A stretch of DNA of 64,000 nt from Pseudomonadota bacterium (GCA_039819325.1 JBCBSF010000005.1:10317-74316), one strand, 5' to 3'; positions 1 through 64,000 are shown, counted from the first letter of the stretch. A program made the numbers and translations. Notes: generated from the letters alone by a model not told the origin.

Positions 1-53
1 ATAAGGCTCTTCTCTTGCGTCTTTAGTACAAGCCGGCGCGCGGCGAAAGTGCC

Positions 54-1232
54 TCACCTGGAGCGGGGCGGAACGACACGGCAATAGTGGCCGTTACTTT
101 GTAACGTCCGGCAGGCGCGCTGTGCCTCACTGCGCTTCAGGTTCACGAAGCGTGCCTGGAAACGCGCGGCCCCCACCGCTTTGGCCCGGAAGATCCGCTG
201 CTGGGAGAAGCCAAGGGCCGAGGTCAGCCGGCGCAGCGAGCGCATCTTGCGGCTGGCCAGACCATAGGTGCGGAAATTGCCGACATGGATCGCCCAGGGT
301 CCGCGGGCCTGCCGCAGCGCTGCACCGTAGATGCAATCGGCAGGCGTCAGCACCGTCGGCGGCCCCTCATTCTCCAGATCGGGGGGCGCCACAGGGCCCG
401 TCATCAGCGGCAGACCGCTCTGTGGCCGGCGCAGGCTCGCCAGGTCTTCCGGCTCGCGCTGCAAGGTACGGAAGGCGCGCTCCATCAGGGCATGCGCCTG
501 GTCGCGGCGCTGATCGGGGGAGCGCGCACCAAGAATCACGCCGATCACCCGCTGCCCGTCCCGCTCTGCCGAGACCACCAGGTTGTAGCCCGACTTGCAG
601 GTGAAGCCGGTCTTCAGGCCGTCGGCACCGGCCAGGCTGTTCAAGATGCCATTGATGTTGGCGAGCCAAGACTGGCCGTGCGAGAGGCCACCCTTGGAGA
701 AGAGGTCATAGCGCTGCGGCAGATCCACCAGGAGCGCCCTGGCCAGAATGGCCATATCGCGCGCCGTGGTCACCTGCCGGTCGTCGGGCAGGCCATTGGC
801 GTTGACGAAGACACTGCGCGTCATGCCCAGCCGCCGCGCGGTCTCTGTCATGCGCAGCGCAAAGCGCTCATGGCTGCCGTCAATTGCCTCGGCCAAGACC
901 ACCGCGGCGTCGTTGGCCGAGCGCAGCAGCATGGCCTCGATGGCCTTGCCGACGGTGATGCTGTCGCCTTGGCTCAGGCCCAGCGCGACCTCCGGCTGCT
1001 GTCCGGCGGTCTTGGAGACCTTGAGCTCCTGGCCCCACTCCAGATGCCCCAGCGCCAGCGCCTCGAAGGCCAGGTAGGCGGTCATCAGCTTGGTCAGCGA
1101 CGCCGGATGCCAGAGGCGGTCCGCGTCGTCGGCCTCCAGGATCACATCCTCGTCGAAGGCCACGGCCAGCTTAGCCGCCTGCGCCGGCGCCGCCACCAGG
1201 GCCAGCAGCAGCAGTGCAAGGAGAAGGCGCAT
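54..1232 (-). CDS. D-alanyl-D-alanine carboxypeptidase (PBP5/6, S11 class) with C-terminal SPOR-like domain
   Basis: 392-aa ORF with a signal peptide (LLLALVAAPAQA). Ordered penicillin-binding motifs SLTK (SxxK), SAN (SxN), KTG. The C-terminal ~75 aa looks like a SPOR peptidoglycan-binding repeat. Confidence 0.85.
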   Translation of the reverse strand: MRLLLALLLLALVAAPAQAAKLAVAFDEDVILEADDADRLWHPASLTKLMTAYLAFEALALGHLEWGQELKVSKTAGQQPEVALGLSQGDSITVGKAIEAMLLRSANDAAVVLAEAIDGSHERFALRMTETARRLGMTRSVFVNANGLPDDRQVTTARDMAILARALLVDLPQRYDLFSKGGLSHGQSWLANINGILNSLAGADGLKTGFTCKSGYNLVVSAERDGQRVIGVILGARSPDQRRDQAHALMERAFRTLQREPEDLASLRRPQSGLPLMTGPVAPPDLENEGPPTVLTPADCIYGAALRQARGPWAIHVGNFRTYGLASRKMRSLRRLTSALGFSQQRIFRAKAVGAARFQARFVNLKRSEAQRACRTLQSNGHYCRVVPPRSR

Positions 1233-1240
1233 GGGCAGGC

Positions 1241-2269
1241 CTAAACGCCGGGCGCCGCCGGGCGTGCCGTGGCGCCCGCTGCCCGCCGCGGCCCCATACG
1301 GGTGCGCTGCGGCGTCTGATTGAAGCGCTCGCGATAGCGTTTGGCGAAGTGCGAGGCCGAGACGAAGCCGCAGGCCAAGCCGACCTCCGTTACCGAGAGG
1401 CTGGAGTGGTTCAGCAGGTGATAAGCCCGTTGCAGCCTGAGCTCGACATAGTGCGCACGCGGCGTCGCTTGCAGGTACTTCTGGCAGAGCCGCTCCAGCT
1501 GGCGCACCGAGAGGCCGGCCCGATCGGCCAGTTCAACTGTGGTCAGCGGCTCTTCCAGATTGGCCTCCATGTGACGAACGGCTTCCAGAAGCTTGGGATG
1601 CCCCACGCCGACCCGCTGGCGAAGCGCCATGCGCTGCTCGTCCTCCAGGCCACGGATGCGGTCGTGCAGGAACTGTTCAGCCACCGCTAGAGCAAGGTCG
1701 TGCCCATGATCCTGCTCGATCAGATGCAGCATCATATCCAGCGAGGCCGTGCCGCCAGCGCAGGTGAAGCGCTGTCGGTCGAAGACGAAGAGCTCGTCAT
1801 GCAGGTCCAGCTCCGGGTGCATCTCCTGCAAGGCGGTCTGGCAGTGCCAGTGGATCGTACAGGCATAGCCCTCCAAGAGGCCTGCGGCGGCTAGTACGTG
1901 GGTCCCATCGGAGATGGCACCCACCTTGGCACCGCGGCGCGCCTGGGCCCGCAGCCAGCCGAAGAGGGCCTTGTCGTCCACCCGGTGTGCATCCAAGCCA
2001 CCGCAGACGACGATGGCATCGAAGCTGGGCAGATCGGCCAGGCTATCCTGGGCCGTTACCGCGATGCCGTTGGAGGAGGCGAGGGGCTGGCCATCGCTGG
2101 TCACCGCGCGCCAATCGTAGAGCGACTTGCCGCTGATCAGGTTGGCCACACGCAAGGGCTCGACAGCAGCGGTGAAGGCCAGCATGGCAAAGCGCGGCAG
2201 CAGCAGGAAGCCGAAGCGCTGTGTGACGCCTCCACCCGCTTGTTCGCCGCCGTTTGCCGCTTGCGCCAT
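1241..2269 (-). CDS. GlxA/AraC-family transcriptional regulator (DJ-1/PfpI-like domain + AraC HTH)
   Basis: N-terminal FGFLLLPRFAMLAF...VVCGG type-1 glutamine-amidotransferase-like fold and C-terminal AraC HTH (GFVSASHFAKRYRERF). Start moved to the internal ATG (MAQAAN) at 2269 so that it does not overlap ribF. Confidence 0.8.
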   Translation of the reverse strand: MAQAANGGEQAGGGVTQRFGFLLLPRFAMLAFTAAVEPLRVANLISGKSLYDWRAVTSDGQPLASSNGIAVTAQDSLADLPSFDAIVVCGGLDAHRVDDKALFGWLRAQARRGAKVGAISDGTHVLAAAGLLEGYACTIHWHCQTALQEMHPELDLHDELFVFDRQRFTCAGGTASLDMMLHLIEQDHGHDLALAVAEQFLHDRIRGLEDEQRMALRQRVGVGHPKLLEAVRHMEANLEEPLTTVELADRAGLSVRQLERLCQKYLQATPRAHYVELRLQRAYHLLNHSSLSVTEVGLACGFVSASHFAKRYRERFNQTPQRTRMGPRRAAGATARPAAPGV

Positions 2270-2279
2270 AGCCTCGCCT

Positions 2280-3221
2280 CTAGACGTCCGCCTGCAAGAT
2301 ACCACGCGCCTGGGCCGCATCCACCTGCATCTGCGCCATCAACGCTGGTAGACCGTCGAAAGTCATCTCCGCGCGCAGACGCTCGACCAGGGCCACCCGC
2401 AGCCGCTTGCCATAGAGGTCGCCACTGAAATCCAGCAGGTGAACCTCCAACAAGGGCCGATCGTAGGCGAACATGGGGCTGATGCCCAGATTGGCGACGG
2501 CAGGCCGCCACTCAGCCCGGCCGCCCTCGTCGAGGGCAGCCCGCACGGCATAGACGCCGTAGGCCGGCCGCAGGCTGTCGCTCAAGTCGATATTGGCGGT
2601 GGGCATGTTAAGGTCCCGCCCACGTTTAGCCCCATGCAGGACCCGTCCAGTGATCTCCCAAGTCCGGCCCAGCCGGGCGGCGGCAGCGGCCATATCGCCG
2701 TCGCGCAGCAGACTGCGGATGACGGTGGAAGAGAGCTTCGCGCCCTCGGCCGCGACCCGCGGCAGTATGGTGACGGCAAAGCCCGAGGCCGCGCCCCTTT
2801 CGGCCAGCAGGGCAGGAGAGCCGCCGCGCTTTGCCCCGAAGTAGAAGTTGTCGCCGACCACGACCTCAGCAGCGCCCAGGCCACGCAGCAGCACGGCGTC
2901 GATGAAATCCTCTGCTGTCAACCGATAGAGCGAAGGCACGAAGGGCAGCACATAGAGCAGATCGAGCCCCATCTCGCCAAGCAGACGCACCTTGGTCCTG
3001 AGCGGCGTGAGCCGGAAGGGCATTTCAGGGGTGCCCAGTACCTGGCGGGGATGCGGTTCGAAGGTCAGCAAACCGAAGGGCCGGCCCTGCTGTCGTGCCT
3101 TCTCGCGCGTCAGTTCCAAGACCGCGCGATGGCCCAGGTGCAGTCCGTCGAAGTTGCCGATGGCCAGCACGGCACCACGCGCCGAGGGGGGAAGAGAAGC
3201 ATAGTGCCGGTAAAGCCGCAT
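2280..3221 (-). CDS. ribF: bifunctional riboflavin kinase / FMN adenylyltransferase
   Basis: 313 aa. N-terminal GNFDGLHLGHRAVL nucleotidyltransferase motif and C-terminal riboflavin-kinase region (PTANI...GVYAV...LLEVHLLDF). Confidence 0.9.
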   Translation of the reverse strand: MRLYRHYASLPPSARGAVLAIGNFDGLHLGHRAVLELTREKARQQGRPFGLLTFEPHPRQVLGTPEMPFRLTPLRTKVRLLGEMGLDLLYVLPFVPSLYRLTAEDFIDAVLLRGLGAAEVVVGDNFYFGAKRGGSPALLAERGAASGFAVTILPRVAAEGAKLSSTVIRSLLRDGDMAAAAARLGRTWEITGRVLHGAKRGRDLNMPTANIDLSDSLRPAYGVYAVRAALDEGGRAEWRPAVANLGISPMFAYDRPLLEVHLLDFSGDLYGKRLRVALVERLRAEMTFDGLPALMAQMQVDAAQARGILQADV

Positions 3222-3370
3222 GGCCGGGAAGATGACCGCTGGCTAGCGCGCCGTCCAGCCCCCTGGCTACGACCAATGACATACCAATTCTGACCAAAAG
3301 CACCTAGCTTTCTAAAATTGGTTGGTTTAGGGTTCCTGAACAACGGCACAACAAGGCGGGAGGAACAGCA

Positions 3371-5758
3371 GTGGAGACCAGTCTCGCGGAGGGCGGCTTC
3401 CTGCCTGGTCTGACCCGTCCGATCTCTTCGGCCTGGCCGCAGCCGGGGTTGGCCCTCAGGTCTGGCACTGAAGAGCGCTACCGCATCCCAGCGGCTGGCA
3501 GCTTGCTGATCGCACTTTCTGCCGGCGACAGCCTGACTCTGATCTCACCCGAAGGGCGCCAAGCCGGCAGAGTCATGGCCTTCACCCTCGACGGCCGCCC
3601 AGCACTTGGCCAGCTCGACGCCTTCGCCGGACAGCAGCCGGCGGGGAGCGCCATGGCCCTTGCCGCGCTTGACGATGGAAGCGAGGAAGCGGCCCGGCTG
3701 GTGAAAGGTCTTGAACGCCACGGCATCGCCTGGCGCGACGCGCCCTCAGCGGCGATCTTCAGTGACGGCGGTGCGCCTGGAGAGCGGCTGCGCACAACAG
3801 CCAGCGAAGCACTCTTGGTGCTGCTGTCGGCTCCTGGCACTGCCATGACCCCTGACCAGCAATCGCCGCCCAGCGATCTGGAAGCGCGGGTCCGCCGGCT
3901 CAATCCTTTGTCACCACAGGATCTACCCTTGCCCGAACCGCTGGCCGATCCGCGCGATGAGTTACGGATCACTGCCCGGACGGCCAGAGCCTATGAGGTC
4001 AAGGCCGGCGACTACATCCAGATCATCGACGTGGCAGGCCGGGAGTGCAGTGACTTCGGATGCTTCGTCACTGAGGAGCTAGAGCGCGGACGCGAAGTGA
4101 CGCCCGACATGATCACCACGCGCTCGCTGATGGCTCAGATGTATCCCATGCCTGGCCTCTTCGATAAGTACTATGACCACAATGCCCAAGCCCTATTGGA
4201 GGTGATCCAGGACACCGTGGGCCGGCACGATACCTTTGGCGTGGCCTGCACCGCCAAGTACTACGATGACGTCGGTTTCCCTGGACATCCAAACTGCTCA
4301 GAGAACTTCAATGGCGCGCTGGCGCCCTTTGGCGTTGCCGCCAGGCGGGCCTGGGCGACAATAAACTTCTTCTACAACACGGCCTTCGACGCCCATCACC
4401 TCTACACCTTGGATGAGCCTTGGAGCCGCCCTGGCGACTATGTGCTGCTGCGCGCCACGAAGGACTTGGTCTGCTGCTCCTCTGCCTGCCCGGACGATAT
4501 TTCTCCAGCCAACGGCTGGACTCCCAGTGATATTCATGTGCGTGTTTACAGCCCAGAACAGGTCTTCAAGAAATCGGTGGCTTATCGCATGACGCCCGAC
4601 GCCAGCCCACGCCCAACCCGGGAAACCGGCTTTCACCCCCGCACCTCTGCGCTGACCCGCCATATGGCGGAGTACCGCGGTTTCTGGCTGCCGACGCACT
4701 ACCACAACGAGGGGGCGGAGGCCGAGTACTGGGCTTGCCGCGAAGCCGCAGTCGCGCTGGACCTTTCTGCCCTGCGCAAGTTCGAGGTGCTGGGGCCAGA
4801 CGCCGAGACTCTGCTGCAGACCGCACTGACCCGCAACGTGCGCAAGCTGGCCGAGGGCCAGGTGGTCTATTCCGCGGTCTGCTACGAGCATGGCGGGATG
4901 ATGGACGATGGGACCCTCTTCCGGCTGGGGCCCGATGCCTTCCGTTGGATCTGCGGCGACGACTACTGCGGTATCTGGCTGCGCCAACTGGCGGAGAAGC
5001 TGGGCCTCAAGGTCTGGGTCAAGACGGCGACCGACCAGCTGCACAACATCTCGCTGCAAGGCCCGCGGAGCCGCGAGATCCTCTCCCAGGTCGTCTGGAC
5101 ACCCGAAGCGCGGCCGTCGGTAAGCGAAATCGGCTGGTTCCGCTTCACCGTGGGCCGGATCGGCGATCATAACGGCGTGCCGCTGGTGGTGAGCCGTACT
5201 GGCTACACTGGCGAGCTTGGCTATGAAATCTGGTGCCATCCGCGCGACGCGGTCACAGTCTGGGACGCGGTAATGGAGGCTGGCGGCCCCTTCGGCATCA
5301 AGCCGCTGGGCCTCGACGCGCTGGATATGCTGCGCATCGAGTCCGGCCTGATCTTCTATGGCTACGACTTCGACGAGACGGTCGATCCCTTCGAGGCCGG
5401 GGTCGGCTTCACCGTGCCCTTGAAATCCAAAGAGGACGACTTCGTTGGCCGCGCGGCGCTGGAGCGGCGTAAAGCCAACCCACAACGCCGCCTGGTCGGC
5501 CTGGAGCTGGACAGCAACGAGGCTGCCCAGCACGGCGACTGCGTCCACATTGGCCGCCCGCAGATCGGCCTGGTCACCAGCGGCACGCGTTCCCCCATCC
5601 TGCGTAAGTCCGTCGCCCTGGCGCGCTTGGACCTGGCGCATGCAGAGATCGGAACCGAGGTCGAAATCGGCCGCCTGGACGGGCATCAAAAGCGCATTCC
5701 AGCCAAGGTCGTGCGCTTCCCCTTCTACGATCCGGAGAAGACCAAGCCGCGCTCTTGA
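3371..5758 (+). CDS. DUF1989 (urea-carboxylase-associated family) domain fused to a GcvT-type aminomethyltransferase domain
   Basis: 795-aa ORF with a GTG start as in the track; the start is uncertain. The middle region has DUF1989-type motifs (AGDYIQIIDVAGRECSDF, HPNCSENF, CPDD). The C-terminal ~370 aa is a full folate-dependent aminomethyltransferase fold (FEVLGPDAETLL, VSRTGYTGELGYEIW, LRIESGL). Confidence 0.75.
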   Translation: METSLAEGGFLPGLTRPISSAWPQPGLALRSGTEERYRIPAAGSLLIALSAGDSLTLISPEGRQAGRVMAFTLDGRPALGQLDAFAGQQPAGSAMALAALDDGSEEAARLVKGLERHGIAWRDAPSAAIFSDGGAPGERLRTTASEALLVLLSAPGTAMTPDQQSPPSDLEARVRRLNPLSPQDLPLPEPLADPRDELRITARTARAYEVKAGDYIQIIDVAGRECSDFGCFVTEELERGREVTPDMITTRSLMAQMYPMPGLFDKYYDHNAQALLEVIQDTVGRHDTFGVACTAKYYDDVGFPGHPNCSENFNGALAPFGVAARRAWATINFFYNTAFDAHHLYTLDEPWSRPGDYVLLRATKDLVCCSSACPDDISPANGWTPSDIHVRVYSPEQVFKKSVAYRMTPDASPRPTRETGFHPRTSALTRHMAEYRGFWLPTHYHNEGAEAEYWACREAAVALDLSALRKFEVLGPDAETLLQTALTRNVRKLAEGQVVYSAVCYEHGGMMDDGTLFRLGPDAFRWICGDDYCGIWLRQLAEKLGLKVWVKTATDQLHNISLQGPRSREILSQVVWTPEARPSVSEIGWFRFTVGRIGDHNGVPLVVSRTGYTGELGYEIWCHPRDAVTVWDAVMEAGGPFGIKPLGLDALDMLRIESGLIFYGYDFDETVDPFEAGVGFTVPLKSKEDDFVGRAALERRKANPQRRLVGLELDSNEAAQHGDCVHIGRPQIGLVTSGTRSPILRKSVALARLDLAHAEIGTEVEIGRLDGHQKRIPAKVVRFPFYDPEKTKPRS

Positions 5759-5847
5759 GGAGAGCAGCGCTAGGCACCTTCACATCTGCGGCACCAGCGT
5801 GGTGACCCCCTAGTGAAATCTGGCGGGTGGCGTGCTAGCTCACCTGC

Positions 5848-6915
5848 ATGAGCACACACCAAAAGCCTGGGCGCCTGCGCCGCCGCCTGAGTTGGATCTT
5901 TGGCAGCCTGGTCGCGCTGATCTTGGTGGCCGTAAGCGCCACCTGGTGGGTGGCCCGCGATCAGATCGAGACGGCGCTGCAGCGCACGCAAGCCGACCTG
6001 GCAGCCGATGGCGTGACCTTGGACTACAGCGCGCTTGGCTTCTCCGGCTTTCCTTTGCAGATGGAGGCCAAGCTGGAGCGGCCCACGCTCACCTGGCCAG
6101 ACGGCAGCTGGCAGGGGCCGCCCGCCGTCAGCGGTGCGGCCTGGCTCACGGACCCGCTTTCTCTCGCTTTCTCGGCACCCGGCGACGGGCGTCTGCGGAT
6201 TGGGCCACAGGACCTGACCATCGATAGCGGTCAGGCCGATGCGCAGGTCCGCATTGGCGATCAGGGGCTGGACACAGTGGCGGTCCTGCTTGGTAACGCC
6301 AGAATCGCACTGCCGCAGGGCGACGAAGTCCTGGGTCTCGGCACGGCCGAGGCTGCGGTCGCACCCGTCAGGCCGCTCAGGAGTGCTACAGAAAGCTCAT
6401 CCTTCACGCTCCTGCTCCGCGATCTCCGCTTGCCGGCTGCGGCTGCGAGCGGGCTGGGCGCCGACCTGCAGTCTTTGGACCTGGCGGGCCGGATCAGCGG
6501 CCCCCTCTTCCCCGGTGCGGGTCCGGTGATGGCGCGGATCTGGCAAGAGGGCGGCGGCAGCCTGGCCTTGGAACGCTTGGACATCGTCTGGGGCGCCTTG
6601 CGAATGGAAGCCAGCGGCCTCTTGGGCCTCGATCAAGCACTGAGGCCCCAAGGCAGCTTGAACCTGGAGGTCGCCGACCCAGACGCTTTGCTGAAGGCCC
6701 TCGAGCGCTCCGGCCAGCTGCAGCCCGGCCTGGCGGAGCGCTACAGTGGCTTGCTAGCGGGCTTGGCACGCCCCCGCGACGGCCTCTCTGGACGCTGGGT
6801 GGCGATCCCCTTAGAGCTGCGCGACGGGCGGGCCTTTCTCGACCTCCCCATCCCCTTCGTGCCGGACATCGAGCTGGCCCGCCTGCCGCCGCTCTTCCCC
6901 AGTCAGAGCTTCTAG
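5848..6915 (+). CDS. DUF2125-like membrane-anchored protein
   Basis: 355 aa with an N-terminal TM helix followed by the pattern typical of alphaproteobacterial DUF2125 proteins (DGVTLDYSALGFSGFPLQMEAKLERPTLTWPDG). Family call is from memory of the pattern only. Confidence 0.55.
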   Translation: MSTHQKPGRLRRRLSWIFGSLVALILVAVSATWWVARDQIETALQRTQADLAADGVTLDYSALGFSGFPLQMEAKLERPTLTWPDGSWQGPPAVSGAAWLTDPLSLAFSAPGDGRLRIGPQDLTIDSGQADAQVRIGDQGLDTVAVLLGNARIALPQGDEVLGLGTAEAAVAPVRPLRSATESSSFTLLLRDLRLPAAAASGLGADLQSLDLAGRISGPLFPGAGPVMARIWQEGGGSLALERLDIVWGALRMEASGLLGLDQALRPQGSLNLEVADPDALLKALERSGQLQPGLAERYSGLLAGLARPRDGLSGRWVAIPLELRDGRAFLDLPIPFVPDIELARLPPLFPSQSF

Positions 6916-6956
6916 AGCATGATGGGTTTGGTTTGAATGCCCAACCACCCGCGTAC

Positions 6957-7073
6957 CCCTCGTCTTGAGCAGCGGGCGTAAGCCCGCACCTGTCGAAAGG
7001 CGGGCCCCAGGCTCGGTGCTAACGGCCCGCCTTTCGACAGACGCTTGCTAACGCTCGCTGCTCAAGACGAGGG
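6957..7073. repeat. 117-bp nested imperfect palindrome (REP/MITE-like or strong terminator)
   Basis: Outer arms CCCTCGTCTTGAGCAGCG (6957-6974) / CGCTGCTCAAGACGAGGG (7056-7073) are 18/18 complementary. Inner arms CTGTCGAAAGGCGGGCC (6990-7006) / GGCCCGCCTTTCGACAG (7024-7040) are 17/17. The central loop is 17 nt. Confidence 0.8.
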
Positions 7074-7123
7074 AGGGCTCTTGGACACACTGTTTCTATC
7101 TGAACTCACTATGCTCTAGGGTT

Positions 7124-7885
7124 GTGTCACCTTTCCGCTGCTACATCCTCTGCACCAGTCCCCGCAGCGGTAGCACCTTGCTATGCAAGCTGCTCACGGC
7201 GACGGGCAAGGCTGGCCGGCCGGATTCGCACTTCCACGAGCCCTCGCTCGCCGCGTGGTTGGGATACTACGACCTAGAGCGCGCGGACTTCTCGAGCGAG
7301 CGAGAGGCTCTAGCAGCCGCCGTCGAGGCTGCGCGACAAACGGGAACAGGCGATACCGGCATCTTCGGCCTACGTCTGCAACGGCACAGCTTCGACTTCT
7401 TCATGCAGCAGCTGGGCCGGCTCTATCCCGGACTGAAGAGCGACTCTGCGCGTATCGAAGCGGCCTTCGGTCCGACGCGCTTCCTCCACCTCACGCGGCT
7501 CGGCAAGCTCGATCAGGCCGTATCTTACGTCAAGGCGGAGCAGACAGGCCTCTGGCATCGCGCAGCGGATGGGAGCGAGTTGGAGCGGCTCTCCGAACCG
7601 CAAGACCCGAGCTACGATGCGGACGCCATCGCCAAGCGGCTGGCGGAGGCCGAAGCACTGGATGCGGCGTGGCGGACCTGGTTCGCCGTAGAAGGCATTA
7701 CGCCCCTGCAGCTGACCTACGAGGCCTTGGCCGAGAACCCACACGCCACGCTGGCGACCATCATGGACGCGCTGGAGGTGGAGTGGCAGCCCTCACGGCC
7801 AGTCGACCCGCCGGTGGCCAAGTTGGCAGACGCGGTCAGCCGGGACTGGGCCAGCCGCTTCCTTGCTGAGCGGAAAGGCCCTTAA
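7124..7885 (+). CDS. Stf0-family sulfotransferase
   Basis: 253 aa with a GTG start. N-terminal CYILCTSPRSGSTLLCKLL matches the PAPS 5-prime-phosphosulfate binding loop of Stf0-type sulfotransferases, and the length is typical. Confidence 0.7.
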   Translation: MSPFRCYILCTSPRSGSTLLCKLLTATGKAGRPDSHFHEPSLAAWLGYYDLERADFSSEREALAAAVEAARQTGTGDTGIFGLRLQRHSFDFFMQQLGRLYPGLKSDSARIEAAFGPTRFLHLTRLGKLDQAVSYVKAEQTGLWHRAADGSELERLSEPQDPSYDADAIAKRLAEAEALDAAWRTWFAVEGITPLQLTYEALAENPHATLATIMDALEVEWQPSRPVDPPVAKLADAVSRDWASRFLAERKGP

Positions 7886-9054
7886 GCCGCCTCACTCCGC
7901 GCCCAATTGATCAGGCGGCGCAGGAAGGCTTCACCAGCCTGGATCTCGCTAAGCGCGACGAACTCGTCCGGCTTGTGAGCCTGCTCGATGGAGCCGGGGC
8001 CGCAGATGACCGTCGGCAGACCGCTGGCCTGGAAATGCCCGGCCTCAGTCCCGAAGGAGACCACCTTGGTAGTGTTGAGGCCGCTCAATTGGCGCACCAG
8101 TTCCTCTGCCGCATTGTCGGGATCTGGAACCAGAGCCGGCACTTCAATGCCTTCAGTGATGGTGATCGAGGCCTCGGGCGCATGGCGCTGGAGCCAGGGT
8201 TCGACCTCCTCGCGGGCATAGCGTTCGAAACGCTCTTGGATCGCCTTGCCGTCATCGCCCGGGTGCAGGCGATACTCCCAGGTGAAGCTGGCCGTCAGCG
8301 GCACGATGTTCTGCGCAGTCCCGCCCTCAATGGTGCCGACGTGGATCGTCGTCCAGGGTGGCGTGAACTCGCTGTCTGGCATGGGGTTGGCTTCTTTCTC
8401 CTTCACCATCTCCACCAGCTTAGCGACCAGCAGGCCGGCGGCGTGGACGGCGTTGGCACCCAGCTGCGGCATGGAGGAGTGAGCTTCGCGCCCCCTGATC
8501 TCCACTCGGAAGGGGTTGATCGACTTGTGACCCACCACCAGCCCCATTTCCGTCGGCTCCCCGACCAGGCAGGCGCGCGGCTTGGGTACCACCTCGGCAA
8601 TGCGCTTCACCATGGGTAGGACACCGGTGCAGCCGACCTCTTCGTCATAAGAGATCGCAAAGTGGAAGGGGACGCGCAGCGGCTGGGCCAGCATCTCCGG
8701 CACTAGGGACAGCGCAATGGCCAGAAAGCCCTTCATGTCGCAGGTGCCGCGCCCGTAGAGGCGTCCGTCGCGTTCTTCCATGGCGAAGGGGTCGCTGCTC
8801 CAGGGCTGGCCATCGACGGGCACCACATCGGAATGGCCGGAGAGGATCACGCCGCCCGGCACATCTGGTCCGACGGAGGCCAATAGGTTCGCCTTATCGC
8901 CCTCGTCATTCTCTAGCCTGATATAGGGCACGCCGTAGGCCGCCAAGTAGTCCTCGACGAAGGCGATGAGGTGCAGGTTGGAATCGCGCGACGTGGTGTC
9001 GAAAGAGACGAGCTTCGCCAGCATCTCGCGGGCAGTGTAGGTCGGTCCGGCCAT
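7882..9054 (-). CDS. argE: acetylornithine deacetylase (M20 metallopeptidase family)
   Basis: LVSFDTTSRDSNL, SGHSDVVP, YGRGTCDMKGF and the EE(V)G metal-ligand motifs. Start placed at the internal ATG (MAGPTYTA) at 9054; the track ORF extends to 9126. Confidence 0.75.
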   Translation of the reverse strand: MAGPTYTAREMLAKLVSFDTTSRDSNLHLIAFVEDYLAAYGVPYIRLENDEGDKANLLASVGPDVPGGVILSGHSDVVPVDGQPWSSDPFAMEERDGRLYGRGTCDMKGFLAIALSLVPEMLAQPLRVPFHFAISYDEEVGCTGVLPMVKRIAEVVPKPRACLVGEPTEMGLVVGHKSINPFRVEIRGREAHSSMPQLGANAVHAAGLLVAKLVEMVKEKEANPMPDSEFTPPWTTIHVGTIEGGTAQNIVPLTASFTWEYRLHPGDDGKAIQERFERYAREEVEPWLQRHAPEASITITEGIEVPALVPDPDNAAEELVRQLSGLNTTKVVSFGTEAGHFQASGLPTVICGPGSIEQAHKPDEFVALSEIQAGEAFLRRLINWARSEAA

Positions 9055-9165
9055 CGGATATCCTTGTTCTGTTGCGGCGATGAGCAGGCTCTTCGCTGCG
9101 GCACCAGGCCGGTGCCGCTTGGTCACGCCAGTGACCAGGAGACAACAACCTTAGCGCAGCCAAGA

Positions 9166-10614
9166 TCAGGCGCGCCAGAAGCTGCGCGAGAAGAGCACGA
9201 TTACCACCAGGATCTCCAGCCGGCCCAGGTACATACCCGCCACCATCACCAGCTGGCTGCCGACCCCCAGCTCTGAGTAGTCGCCACGTGCGAACTCTGG
9301 ATCAACGAGCGAGGGGCCGACGTTGGCGAGTGCACTAGCGGTCACGGAGAGGGCATTGACCAGGGGTAGGCCGGTCATGCCGAGCAGCAAGGTCAAGGCC
9401 ATGTATGTAAAGGTGAAGAGCACGAAGTAGGCCAGGACCGCGTCTGCCACCGTCTCGGGGATCTGCCGGCGGCCCAGGTGAGCCAAGAACATGCCGTGCG
9501 GCCGCGTCAGGCGGCGCAGCTGTGCAAGCGCGAGCGCGACGAAGATCTGCACGCGGAAGAGCTTGATTCCGGACGAGGTGGAGCCGGCGGCGCCACCGAT
9601 CAGCATGAGGAACAGCAGGGTCGAGCGCGGCAGCGCGCCCCAGTCAGCCGTTTCCTCTACCCGAAAGCCGGTGCCGGTCATCATCGAGACGACGGTAAAG
9701 AAGGAGGTCCAGAGCGTGGCGCCGGCCTCATGCTGCAGCTCCAGCCAGCGCCAGAGCGCGATCAGTAGGGTGCCAGCGAGGAGGAAGCCCAGAAGCCAAC
9801 GCATCTGGCTGTCGCGGTAGAGGCTGAGCGGCTTACCGCGCACGGCCCGCAGCAACGCCACGAAGGGCAAGGCGCCGAGGATCATCAGCATGACCAGCAC
9901 CGCCTCCATCGTCGGGCTGGCGAAGTGGCCGATCGAGAGCTCGTGTGTCGAGAAGCCGCTGGTCGAGATCGCCGTCATGGCGTGCACAACGGCGTCCAAG
10001 AGCGGCATGCCCGCCAACATGAGCGCCGCCGCACCGAAGAGGGTCAGCAGCAGATAGAGCTCGATGATCCCCAGGCTCAGTTCCGCCACGCGTGGCATGA
10101 CCTGTTCAGATGCCGCGGCCTCCAGCCGGAAGAGCTGCATGCCGCCCACCTGCAGCACCGGCAGAAGCGCCAGGGCCATGACGATGATGCCGACGCCACC
10201 CAGCCAGCTGAGAAGCGCGCGCCAGAGCAGGATGCCAGGCGGCAGGTTATCGATGTCGTCCAGCACCGTGGCACCGGTGGTGGTGATGCCGGAGACCGAC
10301 TCGAAGAGGGCCTCCACCGGGGTGACGTCCAGTCCGGCGAAGAGAAAGGGCAAGGCCCCAAAGCAACCGATCGATAGCCAGCAGAGATTGGCGATGAGGA
10401 AGCCGTCGTGCAGGTTGATCGTCTTGACTTTCGGTCCTTGAGCAACCAGCAGCAAGAGCACGCCTACGAAGAGCGTCACCGCAGCCGCGCCCGCAAAGGC
10501 CTGCCAATCCGCATTGTCGACCGCCAGATCGGCGCCCGCCGGGACCAGCATGGCACAGGCCAGGATCGACAGACTGGCGCCGGTTGCGCGCAGGGCCGGG
10601 CTTAAGTGCAGCAC
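9166..10614 (-). CDS. trkH: TrkH-family potassium uptake protein
   Basis: 482 aa, polytopic, with repeated pore-loop motifs (TTTGATV, STSGFS, MMTGTGF, GSTSSGIK) characteristic of TrkH/KtrB. Confidence 0.85.
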   Translation of the reverse strand: MLHLSPALRATGASLSILACAMLVPAGADLAVDNADWQAFAGAAAVTLFVGVLLLLVAQGPKVKTINLHDGFLIANLCWLSIGCFGALPFLFAGLDVTPVEALFESVSGITTTGATVLDDIDNLPPGILLWRALLSWLGGVGIIVMALALLPVLQVGGMQLFRLEAAASEQVMPRVAELSLGIIELYLLLTLFGAAALMLAGMPLLDAVVHAMTAISTSGFSTHELSIGHFASPTMEAVLVMLMILGALPFVALLRAVRGKPLSLYRDSQMRWLLGFLLAGTLLIALWRWLELQHEAGATLWTSFFTVVSMMTGTGFRVEETADWGALPRSTLLFLMLIGGAAGSTSSGIKLFRVQIFVALALAQLRRLTRPHGMFLAHLGRRQIPETVADAVLAYFVLFTFTYMALTLLLGMTGLPLVNALSVTASALANVGPSLVDPEFARGDYSELGVGSQLVMVAGMYLGRLEILVVIVLFSRSFWRA

Positions 10615-10647
10615 GGCCGATCCCTTGTCCCGCGCGCCCTCATCTCC

Positions 10648-11262
10648 TCACACGGCCCGGCCCGGCGAGCTCTCACCGATCAAGGCCAGGAACTCGCGCC
10701 GGGTGGAGGGAGCGCTGCGGAAGAGGCCTAGCATACGGCTGGTCACCATGGTGACGCCCGCCTTGTGAACCCCGCGCGTGGTCATGCACTGATGCGCTGC
10801 CGCAACCACCACGGCCACACCCATGGGATCCAGGATCGACTGGATGGTGTTGGCAATCTGCGCCGCCATCTTCTCTTGGATCTGCAGGCGCCGGGCATAG
10901 GCGTCGACGACGCGTGCGAGCTTGCTGATTCCGACCACGCGTTTACGCGGCAGATAGCCGACATGCACGTGGCCGATGATGGGCAGCATGTGATGTTCGC
11001 AGTGCGACTCGAAGGGGATGTCGCGCAAGAGCACCATCTCATCATAGCCCTCGACCTCTTCGAAGGTCCGTTGCAGCAGAGCGTCGGGATCGATGGCATA
11101 GCCGGCGAAGTGCTCATCATAGGAGCGGACGACACGGTCTGGCGTGCCGAGCAGTCCCTCGCGCCCGGCATCGTCGCCGGCATAGCGGATCAGAGTTTCG
11201 ACGGCGGCCAAGGCGGCCTCGCGGGAAGGTCGGTCGGACAAGGGAGGTTCACTCTTTTTCAT
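10648..11262 (-). CDS. folE: GTP cyclohydrolase I
   Basis: [22 protein letters not shown] and HQCMTTRGV motifs. Start set to the ATG at 11262 (MKKSEPP), preceded by a purine-rich stretch. The upstream part of the track ORF is an Arg/Ser-rich shadow. Confidence 0.9.
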
Positions 11263-11308
11263 GGGGTAGCAGTGGGTACGGGCGCCGAGCAGCCGTCCAG
11301 CGACCTCG

Positions 11309-11713
11309 TCAGTTGACGCTTTTCGGCGCGAAAGGGCTGTCGAGGGAGAAGGCTGGGATCTCAGCCTCGAAGCCATGGCCGTCTTGCCAGACCATGCCAT
11401 AGCTGCCGCGCATGAAGCCGGAGGGCGTCGAGAGCGGTGCACCGCTGGTGTAGGAAAAGGCCTCTCCGGCCTGCAAGACAGGCTGCTCGCCAACGACACC
11501 CGGCCCCTTCACCACCTCCGTCTTGCCATTGGAATCGGTGATCAGCCAGGTGCGGTTGATCAGCTGAACCTGCACGTCGCCCAGGTTCTCGATCTCGACC
11601 CTGTAGGCCCAGACATAGTGATTGGCGTCCGGCGATGATTGGGCGTCAAGGTACTGCGGCTGCACCGTGATACGCACGCCCTGGGTCGTTTTGCTGTAGG
11701 CACCGCTTGTCAT
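11309..11713 (-). CDS. apaG: ApaG (DUF525) protein
   Basis: [29 protein letters not shown]...[18 protein letters not shown] is the ApaG signature. Start is at the internal ATG at 11713. Confidence 0.85.
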
Positions 11714-11883
11714 GTTCTTGCGCCCCATCCCTGCTGCTTGCCGAGGGGCAGTCGCAAGGCCCAGCGGCGACGTGAAGCCTCTCGCGAAGACAGAGTGACT
11801 GCAAGGGACCACTTGCCCCAGGCAGAAGGGGCACAGGAAAAAAGAGCAGTGAGCCTGCGCTCACCGCCCTTTCGAAACGACAA

Positions 11884-11917
11884 AGGACGCCGCGCTCTTG
11901 TCGAACGCGGCGCCCCT
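11884..11917 (-). terminator. rho-independent terminator downstream of the OmpA-family gene
   Basis: GC-rich stem CGCCGCG (11888-11894) / CGCGGCG (11906-11912), followed on the minus strand by TTTGTCGTTT. Confidence 0.5.
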
Positions 11918-11967
11918 TGACTGAAGGTTTTCCTCTCCCCCCTCAGCGAGGAGGGATCAGGTCCAGG

Positions 11968-12792
11968 CTACTGGATCAGGATGACAGCGCGGCGGTTGGC
12001 CTGCTCGCGAACCCCATCGGGGGTCGGGACGGCCAGGTCGCTCTCACCACGGCCAGCGACCGAGATGTTGGCATCCGGAACACCGCGAGCCACCAGGGCA
12101 GATTTCACGGAGTTCGCACGGCGCAGCGAAAGCTGCAGGTTGTAGGCAGCCGAACCAGAGGTATCGGTGTAACCCGTCACAGCATACTCGCTGAGGCCCA
12201 TCTTGGAGGCAGCGGCGATGGCGTTGTCGACGGCGACCATACCGGCCGGGCTGACGACGTCACTATCCCACGCAAAGAAGATGGTGTAGGGCGAGGGGCC
12301 GGCAGCCGGGGTGCCCAAGAGGGCGTCCAGCTCGGTCATGGCGGCATAGAAGCCATCGCGGCAAGCGGCGATGTCGTCGGTCTGCCAACCCTCTTCCTGC
12401 TGCTCGATCCAGCAGTCGTAGCGGCCCTGAGCGTGCGCGGCGATGGCCGGGAAGCGCTCGCGAGCACCCTGATCGAAAACGCCCTCAAGACGCTGGCGAC
12501 CGGTGATCAGCTCCTGACGGGCTTCCGGATCGGCGATGCTCCAGTCGGAGACCAGCTCCGGCGGAACCTCTTCGCCCTGCGCGGCCATCAGGCCCTTGGC
12601 GGCGAAGTAGGATGCATCGATCCAGTCATACATCTCGTCGGCCTCAAAGGCGACGATCTCACGGTACTCTTCGGTGAGTGCCTTGGTGAACGGAGATCCG
12701 ACCGGCTGAACCGTCCGCATCTCGTCAATGTCGTAGGCACAGCCGCCCAAAAGGGCGAGCGCCGCGACCGCTCCGACAATCTTGTGGGCCAT
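11968..12792 (-). CDS. OmpA-family lipoprotein (peptidoglycan-associated)
   Basis: Lipobox LLGGC near the N-terminus. C-terminal OmpA-like domain (GYTDTSGSAAYNLQLSLRRANSV...NRRAVI). Confidence 0.8.
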   Translation of the reverse strand: MAHKIVGAVAALALLGGCAYDIDEMRTVQPVGSPFTKALTEEYREIVAFEADEMYDWIDASYFAAKGLMAAQGEEVPPELVSDWSIADPEARQELITGRQRLEGVFDQGARERFPAIAAHAQGRYDCWIEQQEEGWQTDDIAACRDGFYAAMTELDALLGTPAAGPSPYTIFFAWDSDVVSPAGMVAVDNAIAAASKMGLSEYAVTGYTDTSGSAAYNLQLSLRRANSVKSALVARGVPDANISVAGRGESDLAVPTPDGVREQANRRAVILIQ

Positions 12793-13042
12793 TAAATCCC
12801 TCCTTCGCCTCTCGTCCTTCAGACGGTCTCAACAGCGGCCTTACGCAGAAGGCCTTTAAGAAGTTTCACGGGGCACTAGGCACGCAGGCCCCCGCCCAGT
12901 GCCCTCTCATGTCCGTAACGCACCTTAGAAAGCCCACTCCCTCCTGTCAAAAGCAGCGAAGAGCCCGAAAGCGCAGAACCCGCGGTATCACACCCGCGTG
13001 TGCCGTTTGTGCCACAGTCTCGGAAGGCTATCAACTGCTCGT

Positions 13043-13711
13043 TTATGTATTTTGTTGGACAAACGCCAGTTCTACTTGCTGTTCTGCCAGCGCTTCGGCA
13101 TCGGCTTGGTCGTGGGTTACCAGCAGGGCCGGAAGGCCACGCTCGCGCAGAATCGCCGCCACAAAGCTGCGCATTTCCTGGCGCAGGCCAGCGTCAAGGC
13201 TGGCGAAGGCCTCGTCCAGCAGCAGCGCGCGGGGCTCTGCCAGCAGGCTGCGCATGAGGGCCACACGCGCGCGCTGGCCGCCTGACAGGGTGGCCGGATC
13301 GCGCTTGCCGTAGCCGGGCAGGCGAATCTGGGCCAGCGCCTCTTCGATGGCCGCGGCACGTTCGCCCTTGCCGCGGCGGCCCGCTGCGGCACTAAGGCCA
13401 AAGGCCAGGTTCTCGGCGACGCTCAGGTGCGGCAGCAGCAAGGGATCTTGGAAGATGAGGCCCAGCTTGCGGCGCTCCGGCGGCAGCTGCAGAAGGGGGA
13501 TCGACTCGATCCAGGCCTCACCGCTGACGGTGAAGGGGCCGCTCAGCAAACCGCAGAGTGCCAGAAGCAGCGAAGACTTGCCGCAGCCGGAGGGCCCGAC
13601 GATGGCCGCGACTCTGCCTGGCGGCACGGTGAGGGTGACCGGCGCGAAGAGCGGCTCTCCCCGCAGCGCCAGGCTTAGGGCCTCGAGACGCAGTCCCTCG
13701 CCGCCAGTCAT
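13043..13711 (-). CDS. ABC transporter ATP-binding protein (YnjD-like, short form)
   Basis: Walker A GPSGCGKSS, signature LSGGQRARV, Walker B LLLDEAF. 222 aa with no extra C-terminal domain. 4-nt overlap with the permease gene. Confidence 0.8.
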   Translation of the reverse strand: MTGGEGLRLEALSLALRGEPLFAPVTLTVPPGRVAAIVGPSGCGKSSLLLALCGLLSGPFTVSGEAWIESIPLLQLPPERRKLGLIFQDPLLLPHLSVAENLAFGLSAAAGRRGKGERAAAIEEALAQIRLPGYGKRDPATLSGGQRARVALMRSLLAEPRALLLDEAFASLDAGLRQEMRSFVAAILRERGLPALLVTHDQADAEALAEQQVELAFVQQNT

Positions 13712-15366
13712 GGCAAGAAGCGGCGTTTGCGGCCGAGACGGATGGCCAGCGCGATGGCGAGCAGCGGCACCAAGGCCTGCAGCAGGGCGGTGACAGCCAA
13801 GAGCCGGCGATCGCCCCCTCCAGAGAGAGCGACCGCCTCGCTGGCCAAGGTGACGACTCGGCCCCCACCCAGCAGCACCGTGGGCAGGTAGAGGGCGAAG
13901 GAGACGGCCAGACCCACGGCGGCTGCGGTCAAGAGCGGTGCGCGTAGCAGCGGCAGGGTAACGGTAAAGAAGACCCGCCAGGGGCCCTTGCCCAGGCTAA
14001 TCGCCTGTTGGTGATAGCGCCGGTCCAGCCCGCGATGCGGTCCGGCGAGCGTGAGATAGACGTAGGGCAGCACGAAGAGCAGGTGTCCCCAAAGAACGAA
14101 GAACCAGGGTGCTGCAATACCGCTCTGCAAGGCCGCCACCGCCGCGCCGAAGAGGAAGGCGATCTGTGGCACCAGAAGCGGCAAGGCCAGGACCGGCAGC
14201 AGCCAGGGCTCGGCCGCCCTTTGTCTTGCCGGCCGGCGCGACTCCAGGAGCGCGAAGGCTAGAAGCAGCGCGATAGCGGTGCTGCAGAGCGCCAAGGCAA
14301 GACTCTGCCCCGTCAGTAGTGCCACGCTCTCGCCTTGCCGCTGCCAGGTCTCAAGACTCCAGACCGGCAGCAGATCGGGAAAGCGCCAACGCGCGGCAAA
14401 GGACCAGACAAACAGAACCAGAAGCGCCAGCAGGGTCAGGGCGAGCAGGGGCGGTAGCGCCAACCAAAGGCCTGCCGGCAGAAGCAAACGCCCCTGCCCT
14501 CGCCGGCCATCGGCCGCCAGCCTGCGGGCGAGGCGGCCCAAGCCAAGCGCCAAGCCCCAAGTTAGAGCCAAGGCAAAGAGCACGATTCCCAGCTGCAGTA
14601 AGGCCGCCGCCGAGCCCAGAAAGCGCTGCGCCAGGTCCGGGTCGCGGAACCAGTCGAGGATCAAGATGGCCAAGGTCGGCGGGGTGTTGGGTCCCAGGAT
14701 CACCGCCATCTCCACATTGGCGACTCCATAGCTCAGCACCGCGGCCAGAGGCAGGCGGAGAGCCCGCAGGAGGTCCGGCAGGACCGTCTTTAGCCAAGCG
14801 GTGACCGGGTGATAGCCAAGGCTGCGCGCCATCGCCAGGCGCCACTCCTCATCCAGGCGCGGCAGGGCGGCCAGCGCCATCAGCAGCAGAAAGGGGGTCT
14901 CCTTGGCAACCAGGCCCAGGATCAGGCTGAGGCCCAGGTCGTCTTGCGGAAAGGCAAGATCCGGCGGCCGCTCCCAGCCGCTGGGCCAGGGCGAGACAAA
15001 GCGCACCAGCCAGCCACTGGGCATGATCAGGAAGGTCAGGCCCACCGCCAGGGCGATGTGCGGCACGGCCACCAAAGGCGCCAGCAGGGCCTGCAGGCCG
15101 CGGCGTAGCCAAAGCGGGCCGGCGGCAAGAAGGGCGATCACCAGGCAAAGCGAGAGGAGTGTGGCGAGAAGCCCGCTGGAGAGACCCAGCAGCGCCGCAG
15201 TCCAGAGCCCCGGCTCGGCGAAGAGCTGACGCCAGGGGTCGAGCGTCAGGGACTCGCCGCCCAGCGCCGGGAGATAGCCAAAAGCAGGCAGAACGACTCC
15301 AACCAGCCCCAAGAGCACCGGCGCTCCCAGGAGCAGAACGACCACCGCACCAACTGCACCCCCCAT
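13708..15366 (-). CDS. ABC transporter permease, duplicated (two-module) type (YnjC/ThiP-like)
   Basis: 552 aa and highly hydrophobic, the size of fused double permeases. Sits in an operon with an SBP and an ATPase. Confidence 0.8.
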   Translation of the reverse strand: MGGAVGAVVVLLLGAPVLLGLVGVVLPAFGYLPALGGESLTLDPWRQLFAEPGLWTAALLGLSSGLLATLLSLCLVIALLAAGPLWLRRGLQALLAPLVAVPHIALAVGLTFLIMPSGWLVRFVSPWPSGWERPPDLAFPQDDLGLSLILGLVAKETPFLLLMALAALPRLDEEWRLAMARSLGYHPVTAWLKTVLPDLLRALRLPLAAVLSYGVANVEMAVILGPNTPPTLAILILDWFRDPDLAQRFLGSAAALLQLGIVLFALALTWGLALGLGRLARRLAADGRRGQGRLLLPAGLWLALPPLLALTLLALLVLFVWSFAARWRFPDLLPVWSLETWQRQGESVALLTGQSLALALCSTAIALLLAFALLESRRPARQRAAEPWLLPVLALPLLVPQIAFLFGAAVAALQSGIAAPWFFVLWGHLLFVLPYVYLTLAGPHRGLDRRYHQQAISLGKGPWRVFFTVTLPLLRAPLLTAAAVGLAVSFALYLPTVLLGGGRVVTLASEAVALSGGGDRRLLAVTALLQALVPLLAIALAIRLGRKRRFLP

Positions 15367-15399
15367 GCCTTGCCCTAACTAGCGCCCGCCCGGCCAGGG

Positions 15400-16626
15400 C
15401 TAGCGGCCGTAGCGGCTGGTCCAGGCGGCCTCTAGGGCGCTTGTCCAGGCGGGGTGGGGCTCTGGGAGGCTGGGGGCGGAGGCACCGGGGGTCAGGGGTT
15501 GCGGCGGGCTCGCCAGACTTTCGAAGCGGGCGCGCTCAGCCGGGGTTAGGGCGGCGAGAGCGAGGATGGTGGGATCGCCCCAGAGCTGCGGGTCGGCCTT
15601 GCGGGCCTGGGCTTCAGACGAGATCAGGAAGTTGATCGCCACCAGGGCGCCGGCCTTGGCGCGGGCGTTGTAAGGGATGGCCAGGAAGTGGCTGTTGCCC
15701 AAGGTCCCGCCGTCGAAGAGGTAGGACTCGGTGCTGGCCGGGAAGAGGCCGGTGGCGATGCCGGACTGCAGGTCACCGGGGTTGAAGGAGAAGGCGAAGT
15801 CGAGCTCGCCGTCGGCCAGCATCTGCTGCTGCGCCGGTCCGCTGGTTGGATAGCTGGAGCCACCACGCCAGAGCAGCGGGGTGAGCTGGTCGAGGAAATC
15901 CCAGAGCGGTGCCGCAGCGGCGTCGAAGGCCGCCTGATCGGCCGGCGGCTTCTCCAAAATGCTGGGATCGGGGGTCAGGGTGATCAGGCCCTGCTTCAAG
16001 AAGGTGGTGCCCATGAAGTCGGGTGGCCGGGGGTAGGTCAGGCGCCGCGGGTGCTCCTTGGCCCAGTCCAGAAAGCCGGCGAAGCGGGGCGGTGGTGCGC
16101 TCACCTGGTCGGAATCGTAGAGGATATTGAACTGCGCCCGGCCCCAGGGTGCTTCCAGCCCGTCGGTGGGGATGGTGAAGTCCACCAGGGCGGTGGGGTT
16201 GTCGACAAGGTCCACCAGCCGCCAGTTGGGCAGCGCCGAGGTGAAGGGGCCAAAGAGGAGGTCATTGGCCTTCATGGCGGCGAAGTTCTCGCCATTGATC
16301 CAGATGAGGTCGATGGCCCCGTCGCTATCCTGCCCGGCGGTGCGTTCGGCCAGCACCCGGGTGACGGCGTCGGCGACGTCGCTGATCTTCACCTGGATGA
16401 GCTCGACCCCATGGCGCTCCATCAAGGTCTGGCCGGCCCAAGCGATGTAGTCGTTGATTCGCCGGTCGCCGCCCCAAGCGTTGAAGTAGACCTGCTGCCC
16501 CCGCGCCGCGGCGGCCACGCTGTCCCAGTCAGACAGATCGAAGGCGTCGGCGCGTGCCTGGGGCGCCATGGCAAGGGCGGCCAACCCGGCCGAGCCGGCT
16601 AGGATCTGTCTGCGGGAAAGGCGCAT
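15400..16626 (-). CDS. periplasmic substrate-binding protein (YnjB-like)
   Basis: 408 aa with a Tat/Sec-type signal (RRQILAGSAGLAALAMAPQARA). YFNAWGGD...IDLIWINGENF resembles the YnjB family. Substrate unknown. Confidence 0.7.
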   Translation of the reverse strand: MRLSRRQILAGSAGLAALAMAPQARADAFDLSDWDSVAAAARGQQVYFNAWGGDRRINDYIAWAGQTLMERHGVELIQVKISDVADAVTRVLAERTAGQDSDGAIDLIWINGENFAAMKANDLLFGPFTSALPNWRLVDLVDNPTALVDFTIPTDGLEAPWGRAQFNILYDSDQVSAPPPRFAGFLDWAKEHPRRLTYPRPPDFMGTTFLKQGLITLTPDPSILEKPPADQAAFDAAAAPLWDFLDQLTPLLWRGGSSYPTSGPAQQQMLADGELDFAFSFNPGDLQSGIATGLFPASTESYLFDGGTLGNSHFLAIPYNARAKAGALVAINFLISSEAQARKADPQLWGDPTILALAALTPAERARFESLASPPQPLTPGASAPSLPEPHPAWTSALEAAWTSRYGR

Positions 16627-17219
16627 CAGGTGACGGCCCCAAAGGTCAGTGCAGCCTCGGGCAGCGGTTTGTCGAGGATCACGGCCAGGGTGGTCCAGTG
16701 CATGACCTCATCGGCAGCGATGCGGGCGGCGAACTGCCCGAAGAGCGGGTCGGAGAAGCGCGGCAGGACCTGGATGTAGGCGTTGGCGGCCGCCTGCTCC
16801 AAGCCGAAGGCCAGGTCGAGCACATCGGCGCCGGAGGCGATCAGGTCCAGCTGCAAGCGGTCTGCGTAGACGCTGTCGGATTCCGGCGCCACCGGCTGGC
16901 CGCCAATGCGCTCCACCGTGCGGATCAGCAGATCGCGGTGGCGTTCATGGTGGCCCAGGAAGAGCTCCGCCAGCTTTACGCCTTGCGAGGTGAGCAAGCC
17001 GGTGCCGGCGCCGGCCTGGTAGGCGAAGACGCCCTCATACTCCAGCGCCAGGGCAGCGTTCAGCAGGTCGGCATCTTGGCTTGTGTCCTGGTCGCTCACC
17101 TGGGCGGCCCCGGCCTCCGTCTGGCAGCCGGCGAGCAGCGCTACGGCGGCGCCGGAAAGAAGCAGGCCGCCACCTTGCATGAGCCGCCGGCGTTCTGAAC
17201 TGGGCTGATCCTTTGTCAT
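16626..17219 (-). CDS. Tat-exported ferritin-like domain protein
   Basis: Twin-arginine signal (ERRRLMQGGGLLLSGAAVALLAGC), followed by a four-helix ferritin-like pattern (LNAALALEYEGVFAYQ ... GLEQAAANAYI ... IAADEVMHW). Its stop overlaps the SBP start (TGATG). Confidence 0.65.
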   Translation of the reverse strand: MTKDQPSSERRRLMQGGGLLLSGAAVALLAGCQTEAGAAQVSDQDTSQDADLLNAALALEYEGVFAYQAGAGTGLLTSQGVKLAELFLGHHERHRDLLIRTVERIGGQPVAPESDSVYADRLQLDLIASGADVLDLAFGLEQAAANAYIQVLPRFSDPLFGQFAARIAADEVMHWTTLAVILDKPLPEAALTFGAVT

Positions 17220-17340
17220 GGCTTTCGGCGCTCCTCTCCTACCCCTTTGTCCCCACCATCCGCTCTTGCGGTGCTGAACACCAGGAGACTATACCTGGGC
17301 GATGGCTCGGTGATGACACAGCATCGCGAGCTGCCGTGCT

Positions 17341-17414
17341 GCGGGTGTAGCTCAATGGCAGAGCAGAAGCTTCCCAAGCTTACGACGAGGGTTCGATTCC
17401 CTTCACCCGCTCCA
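17341..17414 (+). tRNA. tRNA-Gly (anticodon CCC)
   Basis: A 74-nt cloverleaf folded by hand. Acceptor GCGGGTG/CACCCGC, D-arm GCTC/GAGC, anticodon loop TTCCCAA, T-arm GAGGG-TTCGATT-CCCTT, encoded CCA. Confidence 0.9.
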
Positions 17415-18483
17415 CCGACCCCGTCCCCATGAAGGCATCCAGGCTGCGCTCCAGCTGCGCCGGCTCCAGGTCGCGCGCGATGACGACCAGCCGGGTGCGG
17501 CGGTCCAGGTCCGGCCAGGCCTCCAGCAAGACCGGTGGGTGGAAGAGATGCTGCACGCCGTGGATGGCGATGGGTGCCTCTTCGCCGACAGCATTGACCA
17601 AGCCCTTGATGCGCAAGAGCTTGTCGCCGTTGGTGAGGATCATGGTCTCCAGCCAGGTGGAGAGCTTGTCCCAGGCGACAGGCTGATCGCGGGTGATGCA
17701 AAAGGCCTTGATGCCGCTGTCGTGCCGCAGGTCAGGGTGGTGGTGGTGATGCTCATGACCGTGGTCATGATGGTGGTGACCATCCGCGGCAGAGGGATAG
17801 GCCTCAGCCGCCAGCCAGCGGCGGGCCTGCAGGCTCTTGGTCTCGGCGTTGTAGAGGCCGGCATTGAAGAGTTTCTTCGGGTCCAGTTGCCCTTGCTCCA
17901 CCTCGTAGATCGGTGCTGCCGGGTTCAGCGCCCGGACCTGTGCGGTGAGCGCTGCCAGAGCCTCGGCGGTGACCAAATCCGGCTTGGTGATCAGCAAGCG
18001 GTCGGCAAGCGCCGCCTGTTTCTCCGCCTCCGCTTCGCGTTGCAGTAGGCCCGGCGCGTTGACCGCGTCCAAGGTCGCGACCACGCCGTCCAGGCGATAG
18101 AAGAAGCTGACCATGGGATCGCGGATCAGCGTGTGCAGGATCGGCGCCGGGTCTGCCAGGCCCGTGGTCTCGATCACCACCCGGGTGAAGGGCGGCACGG
18201 CCCCCTGCTCGCGCTTGAAGGCAAGATCGCGCAGGCCCGCGACCAGGTCGTCACGCACCGTGCAGCAGAGGCAGCCGCCGTCCAGGATCAAGGTGCTCTC
18301 ATCCACCGTCTTCACCAGGTGATGATCCAGCGGGATCTCACCCAGTTCGTTGACGATGACGGCCATCTGCTCGGCGCCAGGGGCGGCGATCAAGGCTTTC
18401 AGCAGCGTGGTCTTGCCACTGCCCAGGAAGCCGGTCAGGACCGTGACCGGAAGCGGCTCCTCGAGGGGTTCGGGGGTGCTCAT
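17380..18483 (-). CDS. COG0523-family (CobW/ZigA-like) metallochaperone GTPase with His-rich insert
   Basis: P-loop GFLGSGKTTLL, the CxCC metal motif (GGCLCCT), a His-rich tract DGHHHHDHGHEHHHHH and a CobW C-terminal domain. The ATG at 18483 overlaps the ctaA stop (ATGA). The upstream 330 aa of the 699-aa track ORF is an out-of-frame shadow of ctaA. Confidence 0.85.
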   Translation of the reverse strand: MSTPEPLEEPLPVTVLTGFLGSGKTTLLKALIAAPGAEQMAVIVNELGEIPLDHHLVKTVDESTLILDGGCLCCTVRDDLVAGLRDLAFKREQGAVPPFTRVVIETTGLADPAPILHTLIRDPMVSFFYRLDGVVATLDAVNAPGLLQREAEAEKQAALADRLLITKPDLVTAEALAALTAQVRALNPAAPIYEVEQGQLDPKKLFNAGLYNAETKSLQARRWLAAEAYPSAADGHHHHDHGHEHHHHHPDLRHDSGIKAFCITRDQPVAWDKLSTWLETMILTNGDKLLRIKGLVNAVGEEAPIAIHGVQHLFHPPVLLEAWPDLDRRTRLVVIARDLEPAQLERSLDAFMGTGSVERVKGIEPSS

Positions 18484-19538
18484 GCTGCCACTGGCCCGCG
18501 GCAGCGGTGCAGCAGCAGCAGCAGGGCTGAGAGCAGCAGGATGGCCCCGGCCTGGTGCAGAGCCCCCAGCGACACCGGCACGACGTTGATGAGGGTCACA
18601 ATCCCCAGCAAAAACTGCCCGACCGCAGCCAGCGCCACCAAGGCCAAGGCCTGCTTCTGGCTGCCGTTGACGCCGCGTAGCCAGCCCCAGACGGCCAGCA
18701 GCAGCGCGCCGATGACAACCAGGTGCGCCAGAAAACGGTGGTTGAATTGCACGGCCGTTGGGTTCTCGAACCAATTCATCAGCCAGGGCTGCAGCAGGCC
18801 ATAGCCGCGCGGCACGATCTCGCCGTCCATGTAGGGGTAGCTGTTGTAGACCAGGCCCGCATTGAGCCCGGCCACCAGCCCGCCGGAGACCAGGGTCACG
18901 ACCAAGAGCCCCAGAAGGCCCAGTGTCGCCCAGCGCAAGGCGGTGGTGTTCTGAGCTTCTAGGCTTGGGGGCTCCAGCAGCCTGAGCGCTAAGACCAGTA
19001 GGTAGCCGTAGATCACCAGCGCCAGGCCCAGGTGCATGACCAGGCGGTACTGGCTGACGTCGGTGCGGTCGGTGAAGCCGCTGGCGACCATGTACCAGCC
19101 CATGAAGCCCTGCAGCGCGCCCAAGGCTAGCGCAATCCAAAGGTGTGGTACCAGCCAGCCCGGCAGCTTGCGCCGCCAGAGGAACCAGATGAAGGGGACG
19201 GCGTAGACCAGGCCAATGAGGCGGCCCCAGAGGCGGTGAATCCATTCCCACCAGAAGATGGTCTTGAACTCCTCCAGGGTCATGCCGGCGTTGATCAGCT
19301 GATACTCCGGGATGGTGCGATAGAGGGCGAAGACCCGCTCCCACTCTGCGGTGCTGAGCGGCGGCAGAGTGCCGGTCACCGGCGCCCATTCCATGATGGA
19401 GAGGCCGGACTCGGTCAGCCGCGTGATGGCGCCGATCACCGCCATGGCGAAGATCATCGCCGCCACGCCCAAGAGCCAAAGGCCCAGACTGCGCAGAGAG
19501 GCGAACGGCTTGCTGGAGGAAAGCGTCACTGAAACCAT
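18480..19538 (-). CDS. ctaA: heme A synthase (COX15/CtaA family)
   Basis: 352 aa, polytopic. ITRLTESGLSIMEWAPVTG...IPEYQLIN..MTLEEFKTIFWWEWIHR is the type-2 heme A synthase signature. Confidence 0.85.
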   Translation of the reverse strand: MVSVTLSSSKPFASLRSLGLWLLGVAAMIFAMAVIGAITRLTESGLSIMEWAPVTGTLPPLSTAEWERVFALYRTIPEYQLINAGMTLEEFKTIFWWEWIHRLWGRLIGLVYAVPFIWFLWRRKLPGWLVPHLWIALALGALQGFMGWYMVASGFTDRTDVSQYRLVMHLGLALVIYGYLLVLALRLLEPPSLEAQNTTALRWATLGLLGLLVVTLVSGGLVAGLNAGLVYNSYPYMDGEIVPRGYGLLQPWLMNWFENPTAVQFNHRFLAHLVVIGALLLAVWGWLRGVNGSQKQALALVALAAVGQFLLGIVTLINVVPVSLGALHQAGAILLLSALLLLLHRCRGPVAA

Positions 19539-19568
19539 AGCAGGGAGATGTAGGGAAAAGCGGCGCCC

Positions 19569-20594
19569 TCAGCCAGTCGTCGCAGCTGCGCCAAAGCGCG
19601 CTTCGGCGATACTGACCAGGTCTTGGATCGCCGCCTCCTCCTCAGCCGATGCCGTCCTAGGGCCGAAAAGGTTCACGCTGAGCGGCCGTTGCAGGTCTTC
19701 GGCAAAGACGGCGTCCCAGCTATCGGGCAGGTAGGCCTGAGCCACCTTGGCATTGTCCGCGGCAAACTGGCGGGTCACCTCCGCGCGCAAGGCCTCCGTC
19801 ATGCCGGCGAAAGCCCTGTCATTCCATCCACGCTCGTCAGCGGCTGCTGTCACGAAGCGGCGCAGCGCGTGCAGCTGACGGCGATAGCGGCGCCTGCCGC
19901 CGGCCCTGGCCAGGCGGTAGAAGACTTCCACCGTCAACGGCCCTGGCGTGGGATTTCGCAGCGCTGGGCCGCTCGACAGGGTGGCGGCGTCCAGTCGGTC
20001 GGCCAGACCCGTTGCCTCAAGAAAATCGGCAAGGATGCCGCGGTCCTTGGTCTCTCGGTTGTAGGGCCGCAGCAGGAGCGCGCTGGGGGCCGCCGTTTCC
20101 CAGCGCTGCAAGAGGCGGCCGTAATGAAAGATCGACTCCTTGAGAGCAGAGGGCGCCCAGTCCGCAAAGCGCTGCTTACAGTTCAGCAAGCGCACCCTCT
20201 GCGCATAGAGGGAGTTCAGGAGCTCGTCCTGCGGGCGCAGGTAGAGGAGCACCTGGACCTCCAGCCCCCAGCCCTGCAGCAGCCGCACCAGGCGCCGCGG
20301 TACGCGTGAGAAGCGTCCCAGCGTGCTGAACATCTCCGAGGAGAGGATCAGCACCTCCTCCTCCTCGCTCTCCCGCACCTGCCGCTCAAGCCAGGCCAAG
20401 GTGGGTTGTTCGGGATCGAAGAGCCGGTGCCGGGTCAGCTCGTAGAAGAGGTTGCGCTGGCTGCCGGTGGTCTCTCCGCAGAGGGGATAGAGGAGGCCCG
20501 CCTGCCGCAGCCGGCCTGCATTTTCCATGAAGACCTGTTGCAGGGCCGAACTGCCGGTCTTCAGCCCGCCGATGTGCAGAATGCAGCGGCGCAT
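19569..20594 (-). CDS. hypothetical protein, possible sulfotransferase-fold P-loop protein
   Basis: 341-aa ORF with good coding look. N-terminal ILHIGGLKTGSSALQ resembles the HIGxxKTGS(T) loop seen in some sulfotransferase-like proteins. No other motif recognised. Confidence 0.4.
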   Translation of the reverse strand: MRRCILHIGGLKTGSSALQQVFMENAGRLRQAGLLYPLCGETTGSQRNLFYELTRHRLFDPEQPTLAWLERQVRESEEEEVLILSSEMFSTLGRFSRVPRRLVRLLQGWGLEVQVLLYLRPQDELLNSLYAQRVRLLNCKQRFADWAPSALKESIFHYGRLLQRWETAAPSALLLRPYNRETKDRGILADFLEATGLADRLDAATLSSGPALRNPTPGPLTVEVFYRLARAGGRRRYRRQLHALRRFVTAAADERGWNDRAFAGMTEALRAEVTRQFAADNAKVAQAYLPDSWDAVFAEDLQRPLSVNLFGPRTASAEEEAAIQDLVSIAEARFGAAATTG

Positions 20595-20624
20595 GCGCCG
20601 GCTTGGTTCCCTCCTGGCGCCAGC

Positions 20625-21032
20625 CTAGCTCATCGGCAGATGGCGGGCGCGGGCGGCCCGTTCGATGGCGGCTGATATCAGGCGGCCCAAGCGCAGGTGG
20701 TTGCGCAGCAGCTCCAGCATGCGGGCCTCGGTCTCGGCCACCACGCCGTTGGCCGCGGCGACATCGCAGGCGATGACATAGGCAGTCTCGCGCAGGCGCT
20801 CCGGCAGGGCCTCGACAATGCCGGTCAAGGCCATCTGCAGGCCCTCTTCCTCCTGCAGCACCGTCCCGCAGCGCCGGGCGTCATCGGGCAAGTGGTCGAT
20901 GTCATAGTCGCGGAAGACCGGCAGCTGGCGAACCAGATTGCCCATGGTCTGCAGCTCGGAATCCTCGATCAGGCGGTCGCTGCCGGCGACCAGGACCATG
21001 CAGGCGATGAGGGCGGAATGGGGGGTGAACAT
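20625..21032 (-). CDS. TerB-like (tellurite-resistance TerB family) small protein
   Basis: 135 aa from the ATG at 21032. The helical pattern with acidic motifs (GSDRLIEDSELQTM ... VAAANGVVAETEARMLELL) is typical of TerB/DjlA-N folds. Confidence 0.55.
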   Translation of the reverse strand: MFTPHSALIACMVLVAGSDRLIEDSELQTMGNLVRQLPVFRDYDIDHLPDDARRCGTVLQEEEGLQMALTGIVEALPERLRETAYVIACDVAAANGVVAETEARMLELLRNHLRLGRLISAAIERAARARHLPMS

Positions 21033-21201
21033 GGGCTCAGGAAACTCCTCGGCGCCCGGGCTGGGCCGGGCCTGGCGGGTCGGTAAGAACTGACCCAAGC
21101 CACTAGAACAAAGGCAGAGCAGCTGGCAACACCCCAGGTCCGCTTTTGTGACCACAAGGCACTCTGTACCATTCAGGATGGTTGGTCAGCGAAGAATACA
21201 T

Positions 21202-21212
21202 GCAATGATTGC
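21202..21212. promoter_or_regulatory. candidate ParD operator palindrome
   Basis: Perfect palindrome GCAAT-G-ATTGC about 63 bp upstream of the parD ATG, in an AT-richer stretch. Confidence 0.25.
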
Positions 21213-21274
21213 TTTTTCGCCTGCTGAATGTCTCTTCACTAGCAAAGCGGCACTCTAGGGCGTATGTTTTCGTC

Positions 21275-21520
21275 ATGACGATGAAACTGACACCCGACCA
21301 AGAGGCCGTCGTGAAGCAGGTCGTCGACGCTGGCTTGGCCGAGTCCGCGGAGGCCTTCGTGTCCGAGGCCTTGCGCGATCAGCAGGATGAGTTGGCGCAG
21401 AACGCCGCCGTGAAGCAGTGGCTCCGAGACGTTGTCGTGCCGGCGCATGAGGAGTTCATGAAGGACCCGTCGCAGGGCCGAACCCTTGCGCAAATGCGGG
21501 CTGAACTCCTCGATGACTAG
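21275..21520 (+). CDS. parD: ParD-family type II antitoxin
   Basis: 81 aa, with a helical acidic C-terminal half. Sits immediately upstream of and abutting a ParE-like gene (TAG then GTG). Confidence 0.7.
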   Translation: MTMKLTPDQEAVVKQVVDAGLAESAEAFVSEALRDQQDELAQNAAVKQWLRDVVVPAHEEFMKDPSQGRTLAQMRAELLDD

Positions 21521-21820
21521 GTGAGGATTGTCTTTTCGGCGCGGGCTCAGCGGGATCTACATCAGCTAAAAGCCTGCATCGCGCGGGAATCCTACGCCTC
21601 CCGCGCAAAGTCCTACTTCGACCGTCTTCTTAACACCTGCGAGAGCTTATCGACCTTTCCACGACGCGGAATGGCCCACGACGACGTCCTGCCAGGCCTG
21701 CGCACCATCGTTTTCGAAGGCCGAACCATCATCGCCTATTCGGTATCAGGCGACACCATCAGAATTCAAGCCGTGTTCCATGGCGGCCAGAACTGGAAGG
21801 AGCGCCTCCAAGAGGGTTAG
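21521..21820 (+). CDS. parE: ParE/RelE-family type II toxin
   Basis: 99 aa. MRIVFSARAQRDLHQL...IAYSVSGDTIRIQAVFHGGQNW matches the ParE pattern (F...A..DL ... I..I.HG.). Confidence 0.8.
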   Translation: MRIVFSARAQRDLHQLKACIARESYASRAKSYFDRLLNTCESLSTFPRRGMAHDDVLPGLRTIVFEGRTIIAYSVSGDTIRIQAVFHGGQNWKERLQEG

Positions 21821-21910
21821 CCCGTCTAGCCCCCGTGTGAGGCCATGCGTCTCACTGTGGTGGCCGGTGCTGGACCCTGACGTGAGAGCAGCGGCAGTCT
21901 CGGCGCCGTC

Positions 21911-22849
21911 ATGCTCGCCATCGTCAATGTCATCCTGCCAGTCTTCGCCATCATGGCCGCCGGCTATGCCTGCGGCCGCCTCGGCATTTTGGGCGAGGGC
22001 TCCAGCCAGGCGCTGAACGCCTTCGTCTTCTACGTCGCCCTGCCGGCGCTCTTCTTCATCGCCATGGCGCAGGTGCCGGTGTCGGAGGCGCTGAACCTGC
22101 CCTTCATCGCCGCCTACATGGGTGGCATCCTAGCCGTCTTCGCGCTGGCCATGGTGATTGCCACCTTCCTGTTCCCCAACCGGCCCAGCGCGCTCGCCCT
22201 CCACGGGCTGTCAGCCGTCTTCTCCAACACCGGCTACATGGGCATTCCGCTTTTGCTGGTGGCCTACGGCGATCCAGCGCGCATGCCCGGCATCATCTCC
22301 ACCGTTATCAACGGCGCTGTCCTGGTGGGCCTCATCACCATCATCATGGAGATCGACCACGCCGCCGGTCAGAGGCCGCTCGCCATCGTCGGCAAGGTCT
22401 TGAGTGGCGTCTTCAAGTCGCCGCTCATCATCAGTGCCATCGCCGGCCTGACGGCCTCAGCCCTGCAGGTTCCGATCCCCACCGCGGTCGAGACCTTCTG
22501 CAATCTGCTGGGCGTCACCGCCGGCCCCTGCGCCCTCTTCGCCATCGGTCTCTTCATGGTCGGCAAGTCAGTCACGACAGGTTTGCCGGAGGTCCTCTGG
22601 GTCACCATCCTGAAGCTTATCGCCCAGCCGCTGGTGACTTATTGGCTGGCCTACTACCTGCTGCCACTCTCGCCGGTCGAAGCTGCCTCCGCCGTCGTCC
22701 TGGCTGCGCTGCCGACAGGCGCCCTCACCTTCGTGCTGGCGCAACGCTACGAGGTCTATCTGCAGCGTTCCGTCGCCGTGATCCTGATCTCGACAGTGGC
22801 CTCGATCTTCAGCCTCTCGGCGCTCTTCATCTACTTGGAGATTGGCTAG
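21911..22849 (+). CDS. AEC-family (auxin efflux carrier) transporter
   Basis: 312 aa and about 10 TM. N-terminal ILPVFAIMAAGY and C-terminal ALPTG motifs typical of the AEC family. Confidence 0.85.
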   Translation: MLAIVNVILPVFAIMAAGYACGRLGILGEGSSQALNAFVFYVALPALFFIAMAQVPVSEALNLPFIAAYMGGILAVFALAMVIATFLFPNRPSALALHGLSAVFSNTGYMGIPLLLVAYGDPARMPGIISTVINGAVLVGLITIIMEIDHAAGQRPLAIVGKVLSGVFKSPLIISAIAGLTASALQVPIPTAVETFCNLLGVTAGPCALFAIGLFMVGKSVTTGLPEVLWVTILKLIAQPLVTYWLAYYLLPLSPVEAASAVVLAALPTGALTFVLAQRYEVYLQRSVAVILISTVASIFSLSALFIYLEIG

Positions 22850-22882
22850 TCACTTGCGGCGATGAGCAAGCTCATCGCACCC

Positions 22883-22914
22883 GGCACCGGCCCGCACCCC
22901 CGCCCGGCCACCCA
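22883..22914. repeat. left arm of REP-like palindrome interrupted by the IS
   Basis: GGCACCGGCCCGCACCCCCGCCCGGCCACCCA. It is the inverted partner of 24339-24370 and near-identical to 63704-63735. Confidence 0.85.
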
Positions 22915-23205
22915 TATGTGGACGGCCCCTTGCTTGCAAGAGGATAGAGGCGAGGTGCGTTGGGTCGCTTGCATCCATATGTCCGGCCTATTGTTGCGGT
23001 CTCGATCGACCGCTGGCCAAGATGGTTTCCGCGACGGGAGTGCCTAACACGAAAGCGGCGTCTAGCGCCGTTGGGTGGCCCGGCGTGTCTCTCGTCCCGG
23101 ATCGACCGATCCCACCATCTCCTCTTCTCCGGCAAGCAGCGGCATCGACCGGGCAGAGGCACAGCAGTCGCCCCGGCCCGGTCGATCTTGCCTGGTCGAT
23201 CTCGT
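22915..23205 (-). ncRNA. candidate bridge (seek) guide RNA in the 3-prime non-coding end of the IS
   Basis: A 291-nt non-coding stretch downstream of the transposase. It contains CGTTGGGTGGCC (23069-23080), a 12/12 match to the reconstructed empty target across the junction. It also contains CTCTCGT (23089-23095, 7/7 to the other flank), CGTTGGGT (22958-22965) and CCATATGT (22975-22982, equal to the junction sequence at 22912-22919). Strand and exact ends were not determined. Confidence 0.45.
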
Positions 23206-24246
23206 TCAGGCGGCCCTGGACGCCGCCGTGGACAGGCGGGCGAGATCGAAGGGTTCGCCGGTGACCATTAGTTTCCACGCGATGCGGGCTATCTTGTTGG
23301 CCAGCGCCACGGCGGCAAGCTTACGTGGCTTGCGCTGCAGCAGGCCTGCCAGCCAAGGCGACACAGGGCCCCGGCCGTGCAAGGCCTGGCGGATCACAGC
23401 CATCGCCCCGACCACCAGCACGCTGCGCAGCGCCGGGTCACCAGCCCGGGTGATCACCCCGAGCCGTGTCTTGCCCGCGGTTGAGTGATCCTTCGGCGTC
23501 AGGCCGAGCCAGGCCGCGAAGTGGCGACCCGAGCGGAACTGTCCGGCGTCGGGGACCTTCATCGCCAGCAGCGTCGCTCCGATCGGACCCACTCCGGGAA
23601 TGCGCGCCAGCCGACGGCTCTCGGCCTTCTCGCGGTGCCACGCCATCAAGCGGGCATGCACCTCAGCGATCTGCACCTGAAGCCGGGCGTACTCCTCGCC
23701 GTGCAGAGCAAAGAGCGCCCGTGCCTGCTCAGGCAGCCGCTCGTCCGAGGCGAGCCGCGCCAGTAGCGCCTCGATCTTGTCCAGCCCCTTGGCGGCGATG
23801 AAACCGAACTCTGCAGCATGACCGCGGATCGCGTTGCTCAGCTGCGTGCGGTTGCCGATCAGCCGGGCGCGCAGGCTCACCAGCATCAGTGCCGCCTGCT
23901 GCTCTTCCGTCTTGACGCCAACAAAGCGCATCGTCGGCCGGCTCATCGCCTCGCACAGAGCCTCGGCGTCGGCCGCGTCGTTCTTGTTGCGCTTGACGTA
24001 GGGCTTCACGTACTGCGGCGGCATCACCTTCACCTCATGCCCCAGCGCTCTCAGAGAGCGTGCCCAGTAATGCGACGCGCCGCCGGCCTCGATGCCGACC
24101 GTGGTCGGCGCAAGCCCGTCAAAGAACGCCAGCACATCCTTACGACGCAGCTTGCGACGCAACACCACCTGCTCCTGACCATCGACACCGTGAAGCTGAA
24201 AAACGTGCTTGGACGTATCCATACCAATTCGGATAATCTCGCTCAT
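23206..24246 (-). CDS. IS110-family DEDD transposase/recombinase
   Basis: 346 aa. N-terminal IGMDTSK and VGIEAGG...KNDAADAEAL (DEDD RuvC-like domain). C-terminal IPGVGPIGA...GLTPKDHSTAGKTRLGVITRAGDPALR (Transposase_20 domain). Confidence 0.9.
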   Translation of the reverse strand: MSEIIRIGMDTSKHVFQLHGVDGQEQVVLRRKLRRKDVLAFFDGLAPTTVGIEAGGASHYWARSLRALGHEVKVMPPQYVKPYVKRNKNDAADAEALCEAMSRPTMRFVGVKTEEQQAALMLVSLRARLIGNRTQLSNAIRGHAAEFGFIAAKGLDKIEALLARLASDERLPEQARALFALHGEEYARLQVQIAEVHARLMAWHREKAESRRLARIPGVGPIGATLLAMKVPDAGQFRSGRHFAAWLGLTPKDHSTAGKTRLGVITRAGDPALRSVLVVGAMAVIRQALHGRGPVSPWLAGLLQRKPRKLAAVALANKIARIAWKLMVTGEPFDLARLSTAASRAA

Positions 24247-24321
24247 GGACGGCTCCTCTGCTTGAGATCTTAGACGACCTCACTCTGGCACATTGATGCC
24301 GTGGGGGCCGTCCACCCCATC

Positions 24322-24370
24322 ACGAGAGTATCCTGGACTGGGTGGCCGGGCGGGGGAGAGGGCCGGTGCC
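24322..24370. repeat. loop plus right arm of the interrupted REP-like palindrome
   Basis: ACGAGAGTATCCTGGAC (24322-24338) is the reverse complement of the 63.7-kb loop with 1 mismatch. It is followed by the arm TGGGTGGCCGGGCGGGGGAGAGGGCCGGTGCC (24339-24370). Confidence 0.85.
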
Positions 24371-24382
24371 ACAAGGATCACG

Positions 24383-27166
24383 TCAGTGACCCTCAGAACT
24401 CAGAAACCCCCGGACTTCAGTGACTGCGTCGGCCAAGCCGCAGCGGACCACCGGCACCGCGTCCGGGAAGGCCGTCAAGAAGCGGCTGGGGAAGGCGCCA
24501 TCCAGCATGACCAGGACGCCGCGGTCACCCTCTTGCCGGATCAGCCGGCCAAAGGCCTGGCGCAGGCGGCGGCGCACGCTCTCTTCATCGAAGGCCTTGC
24601 CGCCGAAGTGCTTGCGCCGCTCCCGGTGGCGGATGTCGGGGCGCGGCCAGGGCACGCGGTCGTAGACCAGCAGGCGCAAACTGTCGCCTGGCACGTCGAT
24701 CCCGTCGCGCAAGGCGTCCGTCCCCAGAAGGCAGGTATCACGCTCACTGCGGAAGATATCGACCAGAGTCCCGGTATCCAGCGGATCGACATGCTGGGCG
24801 TAGAGCGCCAAATCCGCTGCGGCCAAGCGTTCCGCCAACAAGGGATGCACCGCCTTCAAGCGCTGGATCGCGGTGAAGAGCCCCAGACTGCCGCCGCCCG
24901 CTGCGGTGAAGAGGCTGGCCATGGCGGCGGCCTGCGCCGGCGCGCGCCGCTTATCCACATCGCCGACGATGAAGACCCGCGCCTGGGCGGCGAAGTCGAA
25001 AGGGCTCAAGAGCTTGGCGCGGATCGCGGGGCTTGCCAGGTGCAGCGCCCCACTGCGCGCTTCCGCGACACGCCAGTCTTCCTCTACGTCGCCGCTGCTG
25101 CCGGTGAGCGTGGCAGAGGTCACGGCTACCCCATGGGCCGCCTCCAGCACCACTTCGGCAAAGGGCTCCATGGGATCGAGCCAGTGGCGATGCAGGCCGA
25201 CGTCCTGCGCGCGCCCCTCGATCCGCTCGATCGCCATCCAGTCGATGCGGTCGCTCGGCGTCTCGCTCTCCAGCGCGGCCAGCATGGCCTGCCAACCCTC
25301 TAGACGCAGCAGAACGCGACGGTTGATACCGCGCAGCGCCCCTTCCAGCCGGCGGCGCTGATCGCTCTCCATGGTTTCCGGCTCTTCGTCCAGCATCCGC
25401 TGCAGGCACTCGGCCAAGAGGCGCAGTGGCTTGCTCAGCGTCTCCAGCGCCGTGGTGAGGCGACGCGCCGCCGTCAGCACAGGCGGATCGACAGGCTGGC
25501 TGTCGCATTCCAAGTCGTAGTCGCCGCCCGCGCTCTCGGCCGTGCGGGCTTCGACCTGCGCGGCGACTGCCGCCAGAAAGCCCTCCGCTGGGCCGCGCGG
25601 CGCCTTGCTGCCCAGGCGCTGGCGCCAGCCTTCCGCCGGCAGGGCGGCGGCGGCAACCAGGCTGTCCTGCAGTGCTGCTGCGGCCTTGACGTCATCCAGC
25701 ACCAGGTCTTCCAGCCGCCGGCGCAGACCGCGCAGGCGCGCCGCCCCGCGCCCGCTCTCCCCGCCCAAGAGCCAGCGGCGCAGATCCTGGGTCTCGCGCC
25801 CGGTCAGGTGCAAAGCAAAGGCGGAATCGGCGGAATCGAAGAGGTTATGGCCCTCATCGAAGACCAGCCGCAGCGGCGGGTTCTGCTCGTCCAGTGCGCC
25901 GGCGGCTTGGGCCATAGTCAGCGCGTGATTGGAGACCACCAGGCGTGCCCGCTTCGCCCGGCGCTGCGAGCGCTCGATGAAGCAGCGGCCATAGTGCTCA
26001 CAGGCCGAATAGATGCACTCGCCGCGCCGATCGGTGAGGCCCAGGGTGCGCGCCCGGCCAACCAAATCCGGCAGCCAGCCGGGGAAGTCGCCGCCGACCA
26101 TGTCCCCGTCCCGGCTGACTAAGGCCCAGCGGGCCATCAGCGCCAATGCCAACAAGTCGCCGGGCCGTCCCATGACGCCGCCCACGGCCTCAGCGAAGTT
26201 CAGCAGGCAGAGGTAGTTCTCCCGTCCCTTGCGCAAGGCCACCTTGGCCGCCCGCTCCACCGGGTCGGGATAGAGCCGCGTCAGCTCTCGTTCCAGCTGC
26301 CCCTGCAGCGCGCGGGTGTAGGTGGAGAGCTGGACGGTGCCGCTGTTCCGCTCCGCCCAGACGCCGGCGGGGGCGAGATAGCCCAGGGTCTTGCCGACAC
26401 CGGTGCCGGCTTCGGCCAGCACCAGGGCCGGCTCGCCGCGTGCTACCGGCGGCCGGAAGGCGAGCGAGAGGGCGGAGGCGTAGTCGGCCTGCTGCGGCCG
26501 GTCTTCCGCCGTGGGCCCGCGCAGTGCTGCCAACGCGGCACGTGCCTCCTCCTCACTCACCGGTTTCTGGCTGGAGGGGGACGGCGGCCCTTCGTCCTGC
26601 CAGCGCGGCAAACGCTCCCAGACCGCCAATCCACGCGCTGCCGGTGCAGCCGCCTCGTCGATCCCCAGGGCACGCAGCAGCAGGGCGCCCCAGCTCCAGC
26701 CTTCCTGTGCCAAGGTGAAGGCTAGGCCGCGGGCCTGCCGTGGCTTCACCTGATCGGCCTCCGCCAACAGCAGGCCGGCGGCGCGTTGCAGCAGCAAGGC
26801 CTGGTCCAAGGCGTCTTCTGGTTCAGGCAGGCCCAAGGCCAGCGCCAGCCCGCGCGGGGTCGGTACAGTCAAGCTGGCTGGGCGGACGAAGGCGAAGAGT
26901 TCCAGCAGGTCCAAGGCCGGAAAGGGTCCCACACCCAAGCGGCGGCAGAGGGCCGGCAGATGGCAAACCAAAGGCGGCGCCTCGCGTGCCATCTGCGCCG
27001 CTTCCTGCGCGCTGGGAGAAAGCTCCTCCCCCTCGTCAGTTACCAGCAGCAGCTGCCCAGCATTGGCCAAGATCAACGCCGGCGCGGTCAGGCGCTGGGA
27101 GACCGCAGTTGGGCTAGAGGAGGAGATGGTCCGATCGGATGGCATGGTCGGCGCCACCATAGGCAT
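24383..27166 (-). CDS. DinG/XPD-family ATP-dependent DNA helicase with long N-terminal extension
   Basis: 927 aa. Walker A AEAGTGVGKT, DEGH box (VFDEGHNLFD), a Cys cluster region (CLLNF...CIYSACEHYGRCF) suggesting an FeS domain, and C-terminal helicase motifs. Confidence 0.8.
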   Translation of the reverse strand: MPMVAPTMPSDRTISSSSPTAVSQRLTAPALILANAGQLLLVTDEGEELSPSAQEAAQMAREAPPLVCHLPALCRRLGVGPFPALDLLELFAFVRPASLTVPTPRGLALALGLPEPEDALDQALLLQRAAGLLLAEADQVKPRQARGLAFTLAQEGWSWGALLLRALGIDEAAAPAARGLAVWERLPRWQDEGPPSPSSQKPVSEEEARAALAALRGPTAEDRPQQADYASALSLAFRPPVARGEPALVLAEAGTGVGKTLGYLAPAGVWAERNSGTVQLSTYTRALQGQLERELTRLYPDPVERAAKVALRKGRENYLCLLNFAEAVGGVMGRPGDLLALALMARWALVSRDGDMVGGDFPGWLPDLVGRARTLGLTDRRGECIYSACEHYGRCFIERSQRRAKRARLVVSNHALTMAQAAGALDEQNPPLRLVFDEGHNLFDSADSAFALHLTGRETQDLRRWLLGGESGRGAARLRGLRRRLEDLVLDDVKAAAALQDSLVAAAALPAEGWRQRLGSKAPRGPAEGFLAAVAAQVEARTAESAGGDYDLECDSQPVDPPVLTAARRLTTALETLSKPLRLLAECLQRMLDEEPETMESDQRRRLEGALRGINRRVLLRLEGWQAMLAALESETPSDRIDWMAIERIEGRAQDVGLHRHWLDPMEPFAEVVLEAAHGVAVTSATLTGSSGDVEEDWRVAEARSGALHLASPAIRAKLLSPFDFAAQARVFIVGDVDKRRAPAQAAAMASLFTAAGGGSLGLFTAIQRLKAVHPLLAERLAAADLALYAQHVDPLDTGTLVDIFRSERDTCLLGTDALRDGIDVPGDSLRLLVYDRVPWPRPDIRHRERRKHFGGKAFDEESVRRRLRQAFGRLIRQEGDRGVLVMLDGAFPSRFLTAFPDAVPVVRCGLADAVTEVRGFLSSEGH

Positions 27167-27285
27167 TGACCGGGCGTCTCCCTAGCAGCTTTGCGCCTGG
27201 ATCATTGCTGCAAACCAGCACAATCGGTTGTGGCGACGGCACGCGGGCCCCAGGTCCCGACGGCCAAAGGATGCGGAGATATCCG

Positions 27286-27908
27286 ATGAAAACGATAACC
27301 CGACGCCTTCTGCTGGCCTCTACCGCCGGCATTGCCCTGATGACCAAGAGCGTAGTGGCGGAGGCCCCATAGGCAGGGTGACGGCCCTCGCCGGGCGGGT
27401 CCTGCGAGAGCGCAGCGGCGTCCTGCTGCCCTTGGCCGTGGGGCAGGCGCTCTATGTCACGGATGTCCTGGTGACCGGGGCTGACGCCAGGCTCGAGGCC
27501 GTTCTAGGCGACGGTGCGACTTTGGTACTGGGCGCTGGCAGCCGCTGCGAGCTGCAACACCTGCACTTGCCGACCCGCGAAGCGCCAGGCCAGGGGCTCT
27601 TTGTGATCAGCGGCGGCATCTTGCGCTTGCTCATGACCAAGGGCGCCTGGGAGGGCTTCGAGGTGCGCGGCACCACGGCAATCGCCTCCGTCCGCGGCAC
27701 CGACTTCGTGGTGGCCAGCACGAGAGCGACGACCGCGGTCTTCGTGGTCAGCGGCATTGTCGCGGTTGCGGGCGATGCGGGCGGCAGCAGCCGGCTGGGC
27801 CCAGGTGCCGGCATCGACATCGCATTGGGCGAAGCAGCCGGGCGGAGCCGGCGGTGGCCGCAGGAGCGTGTCGTACGTACCCTCGCCCAAGTCCCGCTCA
27901 GCCGCTGA
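27286..27908 (+). pseudogene. FecR-domain secreted protein, apparently frameshifted between signal peptide and FecR domain
   Basis: ATG at 27286 with an upstream GGAG encodes a 28-aa RR-type signal peptide (MKTITRRLLLASTAGIALMTKSVVAEAP) that ends at the TAG at 27370-27372. The FecR-like domain (IGRVTALAGRV...SVRGTDFVV) continues in another frame. One extra C in the CCCC run at 27365-27368 would fuse the two parts. Confidence 0.5.
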
Positions 27909-28446
27909 GCGGAAAGATGTCTGGCTCGCTCGCCTCAGACCTGCGCAGCCGCTCGTCACGCCGAATGCGGCCGCGCACCCCCAGCAAGGCGTCGGGCTGC
28001 AGCTCCAGCACCTGAAAACGCAGCGGATCGACGGGGCCCGGCAGCACCAAGCCGACCTCATGCGCATTCCGAAAGCCGTAGGCGCCGTAGTAGGAGGGCT
28101 CGCCCACCACCACGCAGAGCCGATGGCCCTGCTGTTTCGCTGTGGTCAGACCGTGGCGCACCAAGGCCTTGCCGATGCCTTGGCCTTGCAAGGCCGGCTC
28201 GACCGCCAGGGGACCTAAGAGGATGGCCGGCATGGCCTCAATCAGGATCGGCCAGAAGCGCAGCGAGGCCAGCAGATCGCCCTCGGCAGAGAGGGCGGCA
28301 AAGGACAGCTCGGCCAAGGCCGGGTGGCCCTCACGCAGGCGATAGACCGTCCGGTCCTGACGCGAGGTGCCGAAGGTGCGGTCGAGCAGCGGCTCGACCT
28401 GAGAGGCGCTTGCAGGGGTCTCTTGGACGATTCTAAAACTGGGCAT
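27898..28446 (-). CDS. GNAT-family N-acetyltransferase
   Basis: 182 aa from the ATG at 28446. Acetyl-CoA motif LAVEPALQGQGIGKALV and C-terminal GEPSYYGAYGF typical of the COG3153-type GNATs. Confidence 0.75.
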   Translation of the reverse strand: MPSFRIVQETPASASQVEPLLDRTFGTSRQDRTVYRLREGHPALAELSFAALSAEGDLLASLRFWPILIEAMPAILLGPLAVEPALQGQGIGKALVRHGLTTAKQQGHRLCVVVGEPSYYGAYGFRNAHEVGLVLPGPVDPLRFQVLELQPDALLGVRGRIRRDERLRRSEASEPDIFPLSG

Positions 28447-28669
28447 GAAACCTGATCCTGCTGGCCGCCCGGGCAGGACTGGACGCCGAAACTGCCGGGA
28501 CGGTTGAAACGTGACGCACATAGAGCGGTAGGCCGCAGCGCGTGCTACGGACGGTCGGGAGCCTCTATCGTCGTCGTCGCAACCTCATCGGGTCGGGTAG
28601 CCTCTCGCAGGTTTTCTTAGCCCGTGCCTAGCAGCCGGGTCGGAGCCCGGCAAGCACGATCTTTGCGCC

Positions 28670-29503
28670 TCAGGTCCGGAACTGCGTCTTGTCCGTACCC
28701 TGATAGAGGTTGGCCACCTGCCGCTGCACCGCATCGGCATGAGCGGCCTTGGCCGCATCGTCCAGATCAGCCTGAGGTGCTGGCTCCAGGTCGTAGTGGC
28801 CGCAGGTGTCCGTACCACGGACCAGAGTGGCGCTGTCACGCAGGCCCTTCTGGCGGACCTCGGGCGGGATGTAGCGGATGGCGAGGCCGATACGGCGGTC
28901 ATTGCTGGCGTTGGCCGCGGAGCCGTGTGCCAGCTTCACGTGATGCAGCGAGGCCTCGCCGGCTTTCAGCGGCATGGCGACCGCCTCGTCCTCGTTGACG
29001 TCGATCGCCAGCTCTTGCCCACGGGAGAGCAGGTTATGCTCATGGAAGGTGTCGCGGTGTTCCACCTGTGGCCAGCGATGGCTGCCGGGGATCACCTTCA
29101 TCGCCCCGCTCTCGAGCGGCGCATCGGAGAGCGCGACCCAGACGGTCAGGACATCGTCGGGGTCGAGGCCCCAATAGGTCGCGTCCTGGTGCCAGGAGAC
29201 AAAGCCCGGGTCATGCGGCTCTTTGATGAAGAAGTTGGTGGTCCAGCAGAAGAGATTGGGGCCCAGGATGTCTTCCGCCGTGTCGAGGATCACGGGATGG
29301 CGCACCAGGTCTGCTGCCCAGGTGAAGAGCAGATGCACCTTGTGGCGCATGCCGCTTTCCAGATGGCCGCCGATCTGCGCCTCGGTGGCCTCCAGCGCCT
29401 GGCGGTAGCTCTGCGCGTCGGCTTCCGACATCACGCGAACCGGGAAGTAGTAGCCGTCGCGCGCATAGGCCTCGACGGCCGCGCTGCTCAGCTTCTTGGG
29501 CAT
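28670..29503 (-). CDS. phytanoyl-CoA dioxygenase (PhyH) family Fe(II)/2-oxoglutarate oxygenase
   Basis: 277 aa. YARDGYYFP, the WHQDATYW (HxD facial triad) region and a distal His (HGSAAN) in the expected order. Confidence 0.8.
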   Translation of the reverse strand: MPKKLSSAAVEAYARDGYYFPVRVMSEADAQSYRQALEATEAQIGGHLESGMRHKVHLLFTWAADLVRHPVILDTAEDILGPNLFCWTTNFFIKEPHDPGFVSWHQDATYWGLDPDDVLTVWVALSDAPLESGAMKVIPGSHRWPQVEHRDTFHEHNLLSRGQELAIDVNEDEAVAMPLKAGEASLHHVKLAHGSAANASNDRRIGLAIRYIPPEVRQKGLRDSATLVRGTDTCGHYDLEPAPQADLDDAAKAAHADAVQRQVANLYQGTDKTQFRT

Positions 29504-29569
29504 GGGTTTCCTCGCCTCTTTGTTGCGTTGGTCAGATAATATATCAAAATCAGCTCGCCGTTTGAAGCG

Positions 29570-30439
29570 TTAGGAGCCTTCTAGGCTGGCAAAGAAGGTC
29601 AACAGCAAGGCCGCCAGTTCCTCCGGCTGCTCCTCCGGGACGAAGTGGCCGCAGTTCTCGACCACAGCGCCACGGACGTCGTCGGCCACGTGGCGGAGAG
29701 ACTCCTCCGGCTCGCGCGCCCGGCCACGGGCCTTGGTGCCGCCGATGCCCAGGCAGGGCATGGTCAGCCGCCCGCCGGCGGCCTGCCAAGCTTTCGTATC
29801 GGCCGCGTCCTGCGGCAGGGCGCGGTAGAACTCGAAGCCGGCCCGGAGCGCACCCGCCTGGCGGTAGCAGCGGAGATACTCGGCGAAAGCCGGCTCGGAG
29901 ATGGCGTCGGGGCGATAAGCGAACTCCCGATAGAACCAGCCCAGATAGGCCTCTTCCCGCCCGGTCACCAGGGCCTCCGGCAGATCGAGAGTCCGGTGGA
30001 AGGCGTGATGCCAGCGCTTGCCGCCTTGGCTGAAATCACCGCCGGCACCAGGCACTACGACGTCGATCAAAACGAAGGCACGCACGGCCTCCGGATGAGC
30101 GGCGGCCAACGCAAAAGCCGTGGGACCACCCCAGTCGTGGCCGACTAGGAGGAACTGCTCAATCCGAAGGTGGTCGGCCATCAGTTGCCAGATGTCGGTG
30201 GCCACCGTCTTCTTGTCATAGCCACCGGCTGGCCGGCCGCTATCCCCAAGGCCGCGCAGATCCGGCATGATGACCCGGTAGCCGGCCGCGGTCAGGTGTG
30301 GCAGGACCAGGTGCCATTCGTACCAGGTCTGCGGCCAGCCGTGCAGCAGGAGGAGCGGCGGCCCCTCCTCCGGTCCAGCCTCGACGTAGTGGGTGCGGAA
30401 GCCGTTGGTCTCGGCAAAGCCGTGGCGAAGATCTTGCAT
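29570..30439 (-). CDS. alpha/beta hydrolase, epoxide-hydrolase / haloacid-dehalogenase-like subgroup
   Basis: The HGWP oxyanion motif (LLLLHGWPQTWYEW), nucleophile elbow GHDWGG (Asp nucleophile) and C-terminal CGHFVPEE. Confidence 0.8.
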   Translation of the reverse strand: MQDLRHGFAETNGFRTHYVEAGPEEGPPLLLLHGWPQTWYEWHLVLPHLTAAGYRVIMPDLRGLGDSGRPAGGYDKKTVATDIWQLMADHLRIEQFLLVGHDWGGPTAFALAAAHPEAVRAFVLIDVVVPGAGGDFSQGGKRWHHAFHRTLDLPEALVTGREEAYLGWFYREFAYRPDAISEPAFAEYLRCYRQAGALRAGFEFYRALPQDAADTKAWQAAGGRLTMPCLGIGGTKARGRAREPEESLRHVADDVRGAVVENCGHFVPEEQPEELAALLLTFFASLEGS

Positions 30440-30449
30440 CTTGAGCCCC

Positions 30450-31766
30450 CTATCCCAGCAGCACGCGCGGCAGCCAGAGCGCCAGGTCGGGGAAGGCGAA
30501 GACCAGGGTCAGCCCAATGAACTGCAGGATGATGAAGGGCCAGAGCGCCTTGTAGATGTCCATCAGGCTGATCTCTGGCGGTGCCACCCCCTTTAGATAG
30601 AAGGCAGCTGGCCCAAAGGGCGGCGAGAGGTAGGAGATCTGCATGTTCATGCAGAAGAGCACCCCGAACCAGACCGGATCATAGCCCAGCGCGACGATGG
30701 CCGGCACGAAGATCGGCATGGTCAGCAGCAGAATGCCGATCCAGTCCATGAAGAGGCCCAGCACGATCAAGACCAGCATCATGACGGCCAGGATCATCCA
30801 GGGCTCCAGGGGCAACCCAGTGATGAAGCCCTGTACGAAGGCAGTGCCGCCCATCAGATTGTAGACGCCGATCAGCATATTGGCGCCGAAGGTCAGCCAG
30901 AGCAGCATGCCGCAGGCGACCATGGTCTGACGCAGCGCGTCATGGATCATCCGCCAGCTGAGCTCGCGCCGGATGATGGCGGACAGAAGAGCGCCGATCA
31001 CGCCCATGCCCGCGGCCTCACTGACCGAGGCGATGCCGGCATAGATCGTGCCCATAACGAAGGCGGCGACGAAGAGCGGCAAGGCCAGGCCCTTCAGCAG
31101 CATCAGCTTCTCGCGCGTCGGCATCTGCCGCTCTTCGGGCGAGGCCGCCGGGCCGAGGCTGGGGTCGATGTAACAGCGGATCAGGATGTAGGCGATGTAG
31201 AGCGCCGCCAGGACCAAGCCCGGGATCACCGTGGCAACGAAGAGGTCGCCGATCGAGACGTTAGCCGTCAGGCCATAGATGATCAGCACGATGGAGGGCG
31301 GGATCATGGTGCCCAAAGAGCCGCCGGCGCAGACCGTGCCGATCGCCAGGCTCTTGGAATAGCCGTGCTTCAGCATCTGCGGCAGCGCCAAGAGACCCAA
31401 GAGCACGATCTCGCCGCCGATGATGCCGGTCATCGCCGCCATGATGACGGCCACCATCATAGTCTGGATCGCCAGGCCGCCGCGCAGGCCGCCTGCAAAG
31501 ATGTACATGGCCCTAAAGAGATCCTTGGCGACGCCGGAACGTTCCAGGATCGAGGCCATGAATATGAACATGGGCACCGCCACGAAGGCGAATTCCGTCA
31601 CCAGGGTGTAGGTGCGGCTGGCAATGAGGAAGAGGCTGTTGGGCCCGAACTGCAGCAAGGCCGCGACGACGGCGACGGAGGCAGTGACGAAGGCCAGCGG
31701 CAGGCCCATGACGAGCAGCACGAAGATGCCGCCCGCCATCAGCAGTGTGATGGTCGAGATGTCCAT
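30450..31766 (-). CDS. dctM: TRAP transporter large permease
   Basis: 438 aa, about 12 TM, with a typical DctM sequence pattern. Adjacent to dctQ and dctP. Confidence 0.9.
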   Translation of the reverse strand: MDISTITLLMAGGIFVLLVMGLPLAFVTASVAVVAALLQFGPNSLFLIASRTYTLVTEFAFVAVPMFIFMASILERSGVAKDLFRAMYIFAGGLRGGLAIQTMMVAVIMAAMTGIIGGEIVLLGLLALPQMLKHGYSKSLAIGTVCAGGSLGTMIPPSIVLIIYGLTANVSIGDLFVATVIPGLVLAALYIAYILIRCYIDPSLGPAASPEERQMPTREKLMLLKGLALPLFVAAFVMGTIYAGIASVSEAAGMGVIGALLSAIIRRELSWRMIHDALRQTMVACGMLLWLTFGANMLIGVYNLMGGTAFVQGFITGLPLEPWMILAVMMLVLIVLGLFMDWIGILLLTMPIFVPAIVALGYDPVWFGVLFCMNMQISYLSPPFGPAAFYLKGVAPPEISLMDIYKALWPFIILQFIGLTLVFAFPDLALWLPRVLLG

Positions 31767-31772
31767 TTTCTA

Positions 31773-32300
31773 CTAGTCCACCTGGGCGTCGCTGGTCGGG
31801 ATGGAATGACCGCGGATCAGGCGGATCAGGAAGGCGAAAGACTGGATCAGGATGGCGATACCGCCGACCACCAGAGCCGTCTTCACCAACACCGGTGTCG
31901 GCTGGTTCCAGGCGGAGGCCGAGGTCTCCCATTGCTGGATAGAGCGTTCGGCAACCCCCCAGCAGGCGTAGATGAAGACACAGAGGTAGGCGCAAATCAG
32001 CGCCTGATTGAAGATCTCAATCCGGCGCTGCCAGTGCTTGGGCAAAAGCTGCACGACGACAAAGATACGAACATGCGCCCCGCGCTGCATGGCGTAGACG
32101 CCGCCGAAGATGAACCCCAGCGCGGTCAGCGCAATCACACTTTCATGCGCCCAGATGGTCGGCGCGTTGAAGAAATAGCGGGCAACAACCTCAAAGCCGA
32201 TGATGGCGACCGAGAGAAAGTAGACATAAGACATGGATTCGCCGATCACGCGCGAGCAGCGATCGACCAGAGGCAGCTTTTCCATACGGGCAGGTCCCAA
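31773..32300 (-). CDS. dctQ: TRAP transporter small permease
   Basis: 175 aa and 4 TM, positioned between dctP and dctM. Confidence 0.8.
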   Translation of the reverse strand: MGPARMEKLPLVDRCSRVIGESMSYVYFLSVAIIGFEVVARYFFNAPTIWAHESVIALTALGFIFGGVYAMQRGAHVRIFVVVQLLPKHWQRRIEIFNQALICAYLCVFIYACWGVAERSIQQWETSASAWNQPTPVLVKTALVVGGIAILIQSFAFLIRLIRGHSIPTSDAQVD

Positions 32301-32380
32301 TTTCCGACTGAAAACCGACCGAACCTCCGGTCTTCAGGGCCGGTGCCGCGGTTGTTTACAACCAGGTCCTAAAAGAACGT

Positions 32381-32414
32381 CCGGGCCGCCCCCAAGATCG
32401 AGGGGGCGGCCCGG
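32381..32414 (-). terminator. intra-operon rho-independent terminator/attenuator between dctP and dctQ
   Basis: A perfect 13-bp GC stem, CCGGGCCGCCCCC (32381-32393) / GGGGGCGGCCCGG (32402-32414), with an 8-nt loop. It is followed on the minus strand by ACGTTCTTTT. Confidence 0.65.
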
Positions 32415-32429
32415 TTAAGGCACGAAGGG

Positions 32430-33449
32430 TTACTGGTCGAGCAGGTTCAGCTCTTTCAGCCAAGCCACCTGCGACTCATAGATCTTGTTCGCCAGCTCAC
32501 TGCGGCTGGCATACTCCTTCCAGACCTCCGCAGCGATGGCACGCAGCTTCTTACGCTCTTCGGCCGACCACTCGATGATGGTGGCGCCCTCTTCCTTGGC
32601 CTTGGCGACCGCCTCGATATCCGCGACGGCGATGGCCCCGATCATGTCGGCGTTGAAGGCCCGGACCGACATCTCGACCAGGGTCTTCAGATCATCCGGC
32701 AGCGCGTTCCAGGCATCCATGTTGATGGCGATCTCAGCCGTCGGCATGGAGTGCAGACCCGGATAGATCGGGTACTGGGCGATGCCGTGATAGCCCAGGT
32801 CCTGGTTCATCGAGATGGTGCCCCAGTCGGTGCCGTCGATCACGCCACGCTCCAGCGAGGTGTAGACCTCAGAGCCCGGAATGTTAACCGGGGCCGCACC
32901 GATGCGGTTGAAGATGTCGTGGGAGGGGCCTTCCGGCATGCGCAGCTTCACGCCCTCGAAGTCGGCGAGCGAGCGGACCGGCTTGTTCACCGGGATCGAT
33001 TCCACGCCCCACCAGATTGGGCCCACGAAGAAGAGGTTGTGCTGGGCATAGACCTCGCGGGCCAGTTCCAACCCGCCGCGGTAATAGAACCAATACTCCA
33101 TCTGGTAGGGGTTCTCGTAGGCGGCGTTCAAGTCACCGATCATGGCGAAGGCGGCGTCGCGGCCGGAGAAGTAGATGGGCGCGGTGTGCTGGCCCTGCAG
33201 GATACCGGCGCCGACCGCGTCCAGGGTCTCGTTGTGCGCAACGACGGAGCGAACGGGCAGCGGCTCGATGGTGAGACGGCCGTCACTGGCCTCGGTCAGA
33301 TCGCTGGCCCACTTCTCGAATACCTTCTGGTTGATGGTGCCGGCACTCCAGAGCGACTGGATCTTCCAGACCTCCTGGGCCTGGACGCCGCCGGCGGCCA
33401 GGCTCATCGCGGCGGCCAGAAGACCGCCTTTGATCAACATCTTCGACAT
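32430..33449 (-). CDS. dctP: TRAP transporter substrate-binding protein (DctP family)
   Basis: 339 aa with a signal peptide (AAMSLAAGGVQA). DctP-type pattern, in an operon with dctQM. Confidence 0.85.
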   Translation of the reverse strand: MSKMLIKGGLLAAAMSLAAGGVQAQEVWKIQSLWSAGTINQKVFEKWASDLTEASDGRLTIEPLPVRSVVAHNETLDAVGAGILQGQHTAPIYFSGRDAAFAMIGDLNAAYENPYQMEYWFYYRGGLELAREVYAQHNLFFVGPIWWGVESIPVNKPVRSLADFEGVKLRMPEGPSHDIFNRIGAAPVNIPGSEVYTSLERGVIDGTDWGTISMNQDLGYHGIAQYPIYPGLHSMPTAEIAINMDAWNALPDDLKTLVEMSVRAFNADMIGAIAVADIEAVAKAKEEGATIIEWSAEERKKLRAIAAEVWKEYASRSELANKIYESQVAWLKELNLLDQ

Positions 33450-33499
33450 GGAACATCTCCCTTTTGTTTGTCCCTGTTCAGATCGGGTGGTTACAAGGC

Positions 33500-34378
33500 T
33501 TAGGTGAGGTTTGTGCGGAGGGCTGCTTCCAGCTTCTCCCGCTCTTCTTCTTTCATTGAATAGCTATGGTCAGCGTCCGGGAACTGCCCAGCCCGCACCT
33601 CTGCGGCATAGGTCTGAAGCGCCTCGACCGCGATGCCGGCCAGGTCGGCGTAGCGCTTGGAGAACTTCGGCTTGAACCGGTCGAAGCTGCCGAGAAGATC
33701 GGCGCCCAGCAGCAGCTGGCCGCAGCTGGCGCTGCCGGCGCCGATGGCGAAGGTGAAGATCTCCACCGCCGCGTCGACGGCCTTGGCGACCGGGGCCGGC
33801 ACGGCCTCGATCTCGAAACCGACGGCGCCAGCGGCCTCGATCGCCTTGGCGTCCTCGATGATCTCCAGCGCGTCTTCGGCGGTCTTGCCCTGCAGACGGA
33901 AGCCGCCGTAGCTGTGCACGAAGTGCGGGCACATGCCGACGTGGCTCATCACCGGTACACCTGCATCCGCGATGGCCTTGACGATATGCGCCTTCTCCCG
34001 CCCGCCTTGCATCTTCACCACATCGCAGCCGCTCTCTTTCATGAAGCGCAGCGCGTTGGCGACCCCGATTTCGGGCGTGGCATAGCTGCCGTAAGGCATG
34101 GCGACCATGATCATGGTGTTGGGCGCGCCACGGCGGACTGCGCGCACATGCTCGATCATCTGATCGACGGTCATCGGCAGGGTGTTGTCGTGGCCGTAGG
34201 TGATCATACCCAGGCTGTCGCCGACGGCGGCGATATCGATCCCAGCACGCTCCGCCCAGACCGCCATGGGGAAGTCAGGCACCGAAACCATCACGACCTT
34301 TTCGCCAGCGCTTTTGCGCGCTTTCAGATCAGGTACGGTCAGTTTCTTACGCTGATCGCTCACCGATGGCCTCCCCAC
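33500..34378 (-). CDS. 3-methyl-2-oxobutanoate hydroxymethyltransferase-family enzyme (PanB-like)
   Basis: 292 aa. VGDSLGM, VRRGAPN, VKMQGG and AIGAG motifs are collinear with PanB. The context (TRAP operon, no panC) suggests a paralog. Confidence 0.8.
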   Translation of the reverse strand: MGRPSVSDQRKKLTVPDLKARKSAGEKVVMVSVPDFPMAVWAERAGIDIAAVGDSLGMITYGHDNTLPMTVDQMIEHVRAVRRGAPNTMIMVAMPYGSYATPEIGVANALRFMKESGCDVVKMQGGREKAHIVKAIADAGVPVMSHVGMCPHFVHSYGGFRLQGKTAEDALEIIEDAKAIEAAGAVGFEIEAVPAPVAKAVDAAVEIFTFAIGAGSASCGQLLLGADLLGSFDRFKPKFSKRYADLAGIAVEALQTYAAEVRAGQFPDADHSYSMKEEEREKLEAALRTNLT

Positions 34379-34562
34379 TCACCCTCCCCGCAGCGCTCTT
34401 CGTATCTTTGTTGCGCAACGGCTTAAGCCACATTGTATGGGGGGAGCGGGCTCAGCGAACAAGGGTTTTGCACGAGATAGGCGCAGGAAAGCGGACCCTG
34501 CTCGCCAATCGCGAAAGGGGCTGATATATCACTCTACTATCAGGAGGGATATCAGGCCAGGT

Positions 34563-34637
34563 TGGCTGGGGCGCCAGGATTCGAACCTGGGAATGGCGAT
34601 ACCAAAAACCGCTGCCTTACCGCTTGGCTACGCCCCA
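34563..34637 (-). tRNA. tRNA-Gln (anticodon UUG)
   Basis: The reverse complement folds as a cloverleaf. Acceptor TGGGGCG/CGCCCCA, anticodon stem GCGGT/ATCGC with loop TTTTGGT (anticodon TTG), T-arm CCAGG-TTCGAAT-CCTGG, encoded CCA. Confidence 0.9.
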
Positions 34638-34658
34638 TTGGCCTGGTGAGCGCGGACG

Positions 34659-37277
34659 TTAGCTTTCCGGCCCGCGCGCTGCAAGACTTGAGCTAGGCCG
34701 CCCGATCAGCGCCGGCAAGACCAGGAAGACAGCCGCCAGCACGCAGGCCAAGGCCAGCAGCAAGAGCTGCCCCATGCTGGCCGTGCCGGGGTGGTTGGAG
34801 AGCGAGAGCGCGCCGAAGGAAGCGAGAGTGGTGAGCGCGGAGACTAAGACAGCGCGGGGCGTGGCATTCTCCATCAAGGGCTTGTCCGGTGCCTCGCGCC
34901 GGCGGGCGACCAGATGCAGCCCGCTGTCGATCCCCAGCCCAAAGAGCAGCGGCAGCACGATCACATTGGCGAAGTTCAGCTCGACGCCGAAGGCCACCGC
35001 CAGCCCACCGCAATAGAGCGCTGCCAGGACCAAGGGCAGAAGGGCCGCAAAGGAATCATCCAGCCGCCGCAGCACCAGGAAGACCAGCAGGGCCACCAGC
35101 CCAAAGGCCAGCAGGCTGGCTGTGGCAAAGGCCTCGATCACCGTCTGGCCGGCAGCGACCAGGGTGACGGCATCGCCGCCAGCAGTGGGTGCCACGGCCA
35201 GCACGGCCTCGACAAAGTCCTCACGCAGAGCCGGGTCGCGCAGATCCTCCAACGGGCGGATCTCCACCAAGGCTTGGCCATCGGCCGCGATGTAGCGGCT
35301 GGCCAGGTTCTGTGGCAGGTCCTGCAGACCGAAGGGTCCAGCATTCAAGGCGGCACGCAGTGTGTCCAGTGCGCTCGGCAGATCACCGATCAAGGCTGTC
35401 TCCAGCGCGGGCAGCTGGTCTGGGCTTTGCAGGAAGATCGCCAGGGCGGCAGCGAGGCCCGAGGCCGGTCCGACCAGCTGCTCCGGTGCCGTGCGTAGGC
35501 CGGCGATCAAGGCCGCCACCGCCGCCTGCCGCTCCTCTGCCGTCGGCTCTGAGGCAGCTGGTCCGGTGAAGAGCAAGGGCGCCAGCAGGAAGGAGGCATC
35601 GCCCAGCTGCGCTAGCTTTTCATCCTGATCCTTGGGCACGAAGCTCTGCAAGGTCACGGCCGAATCCACCTCCGGCAAGGCGCGCAGCGCTTCAGCGACG
35701 GCCTCCGCTTGCGCCAGGTCCGGCAGCAGGACCTCAGCGCGATAGGGAACGGCACGCGGGTCCGACATGACCTCGACCAGGGCCTGTACGGAGGGAGAGT
35801 CCGGATCACGCAGGCTCAAAGGATCGTTGTCGAAGCGCAGATTGGTGATCGCGACCCCGGCGGCCAGAGCCAAGAGCGCAGCCAGCACCAAAACGGCCCG
35901 CCGCCGATCGGCCAGGCTCGACTCCAGCCGGGCGGCCAGCGCACCGGCGGCAAAGTTCAAGGGCGGGGTGCGCAGCAGCAGCAGGGTGGCGGGCAGCAGA
36001 GTGAAGCAAAGGAAGAGCGCGATCGCGATCCCGCCGGCGGAAATCAGCCCCAGCTCGGCCAGCCCCAGATAGTCGGTCGGCAAGAAGGCAAGGAAGGCGA
36101 CGATGGAGCTGATAGCGCAGAGCCAGAGCGCCGGTGCCTGCACCCGCGCACCGGCAACGGCCGCCTCAGCCTGAGGCAAGCCGGCCAGACGGAACTCACT
36201 GCTGCGCAGCAGGGAGTGGATGGCATAGTCCACGGATAGGCCGATGAAGAGCACAGCGAAGGCGACGGAGAGCAGGTTCAAGCGCCCAACCGCCAAGGTC
36301 GCAAAGCCGGCGGTGAGCGCAAGACCGACGACCAGCAGCAGACCGACACTGACCGCTGCTCGGATCGAGCCCAGGCCGCGCCAGAGGATCAGGGCAACCA
36401 GCGCGAAGGACAGCAGCCCGATGCCGGCAATGTTGGTGCGGATGGAGCGTAGCTCGTCAGCCCTCAGCGCCGGCTTCCCGGTCAATAGCACCTCAATGCC
36501 CTGGGCCTCCAGATTGAGCGCGCGAGCGGTCTTCTGCACGCCCTCCATGGCCGCTTTGGCCGGTGCGAGGCTCGCGTAGTCCAGGGCCGGCAAGGCCAGA
36601 ATGATGCGCAGGCTGTCGCTATCGCTCTCGCCCTCGATCACCTGCTGCCAGGACAAGAGCGCCGGCTTGCCGGCGGCAAGCGCCTCGCCGGTGCGGGCCA
36701 TCTGCTCCAGCACCGGCTCCAGGTCCTCCAGTTGCTCCGCCTCGCCGCTGTTGAGGGCCAGTAGCAAGACGGAGGAGAGACCGACCAGCGATGGCTCTTC
36801 CGCCAAGGTCGCCAGCAGGCCCTGGGCGGCCGCCAGGCGATCGATCTGGCCGGCCAAGGCATCGGGACTGAGGTAGAGCAGCCCATGCTCGCGCAGGAAG
36901 GGATCGCCTTCCGGATAGAAGACATCGGCGTAGAGATCGGGGCGCGCGCTCATCCAGGACGAAAGCTGCTCGGCAGCGCGGTCGGCCAACGCTGCGCCGG
37001 GCCCCTTCACCACCACGACCAGAGTCTGGCCCAGGTTGGGGAAGGCGCTGCGCAGCTGGATCAAGGCCTGACGGAAGGGCAGCTCCGGCGAAAGCATATC
37101 CTCCGTCGAGGTATCGAGGCGTAAGTGCTTGTAAGCACCGCCCAGAGAGGCTGCGGTCAGGACCAAGGCCAAGAGCAAGGTGATCAGCGGCCGCCGGCAG
37201 GACCAGGCGACCAAACCGGCGCTGATGGCGATCAAGCCGCGCGACAGAAACCCAGGGCTTTGCAGCATTCCGCTCAA
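34659..37277 (-). CDS. MMPL/RND-superfamily transporter (HpnN-like size and topology)
   Basis: 872 aa with two blocks of about 6 TM, each preceded by a large soluble loop. 4-nt overlap with ispE. Confidence 0.75.
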   Translation of the reverse strand: MSGMLQSPGFLSRGLIAISAGLVAWSCRRPLITLLLALVLTAASLGGAYKHLRLDTSTEDMLSPELPFRQALIQLRSAFPNLGQTLVVVVKGPGAALADRAAEQLSSWMSARPDLYADVFYPEGDPFLREHGLLYLSPDALAGQIDRLAAAQGLLATLAEEPSLVGLSSVLLLALNSGEAEQLEDLEPVLEQMARTGEALAAGKPALLSWQQVIEGESDSDSLRIILALPALDYASLAPAKAAMEGVQKTARALNLEAQGIEVLLTGKPALRADELRSIRTNIAGIGLLSFALVALILWRGLGSIRAAVSVGLLLVVGLALTAGFATLAVGRLNLLSVAFAVLFIGLSVDYAIHSLLRSSEFRLAGLPQAEAAVAGARVQAPALWLCAISSIVAFLAFLPTDYLGLAELGLISAGGIAIALFLCFTLLPATLLLLRTPPLNFAAGALAARLESSLADRRRAVLVLAALLALAAGVAITNLRFDNDPLSLRDPDSPSVQALVEVMSDPRAVPYRAEVLLPDLAQAEAVAEALRALPEVDSAVTLQSFVPKDQDEKLAQLGDASFLLAPLLFTGPAASEPTAEERQAAVAALIAGLRTAPEQLVGPASGLAAALAIFLQSPDQLPALETALIGDLPSALDTLRAALNAGPFGLQDLPQNLASRYIAADGQALVEIRPLEDLRDPALREDFVEAVLAVAPTAGGDAVTLVAAGQTVIEAFATASLLAFGLVALLVFLVLRRLDDSFAALLPLVLAALYCGGLAVAFGVELNFANVIVLPLLFGLGIDSGLHLVARRREAPDKPLMENATPRAVLVSALTTLASFGALSLSNHPGTASMGQLLLLALACVLAAVFLVLPALIGRPSSSLAARGPES

Positions 37278-38158
37278 AGGCTCCGCGACAGGGGGGCTGC
37301 CAGGCTCCAGGGCGCCAGCCGGTCTTGGGCGATCCGACGGGCACCGGCCTGCGCAGGCTCTGGCGCAGCGAAGAGCGCCCAGCAGGTGGCACCACTGCCG
37401 GAGAGCCCGGCCGCCAAACAGCCCTCCAGCCCGCGCAAGGCGGACAGGAGCGGCGGGATGGCGGGACAGAGCGTGCTAGCGGCCTCAGTCAAGTCGTTGC
37501 TGGCCTGCACGGCAAAATCTGCCAGCGCTTTAGCACTTGCAAAGCTGCTGGGCGGCGGCAGCGCTGTGGAGAAAGCACCTTGGCGGGCAGCGAAGACGGC
37601 CGGCGTCGCCAAGCCTTGGCCCGGATTGGCGAGCAGGACCCAGGCCGGTGGCAGCACCGGCAGATCCTCCAACCCCTCACCGATGCCGGTGACCCGGCAA
37701 GCGCGACTGGCCAGGCACACCGGCAGGTCAGCTCCAAGCGGCAGGGCCAGTTCGGCCAGTTCCTGCTCTGGGACTTCCACGGCCCAAAGCGCCAAGAGTG
37801 CCTGCAGTGTCGCCGCCGCATCCGCAGAGCCGCCGCCGATGCCGGACGCCACCGGGAGCTGCTTGTCGAGGATCAACCTAGCAGCCGGCACGCGGCCAAG
37901 ATGCTCGGCAAGCGCCCGTGCGGCCCGCAGCACCAGGTTGTTGGGCTCGGCCGTCAAGGCCGATGCGAAGGGACCGGTGAGTTGGAGGTCTAGGCTGTCA
38001 GCCTGCGCTGCCTGCAGGCGGTCCCCGGCCTCGGCAAAGACCACAAGACTATCCAGCTCGTGATAGCCGGCCTTGGCATCCCCGGGCGGGCGCCGGCCGA
38101 CGACACGCAGGGAGAGATTGATCTTGGCCCGCGCCAGCCGGCTGACCGGAGCGCTCAC
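37274..38158 (-). CDS. ispE: 4-(cytidine 5-diphospho)-2-C-methyl-D-erythritol kinase
   Basis: AKINLSLRVVGRR..GYHELDSL and the GHMP-kinase loop PVASGIGGGSADAAA. Confidence 0.9.
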   Translation of the reverse strand: MSAPVSRLARAKINLSLRVVGRRPPGDAKAGYHELDSLVVFAEAGDRLQAAQADSLDLQLTGPFASALTAEPNNLVLRAARALAEHLGRVPAARLILDKQLPVASGIGGGSADAAATLQALLALWAVEVPEQELAELALPLGADLPVCLASRACRVTGIGEGLEDLPVLPPAWVLLANPGQGLATPAVFAARQGAFSTALPPPSSFASAKALADFAVQASNDLTEAASTLCPAIPPLLSALRGLEGCLAAGLSGSGATCWALFAAPEPAQAGARRIAQDRLAPWSLAAPLSRSL

Positions 38159-38164
38159 GACAGG

Positions 38165-39955
38165 TTACTCGCTTGACGGTTCGGCCTCAGGCAGCTCTTC
38201 ACTGGCTTGCTCGGCAGAGAGGTCGGCCTGCTGGACCGGCGGCAGGCCCTCGACCAGTTTGCGGCGCACCTCTTCAGGATCAATGTCGGGATCCTCACCC
38301 AAAGACAGCGTGCGCTGCCACTGCACAATGGCCTCACGCGTACGGCCGACGCGCCAGTAGGCATCGCCCAGGTGGTCGTTGATGACGGCTTGGCTGGGGT
38401 CCAGCTCCACGGCCAGTTCCAGCTGCTCCACCGCAGCCTCGTATTCACCCAGCTTGTAGAGCGCCCAGCCCAGCGAGTCGACGATGTAGCCATCGCGCGG
38501 GCGCAGCTCCACGGCGCGTTCCAGCATGGCCTTGGCCTCAGCCAGGTTTTCCTTACGCTCAACCCAAGAGTAGCCCAGGTAGTTCAGCACCTGCGGCTGT
38601 TCCGGCCGCAGCTCCAAGGCCAGCAGGAAATCGGCCTCAGCCGCATCCCAGTCGCCTGAGCGCTCATTGGCGATACCGCGGAAGTAGTAGAGGACCCAAT
38701 CGAGTTCCTGCGGCTCGCCTGACCGCGCTACAGCCTCGTTGTAGGCAGCCGCCGAGGCCTCAAAGCGCCGGTCCCAACGCAGCATGTTGCCAAGCCGCAT
38801 CATCGCTTCCGGGTCATCCGGCTCGGCTGCGGCGAGCTCGCGGTAGGCAGCCTCGGCTTCGTCCAGACGCTCGGCGGCCGCCAAGGCATCGGCCCGCGCC
38901 AAAGCGGCCGAACGGCCATGGCGTGGATCATCCAACAAGCCCTCGTAGCGGGAGACAGCCTCATCATGCCGCTCGACCCGCGAGAGCAGCTCCGCCTCCA
39001 GCAAGGCGGCAGCCCGGCTCTCCGGCGCCACGTAGGCTGCCAGGCGGGCTTCTTGCAGGGCCATGACCTGCAAGCGCTCGTTTTCGCTGTTCAAGGCAGC
39101 GCCAATCTGCAGGAAGACCTCGCTCACGCCATCGCTGGCATTGGCCACCAGTTCAGGCAGCGGCTCGCCGCTCGCCAGTTCAGCGCGCAAGGCTTCCAGG
39201 GTCGCTGAGTTGCGGCCGCGGTCGAGCTCTGCGTCGATCAAAGCCAAGGCTTCCTCGCGCGCGCCGTCTCGAGCGAAGGCGGTGCTGGCCAGCAGCAGGC
39301 TCCGGCCGCTCGGCACCTCGCTCTCCCCTAGGGCAGCACGGTAGGCGTCAGCTGCGGCCGGATCGCCGGCGATATCGAGGATCAGCGCCTTGTGCACCAA
39401 GGCCAGCGTCTTCAGCCCGCGCCGCTCCTCCAAGGGCGCAAGGATCTCCAGCGCGGCGTCCGCCCCTTCCAGTGGCAGGGTCACCCAGGCCCGCAGCAGA
39501 TCACGCCGCGTCCCCGAAAGGTCACGACCTGGGAGCAACGCCAGCAGCGCCTTCGCCGCCTCCCAGTCGCCTTCACGTGCCGCGTCTGCTAGCAACAGCA
39601 GGATAGCGGCCTCACTGGCACGCGGGTCCAGGTCTAGCAGGACGCGCGCGACCGGGATCGCTTCCTCGATCAGGCCGGCGGAAACGGCAGCCCGCAAAGC
39701 CGGACCCAAGACCGCAACCTGGGGAGACACACGCTCCGAAAGACCCAGCAGAAGCGCAGCGGCCGTATCGGCATCACCCCTCTGGCCAGCCGCCATTCCG
39801 GCTACATAGGCACCGATCAGCCCCGGGACCGGCTCAGCTTCCGGCAAGTCGGGTGCCTCGGCATCGACGCCATAAGCGGCAGTGCTGAGGCCGGTCGCCA
39901 AGACAGCCGAGAGGAGGAGCGGTCGGAGCTGCTGCGCGGTCATGAAGTCTCCCAA
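38165..39955 (-). CDS. periplasmic tetratricopeptide-repeat protein
   Basis: 596 aa with a signal peptide and multiple TPR-like helical repeats near the C-terminus (NYLGYSWVE, DSLGWALYKLGEYEAA, DHLGDAYWRVGR). TPR-ispE synteny is common in alphaproteobacteria. Confidence 0.75.
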   Translation of the reverse strand: MGDFMTAQQLRPLLLSAVLATGLSTAAYGVDAEAPDLPEAEPVPGLIGAYVAGMAAGQRGDADTAAALLLGLSERVSPQVAVLGPALRAAVSAGLIEEAIPVARVLLDLDPRASEAAILLLLADAAREGDWEAAKALLALLPGRDLSGTRRDLLRAWVTLPLEGADAALEILAPLEERRGLKTLALVHKALILDIAGDPAAADAYRAALGESEVPSGRSLLLASTAFARDGAREEALALIDAELDRGRNSATLEALRAELASGEPLPELVANASDGVSEVFLQIGAALNSENERLQVMALQEARLAAYVAPESRAAALLEAELLSRVERHDEAVSRYEGLLDDPRHGRSAALARADALAAAERLDEAEAAYRELAAAEPDDPEAMMRLGNMLRWDRRFEASAAAYNEAVARSGEPQELDWVLYYFRGIANERSGDWDAAEADFLLALELRPEQPQVLNYLGYSWVERKENLAEAKAMLERAVELRPRDGYIVDSLGWALYKLGEYEAAVEQLELAVELDPSQAVINDHLGDAYWRVGRTREAIVQWQRTLSLGEDPDIDPEEVRRKLVEGLPPVQQADLSAEQASEELPEAEPSSE

Positions 39956-40070
39956 AGGTCCGTTTCAAATCAGTTCTGACATGGAGACCATCAGACAGCA
40001 CAGCAATAGGGTGCCGCAAGCCCGGTGCAGCGGGTCACCTCAGTGACCAAGCAGCACCAGCTCAAAGCGG

Positions 40071-41717
40071 TTACATGTTCGGATAGTTCGGGCCACCACC
40101 GCCTTCCGGCGTCACCCAGACGATGTTCTGTGTCGGGTCCTTGATATCGCAGGTCTTACAGTGGACGCAGTTCTGCGCGTTGATCTGCAAGCGCGGGCCG
40201 CTTTCTTCCGTCACGATTTCGTAAACACCAGCGGGGCAATAGCGCTGCGCCGGCTCGTCATACTGAGCGAGGTTGATGTTCACCGGGACCGAAGCATCCT
40301 TCAAGGTGAGGTGTGCCGGCTGGTCTTCCTCGTGGTTGGTGTTGGAGAGGAAGACGCTGGAGTTCTTGTCGAAGCTGACGATCCCGTCGGGCTTCGGATA
40401 GTCGATCTTCGGCATAGAGTCCGCGGGCTTCAGACATTCGTGATCGGCGTGCTTGATGTGGAAGGTCCAAGGCGCCTTGCCGCCCAAGAGCTTCATGTCC
40501 AGCCCGCCGAGGGCCATACCGATCTTCATCCCGTAGCGTGCCGCCGCCGGGCGCAGATTGCGGGCGCGGTAGAGTTCGTCATAGACCCAGGAGTTCTTGA
40601 AGGCCTCCGGATAGGCCGTGAGCTCTGCCGGACGGTTGTCGCCCTCAGCCAGCGCGGCCACCACCGCCTCTGCCGCCAACATGCCGGTCTTCATCGCCGT
40701 GTGGCTGCCCTTGATCTTGGGCACGTTCAGGAAGCCGGCCGAACAGCCGATCAGGGCACCGCCTGGGAAGGTCAGCTTGGGGATCGACTGCAGCCCGCCC
40801 TCGTTCAAGGCGCGTGCGCCATAGGCGAGACGCTTGCCGCCCTCCAGCATCGGCCGGATCTTGGGGTGCATCTTGAAGCGCTGGAACTCGTCATAGGGCG
40901 AGAGGTGCGGGTTCTGGTAGTCCAGCCCGATCACATAGCCGACGTAGGCTTGGTTGTTGTCCAGGTGATAGATGAAGGAGCCACCCCAGGTCTTGTCGTC
41001 CATCGGCCAGCCGGAGGTGTGTAGGACCAAGCCTTCCTTGTGCTTGGCGGGATCCAGCTCCCAGAGCTCCTTGATGCCGATGCCGTAGGTCTGCGGGTCG
41101 ACGCCGTCACGCAGGTTGAAACGGCCCTCCAGCTGCTTGGAGAGGGAGCCGCGGCAGCCTTCAGCGAAGAGCGTGTAGGTGGCCCGAAGCTCCATGCCTT
41201 GGGTGTATTCGGCCTTCTGCTCGCCGTCCTTGCCGATGCCCATATCGCCGGTGGCGACACCAGTCACTCGGCCGTTGTCGTCGGTCAGGACCTCGGCGGC
41301 GGCAAAACCGGGATAGATCTCGACACCCAGCTCTTCGGCCTGCTCGCCCAGCCAGCGGCAAAGCGCGCCCAGCGAGATTATGTAGTTGCCGTGATTGTGG
41401 GTCTGCGGCGGCAGCATCCAGATCGGGATGTTGCGCCCGCCGGTCTCGCTCAGCAGCAGGAACTGCTCTTCCTTCACCGCGACGGTGACCGGCGCGCCCT
41501 GCTCCTTCCAGTTGGGCAGCAGCTCGGTGAGCGCCCGCGGCTCCAGAACCGCGCCGGAGAGGATGTGGGCACCGACCTCAGAGCCCTTTTCCAGCACGCA
41601 GACCGAGACCTCCTGCCCGGCCTCGGCGGCCACCTGCTTGGCCCGGATCGCCGCGCCCAGGCCGGCTGGGCCGGCGCCGACGATCACCAGGTCGTATTCC
41701 ATGTACTCGCGTTCCAT
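40071..41717 (-). CDS. electron-transfer flavoprotein:ubiquinone oxidoreductase
   Basis: FAD motif [12 protein letters not shown] and a C-terminal 4Fe-4S region (CPAGVYE...[13 protein letters not shown]). 548 aa from the ATG at 41717. Confidence 0.9.
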
Positions 41718-41868
41718 CGCTCTCTTCCTGCAGGGTCTGAGTTTCAATGCGGTTTGGGAGAAGATAGTCACCCTAAGGGCGCGCGTCCAAGACCTCACAG
41801 GCGGCAGTTTTCGCCGCTTTTCGGTCCTTTTGTTTCATTCTGGCTCTCTCCGGGCTAAATCAGCCCTT

Positions 41869-42648
41869 ATGGCGGAGAGAGACGAGCTACTCGCGGCGCT
41901 TGATTGGCAGCTGGCGATGGGTGCTGACGAAGCACTGGAGGAAGTGGCCCGCGACCGTTTCGCGGCGCCTCCGGCTGCCTCTGTGCCGCCGCAGCGCAAG
42001 CCTGTGGCAGCGCCGCCACCCCTGGCCGGCCCGTCCGAGATGCAGGCCACAGCCCGCGGTCTGGCCGAGGCCGCCACCAGCCTAGAGGCCCTACAACAGG
42101 CCCTCGAGACCTTCGATGGCTGCGAGCTGAAGAAGACGGCCAACTCCCTGGTCTTCGCCGACGGCAACCCGGACAGCCGCATCATGCTGATCGGCGAAGC
42201 ACCGGGTCGCGACGAAGACCGTCAGGGTAAGCCCTTCGTCGGCGTCTCCGGCCAGCTCTTGGACCTGATGCTGGCAGCCATCGGGCTCGACCGGCAGAGC
42301 GCCTACATCACCAACATTCTCTTCTGGCGCCCGCCCGGGAACCGCACGCCAACGCCGGCAGAGATCGCCGTGTGCCTGCCCTTCGTCGAACGCCACATCG
42401 CGCTGGTTCAGCCCACCCATCTGCTGCTGCTGGGCGGCCTCTCTGCCAAGACCCTGATGGCACGCAAAGAGGGAATCACCCGCCTGCGCGGCCAGTGGAG
42501 CGATCTTCAGTTCGCTGGTCTGGCCGCCCCCCTGCTCGCATTGGCGACCTTGCACCCGGCCTATCTTCTGCGCCAACCGGCACAAAAGCGCCTCGCCTGG
42601 CGGGATTTTCTGGCTTTTCGTCAGGCACTTAACGAGTCAAGAGCCTAG
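41869..42648 (+). CDS. family-4 uracil-DNA glycosylase with N-terminal extension
   Basis: The [23 protein letters not shown] motif plus the HPAYLLR C-terminal motif. Start is at the ATG at 41869; the track ORF start at 41395 runs antisense through ETF-QO. Confidence 0.8.
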
Positions 42649-42837
42649 CAGAGCCCAGCAGCCATGCCGGAGTCGCCGCGGCCGCGCGATTGACCCGGCC
42701 TATGGCTTTCTCTAGGCAATAATGCGATGATTTGACTCAGTTTTTGCCACTCCTGCGCCATCGTTGAGAAGGCGTCCCTTGAAGGACACCCCAGCGTGCG
42801 GAGCAGGAGCCTTGCTTTGGCAAGAAGGGGGAAAACC

Positions 42838-44670
42838 ATGGCTCAGCTTGCCAGATGGCCACGCGCCGTCTGTCTCTTCCTGCTGGCCTGGACCTGGAGC
42901 GTCGGCGCTGCCGCGGAGGATTCGCGCAGCCTGGCGACCCTTGTCGGGCCTAGTGTTCCGCTCGATGAACGGGGCCTCCCGGCAGTATTGTCGCAGGGCG
43001 ATGTCGCGTTGTACCAGCGGATTTTTGCACTTCAGGAGGCTGGTCGCATGGCCGCCGCCGACGGCGAGATCGAGGATCTGCGCGACCGCCGGCTGATGGG
43101 TCATGTACTGGCCGCCCGCTACCTGCACCCCACAGCCTATCGCACCTCCTTCGGGGAGCTGACCGCCTGGCTAGAGCGCTTTGGCGACCATCCGCAAGCG
43201 GCCCGGCTCCACCGCCTGGCCCTCAAACGCCAGCCAGAAGGTGCGGTGACGCCGCGCGAACCGTTGGTGTCGCGCGTGGCGGTCGGCGGCGCGGCCCTGG
43301 CGGAGCGGTCAACCTACCGCTCCGACACCGCCCGCACGCCGGCGGAAAGTCGCCAGATCCGCAGCTTCGAGCGGAAAGTCCGCGGTCTGATCCGCAAAGA
43401 CGAGTTGGATGACGCGGAGACGGCGCTGAAGGAAGATCCTGACCGCGAGGCCTTGGAGCCGGCCGAACTGGATCAGCTGCGCGGCTCCATCGCCCGGGCG
43501 CGCTACTCCGACAGAGACTACAAGGACGCCTACAAGCTGGCATCGACGGCAGCCAAGCGCTCCGGCACGCTGGTCCCGGCAACGCACTGGGTGGCTGGCC
43601 TCTCTGCCTGGCGCCTGAAGAAGTGGGACGCGGCGGCGGAGCACTTCTCCGGCGTGGCGGAAAGCCCGCAGTCGTCCTCCTGGCTGGCTGCCGGCGGGGC
43701 CTATTGGGCCTCGCGCGCGCACCTGCGCCGGCGCGACCCGGGCTCCATGAGCCAGTGGCTGAATGTAGCGGCTGGCTACCCGCGTAGTTTCTATGGCCTC
43801 ATCGCGCGGGAGGCCTTAGGCCTGCAGCTCGACTTCGACTTCGAGGGTCTGGAGTTGACCCGGGCCGAGGTGCAGCGCCTGGTGGCCGATCCCTCCGGCG
43901 GTCGCGCCTTGGCGCTGCTGCAGGTCGGCCAGAGCGAGGCTGCGCGTGCCGAACTCCTGCAGCTCAGCGATTGGCAGCGCAGCGCTTTAGGCGAGGTGCT
44001 GGTGGCGCTGTCCAACAAAGCGGGTATGCCGGGCTTTGCCATGACCCTGGCCCGCCAGTTGAGCGATCTGCAGGGTGAGTCCAAGAGTGGCCGCCCGCTC
44101 TTGGCAGCTCTCTATCCCATTCCGGCGTGGGAGCCCGATGGCGGCTTTGCCGTCGACCGTGCCCTGGTCTTTGCCGTGATGCGGCAGGAATCGGCCTTCG
44201 ATCCCGAAGCGGTCAGCCACGCAGGTGCACGTGGGCTCATGCAGCTGATGCCGCGCACCGCCAGCTACATCGGCGAGGATCCGCGTCTGCGCGGCAGCCG
44301 CCAGGCGGCCCTCTTCGACCCTGGTCTGAACCTGCGGCTGGGCCAGGACTATCTGACCTACCTGATGGGACACAGGGGCATCGGCGACAACCTCTTCCGG
44401 GTGATCGCGGCCTACAACGCCGGCCCAGGCTCGGTCTTGCGCTGGGCAGAGTTGGCTGGGCCTGAGGACGACGCGCTGCTCTTCATCGAAAGCCTCCCCT
44501 ACGGCGAGACCCGTGCCTACATAGAGAAGGTGCTGGCGAACTACTGGATCTACCGCAAGCGGCTGGGGCAGGAGCCCCTGTCCTTAAGCGCGGTCGCGGA
44601 AGGCAGCTGGCCACACTATCGCCAGCTCGATCCAGCCCGCCGCCAAGCCGCGTGGATCCCAGAGCCTTAG
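42838..44670 (+). CDS. soluble lytic murein transglycosylase (Slt70-like)
   Basis: A signal peptide, a long helical superhelix region and a C-terminal SLT domain (MRQESAFDPEAVSHAGARGLMQLMP ... AYNAGPG). Confidence 0.8.
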   Translation: MAQLARWPRAVCLFLLAWTWSVGAAAEDSRSLATLVGPSVPLDERGLPAVLSQGDVALYQRIFALQEAGRMAAADGEIEDLRDRRLMGHVLAARYLHPTAYRTSFGELTAWLERFGDHPQAARLHRLALKRQPEGAVTPREPLVSRVAVGGAALAERSTYRSDTARTPAESRQIRSFERKVRGLIRKDELDDAETALKEDPDREALEPAELDQLRGSIARARYSDRDYKDAYKLASTAAKRSGTLVPATHWVAGLSAWRLKKWDAAAEHFSGVAESPQSSSWLAAGGAYWASRAHLRRRDPGSMSQWLNVAAGYPRSFYGLIAREALGLQLDFDFEGLELTRAEVQRLVADPSGGRALALLQVGQSEAARAELLQLSDWQRSALGEVLVALSNKAGMPGFAMTLARQLSDLQGESKSGRPLLAALYPIPAWEPDGGFAVDRALVFAVMRQESAFDPEAVSHAGARGLMQLMPRTASYIGEDPRLRGSRQAALFDPGLNLRLGQDYLTYLMGHRGIGDNLFRVIAAYNAGPGSVLRWAELAGPEDDALLFIESLPYGETRAYIEKVLANYWIYRKRLGQEPLSLSAVAEGSWPHYRQLDPARRQAAWIPEP

Positions 44671-44700
44671 GCACCCGAACCAAAACTCAGAGGAGTTGTG

Positions 44701-45243
44701 ATGCCGGGAATAGACGAGAGCCGGGCGTTCTTGCCTGTCAACATCGCGCTGATCACCATCTCCGACAGCCGCGATCTGGCCAGCGACCGCTCTGGCCAGC
44801 GCCTGGAGGAGATGATCACGCGGGATGGCCACAGAGTCGCCAGCCGCGAGATTTTGCCGGACGAGGCCAGCCAGATCGTCGAGCGCCTACGCGCCCTCAT
44901 CGCCGAACCTGAGGTAGACGTGGTCATTACGACCGGCGGCACCGGCGTCACCGGCCGCGACGTGACGCCAGAGGCCTTCGAGGCGGTGTTGGAGAAGAAG
45001 ATCGAGGGCTTTGGCGAGCTCTTCCGCTGGATCAGCTATCAGAAGATCGGCACCTCGACGATCCAAAGCCGCGCCGTTGGGGGTGTGGCCGCCGGCACCT
45101 ACCTCTTCGCTCTCCCGGGCTCGCCCGGTGCGGTAAAGGACGGCTGGGAAGAGATCCTGCGTTGGCAGCTGGACGCCCGCCACCGCCCTTGCAACCTTGT
45201 CGAGCTGATGCCGCGGCTGCAGGAGCATTTGGTCAGCAGTTGA
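44701..45243 (+). CDS. moaB: molybdenum cofactor biosynthesis protein B (MoaB/MogA fold)
   Basis: ITISDSR...VVITTGGTGVTGRDVTPEA...LPGSPGAV. AGGAG lies 5 nt upstream of the ATG at 44701 (alternative GTG at 44698). Confidence 0.75.
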   Translation: MPGIDESRAFLPVNIALITISDSRDLASDRSGQRLEEMITRDGHRVASREILPDEASQIVERLRALIAEPEVDVVITTGGTGVTGRDVTPEAFEAVLEKKIEGFGELFRWISYQKIGTSTIQSRAVGGVAAGTYLFALPGSPGAVKDGWEEILRWQLDARHRPCNLVELMPRLQEHLVSS

Positions 45244-45416
45244 GCGTTCCGGGTCTGTTTCACGAAAATGTGCGACTCGGGGCGACTCGGAGTCCTACCG
45301 GATCTTGGGGGGCCATTTTGACGACCCCCTAAGCCCTGAGACGTGACGCGTCGCCCTCCTCGGCGTCAGACTCAATGTTCTTTTTTTGTTCCTGATTTTG
45401 TGTTTCTCTTCCGTGC

Positions 45417-46517
45417 ATGACGGAGAGACGAGAGACCCCCACCAGCCTGCAGCCGCAGCGCAAAGGACGTGGCGCGCAAAGCAACCAAAGCGGCCGCTTT
45501 GAGCGGGAGAGCCGCCACCAGGTCGACGACGGCTGGGGCTCGGTCGCTGAGGAGTTCCCAGGCGCGAACCGCACCGAAGTCGGCATCGACAGCGCGCGTA
45601 AGGTGATCGCGCGCAACGACAGCCCCGACCTGGGTTTCGACCGCTCGATAAACCCCTATCGGGGCTGCGAGCATGGCTGCGTCTACTGCTTTGCCCGGCC
45701 GAGCCACGCCTATCTGGGCCTTTCGCCCGGGCTGGACTTCGAAACGCGGATCTTCACCAAGCCGGAGGCTGCGCGCCTGCTGCGGGGAGAGCTGGCCAAC
45801 CCGCGCTACCAGCCTAAGGTCATCGTGCTGGGCGCCAACACCGACCCCTATCAGCCGATCGAGCGGCGGCTGGAGGTCACCCGTCAGATCCTTGCGGTCC
45901 TGGCGGAGGCGCGCCATCCGGTGAACATCGTCACCAAATCCGACCTGATCCTGCGCGACCTCGACATCCTAGGGCCGATGGCGGCAGAGGGCCTGGCCTC
46001 AGTCATGGTCTCGGTCACCACGCTCGACCGCACCCTGGCTCGGCGGATGGAGCCGCGTGCCTCGACGCCGAAACGGCGGCTGGCCGCAATTGAGGGGCTG
46101 GCCAAGGCCGGCGTGCCGGTCGGCACGCTCTTCGCCCCGGTGATCCCGGCCTTAAACGATGCCGAACTGGATGCTGTCTTGGCCGCCGCAGCAGACGCCG
46201 GCGCCAGCCGCGCCGGCTATGTCCTGCTGCGCCTACCCCTCGAACTCAAACAGCTCTTCGAGGAGTGGCTGGACCAGCACTACCCCGACCGCAAGCGCCG
46301 GGTCTTGGAGCTCTTGCGCCAAGCGCGCGGCGGGCGTCTCTACGACGCTACCTTCGGCCAGCGCCAGACCGGCACCGGCCCCACCGCGCAGATACTCGCC
46401 ACACGCTTCCGCGTGGCTTGCCGCAAGCTAGAGCTCAACACGGAACGCCATCACGACCTGCGCTGCGACCTCTTCCGCGCACCGGCGCTGGACGACCGCC
46501 AGCTGGCGCTCTTTTAG
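45417..46517 (+). CDS. radical SAM protein (PA0069 / Rv2578c-type)
   Basis: CxxxCxxC motif GCEHGCVYCFARPSH; 366 aa. N-terminal QRKGRGAQSN is typical of this family. Confidence 0.8.
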   Translation: MTERRETPTSLQPQRKGRGAQSNQSGRFERESRHQVDDGWGSVAEEFPGANRTEVGIDSARKVIARNDSPDLGFDRSINPYRGCEHGCVYCFARPSHAYLGLSPGLDFETRIFTKPEAARLLRGELANPRYQPKVIVLGANTDPYQPIERRLEVTRQILAVLAEARHPVNIVTKSDLILRDLDILGPMAAEGLASVMVSVTTLDRTLARRMEPRASTPKRRLAAIEGLAKAGVPVGTLFAPVIPALNDAELDAVLAAAADAGASRAGYVLLRLPLELKQLFEEWLDQHYPDRKRRVLELLRQARGGRLYDATFGQRQTGTGPTAQILATRFRVACRKLELNTERHHDLRCDLFRAPALDDRQLALF

Positions 46518-46534
46518 GGCTTCTACTCCGCCGC

Positions 46535-48208
46535 TTAGCGCTCCAGCGGCTTGTACTTGATGCGGTGCGGCTGGTCGGCGGCGGCGCCGAGGCGGCGTTT
46601 GCGGTCGGCCTCATAGTCCTCGTAGTTGCCTTCGTACCAGACCACCTGGCTGTCGCCTTCGAAGGCGACGATGTGGGTGGCCAAGCGGTCCAGGAACCAG
46701 CGGTCGTGGCTGGTGACCAGCACGCAGCCGGAGAAGTCGGAGATCGCGTCCTCCAAAGAGCGTAGCGTGTCGACGTCCAGATCGTTGGTCGGCTCGTCCA
46801 GCATGATGACGTTGGCGCCGGACTTCAGCATCTTGGCCAGGTGCACGCGGTTGCGCTCACCGCCCGACAGCTGGGTGACCTTCTTCTGCTGGTCCGGGCC
46901 CTTGAAGTTGAAGGCACCGACGTAGGCACGGCTCGGCACCTCCCGCTTGCCCATGACGATGATCTCCTGGCCCTCGGAGATCTCTTCCCAGACCGTCTTA
47001 TTGCCGTCCAACGCGTCACGGCTCTGGTCGACATAACCCAGCACCACGGTCTCGCCTTTGCGCAAGGTGCCGCTGTCCGGCTGCTCCTGGCCGACGATCA
47101 TGCGGAAGAGCGTGGTCTTACCCGCACCGTTGGGGCCGATGATGCCGACGATAGCGCCCTTCGGCACCTTGAAGTTCAGATTGTCGATCAGGAGGTGATT
47201 GCCGAAGCCCTTGCGCAGCTCCACCGCCTCGATCACCAGGTCGCCTAGGCGCGGGGCGGGAGGAATGACGATCTTGCCGGGCTCCGGCGCCTTTTCGGCC
47301 TCGGCCTTCAGCAGGTCCTCATAGGCGCTGAGCCGTGCCTTGGACTTGGCCTGTCGGGCCTTGGGCCCTTTGCGCACCCACTCCAGCTCCTGCGCCAGCT
47401 CGCGTTGGCGGGCGCTCTCCTCCTTCTCCTCCTGGGCCAAGCGCTTGCGCTTCTGCTCCAGCCAGGAGGAGTAGTTGCCCTCAAAGGGCAGGCCGCGGCC
47501 ACGCTCGATCTCCAAGATCCAGCCGGCGACATTGTCCAGGAAGTAGCGGTCGTGGGTCACGCAGATGACGGTGGAGGGATACTCCTCCAAGAAGCGCTCC
47601 AGCCAGGCGACAGATTCCGCATCCAGGTGGTTGGTCGGCTCGTCCAAGAGCAGCATGTCGGGCTTAGAGAGCAGCAGACGGCAGAGCGCCACCCGGCGCC
47701 GCTCCCCACCGGAGAGCTTGGTCACGTCGGCATCACCCGGCGGGCAACGCAGGGCGTCCATGGCGATGTCCACCTTGCGGTCCAGGTCCCAGGCGTCCAG
47801 CGCCTCGATCTTCTCCTGCAGCTCGCCCTGTTCGGCGATCAGCGCGTCGAAGTCGGCGTCTTCGTCGGCGAAGGCGGCAGAGACGGCCTCGAAGCGGTCG
47901 AGCAGCGCCTTGGTTTCGGCCACCCCTTCTAGGACGTTGCCCAGCGCATCCTTGTTGGGGTCCAGCTCCGGCTCTTGCGAGAGGTAGCCGATCTTCACGC
48001 CCTTGGCGGCGAAGGCTTCACCGCTGAACTCGGTATCCATGCCGGCCATGATCTTCATCAGGGTCGACTTGCCGGCGCCGTTCAGGCCCAGAACGCCGAT
48101 CTTGGCGCCCGGCAGGAAGTTCAGATTGATGTCTTTCAGGATCTGCTTGCCACCCGGGAAGGTCTTCGACAGGTGGCTCATCTGATAGATGTACTGATAG
48201 GTGGCCAT
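46535..48208 (-). CDS. ettA: energy-dependent translational throttle ABC-F protein
   Basis: 557 aa. [20 protein letters not shown]-terminus and two ABC cassettes ([18 protein letters not shown], two LSGGE signatures). Confidence 0.9.
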
Positions 48209-48278
48209 GGGCGGGTGGCCTTTCTCTCGGATCAGGGGCAGGAAATGGCGCGCGATCCTAGCCGGCAGAGACTGCCCG

Positions 48279-49088
48279 TCAAGCCTTCTCCCGCGCCAGG
48301 GTCACCACCTGTCCACCATCGCTCAGCTGGCCCACCTGCAAGGCCGCACCAAAGGCCTTCGACAGCAAAGGCGCTTGCATGGCTGAAGCAACCGGGCCCT
48401 GCGCCACCGCCCGCCCCTCGGCAAGCAGCAGGGCCTCGTCGGCCATGCGCAGCGCCGCCGTTAGATCGTGCACGATAGCCAGCACGCCATAGCCCTGATC
48501 GGCCAGCTGACGCGCCAAACCCAGCACGCGCCCTTGCTGCACCAAGTCGAGACTGGCGGTCGGCTCGTCCAACAGCAGATAGCCGGAAGGCCTGGGCGGC
48601 CGCGCCTCCCAGATCTGCGCTAGGACGCGGGCCAGGTCGACCCGCTGCAACTCGCCGCCGGAGAGCACTGTCAGGCTGCGCGCGGCCAGATGGCCGACCC
48701 CGGCCAGCGACAGCGCGGCAGCAATCACCTCGCCATCCGGTGCCGCATCGGCCTCGCCTAAGGCCGGTGCTCGGCCCAGGGCCACGAGGTCGCTGGCGGC
48801 AAGGCCGAAGCCGCCGCGCGGCGGGGCTTGCGGCAAGACCGCCCGGCGGCGCGCCAAGGCCTTGCCAGGCCAGTCGGCCAGCAGGCGTCCATCAAGCGAG
48901 ACCTGTCCGGCAGAGGCTGGCTGCGCGCCGCTCAAGCAGCGCAGCAGGGTGGACTTGCCAGCGCCGTTCGGCCCGACCACAGCCAGAAGACGACCGGGCT
49001 GTAGAGACAGGTTGATCCCTCGCAAGAGCCAGCGTTCTGCGACGCGGAAGCCGAGGCCCTGGGCGGTCAGTCCGACCGTCTCAGCCAC
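48279..49088 (-). CDS. hmuV: heme ABC transporter ATP-binding protein
   Basis: [20 protein letters not shown] and LLLDEPT motifs. Last gene of the hmu operon. Confidence 0.8.
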
Positions 49089-50196
49089 GGGTCATGTCCC
49101 GGCGGCGCAGCAGCAGCCACAAGAAGAAGGGCCCGCCCAGCAGGCTGGTCAGGATGCCGATCGGCAGCTCCGCCGGCAGCACCACATGCCGCGCGGCCAG
49201 ATCGGCCAGCAGCAGCAGGCTCGCCCCAGCCACGGCCGAGGCCGGCAGCAAGAGCCGATGATCGCCCCCCAGCAGCAAACGCACCAAGTGCGGTACGACA
49301 AGACCGACGAAGCCAATGACGCCGCTCACCGCGACCGCAGCACCGGTGGCCAGCGCGACCAGAAACACCAAGCGGCGCTTCATCGATTCCACCTCGACGC
49401 CCAGATGATAGGCCTCCTGCTCGCCCAGCAGCAGGGCGTTCAACGGGCGGGCAAGCGCGAAGATGCCAACGACGGCGAGGCAAATCACCGGCACCACTGG
49501 GATCAGATCGCCCCAGGGCCGTCCGGCCAGACTGCCGAGGGTCCAGATGGTCACCTGGCGCAGCTGTTGATCATCAGCCAGATAGATCAAGAAGCCCATG
49601 GCCGCCGCCGCGATGGCGTTGATGGCGATCCCGGCCAGCAGCAAGGTGGCGATGTCCGTCTCGCCGCCGCGTCGTGCCAGGCGCTGGATGATCACGGTGA
49701 CGACGAGGCCACCCAGGAAAGCAGCAAGTGGCAAGAGGTAGGGGCGCACCGCAGGCGGTAGCCCGGCGAAGAAGAGACCACCGAAGACGATCGTGGCGAC
49801 CGCGCCCAATGCGGCCCCGGCAGAGACGCCGATCAAGCCCGGATCGGCCAAGGGGTTGCGGAAGAGACCCTGCAGTGCCGCCCCGCAGACGGCCAGGCCA
49901 CCGCCAACGAGAATCGCCAGCAGCACCCGGGGCAAGCGGATGGACAGCAAGACCGCCTCTTCGCGTACCCAACTCGCATCCAGGCTTGTCAGGCCTAGCC
50001 GATCCAGGACAATCAAGGCCTGCGTTTCCAGCCCAATGGGCACGGCACCGAACCCAAGACCGGCGAGAGCAGCCGCAATGAAGACGAGCACCAGCGCCCA
50101 CACCCGCCGACGGCGGCTTCGTGTGCGCTGGGCGAGGGCCTCAGCGGCCGCCGGATCCAAACCGCTGCTGGAGAGCGACAGGCTGTGGAGGCTCAC
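49081..50196 (-). CDS. hmuU: heme/iron-siderophore ABC permease (FecCD family)
   Basis: 371 aa with the FecCD pattern (RNPLADPGLIGVSAGAALG). GTG start overlapping the hmuT stop. Confidence 0.85.
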   Translation of the reverse strand: MSLHSLSLSSSGLDPAAAEALAQRTRSRRRRVWALVLVFIAAALAGLGFGAVPIGLETQALIVLDRLGLTSLDASWVREEAVLLSIRLPRVLLAILVGGGLAVCGAALQGLFRNPLADPGLIGVSAGAALGAVATIVFGGLFFAGLPPAVRPYLLPLAAFLGGLVVTVIIQRLARRGGETDIATLLLAGIAINAIAAAAMGFLIYLADDQQLRQVTIWTLGSLAGRPWGDLIPVVPVICLAVVGIFALARPLNALLLGEQEAYHLGVEVESMKRRLVFLVALATGAAVAVSGVIGFVGLVVPHLVRLLLGGDHRLLLPASAVAGASLLLLADLAARHVVLPAELPIGILTSLLGGPFFLWLLLRRRDMTRG

Positions 50197-51026
50197 TTGG
50201 CCTGCAGACTCTGCAAGACCGCTAAGGCAACGTCAGGCGTCCGGGGACCAAAGCCTAGGAGCTCCATGGCATCGAAAGCATAGACACGCCCCTCCTTGAC
50301 AGCCGGTGTCAGCGAGAGCGCCGGATCGGCTTCTACGGCCGACATGCCGCCCAAAGCATCCAACCCTTGTGTGGTCAGCAAAAGCACCTCCGGCGCTGCG
50401 ACCACCGCCATCTCGGGCGACAAGGGTCGATAGCCCTCAAACCCCTCGACCGCGTTGACGCCACCTGCGAGCGCGATGATGGCGTCGGCGGAGGTTCCGG
50501 CCCCAGACGCTAAGCCAGCCCCGCCGTGGGCAAGCAGGAAGAGCACGCGGATTGGCTCTTGAAGCGCCTCGCGTTCCGACTTGAGGCGCGTGAAGCCCTT
50601 GCCGACCTGCTCCGCCAGGGCAGCACCTTCCGGCACGGCTTCCACGGCCTCAGCCACGGCACGGATCTTGGCGAGAACACCTTCGGGCGAAGCCTCATCG
50701 GGCACCAAGACCACCGATAGCCCAGCCTCGTCGATCTGCTGCAGAACCGCGGGGGGGCCAGCATCGGATTCTGCCAAGAGCAAATCCGGTGTCATGGCGA
50801 TCAAGGGCTCTGCCGCCAGATTGCGCACATAGCCAACTTGCGGCAAATCAGTCGCAGCTTGCGGATAGATGCTGGTGACGTCGACGGCGATCACCTTGTC
50901 GCCACGCCCCAGCGCATAAATGATCTCGGTCACCGAGCCGCCGACCGAGACAATGCGTTGCGGCGGTTCTGCCTGCAGCGGCCAGGCTAGGAAGCAAAGA
51001 AGTGCGAGGAGAGGGAGAGACTTCAC
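50193..51026 (-). CDS. hmuT: periplasmic hemin-binding protein
   Basis: GTG at 51026 preceded by GGAGG. Signal peptide KSLPLLALLCFLAWPLQA, then RIVSVGGSVTEIIYALG, typical of HmuT/ChuT. The start overlaps the hmuS stop (GTGA). Confidence 0.8.
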   Translation of the reverse strand: MKSLPLLALLCFLAWPLQAEPPQRIVSVGGSVTEIIYALGRGDKVIAVDVTSIYPQAATDLPQVGYVRNLAAEPLIAMTPDLLLAESDAGPPAVLQQIDEAGLSVVLVPDEASPEGVLAKIRAVAEAVEAVPEGAALAEQVGKGFTRLKSEREALQEPIRVLFLLAHGGAGLASGAGTSADAIIALAGGVNAVEGFEGYRPLSPEMAVVAAPEVLLLTTQGLDALGGMSAVEADPALSLTPAVKEGRVYAFDAMELLGFGPRTPDVALAVLQSLQAK

Positions 51027-52108
51027 GACTTTGCCTCCAGCCTGGCCACCAGGTCTTGCCATGCCGGGTTCTCCGCCTGCCCCGGCTTCCGCAGTCCAAA
51101 AATCCATGCGATCTGCAGCCCCGTCGCATCGAAGATCTCGATGGAGGTCACAATGCCGTCGCGGGTCGGCTTGATCACCAGCCAGGTCTGATCGATCAGA
51201 TCCTCGCGCAGATGCAGGTTGAAACCGGGGTCCAACACATTGAACCAAGGGCCCATGCGTTGCAGGCGCTTGACCGGACCGCTGTGGATCTGGATCACGC
51301 CAGGACTGCCAACGAAGACCATAACCGGCAGCGCGCTTTCGCCGGCAGCCTCCAAGGCTGCTTGGAAGCGGTCGTTCGACAGCGGCCGGGCGAAATCCGT
51401 CCCAACCAGGCGGAAGGCCTGGCGGCGTGCACAGCCCAGGGTCTTTAGCATGGCATGGAAGTCATGGACGTCCTGCAGATCCTCCCAACGCTGGCGCAAT
51501 GCAGCTTGGTCGATGTCTGCGTCAGGGCGCTCCACTGGCAGTGCCGGCGCTGGGAGAAGCTGCGGTGGACCGATAGCGGGCGTTGCGAAGTCTGCGACCA
51601 AGAGCAGGAAAGCAGCGCTATCGCTGTCAGCGCGCAGGAAGATCTTCTGAACCGCCGTCCCATCGCAATCGAAGATCTGCAGGCTAAAGCGTGGCCCCTG
51701 ATCCATCTCTTCGCGCAGCGCATAGGCGTAGTGCCAACGATCGAAGAACAGCCTGAGGTCGATATCGGGATCCAGCACCAAGCCCATGGAGGCGAAGGTG
51801 GAGACCTTGGTGTAGGTGCCCACCTTCTCATGCACACAGGCCTCATTGCGTACGAGAGTCATGACCTGACCGAGCTTAGGCAGAGCCTTAACCAGCGCTG
51901 CCCAATCAGGCCGCAGTGGTGTTGCCGTCCCGAGGCAGCCAGCGGCGACGATCTCTGCTTCGCTCACCTCCAAGACGGCCGCCAGATCGCGGGTTCGCAG
52001 TTTTGGATTCTTGGCTTTCGCCGCTTTGAAGGCAGACAAGAGCTGGCTTTGGGCAGCAGGTGGTGAGACGACAACAGGGTCTGACATAGCCTTTTCTTCG
52101 GGCTCCAT
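51023..52108 (-). CDS. hmuS: hemin-degrading / heme-trafficking factor (HmuS/ChuS/PhuS family)
   Basis: 361 aa with a duplicated-domain pattern, positioned between the receptor and hmuT. An alternative start lies 7 codons downstream. Confidence 0.85.
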   Translation of the reverse strand: MEPEEKAMSDPVVVSPPAAQSQLLSAFKAAKAKNPKLRTRDLAAVLEVSEAEIVAAGCLGTATPLRPDWAALVKALPKLGQVMTLVRNEACVHEKVGTYTKVSTFASMGLVLDPDIDLRLFFDRWHYAYALREEMDQGPRFSLQIFDCDGTAVQKIFLRADSDSAAFLLLVADFATPAIGPPQLLPAPALPVERPDADIDQAALRQRWEDLQDVHDFHAMLKTLGCARRQAFRLVGTDFARPLSNDRFQAALEAAGESALPVMVFVGSPGVIQIHSGPVKRLQRMGPWFNVLDPGFNLHLREDLIDQTWLVIKPTRDGIVTSIEIFDATGLQIAWIFGLRKPGQAENPAWQDLVARLEAKS

Positions 52109-52110
52109 TA

Positions 52111-54309
52111 CTAGAAAGACAGGGTGTAGCTGATGAGAGCCTTGAAGTTCCGGCCCATCTCGTTCGCGCCAGTAAAGACGGTCGAGTATTCCTTGTTCGT
52201 CACGTTATCCACGCCCAGCGCTACCTGCAGACCAGTGAGCGGCGTATCTCCGCTCGGCGCCCAGATCATGTAGAAGTCATGCAAGGTGTAGGGATCGCGG
52301 AACTCGTCTGGGTCGTCGGTCTTGTCGAACTCTTGGGCGTGGGTCAGCCGATAACCAGGATAGAGATCCAAGCCCTGGATCTTGGCCTGGAGGTCGAAGA
52401 CGACCCGATCCGGCTGCAAGCCGCCGACGGGTTCGCCGGTATCCAGATCCTTGCCGTCGATGATCGAGTAGGCGACAGAAGCGCGGGCCCAGGGCGTGTC
52501 GTAGAGGGCCTCGATCTCCGTGCCCTGCAACCGGGCGCGCGAGACATTCTCGATCGTCGTCGTGCCATCGCAGTCGCCTGGGATGAAGGGATTGCAGTCG
52601 ACAAAGAGGGCCGGCTGGTTGACCTGGGTTGCGATCAGATTGTCCGCCTTCGTCCGGAAGTAGCCACCCTTGAACTCGAAGTAGTCGCGATCCAGCAAGA
52701 AATCGTCGAACTGCAAACCCAGGCCCGCCTCGAAGGTGCGCGCCGTCTGTGGCTTCAGATCCGGGTTAGGCACGAAGCGGTTGATGATCGTATTCGAGCC
52801 AAAGGGAATCTCAAAGTGCACGCCAGTCAGGTAGAGGTCGTTGATGTTCGGCGCCGAGAAGGCCTCGGCGTAACTGCCGTAGAGCAGCAGCCAGTTCAAC
52901 GGGCTGTAGCTAACCCCGATCTTCGGCGAGAAGCGTGAGTCGGTCTGGTCGTTCCCTAGATTGCTGCTGGAGCGGAAGTAATCGAAGCGACCGCCCGGGA
53001 TGATGAGGAACTCACCCGGAAGACCAAGGGGCTCGCTCAGCGAGATCTCCGCCTGGACGAAGGCGCCGAAGTTGTTTTGCCTTGCGTCGGGAACGCCAGC
53101 CCGATCCCCGTCGGCACTGGCCCCATCCTGTTTGTCGCGGAAGTACTCGATCCCGTAGGTGACGATGACGTTGCTGTTATCCAGCGGCTGGAAGCGGGAG
53201 TCGTTCTGCAGCCGCAGGCCAATGGTGTTCAGCTTTCGCGTGACTGTCTCGCCAGTCGGTCCCAAGCCTTGCGCGTCCAAGCGCAACTCATCGACCGAAG
53301 AGTTCACGTAATAGACTTGGCCTTGGAAGTCGATCCAGGGCGAGGCGGGGTTGAAGTTGTAGATCGCCTGCGAGGTCTGGGCGGTGATGTCCTTGTCGAC
53401 CAAGTCAACACCGCCCTCACCTTGCCCGTTGTTGGGCTCTGTCGCGGAATCGTGGAAGCGCTGCCAGGAAAGCTCGATCCGGTGCGGGCCGGTGACGTAG
53501 CTGCCTTTCACCAGGCCGGAGATAATCTCGTCGTCCGACTGCAAGGTGCCGCCGCCACCCAGCTCAATATCGCCTGAGTCGCGGTAGACGAAGGAGCCTA
53601 AGAGATCCAAGCCCTCAATTGGGGCGGCGAAGAGCGATAGGCCGCTCGAGAGTTCATTGTTGCCGGTCTGGCCGCCGGCGAAGGTGCTGAAGCCATAGCT
53701 GTCGCCGGGCGCAAGAAAGTCGCTGGCATCTCTGGTGCGGAATTCGATGACGCCGCCCAAGCCGCCGGTGCCGTAGAGTGCCGAGTTGGCGCCGCGCACC
53801 ACCTCAACCGTTTCCAAGAGTTGCGGATCGACGAAGAAGCGGCCGTCATGGCCGCTGATGAAGTTCTGCCGGGCACCGTCCAGCAGGACGATCACGTCTT
53901 GGCCGGAAAAGCCGCGGATGACCGGGATCTCACCGGTACGGCGCGGCCCACCGGTGAAGACCACGTTCGGCACCTTGTTCAAGATGTCCGCTGGGCTAGA
54001 GGGGATGTCGCGTTGGATTTGATCTTGATCGATGACCGTGACCGAGCCTGGGTAATCAAAGGCGGTCACCGGATTGGTCGTGGCCGTGACCGTCACCGGC
54101 TGCATCCGCACTGCATCTCCCAGTCCTTCGACCGTAGCAGCGCCAGCATTGTCCGGCTCGCCGGCGCCGGTGGTGTCCTGAGCCTCAGAAGCCGTGGCCC
54201 ATAGCAGCGTGAGAGCGATCAAGAGCGAGGCCCCCAGAATGACGTGTCGAGCAGCCTCTTGCTGCTCTCGTCTCCGGACACTGCCGGAACAAACCCTCAT
54301 ACCAACCAT
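52111..54309 (-). CDS. hmuR: TonB-dependent heme/hemoglobin outer-membrane receptor
   Basis: 732 aa. Plug domain (VTVIDQDQI), terminal aromatic residue (...ISYTLSF) and beta-barrel repeats. Context is the hmu operon. Confidence 0.85.
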   Translation of the reverse strand: MVGMRVCSGSVRRREQQEAARHVILGASLLIALTLLWATASEAQDTTGAGEPDNAGAATVEGLGDAVRMQPVTVTATTNPVTAFDYPGSVTVIDQDQIQRDIPSSPADILNKVPNVVFTGGPRRTGEIPVIRGFSGQDVIVLLDGARQNFISGHDGRFFVDPQLLETVEVVRGANSALYGTGGLGGVIEFRTRDASDFLAPGDSYGFSTFAGGQTGNNELSSGLSLFAAPIEGLDLLGSFVYRDSGDIELGGGGTLQSDDEIISGLVKGSYVTGPHRIELSWQRFHDSATEPNNGQGEGGVDLVDKDITAQTSQAIYNFNPASPWIDFQGQVYYVNSSVDELRLDAQGLGPTGETVTRKLNTIGLRLQNDSRFQPLDNSNVIVTYGIEYFRDKQDGASADGDRAGVPDARQNNFGAFVQAEISLSEPLGLPGEFLIIPGGRFDYFRSSSNLGNDQTDSRFSPKIGVSYSPLNWLLLYGSYAEAFSAPNINDLYLTGVHFEIPFGSNTIINRFVPNPDLKPQTARTFEAGLGLQFDDFLLDRDYFEFKGGYFRTKADNLIATQVNQPALFVDCNPFIPGDCDGTTTIENVSRARLQGTEIEALYDTPWARASVAYSIIDGKDLDTGEPVGGLQPDRVVFDLQAKIQGLDLYPGYRLTHAQEFDKTDDPDEFRDPYTLHDFYMIWAPSGDTPLTGLQVALGVDNVTNKEYSTVFTGANEMGRNFKALISYTLSF

Positions 54310-54538
54310 TGTCCCCTCTCGCGTTTAGGCGTGATTGGCTGGCTGGCGTTGACCCACTGTCGGTGCGGGTGAAGGCTGGCGCGCTCATTGACGGTATCGC
54401 GGCAAGGGGCAGAGCTAGCGCCCCGTCTGTTTGCCGTCTTGGTGTCCTACCCGGCATGTGACCGGGCTCTTTGTTGCTGTACAGGTTTCACGCTGTCTTG
54501 CGCCGCATACACGGCAAGGATAGCGTCCGCGCTTTCTG

Positions 54539-54718
54539 CTACTTGGTCAGAATCAAGCCCCCTCTAGCAGTGCGGCGCAGGCGGTAGACTTCACCCCCAT
54601 GACGGATCATCACCTCCCTGGCTCCGCCGAAGAGCCACGCGCTGCTGGTCTCGCGCACCGGGCCCGGTTGTGCATCAGCACTCGGGCGCGTCTCACTACC
54701 GTTCTGCAGTCCCTCCAT
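54539..54718 (-). CDS. hemP: hemin uptake protein HemP/HmuP (59 aa, missing from the ORF track)
   Basis: Hand translation: MEGLQNGSETRPSADAQPGPVRETSSAWLFGGAREVMIRHGGEVYRLRRTARGGLILTK*. The C-terminal I-H-G--Y-LR-T--G-LILTK signature is diagnostic. GGGAG lies about 8 nt upstream of the ATG. Located upstream of hmuR. Confidence 0.8.
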   Translation of the reverse strand: MEGLQNGSETRPSADAQPGPVRETSSAWLFGGAREVMIRHGGEVYRLRRTARGGLILTK

Positions 54719-54761
54719 CTCTTCACTCCCTTCTTCGTCCTGGTGAGGGCTAAAGCGTTAA

Positions 54762-54782
54762 TGCAAGTCACTCGCACTTGCA
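54762..54782. promoter_or_regulatory. candidate operator in the hemP / tonB divergent promoter region
   Basis: Perfect 7-7-7 palindrome TGCAAGT-CACTCGC-ACTTGCA centred in the 125-bp hemP-tonB intergenic region. Confidence 0.35.
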
Positions 54783-54843
54783 AGCCTGGTCTTCTGCTTG
54801 CTATGCAGCCTGTCGGCGAGTCAAGAGGAACGGCACCCGGTCC

Positions 54844-56673
54844 ATGATAGTTAAGCGGCTCAGCGCAGCGCGCGCCGGGAATGAAGCGAGACGGGATCCA
54901 ACACCCGAGCCGCTTGCCGCGCCCTATCGGCCGCTATCAGCCAGCCCTAAGGGCTTAGCGAACAAGCCCAAACCAGAGAGCCCGCGCGTGGTCGCCAAGA
55001 ACGCCGTACGCACCGCGACACCGCTGCCTGCAAGCCTTTGGGCGCCGGTTACGGCCTGGGCCGGCTCACTGGGCCTTCACGGACTATTGGTCGCAGTTCT
55101 CCTTGTAGGGCTTTTGTCCGAGCCGCCGGTGCTGGCACTCGCCGGCGGCCAGGGCGGCGATGGCACAAGCGCAGGCGGCCAAGGCGGAGGTGGTGCACAA
55201 GGCAACCCAGGCGAGATCGCCGTCGATATCGTCTTCCAGCCAGCCGCTGCCGACACTGCAGCCACTTACACAACGGCATCCGCACGCCCGCTGGCACCGG
55301 TGATCGATAGCAGCCTCGTGACAGAGGTCACACCGCTCGTGGATGCAGTGCCCGAGATCGCAGCCCCTCCAGAGCTCAAGACTCCGCCGATTTTCGAGAC
55401 GCAGGCGCTGCTAGAGACCACTCCAGTGCTTGAGACCCAGGCGATCGTCGAACCCCTGCCAGAGCTTGAAGCCCTACCGATGCCTGAAGCCCCACAGCTG
55501 TTGGACGCTTCCCCCGTCAGGGAGCCCGCAAGAGCAGTCGACATCGGCAGCCTTGCCGCTCTCCCGCAATCCACAGTCTCGTCAGAGCCGACCGAACTCT
55601 TCGGGCCCACAGAGCCGACCCAGCCTGTGGTGTCAGCAGAAGCGACCCAGCCTCTAGAAGCGGCGGAGCCGGTCCAGCCTTTGGAACCGACGGAGCCGAC
55701 ACAGGACGCTGTCTTGGAGACGCCTCCGCCTCTACCGACTGCGCCTTCTGACGTTAGCGCAGAACCAGACCTCTTGGCACAAGAGACACCACCCGTCTCC
55801 ACCAGGGCCGAGACCAGCGAACCTTCGCCAGTCCCAGACCTCTCGCCGCCCGAGCCGCTGCCCCAAACGGTCGCCGAATCGGTAGCCGAGACAGTGCCCG
55901 AGACAGTACCGCTTGCGGAGAGCCCAGCATCACCGCCCGAACCTCTCGAACTGGCGATGCAACCGGTTCCTGAAGCCGTCGATCCGGTGCTAGAGCCACC
56001 TGCCGTTCAAACCGCGTTGCTCCTCCCGCCTGACCCAACGCCAGAGCCGCAGCCGCCTGAGGTCCGTCCCGAGCAAGCCCCGCTCGCCCAGCCCTTAAGC
56101 AAGCCCAACCGCAGCGTCGAACTGGCGCAGCCACGCCGAGCAGCACCGCGGGTAAGCCAGCGCCAAGATCCAGCCCCACAACCACGCGCACCCGATCCCC
56201 CGCAGCCGACCAGCAGAAGCAGCGAGAGTCCACAGCCGGCCAGCCCGCAGCAGGCAACCACGACCAGCAGGACGCAAAGCAGCGGCAGTGCCGCCAGCAG
56301 TGCGGCGGCGGCAAACAGCGGCAGCGGCGGGACAGCTGGCAAAGCGGACGGCAATGCCGGCGGCAGCGGCCTCGCCGGCCCGACTGCTGGAGAGATGAAT
56401 AGCTATGCGGGTCGCCTGCGCGCGCTCTTGGAGCGGCACAAGCGCTATCCCCGCAGCTCGCAGCGCCGTGGAGAGGAAGGCACTGTCACCCTGCGCTTCA
56501 CCTTGGATAGCTACGGTCGTGTCGTGAGCCGGCGCATCGTCGGTTCCTCCGGTTACGACCGGCTCGACGACGAGGTGCTGGACATGCTGGAGCGCGCCAG
56601 CCCTCTACCGCGCCCACCGGGAAATCAGTCGCGGCTGTCACTTGCCATTCCGATCGTCTTCGATTTGCGCTGA
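54844..56673 (+). CDS. tonB: TonB-family energy transducer with very long Pro/Glu/Ala-rich linker
   Basis: 609 aa from the ATG at 54844; start uncertain, as the track ORF begins at 54778. TM helix (LGLHGLLVAVLLVGLL), about 430 aa of low-complexity linker, then a C-terminal TonB domain (YPRSSQRRGEEGTVTLRFTLDSYGRV...ASPLPRPP). Confidence 0.8.
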   Translation: MIVKRLSAARAGNEARRDPTPEPLAAPYRPLSASPKGLANKPKPESPRVVAKNAVRTATPLPASLWAPVTAWAGSLGLHGLLVAVLLVGLLSEPPVLALAGGQGGDGTSAGGQGGGGAQGNPGEIAVDIVFQPAAADTAATYTTASARPLAPVIDSSLVTEVTPLVDAVPEIAAPPELKTPPIFETQALLETTPVLETQAIVEPLPELEALPMPEAPQLLDASPVREPARAVDIGSLAALPQSTVSSEPTELFGPTEPTQPVVSAEATQPLEAAEPVQPLEPTEPTQDAVLETPPPLPTAPSDVSAEPDLLAQETPPVSTRAETSEPSPVPDLSPPEPLPQTVAESVAETVPETVPLAESPASPPEPLELAMQPVPEAVDPVLEPPAVQTALLLPPDPTPEPQPPEVRPEQAPLAQPLSKPNRSVELAQPRRAAPRVSQRQDPAPQPRAPDPPQPTSRSSESPQPASPQQATTTSRTQSSGSAASSAAAANSGSGGTAGKADGNAGGSGLAGPTAGEMNSYAGRLRALLERHKRYPRSSQRRGEEGTVTLRFTLDSYGRVVSRRIVGSSGYDRLDDEVLDMLERASPLPRPPGNQSRLSLAIPIVFDLR

Positions 56674-56713
56674 GGCTTGTCATTGGGCGAGACAGGTGCA
56701 AGCTAGCCCTTGC

Positions 56714-57604
56714 ATGCGCCCTGACAGTCTGATCCTGCTCTTCCACGCCATCGGTACGCCGGCTGAGACCGGCTATAAGGACGCGGTATCGGCGGAGGCC
56801 TTCGCCCAGGCGCTGCGCTGGCTTGGCGATCACTACCAGGTCTGCCCGCTGGACCAGCTGCTGCAGCGCCTGCAAGCTGGTCACTCGATCAGTGGTCAAG
56901 CCGCACTGACCTTCGATGACAACCACCGCAGCCTGGCTGAGGTCGCCTTGCCGCTGGCGGCGGCACAGGGCCTGCCCGCCACCTGGTTCATCATGACCGG
57001 GCCCTTGGCCGGCCGCCCCTTCTGGCGCCGGCGGCTCACAGCGCTGCAGGCCAGCGGCCAGGAAGCCGCCTTCCGCGCCTTTCTGTATGTGGAAGCACCG
57101 GCGGTGGCTGCGCGGCTGCGGCCCGGCAAGCTCTACAAGGACAGCAAAGACCCGGACCGGGTTTCCCCGGCGGAGATGGCACGGCTGCTGGCAGCCTTTC
57201 TGCCTGGCCAAGCCCCTGCTGAGGATCAGATCACCGCCGGTGAGCTAGCGTCGCTGCGGCTGCCGGGACTCACGCTTGGCAATCACTCGCGCGACCACCT
57301 GGTGATGGCCGGCCTCAGCGCCGAGGCGCAGGCGCAGGAGGTGGCGCGGGCATCGGAGAGCTTGGCGGCCTACCCGCAGCCCAAGAGCCGGCTCTTTGCC
57401 GTACCCTTCGGCGGCGCCAAGACCTACAACGCCGCGACGGCAGCTGCTGTGACGGCTGCCGGGCTGAGCGGCCTGGCGGTGACCGTCGACGGGCTCGCGG
57501 CGGCCGATGATCTCACCGCCCATCCAGAGCTAGAGCCCGGCCAGGGCCTCGCCCGCAGCCTCGCTCGCGCGCTCTTCTCTCAGTCGTCCATGCGGATGGA
57601 GTAG
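56714..57604 (+). CDS. polysaccharide deacetylase (NodB homology) family protein
   Basis: ALTFDDNHRS (the DD motif), ATWFIMTG and NHSRDH motifs. ATG at 56714. Confidence 0.7.
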   Translation: MRPDSLILLFHAIGTPAETGYKDAVSAEAFAQALRWLGDHYQVCPLDQLLQRLQAGHSISGQAALTFDDNHRSLAEVALPLAAAQGLPATWFIMTGPLAGRPFWRRRLTALQASGQEAAFRAFLYVEAPAVAARLRPGKLYKDSKDPDRVSPAEMARLLAAFLPGQAPAEDQITAGELASLRLPGLTLGNHSRDHLVMAGLSAEAQAQEVARASESLAAYPQPKSRLFAVPFGGAKTYNAATAAAVTAAGLSGLAVTVDGLAAADDLTAHPELEPGQGLARSLARALFSQSSMRME

Positions 57605-59451
57605 CCGACCTCCAAGGTGCGTCGCGGCGGCAGATCGAAACTGTCATTGCGGCGCTCGGCGTTGCGGACCAGCAGGCAGAAGAGGCTCAAAAGCGGGTCG
57701 CGCAGGCGGCGCCAATGCTTGGGCGCGATGGGGCGCTCGTGACCAACGACGTAGACCACGTTGTTGCTATCGATCTCCGCGTCGCGCAGCACCGGCCCCA
57801 GAAGCGAGGGCAGCGAGGTGGCTTGCATGTAGCCGATGTGCAGGTCGACACGCAGCAGGCGGTCGCCGACCCAGTGCGACTGCAGCCGTTCTTCCGCCGG
57901 CACCCGCGGACGCCCCTCGACCCGGACGGAGACCAGCACCAGGCCCTCGAAGACGCTGCCCAGCAGGCGGTCCATGTTGGCCAGTGGGGCCGGCGTGACG
58001 TCGCCGCCGCGGGTTAAGAAAATGCCCCAGCGCGGCACAGTCGCTGTCTTGGATTGCAGCGCCATGGCGAAGCTGCCCAGAGGCTCGGCATCGCGGCTTT
58101 GCGCCCTGTTGGCGCGGAGCATACCGACCCGCCAGGCAATCATCACCAGCATGGCGCAGCTTGCCAAGGAGAGAGGCAGCCAGCCTCCGGTCTCCAGCTT
58201 GGTGAGATTGGGGATGAAGTAGATGAGGTCGATGGTGAGCAGCAACCCACCCAAAGCCCAAGCGCCGGCTTTGTGCACTGCCCCCCGCTTCACGATGGCT
58301 GCGACGAAGAGAAGGGTGGTGGTGATCATGGCCGTCGCCACGGCAACGCCATAGGCATCGGCCAGAGCGTCGGACGAGCGGAACCCCAGCACCGCAGCAA
58401 TCGAAAGCGCCGCCAGACACCAGTTGATCGCCGGCAAATAGACGTGCGATTCATGAGTCTCGGCGGTGTGTACCACACGCAGCCGGACCAGCAGGCCGAC
58501 CTGCATGGCTTGTCGGGCCAGCGCGAAGACACCGGTGATGACGGCTTGCGAGGCGATCACCGTAGCCACCGCAGCCAGGATCACCAGGGGCAGGCGCAAG
58601 ACCTCCGGCGCCAGCAGGTAGAAGGGATTGCGGATGGCCGAGGGGTCGGACAGCAGCAGCGCCCCCTGCCCGAAGTAGTTCAGCAGCAGCCCTGGCATGG
58701 CGATGAAGAACCAGGCCCGCGCGATGGCCGGACGGCCAAAGCTGCCGAGGTCGGCATAGAGCGCCTCGCCGCCGGTGATGGTGAGGAAAACTGCGGCCAT
58801 GATGAGCGCCGCGCGCTCGGGATGGGTTTCCAGCAGGACGATCCCAAAGCGCGGGTCGAAGGCCTGCAACACCGATGGATTGCCGAGGATGGAGATGAAG
58901 CCCAAGATGCCCAGCACAGTGAACCAGACGAGCATGGCCGGCCCGAAGAGGGCGCCAATGCGGTGCGTGCCGGCGCGTTGAGCCATGAAGAGGCCAAGCA
59001 GCACTAGGACCGTGATCGGCACCACAGCGTGGTCCAGCACGGGCGCCACCACTTCCAGCCCCTCGACCGCGCTCAAGACCGAGATGGCAGGCGTGATAAC
59101 ACCGTCGCCGAAGAGCATGGCCGCACCCAATAGCGCGAAGAGCAGTAAGAAGCGGCCGCGTGGGTCGCTGCGCCGATGCAGGCCCAGCAGCGTAGAAAGC
59201 GCCAGGATCCCGCCTTCCCCATCGTTGTTCACCCGCAAGACCAGGCCGACGTACTTGAAGGAGACCGAGAGCGTGATGGTCCAGACGATGAGAGAGAGCA
59301 CGCCTAGGATCTGCAGAGCACTGTGCTCGCCGCCTGCCGCGGTCGCGGCCTCGCGGAAGGAGTAGAGCGGCGAGGTGCCGATGTCGCCAAAGACGATGCC
59401 AAGGGCCGCGACGGTGAGAGAGGCTTTGGCCTTCGTTAGGTTCTCGCCCAC
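57580..59451 (-). CDS. kup: KUP/HAK/KT potassium transporter
   Basis: ALGIVFGDIGTSPLYSF N-terminal signature. 623 aa from the GTG at 59451, which is preceded by GGAG. Confidence 0.9.
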   Translation of the reverse strand: MGENLTKAKASLTVAALGIVFGDIGTSPLYSFREAATAAGGEHSALQILGVLSLIVWTITLSVSFKYVGLVLRVNNDGEGGILALSTLLGLHRRSDPRGRFLLLFALLGAAMLFGDGVITPAISVLSAVEGLEVVAPVLDHAVVPITVLVLLGLFMAQRAGTHRIGALFGPAMLVWFTVLGILGFISILGNPSVLQAFDPRFGIVLLETHPERAALIMAAVFLTITGGEALYADLGSFGRPAIARAWFFIAMPGLLLNYFGQGALLLSDPSAIRNPFYLLAPEVLRLPLVILAAVATVIASQAVITGVFALARQAMQVGLLVRLRVVHTAETHESHVYLPAINWCLAALSIAAVLGFRSSDALADAYGVAVATAMITTTLLFVAAIVKRGAVHKAGAWALGGLLLTIDLIYFIPNLTKLETGGWLPLSLASCAMLVMIAWRVGMLRANRAQSRDAEPLGSFAMALQSKTATVPRWGIFLTRGGDVTPAPLANMDRLLGSVFEGLVLVSVRVEGRPRVPAEERLQSHWVGDRLLRVDLHIGYMQATSLPSLLGPVLRDAEIDSNNVVYVVGHERPIAPKHWRRLRDPLLSLFCLLVRNAERRNDSFDLPPRRTLEVGYSIRMDD

Positions 59452-59805
59452 AGCTCCGCCGTCCCCCAAGCGCTCGCTTCGCCGCTGTCTCCCAGAAAAA
59501 CCTGTGAGGCACCAGCGAGGCAAGCGGCTTGCCCGCCAAAGGGTGATCCGTCGCACCTGCGCGCCAGATCGACACCACTGGCGGCTAGGGACAGCAACCT
59601 CCGCAAAGGGCGGTATTCCCTGGCTTCCGCGTCAAGTTGACTATGTCAAGATACCACTTGCATGCGGCAGGCCTCTTGCGACAGGATGCAACTCGGGGAT
59701 TTGGAAGGCTTGCGCCATCGTTCATCCGGCCCTGATAAAGGGTCCAGTCAAGAAGACTATCTCTAAAGCGATGTCCCGCAGCTCCACTCCTGGTGTGGTC
59801 GTAGC

Positions 59806-60993
59806 ATGTCCCCTGCCCAAATCACTCTCAACGACGACGCCGACATCATTCTCGTTGGTGGCGGCCTGGTGGCCGGCATTCTGGCGCTCCGGCTCGCACA
59901 GCTGGAAGAGCCCCCGCGCATCCTGATCCTGGAAGCTAGCGAACGGGCTTTTGGCGACAAGACCTGGTCGCTGCAGGCGACCGACATCGCGCCGGAAGAC
60001 GAGGCCTGGCTGGCACCGGCCTTCTTCGCCCGCTGGCCCCGCCAAAGGGTCCGCTTCGAGCGCTTGGATCGCGAGCTGGAGAGCGGCTACGCCTCGACGA
60101 ACTCCGCGTCCCTGTCGGCGGCAATCGCCGCACAGGGCAACCTGACCTTGGCGACGGGCACCAAGGTCGAGGCCATAGCGAGCGATCACGTGGTGCTGGC
60201 GGATGGGCGGCGCCTGGACGCTGGCTGTGTCATCGATGCGCGTGGTCACATGGCCAGCGATGCCATGACCCTGGGCTATCAGAAGTTCGTCGGCTGGATC
60301 GTCGAGACGGCAGCACCGCATGGCATCGACCATCCGCTGATCATGGACAGCACGGTCACCCAGATCGACGGCTTCCGCTTCGTCTACCTGCTGCCTTTCA
60401 GCCCGACGCGCCTCCTCATCGAGGACACGCGCTACGCCGACGGCCCCGAACTGGATGCAGCGGCGATCGAGGCCTGTATCGGCGACTACGCTAAGGCGCG
60501 CAGCTGGCAGATCACTGAGGTGGTGCATCGCGAAACCGGCGTCTTACCGATCGTCCTGGCCTTCGACCCTGCCCGCTTCGAGGCCAACCGCGGCGACCTG
60601 CCGAGCCTCGGTATGCGCGCTGGGCTCTTTCATGCCACCACCGGCTACTCCCTGCCCGACGCGGTACGCAGCGCCAACCTGGTGGCCGAGGCCTGGCCAA
60701 CCAGCAGTGCTGCCCTAGCTGAACGCTTGCGGGACTACGCTCAGCGGCGCGCGCGCGTGCAGTCCTTCTACCGCTTTCTCAATCGTATGCTCTTTACCGC
60801 AACCGAACCGGAGAGACGTCACCTGGTCATGCAGACCTTTTATCGCCTCCCCCTTCCGATCATTGAGCGCTTCTACGCGGGCCGCACCACCCGCTTCGAC
60901 ATGCTGCGTATCCTCGGCAGCTTTCCACCGGTCCCCATCCGCAGAGCCGTCCCTTGCATCCCAGAGCCCGCCGTACGGCCCGCCGAGCGATGA
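59806..60993 (+). CDS. crtY: lycopene beta-cyclase
   Basis: DIILVGGGLVAGILALRL dinucleotide fold and the overall CrtY pattern (FVGWIVE, FVYLLPFS, TGYSLP). 4-nt ATGA overlap with crtI. Confidence 0.85.
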   Translation: MSPAQITLNDDADIILVGGGLVAGILALRLAQLEEPPRILILEASERAFGDKTWSLQATDIAPEDEAWLAPAFFARWPRQRVRFERLDRELESGYASTNSASLSAAIAAQGNLTLATGTKVEAIASDHVVLADGRRLDAGCVIDARGHMASDAMTLGYQKFVGWIVETAAPHGIDHPLIMDSTVTQIDGFRFVYLLPFSPTRLLIEDTRYADGPELDAAAIEACIGDYAKARSWQITEVVHRETGVLPIVLAFDPARFEANRGDLPSLGMRAGLFHATTGYSLPDAVRSANLVAEAWPTSSAALAERLRDYAQRRARVQSFYRFLNRMLFTATEPERRHLVMQTFYRLPLPIIERFYAGRTTRFDMLRILGSFPPVPIRRAVPCIPEPAVRPAER

Positions 60994-62489
60994 ACCTGCA
61001 TCAGCCGAGCCCACCAACGGCGGCAGTCATCGGCTCCGGTTTCGGCGGCCTGGCACTGGCCATCCGTCTGCAAAGCGCTGGTGTTGCGACAACGATCTTC
61101 GAGGCCCGCGACAAGCCAGGCGGACGGGCCTACGTCTATGAAGACCAGGGCTTTGTCTTCGATGCGGGCCCCACCGTCATTACCGACCCCGACTGCCTGG
61201 AACAGCTCTGGGCGCTCGCCGGGCGTAAGCTCTCGGACTGCGTCGACCTCATGCCGGTCTCGCCCTTCTACCGGCTCTGCTGGGAAGACGGCACGATCTT
61301 CGATTACGACGGCGACCAGGCCACGATCGACGCCCAGATCGCCGCCATCAATCCTAAGGATGTCGAGGGCTATAAGCGGCTGCTGTCCTACTCCCAGGAT
61401 CTCTACCGCGAAGGCTACGAGCGCTTGGGCACGGTCCCTTTCTTGAGCTTCTGGTCGATGATGCGTGAAGCCCCGACCTTAGTGCGTCTGGACAGCCACA
61501 AGAGCGTCTACGCCAAGGTTTCGGAGTTCCTAGAGAACGAGAAGCTACGCCAGGCCTTCAGCTTCCACACGCTTCTGGTCGGCGGCAATCCCTTTTCCAC
61601 CTCCGCCATCTATGCACTGATCCACGCCTTGGAGCGCAAAGGGCGCGTCTGGTTCCCACGAGGCGGCACCGGTGCACTGATCCGCGCCATGGTCCGGCTG
61701 TTCCAGGATCTGGGCGGGGTCATCCGCCTCTCCTCGCCGGTTGAACAGATTACCACGCTGGCCGACAGGGCCACCGGCGTGGTCGTCGGCGGGCAGGCCC
61801 TGCCCTTCGACAGCGTGGCCTCGAACGCCGACGTGGTGCACACCTACAAAGACCTGCTGGGGGAGACCAAACGCGGTGCAGCCAAGACGCGGACCCTGGA
61901 GCGCAAGCGCTATTCCATGTCGCTCTTCGTCGTCTACTTTGGGCTGAAGCGCGAGCATCCCCAGTTGAAGCACCACATGGTACTCTTCGGCCCGCGCTAC
62001 CGGGAGCTCCTGTCCGACATCTTCGGCGCGGATCGTCTGGCTGAGGACTTCTCGCTCTATCTGCACGCACCTTCTGTCAGCGATGCCTCTTTGGCGCCGA
62101 CTGGTTCCTCCGCCTACTACGTGCTCTCGCCCGTCCCGCACCTCGGCACCGCCCCGATTGACTGGGAAAGCGCCGGTCCACTCTACCGCGACCGCATCCT
62201 GCAGTATCTGGAAGAGCGCTACATCCCCGACCTGAGCCGCGATCTGGTGACGGTCCGTCACTTCACACCGCTGGATTTCCGCGACGTCTTGAAGGCGCAC
62301 CTCGGCAGCGCCTTTTCGGTCGAGCCCATCCTGACGCAAAGCGCCTGGTTCCGCCCGCACAACCGAGATGAAGTCATCTCCAACCTCTACATTGTCGGCG
62401 CCGGCACACATCCGGGCGCCGGCATCCCAGGCGTTGTCGGCTCCGCCAAGGCCACGGCGGGCTTGATGATCGAGAGTCTGGTCGGCTAG
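60990..62489 (+). CDS. crtI: phytoene desaturase
   Basis: AAVIGSGFGGLALAIRLQSAGVATTIFEARDKPGGRAY and C-terminal LYIVGAGTHPGAGIPGV. Confidence 0.9.
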   Translation: MNLHQPSPPTAAVIGSGFGGLALAIRLQSAGVATTIFEARDKPGGRAYVYEDQGFVFDAGPTVITDPDCLEQLWALAGRKLSDCVDLMPVSPFYRLCWEDGTIFDYDGDQATIDAQIAAINPKDVEGYKRLLSYSQDLYREGYERLGTVPFLSFWSMMREAPTLVRLDSHKSVYAKVSEFLENEKLRQAFSFHTLLVGGNPFSTSAIYALIHALERKGRVWFPRGGTGALIRAMVRLFQDLGGVIRLSSPVEQITTLADRATGVVVGGQALPFDSVASNADVVHTYKDLLGETKRGAAKTRTLERKRYSMSLFVVYFGLKREHPQLKHHMVLFGPRYRELLSDIFGADRLAEDFSLYLHAPSVSDASLAPTGSSAYYVLSPVPHLGTAPIDWESAGPLYRDRILQYLEERYIPDLSRDLVTVRHFTPLDFRDVLKAHLGSAFSVEPILTQSAWFRPHNRDEVISNLYIVGAGTHPGAGIPGVVGSAKATAGLMIESLVG

Positions 62490-62956
62490 TCCGAGCGCTG
62501 CAGCTCCCTTCTGATCTCCGCCACTGGACGGGCGAAGAGAAAGCCGAAGGAGACGGCGCCCTCCTTGGTGTTGACCGCGTGGTGCAGGCGGTGCGCTTGA
62601 TAGAGACGCCGGAGATAGCCGGAGCGCGGCACGTAGCGGAAGGGCCAGCGCTGATGCACCAAGCCATCGTGGACCAGGTAGTAGAGCAGCCCGTAGACCG
62701 AGAGCCCGACACCGACCCAGAGCAGCGGCATGAAGAAGAGACTGCCCAGAACGCAGAGCGCCGTCGAGAGCGCGGCGAAGGGCAGGCTGTAGAGGTCATT
62801 GCGCTCGAAGTAGCCCTTGCGCGCTTCGTGGTGGGAGCGGTGCCAGCCCCAGCCCCAACCGTGCATAACATGACGATGGATCCAAGCAGCCGCCACCTCT
62901 GTCGCGATGACGGTCGCGAGGATGATCGCCGCTGGTATGGCCAGGTCCTCGATCAT
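62486..62956 (-). CDS. crtZ: beta-carotene 3-hydroxylase
   Basis: HRHVMHGWGWGWHRSHH and LVHDGLVHQRWPF...HRLHH histidine boxes. The ATG at 62956 overlaps the crtW stop. Confidence 0.85.
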   Translation of the reverse strand: MIEDLAIPAAIILATVIATEVAAAWIHRHVMHGWGWGWHRSHHEARKGYFERNDLYSLPFAALSTALCVLGSLFFMPLLWVGVGLSVYGLLYYLVHDGLVHQRWPFRYVPRSGYLRRLYQAHRLHHAVNTKEGAVSFGFLFARPVAEIRRELQRSD

Positions 62957-63684
62957 GCCGCCATCACCTTGCGTGCGGCCGCCGGCAGCCGCCACCAGGG
63001 GACAGCAGGCTGCAGGTGATGCGTCTGATGATGGCCGAAGTGGAAGCAGGTCAGCAGCGACCAGTGCCAGGGCAGGGTCGAATGGCGGGTGCGGTGCTTG
63101 TCCGCGAAAGGGACGGCCGTGTGGCGATGCGGCACGAAGGTGCCGTAGTAGAAGAGCTGTGCCGAGGAGAGGATGGCCGGCAGCGCCCAGAAGGGCAGCA
63201 CCAGGACGGCACGCTCCTGCAGAAGCCAGCCCATAAGCAAAGACACGGCGCTCAGCAGCGCGAACTCACGCAGTCCGAAGTAGCGCCGGAAGAAGGCCCA
63301 GTACCAGGGCCAGAAGCGCGTGGGATCGCTGTCGTAGAAGTCTGGATCGCGCGCCGTCCCAGGGTAGCGGTGGTGATCGCCATGCGCAGCCGCCAGGGCC
63401 CGGTAGGAAAAGCCGGCATAGACGGCGACGCAGAGCCCGCCGATGAGACCATTCAGGTGCGGCATGGCTGGTGACAAGCTGCCATGCATGGCGTCGTGGG
63501 CGACGATGAAGATACCAACGTAGAGCCAGCACTGAAGGGCCATCGCCAGCGGCGCAAGCGGCCACCAAACCGCCCAGTCGACGAAGACGAGGTTCACAAC
63601 AAGCAGCCCAGCCCAGGTCCCCAAAATCAGGACGGCCAAACCAACGCCAATCAGCGTGTCCCGGCGCTTCTCTCTATTGGTCAC
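62953..63684 (-). CDS. crtW: beta-carotene 4-ketolase
   Basis: 243 aa with a GTG start. Histidine boxes HDAMHGS, HGDHHRYPG and FGHHQTHH, plus the PWWRLP tail typical of CrtW. Confidence 0.85.
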   Translation of the reverse strand: MTNREKRRDTLIGVGLAVLILGTWAGLLVVNLVFVDWAVWWPLAPLAMALQCWLYVGIFIVAHDAMHGSLSPAMPHLNGLIGGLCVAVYAGFSYRALAAAHGDHHRYPGTARDPDFYDSDPTRFWPWYWAFFRRYFGLREFALLSAVSLLMGWLLQERAVLVLPFWALPAILSSAQLFYYGTFVPHRHTAVPFADKHRTRHSTLPWHWSLLTCFHFGHHQTHHLQPAVPWWRLPAAARKVMAA

Positions 63685-63703
63685 GCTACGTGACCATTGT
63701 TAC

Positions 63704-63784
63704 GGCACCGGCCCGCTCCCCCTCCCGGCCACCCAGTCCAGGATACTTTCGTTGGGTGGCCGGGCGGGGGAGCGGGCTGGTGCC
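63704..63784. repeat. intact REP-like 81-nt palindromic element
   Basis: Arm GGCACCGGCCCGCTCCCCCTCCCGGCCACCCA (63704-63735), 17-nt loop GTCCAGGATACTTTCGT, arm TGGGTGGCCGGGCGGGGGAGCGGGCTGGTGCC (63753-63784). 30/32 positions are complementary. Same family as the IS-interrupted copy. Confidence 0.85.
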
Positions 63785-63817
63785 GAAGCGATGCGCCCAG
63801 CGCATAGCCGCCTCTTG

Positions 63818-64000
63818 TCAGAGCTGCAGTCTCCATTGCGATAATTTAACCGCTGCGGCCGTGCCGACCAGGGCCAAAGCGAGGAGCGCGGCGATCTGCA
63901 CCCAGACCTCGCCTAAGCTCAAGTCACGGGTCAGCAGGCCCTGATAGAGTTCGATCACCCAGGCGTTGGGGGAGATCACGCCGATGTCGCGCAGCCAGTC
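63818..64000 (-). CDS. 3-prime end of an ABC-2-type transporter permease gene (partial, runs off the window)
   Basis: Hand translation of the open frame gives ...DWLRDIGVISPNAWVIELYQGLLTRD...VQIAALLALALVGTAAAVKLSQWRLQL*. The ISPNxW..E.YQG motif and terminal TM helix resemble ABC-2 permease C-termini. Confidence 0.4.
   Translation of the reverse strand, partial: DWLRDIGVISPNAWVIELYQGLLTRDLSLGEVWVQIAALLALALVGTAAAVKLSQWRLQL

What the first reader, a model, noticed from the sequence alone, without database searches (positions are those of the whole stretch)
22915..23205. Candidate programmable bridge/seek RNA with guide-like segments matching the insertion junction
- IS110-family recombinases have recently been shown to use an element-encoded non-coding RNA. 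Its internal loops base-pair with target and donor DNA, and in IS1111-type members it lies downstream of the recombinase gene.
- The 291-nt 3-prime non-coding end here has no credible ORF. It contains CGTTGGGTGGCC (23069-23080), identical in all 12 nt to the reverse complement of the reconstructed uninterrupted target (...GGCCACCCA|ACG...). The match spans the insertion point.
- Nine nt further on is CTCTCGT (23089-23095), identical to the other target flank (reverse complement of ACGAGAG at 24322-24328).
- A second CGTTGGGT lies at 22958-22965.
- CCATATGT (22975-22982) repeats the flank/IS junction at 22912-22919, which is donor-guide-like.
- A junction-spanning 12-mer inside the element is hard to explain except as a target guide.
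- I could not resolve the loop structure or the strand logic by eye. Both target-like segments are in the same sense, which differs from my recollection of the IS621 model.
Basis: partly seen in the sequence, partly recalled or inferred. Interest (0 to 1): 0.7.

Follow-up and report, generated by a model that had tools for sequence, protein, structure and literature searches.

The report
IS1111-type insertion sequence guide RNA
The non-coding tail of this insertion sequence encodes the expected RNA guide (seekRNA/bridge RNA) that reads both strands of the element's hairpin target; it is a well-supported but ordinary new member of a class described in 2024.

Summary

- **The element.** Window 22915-24321 (minus strand) is an intact 1407-bp IS1111-type element. 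It has a DEDD transposase, 12-bp subterminal inverted repeats and no target duplication. It sits in a REP-like hairpin, and an empty paralogue of that hairpin lies at 63716-63772.
- **The RNA.** The 3' non-coding end contains a 168-nt conserved structured RNA (23121→22954). A covariance model built only from relatives hits it once (154.6 bits).
[quoted passage not shown] Its last 2 nt lie in a hairpin stem.
- **Left-flank guide.** It is RNA CUUUCGU (23049-23055) on the 3' side of the loop, in the opposite sense. This resolves the strand puzzle.
- **Covariation.** Across 37 guide classes in relatives, both guides follow the flanks: 9.97 of 13 variable positions match, against 4.13±0.33 when flanks are permuted.
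- **Donor-end reader.** CCATATGT (RNA ACAUAUG) is supported as a reader of the right end plus the first two flank bases.
- **Not guides.** CTCTCGT is a stem strand. The second CGTTGGGT lies in a closing helix. Neither covaries with targets.

This is a new member of a known kind.

The parts
22915..24321 (-). Complete IS1111-type insertion sequence, 1407 bp. The upstream non-coding end is 75 bp and the downstream non-coding end is 291 bp.
   Evidence: Ends fixed by comparison with the empty paralogous site and by conserved termini in 70+ relatives: left end G[AT]TGGnGTGGACGG, right end CGTCCACATA.
23206..24246 (-). Transposase/recombinase gene, 346 aa, DEDD type. It carries the GLTPKDHSTA motif at aa 248.
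   Evidence: Pfam PF01548 (6.3e-14) and PF02371 (2.2e-21). Motif read. The GL-P----S/T-G/A motif and the 330-350 aa length range are given for IS1111 transposases in PMC11187229.
24304..24315 (-). Left subterminal inverted repeat (GTGGACGGCCCC in element orientation), 6 nt from the left end.
22918..22929 (-). Right subterminal inverted repeat (GGGGCCGTCCAC in element orientation), 3 nt from the right end.
22954..23121 (-). Conserved structured core of the guide RNA (equivalent to the long seekRNA / bridge RNA), 168 nt, in the same sense as the transposase gene.
   Evidence: A covariance model built from 47 relatives without the window hits 22955-23121(-), 154.6 bits, E=1.5e-44; it is the only hit in 64 kb. 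95.6% of structure cells are paired and 19 pairs show compensatory changes, against 6.6 in shuffles. The sense strand is favoured: 95.6% against 89.0% paired, 190 G:U against 48 A:C cells.
23028..23101 (-). Target-binding arm (equivalent to the short seekRNA): basal stem, a 3-bp stem, then an internal loop that carries both target guides around an inner hairpin.
   Evidence: The single-sequence fold reproduces the family structure. Family structure.
23071..23080 (-). Right-flank guide on the 5' side of the loop. RNA GGCCACCCAA pairs with the top strand T|TGGGTGGCC (right flank +1..+9 and left flank -1).
   Evidence: 12/12 match to the junction. Homologous columns are Watson-Crick to right flank +1..+8 in 86-97% of 37 guide classes. 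Family mean 8.41 against 5.21 permuted, 0 of 2000 permutations reach it.
23056..23070 (-). Inner hairpin separating the two target guides (CGGCG-CUAGA-CGCCG).
   Evidence: Alignment columns 53-57/66-70 are 97.9% paired, with two compensatory pairs.
23049..23055 (-). Left-flank guide on the 3' side of the loop. RNA CUUUCGU is identical to the top strand of the left flank, so it pairs with the bottom strand.
   Evidence: 7/7 to the empty paralogue (ctttcgt|). 6/7 to the occupied site (ctctcgt|), the seventh position being a U:G wobble. Homologous columns equal left flank -1..-6 in 65-100% of classes. Family mean 5.23 against 2.59 permuted, 0 of 2000.
23089..23100 (-). 5' strand of the basal stem. 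Not a guide.
   Evidence: Columns 23-34/88-99 include 7 pairs with compensatory changes. No covariation with the left flank. The same 7-mer occurs in L060 and L068, which have different targets.
23029..23040 (-). 3' strand of the basal stem (CUCCCGUCGCGG).
23115..23120 (-). 5' strand of helix P0 (AGAUGG). It pairs with 23020-25 (CCAUCU) and closes the target-binding arm.
   Evidence: 99.7% paired. Compensatory in distant relatives: UAAUGC/GCAUUA in L087, UAAAGG/CCUUUA in L093, UGAUGG/CCAUCA in L089 and L095.
23020..23025 (-). 3' strand of helix P0 (CCAUCU).
22984..23019 (-). Second arm: UGGCC/GGCCG stem enclosing the hairpin GCGGUC-GAUCGA-GACCGC.
   Evidence: Columns 110-114/144-148 are 100% paired. 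Columns 116-121/128-133 include 3 compensatory pairs.
22976..22982 (-). Right-end (donor) guide. RNA ACAUAUG is identical to the top strand ACATA|TG, that is the last 5 nt of the element plus the first 2 nt of the right flank. It lies in the single-stranded linker after the second arm.
   Evidence: Invariant in the close family. It covaries in distant relatives: ACACAUG with ACACA|TG, AUGUAUG with ATGTA|TG, AUGUACGG with ATGTA|CGG, ACACAAG with ACACA|AG, ACAGAAGUU with ACAGA|AGTT.
23103..23107 (-). 5' strand (GGUCG) of a long-range helix that pairs with 22963-22967 (CGACC). It crosses P0, so the two together form a pseudoknot.
   Evidence: Columns 16-20/165-170 carry compensatory changes in the window (A17G with U168C), L060, L074/L079 and L036. 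The outer part, columns 12-15/171-174, is not supported in the window.
22958..22965 (-). Second CGTTGGGT (RNA ACCCAACG). It overlaps the 3' strand of the long-range helix. It is a window-specific divergence from the family's UCCGAUCA. Its function is unexplained and the match is probably coincidental.
   Evidence: No covariation with targets in relatives (3.59 against 3.64 permuted). Alignment.
24322..24358 (-). Left half of the interrupted target (element orientation: ...CCCGGCCACCCAGTCCAGGATACTCTCGT|): the left hairpin arm and the loop.
22898..22914 (-). Right half of the interrupted target (|TGGGTGGCCGGGCGGGG): the right hairpin arm.
63716..63772 (+). Uninterrupted paralogous hairpin. It is a perfect predicted target: 12/12 to the right-flank guide and 7/7 to the left-flank guide, in one orientation only.
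22934..22939 (-). TTGCAA, a putative -35 box. In the excised circle it would lie 17 nt upstream of TA|GATG at the junction (inferred).
   Evidence: Sequence of the abutted ends. CTTG is conserved at this distance in relatives. A promoter formed at the circle junction was shown for ISEc11 (PMC11187229).

Best explanation
Window 22915-24321 (minus strand) is an intact IS1111-type insertion sequence. Its 291-nt 3' non-coding end encodes a seekRNA / bridge RNA in the same sense as the transposase gene.

**Shown here**
- A 168-nt conserved fold (23121→22954).
- Its first arm carries an internal loop split by a small hairpin.
- The 3' side (CUUUCGU) is identical to the top strand of the left flank, so it is complementary to the bottom strand.
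- After a second arm, a single-stranded ACAUAUG matches the right end of the element plus the first two flank bases.
- All three segments follow the DNA they match across relatives.

**Inferred, by homology with ISEc11, ISPa11, ISKpn4 and IS621**
- The RNA is co-transcribed with the transposase gene, probably from a promoter assembled at the circle junction.
- It is trimmed and bound by the DEDD recombinase.
- It positions the recombinase on the loop/right-arm boundary of a REP-like hairpin (...CTTTCGT|TGGGTGGCC...) by reading one strand on each side of the crossover.
- This gives orientation-specific insertion without target duplication.
- The same guides read the flanks during excision.
For: - **Element type.** DEDD transposase domains. 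12-bp subterminal repeats 6 and 3 nt from the ends, a long 3' non-coding end, 346 aa and the GL-P----TA motif.
- **Junction.** The empty paralogous site proves the junction and the absence of duplication.
- **RNA homology.** The covariance model from relatives alone gives one hit, 154.6 bits, E=1.5e-44, on the minus strand.
- **Structure.** 95.6% paired; 19 compensatory pairs against 6.6±1.5 in shuffles; slid controls 26-37%.
- **Strand.** 190 G:U against 48 A:C cells.
- **Guide-flank covariation.** 37 guide classes; 9.97 of 13 variable positions match against 4.13±0.33 permuted; 0 of 10000 permutations reach the observed value. Separate tests of each guide give 0 of 2000.
- **More distant relatives.** Relatives with 39-63% transposase identity show the same architecture and guides.
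- **Right-end guide.** It covaries with five right-end types and three flank dinucleotides.
- **Published model.** The order 'top-strand match 5' of bottom-strand match' and the 3' location match the IS1111 seekRNA description (PMC11187229). A bridge RNA is predicted in the right end of 93% of IS1111 elements (PMC11208160).
Against: - There are no expression data, so transcription, processing and protein binding are not shown for this element.
- No second copy of this exact element was found, so its own target spectrum could not be checked.
- Thermodynamics alone does not favour the sense strand: the arm has z=-1.4 in sense and -3.0 in antisense.
- No RNA segment was found that covaries with the left end of the element, so a full four-guide IS621-like model is not established.
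- Donor and target share no core dinucleotide at the crossover.
- Rfam 15 gave no hit.
Confidence: 0.88

Rival explanations
1. The target-like segments are chance matches or remnants of captured target DNA, and the 3' end has no guide function.
For: The CTCTCGT match and the second CGTTGGGT match do look like chance. Neither position covaries with targets in relatives. The target hairpin is GC-rich and repeated in the genome.
Against: The 12-mer and the CUUUCGU segment occupy exactly the columns that follow the flanks in 37 independent guide classes, within a conserved scaffold. A captured fragment would not be split into opposite-sense halves around a conserved hairpin.
Confidence: 0.02
2. 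The conserved fold is a cis-acting 3' UTR or regulatory element of the transposase mRNA (stability, translation control or attenuation), not a DNA-targeting guide.
For: The fold lies directly downstream of the gene and is probably co-transcribed. The inner hairpin followed by CUUUCGUGUU scores as terminator-like.
Against: A regulatory role gives no reason for loop nucleotides to match the flanking host DNA on both strands and to change with the insertion site. Experiments on family members show the RNA is bound by the transposase and is needed in trans (PMC11187229).
Confidence: 0.04
3. The functional molecule is the antisense transcript (window plus strand), or single-stranded DNA of the element end as in IS200/IS605-type guides.
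For: The plus-strand fold is thermodynamically at least as good. A hairpin target would suit single-strand recognition.
Against: G:U pairs are conserved at three positions in nearly all sequences and would become A:C on the other strand: 95.6% against 89.0% paired. The characterised seekRNAs are in the sense of the transposase gene and are RNase-sensitive. The enzyme is a DEDD recombinase, not an HUH enzyme.
Confidence: 0.04

Closest known systems
IS1111-family seekRNAs (ISEc11, ISPa11, ISKpn4, ISPst6; Siddiquee et al. 2024, PMC11187229)
   Same: [quoted passage not shown]
- A short segment complementary to the target top strand lies 5' of a segment complementary to the bottom strand.
- In this element the two matches overlap in the target, by the CGT of the 12-mer.
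- Insertion leaves no duplication and is orientation-specific.
- Subterminal inverted repeats carry short terminal extensions.
- ISPa11 also targets a REP hairpin.
- The conserved core here is 168 nt and the arm about 74 nt, comparable to the reported long (145-170 nt) and short (70-100 nt) forms.
   Different: - The sequence is different, and the transposase subfamily differs too. The nearest annotated relative is the rhizobial ISRsp4 family at about 74-84% DNA identity over parts of the element.
- In this subfamily as a whole, the top-strand guide usually stops at +1 and does not overlap the other guide.
- A third DNA-matching segment reads the right end plus 2 flank bases. That paper does not describe such a segment.
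- Nothing here has been tested experimentally.
IS621 / IS110-group bridge RNA (Durrant et al. 2024, PMC11208160; Hiraizumi et al. 2024, PMC11208158)
   Same: - An element-encoded structured RNA serves a DEDD recombinase.
- An internal loop has two sides that pair with opposite strands on either side of the crossover.
- A segment identical to the donor's left-donor end behaves like a left donor guide that includes the next two bases.
- Donor-reading nucleotides sit in a multi-branch region, as the authors noted for many IS1111 elements.
   Different: - The RNA is at the 3' end of the element, not the 5' end.
- The order of guides in the loop is reversed: the right-flank top-strand guide comes first.
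- There is no simple second internal loop, and no identified guide for the left end of the element.
- No core dinucleotide is shared between donor (ATA|GA) and target (GT|TG).
- The subterminal repeats are long, at 12 bp.
REP-targeting IS110-family elements with a downstream small RNA (ISPpu9/Ssr9 of Pseudomonas putida, PMC12288879; known to me from the abstract only)
   Same: Insertion is into repetitive extragenic palindromes, and a small RNA gene lies downstream of the transposase gene.
   Different: The host and sequence family are different. I did not compare the RNAs.

Membership tests
IS1111 group of the IS110 family | DEDD (RuvC-like) transposase with an N-terminal PF01548 domain and a C-terminal PF02371 domain | tested here: met
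   PF01548 at 6.3e-14 (aa 7-143) and PF02371 at 2.2e-21 (aa 211-286).
IS1111 group of the IS110 family | Subterminal inverted repeats of 7-17 bp with short terminal extensions (about 7 nt left, 3 nt right) | tested here: met
   A perfect 12-bp repeat, GTGGACGGCCCC, lies 6 nt from the left end and 3 nt from the right end. Criterion taken.
IS1111 group of the IS110 family | The longer non-coding region lies downstream of the transposase gene | tested here: met
   291 nt downstream against 75 nt upstream.
IS1111 group of the IS110 family | Site- and orientation-specific insertion without target-site duplication | tested here: met
   Occupied and empty paralogous hairpins were compared: CGT|TGGG with no duplicated base. 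Orientation specificity follows from the asymmetric loop sequence. Only one insertion of this element was available.
IS1111 group of the IS110 family | Transposase of 330-350 aa with the C-terminal GL-P----S/T-G/A motif | tested here: met
   346 aa, with GLTPKDHSTA at aa 248, the rarer TA variant. Criterion.
IS1111 group of the IS110 family | A circular intermediate whose junction forms a promoter | not testable with these tools
   Sequence only: TTGCAA, 17 nt, then TA|GATG across the abutted ends.
seekRNA / bridge RNA | A structured RNA fold conserved among related elements, with compensatory base changes | tested here: met
seekRNA / bridge RNA | Two loop segments complementary to opposite strands of the target on either side of the insertion point. 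For IS1111, the top-strand match lies 5' of the bottom-strand match. | tested here: met
seekRNA / bridge RNA | Guide segments covary with insertion sites across orthologues (natural reprogramming) | tested here: met
   9.97 of 13 against 4.13±0.33, 0 of 10000 permutations. Also.
seekRNA / bridge RNA | Donor-binding segments for both element ends (left and right donor guides, as in IS621) | tested here: inconclusive
   A guide for the right end covaries. No segment covaries with the left end. CCAUCU is complementary to A|GATGG but behaves as a strand of RNA helix P0.
seekRNA / bridge RNA | A core dinucleotide shared by donor and target and read by all guides (IS621 model) | tested here: not met
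   The target is ...GT|TG... and the circle junction is ...TA|GA... No dinucleotide is common to both junctions. This separates the element from the IS621 model, not from the IS1111 seekRNA class.
seekRNA / bridge RNA | The RNA is expressed, bound by the transposase and required for excision and insertion | not testable with these tools
   No expression or biochemical data are available. Shown only for ISEc11, ISPa11, ISKpn4 and IS621 in the literature.
Rfam families | A match to a curated RNA family | tested here: not met
   only sub-threshold chance hits. No bridge RNA or seekRNA family matched.

The most novel reading that the evidence does not exclude
In this ISRsp4-like subfamily the RNA would read DNA with three segments only. 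These are the right flank on the top strand, the left flank on the bottom strand, and the integrated right-end junction including two flank bases. It would have no RNA guide for the left end and no shared core. The left end would then be recognised through the subterminal repeat by the protein, possibly helped by helix P0, whose 5' strand AGAUGG copies the circle junction A|GATGG. That would be a recombination geometry different from the four-guide, shared-core IS621 mechanism. In addition, the window-specific ACCCAACG at 22958-22965 could be a second target-reading segment.
Probability: 0.2. Interest if true: 0.5.

Novelty: new member of a known kind. Interest (0 to 1): 0.3.

Why it matters
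- **A clean natural example.** One window holds the element, its interrupted target and a perfect empty target 40 kb away, so the RNA-guided target choice can be read straight off the sequence.
- **Which positions are programmable.** The comparison with about 60 relatives maps them in this alphaproteobacterial subfamily: right flank +1..+8 and left flank -1..-6. The fixed positions are T|TG.
- **A third guide.** A segment reads the right end plus two flank bases. This bears on how IS1111 elements recognise their own ends, which the seekRNA paper left open.
- **No surprise for a specialist.** Durrant et al. predicted a bridge RNA in the right end of 93% of IS1111 elements.

Tried and rejected
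- **Rfam 15 scan** of the element at a permissive threshold: only chance hits to microRNA and snoRNA families.
- **Search for further copies of this exact element, to test its own target spectrum.**
  - Megablast against plasmids found nothing closer than about 74-84% identity.
  - An exact 20-mer scan of metagenomes with the loop sequence gave four unrelated GC-rich chance matches.
  - An exact-protein look-up found no record.
- **CCAUCU (23020-23025) as a guide for the left end.** Rejected. It does not follow the GAT/GTT variation of left ends. Its partner AGAUGG changes with it in compensatory fashion in L072, L087, L093, L089 and L095, so it is an RNA helix.
- **CTCTCGT and the second CGTTGGGT as guides.** Rejected by permutation tests.
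- **A shared core dinucleotide or a shifted element boundary** (the element starting at TGG). Rejected, because the empty site and the contiguous guide both show CGT directly followed by TGGG.
- **Folding energy to choose the strand.** Uninformative. G:U counts were used instead.
- **The variable triplet after ACAUAUG as a reader of the left end or of flank +3..+5.** The agreement was only partial and inconsistent.

Full report
**1. What is at the locus**

The only long ORF between 22.9 and 24.3 kb runs on the minus strand (23206-24246, 346 aa). It carries both domains of IS110-family DEDD transposases: PF01548 at 6.3e-14 and PF02371 at 2.2e-21.

In element orientation the sequence starts GATGGG-GTGGACGGCCCC and ends GGGGCCGTCCAC-ATA. 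This is a perfect 12-bp subterminal inverted repeat, 6 nt from the left end and 3 nt from the right end.

The element (22915-24321, 1407 bp) interrupts a long GC-rich hairpin. The hairpin lies between two convergent genes: a membrane transporter gene (PF03547) and a helicase gene (PF13307).

A second, uninterrupted copy of the same hairpin lies at 63716-63772. It reads ...CCCGGCCACCCAGTCCAGGATACTTTCGT|TGGGTGGCCGGG.... Comparing the two fixes the insertion point (CGT|TGGG) and shows that no base was duplicated.

Several features are those given for the IS1111 group in PMC11187229 and PMC11208160:
- a long 3' non-coding end (291 nt) against a short 5' one (75 nt);
- a 346-aa protein;
- the C-terminal motif GLTPKDHSTA.

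**2. Check of the observation**

All motifs are at the stated coordinates. The exact 12-mer occurs only twice in 64 kb: inside the element and in the empty target. My estimate for a junction-spanning 12-mer arising by chance in 291 nt is about 4e-4. The 7-mer and the second 8-mer are individually weak, at a few per cent.

**3. Related elements**

A scan of one genome per species returned 80 loci with transposases 64-74% identical. Their termini are nearly invariant: G[AT]TGGnGTGGACGG... at the left and ...CGTCCACATA at the right. Boundaries could therefore be placed in the same way in every locus. Their flanks fall into many different classes but share ...T|TG...

A scan of viral contigs added relatives down to 37% identity, with different termini.

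**4. The guides**

I read the 3' non-coding region as RNA in the sense of the transposase gene. In almost every relative an 8-10-nt segment about 95-125 nt after the stop codon is the reverse complement of the first 8-10 nt of the right flank. Examples are GGGACCCA/tgggtccc, GGAAUCCA/tggattcc, CAAAUUGCAA/t|tgcaatttg, GGAUUUCCCA/tgggaaatcc and AUGUCGCA/tgcgacat.

About 25-30 nt further on, a 5-7-nt segment is identical to the last bases of the left flank. Examples are UGUGGUU, GGUGCU, CGGCGU, CAUUAU, AUGAUUU, CGCUUU, UUUCUU, CCCCAU and CCAAGU.

After collapsing to 37 distinct guide classes:
- The first segment is Watson-Crick to right flank +1..+8 in 86-97% of classes.
- The second equals left flank -1..-6 in 65-100% of classes.
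- Over the 13 variable positions, 9.97 match on average, against 4.13±0.33 when flanks are permuted among classes. None of 10000 permutations reached the observed value.

In the window:
- The second is CUUUCGU (23055→23049). It matches the empty paralogue exactly. At the occupied site (ctctcgt) it differs at one position, which is a U:G wobble.

The two guides have opposite sense. Their order is top-strand match first and bottom-strand match second, which is the order reported for IS1111 seekRNAs and the reverse of IS621.

**5. The structure**

An alignment of 48 distinct RNAs (A1) supports the following fold:
- helix P0 (AGAUGG/CCAUCU);
- a basal stem with seven compensatory pairs;
- a 3-bp stem;
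- an internal loop that carries the two guides on either side of a small hairpin;
- a second arm, a GGCC stem with a covarying hairpin;
- a 16-nt single-stranded linker;
- a long-range helix (GAUCG/CGAUC) that crosses P0.

Overall 95.6% of cells are paired. Nineteen pairs show double changes, against 6.6±1.5 in shuffles. Sliding the partners drops pairing to 26-37%.

Three G:U pairs are conserved in nearly all sequences. The same structure on the opposite strand pairs only 89.0%. The transposase-sense strand is therefore the functional one.

A covariance model built from the 47 relatives without the window hits the window once, at 22955-23121 on the minus strand, with 154.6 bits and E=1.5e-44. 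The isolated arm (23101→23028) folds into the family structure on its own.

In the family, the positions opposite left flank -1..-3 pair in only 14-32% of classes.

**6.

*CTCTCGT (RNA ACGAGAG, 23095→23089).* This is the 5' strand of the basal stem. The same heptamer occurs in L060 and L068, whose targets are unrelated. In the family these columns match the left flank no better than chance: 1.97 against 1.94. In the window it contains the one mismatched stem pair (A·C). I cannot exclude a secondary role, but nothing supports one.

*The second CGTTGGGT (RNA ACCCAACG, 22965→22958).* It replaces the family's conserved UCCGAUCA in the 3' strand of the long-range helix. Part of the change is compensatory (A17G with U168C). 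The family shows no target covariation here: 3.59 against 3.64. I treat it as unexplained and probably coincidental.

*CCATATGT (RNA ACAUAUGG, 22982→22975).* This one is different. ACAUAUG is invariant in the close family and equals the element's last five bases plus the conserved first two flank bases (ACATA|TG). In more distant relatives it changes with them:

| RNA segment | Right end and flank | Loci |
|---|---|---|
| ACACAUG | ACACA\|TG | L087, L088, L103, and an element nested in L054 |
| AUGUAUG | ATGTA\|TG | L089, L093 |
| AUGUACGG | ATGTA\|CGG | L095 |
| ACACAAG | ACACA\|AG | L096-L100 |
| ACAGAAGUU | ACAGA\|AGTT | L099 |

The segment is therefore a genuine reader of the right-end junction. 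It sits in a multi-branch region, as Durrant et al. noted for many IS1111 elements.

**7. Mechanism**

*Shown.* The element type, the junction, the conserved fold, the strand, and three DNA-matching segments that covary with the DNA they match.

*Inferred from experiments on ISEc11, ISPa11, ISKpn4 and IS621.*
- The RNA is made with the transposase mRNA. The abutted ends would give TTGCAA-17 nt-TA|GATG.
- It is trimmed and bound by the recombinase.
- It pairs with the top strand to the right of the crossover and with the bottom strand to its left.
- The element therefore enters the hairpin at one position and in one orientation.
- The flank-reading guides and the right-end guide would also act on the integrated copy during excision.

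*Not established.* How the left end is recognised. CCAUCU is complementary to A|GATGG, but it behaves as a strand of helix P0, with compensatory changes in L072, L087, L093, L089 and L095. It also ignores the GAT/GTT variation of left ends. Donor (TA|GA) and target (GT|TG) share no core dinucleotide, so the IS621 shared-core scheme does not carry over directly.

**8. Comparison and novelty**

The locus meets every testable defining feature of the IS1111 group and of its seekRNA. It does not meet two features specific to the IS621 model: the shared core and a simple donor-binding loop with two donor guides.

The nearest annotated relatives are rhizobial IS110-family elements of the ISRsp4 type, at 72-84% DNA identity over parts of the element. 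No identical copy or protein is on record.

It is a new member of a known kind. The finding is correct and tidy, with occupied and empty targets in one window, but it is not surprising after 2024.

**9. Dead ends**

- The Rfam scan.
- The metagenome 20-mer scan.
- The exact-protein look-up.
- Folding energies as a guide to the strand.
- The promoter/terminator scan.

Noticed in passing
window 63716-63772: An uninterrupted paralogue of the target hairpin, in inverted orientation relative to the occupied one. It matches both target guides perfectly (12/12 and 7/7), so it is a predicted free landing site for the element.
   Followed up: yes
window 21209-21820: Two short adjacent ORFs upstream of the transporter gene. 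The second (99 aa) is a ParE toxin (PF05016, 1.9e-12). The first (103 aa) has no Pfam hit and is presumably the antitoxin.
   Followed up: partly
window 22958-22965: The window element alone has ACCCAACG (RNA sense) where relatives have the conserved UCCGAUCA. It repeats 8 nt of the right-flank guide. Part of the change is compensatory for the long-range helix, and the rest is unexplained.
   Followed up: partly
window 23115-23120 and 24316-24321 / 22915: The 5' strand of RNA helix P0 (AGAUGG) is identical to the predicted circle junction A|GATGG, and its partner CCAUCU is complementary to it. Covariation favours an RNA-RNA helix, but the resemblance to the left end recurs in several relatives.
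   Followed up: partly
L054:1332-1747: One IS1111-type element is inserted inside the guide-RNA region of a different, truncated IS1111-type element. The insertion site fits the inserted element's own guide (T|TGGGGCTT). The host element has right end ACACA and RNA ACACAUG, which gave the first hint of the right-end guide.
   Followed up: partly
L055:3612-3809: A tandem duplication of about 30 nt inside the target-binding loop (right-flank guide, hairpin and left-flank guide repeated). It is absent from the near-identical copies L059 and L073.
   Followed up: no
L034, right end of the element (alignment): The last 24 nt of the right end (TGCGAGGAGGGGGCCGTCCACATA) are duplicated in tandem.
   Followed up: no
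L036:2160-3540: This copy's flanks (aagtct|tggccagcagtccc) do not match its own right-flank guide (GGGGGACCCA). They resemble the family's conserved second-arm sequence (AUCU|UGGCCAGC). It may be an off-target or nested insertion.
   Followed up: no
all related loci: Targets of the whole subfamily share T|TG at the crossover (37/37 T at -1, 35/37 T at +1, 37/37 G at +2), whereas the element ends are ATA and G[AT]T. Donor and target therefore share no core dinucleotide. Left ends come in GAT and GTT forms.
   Followed up: partly
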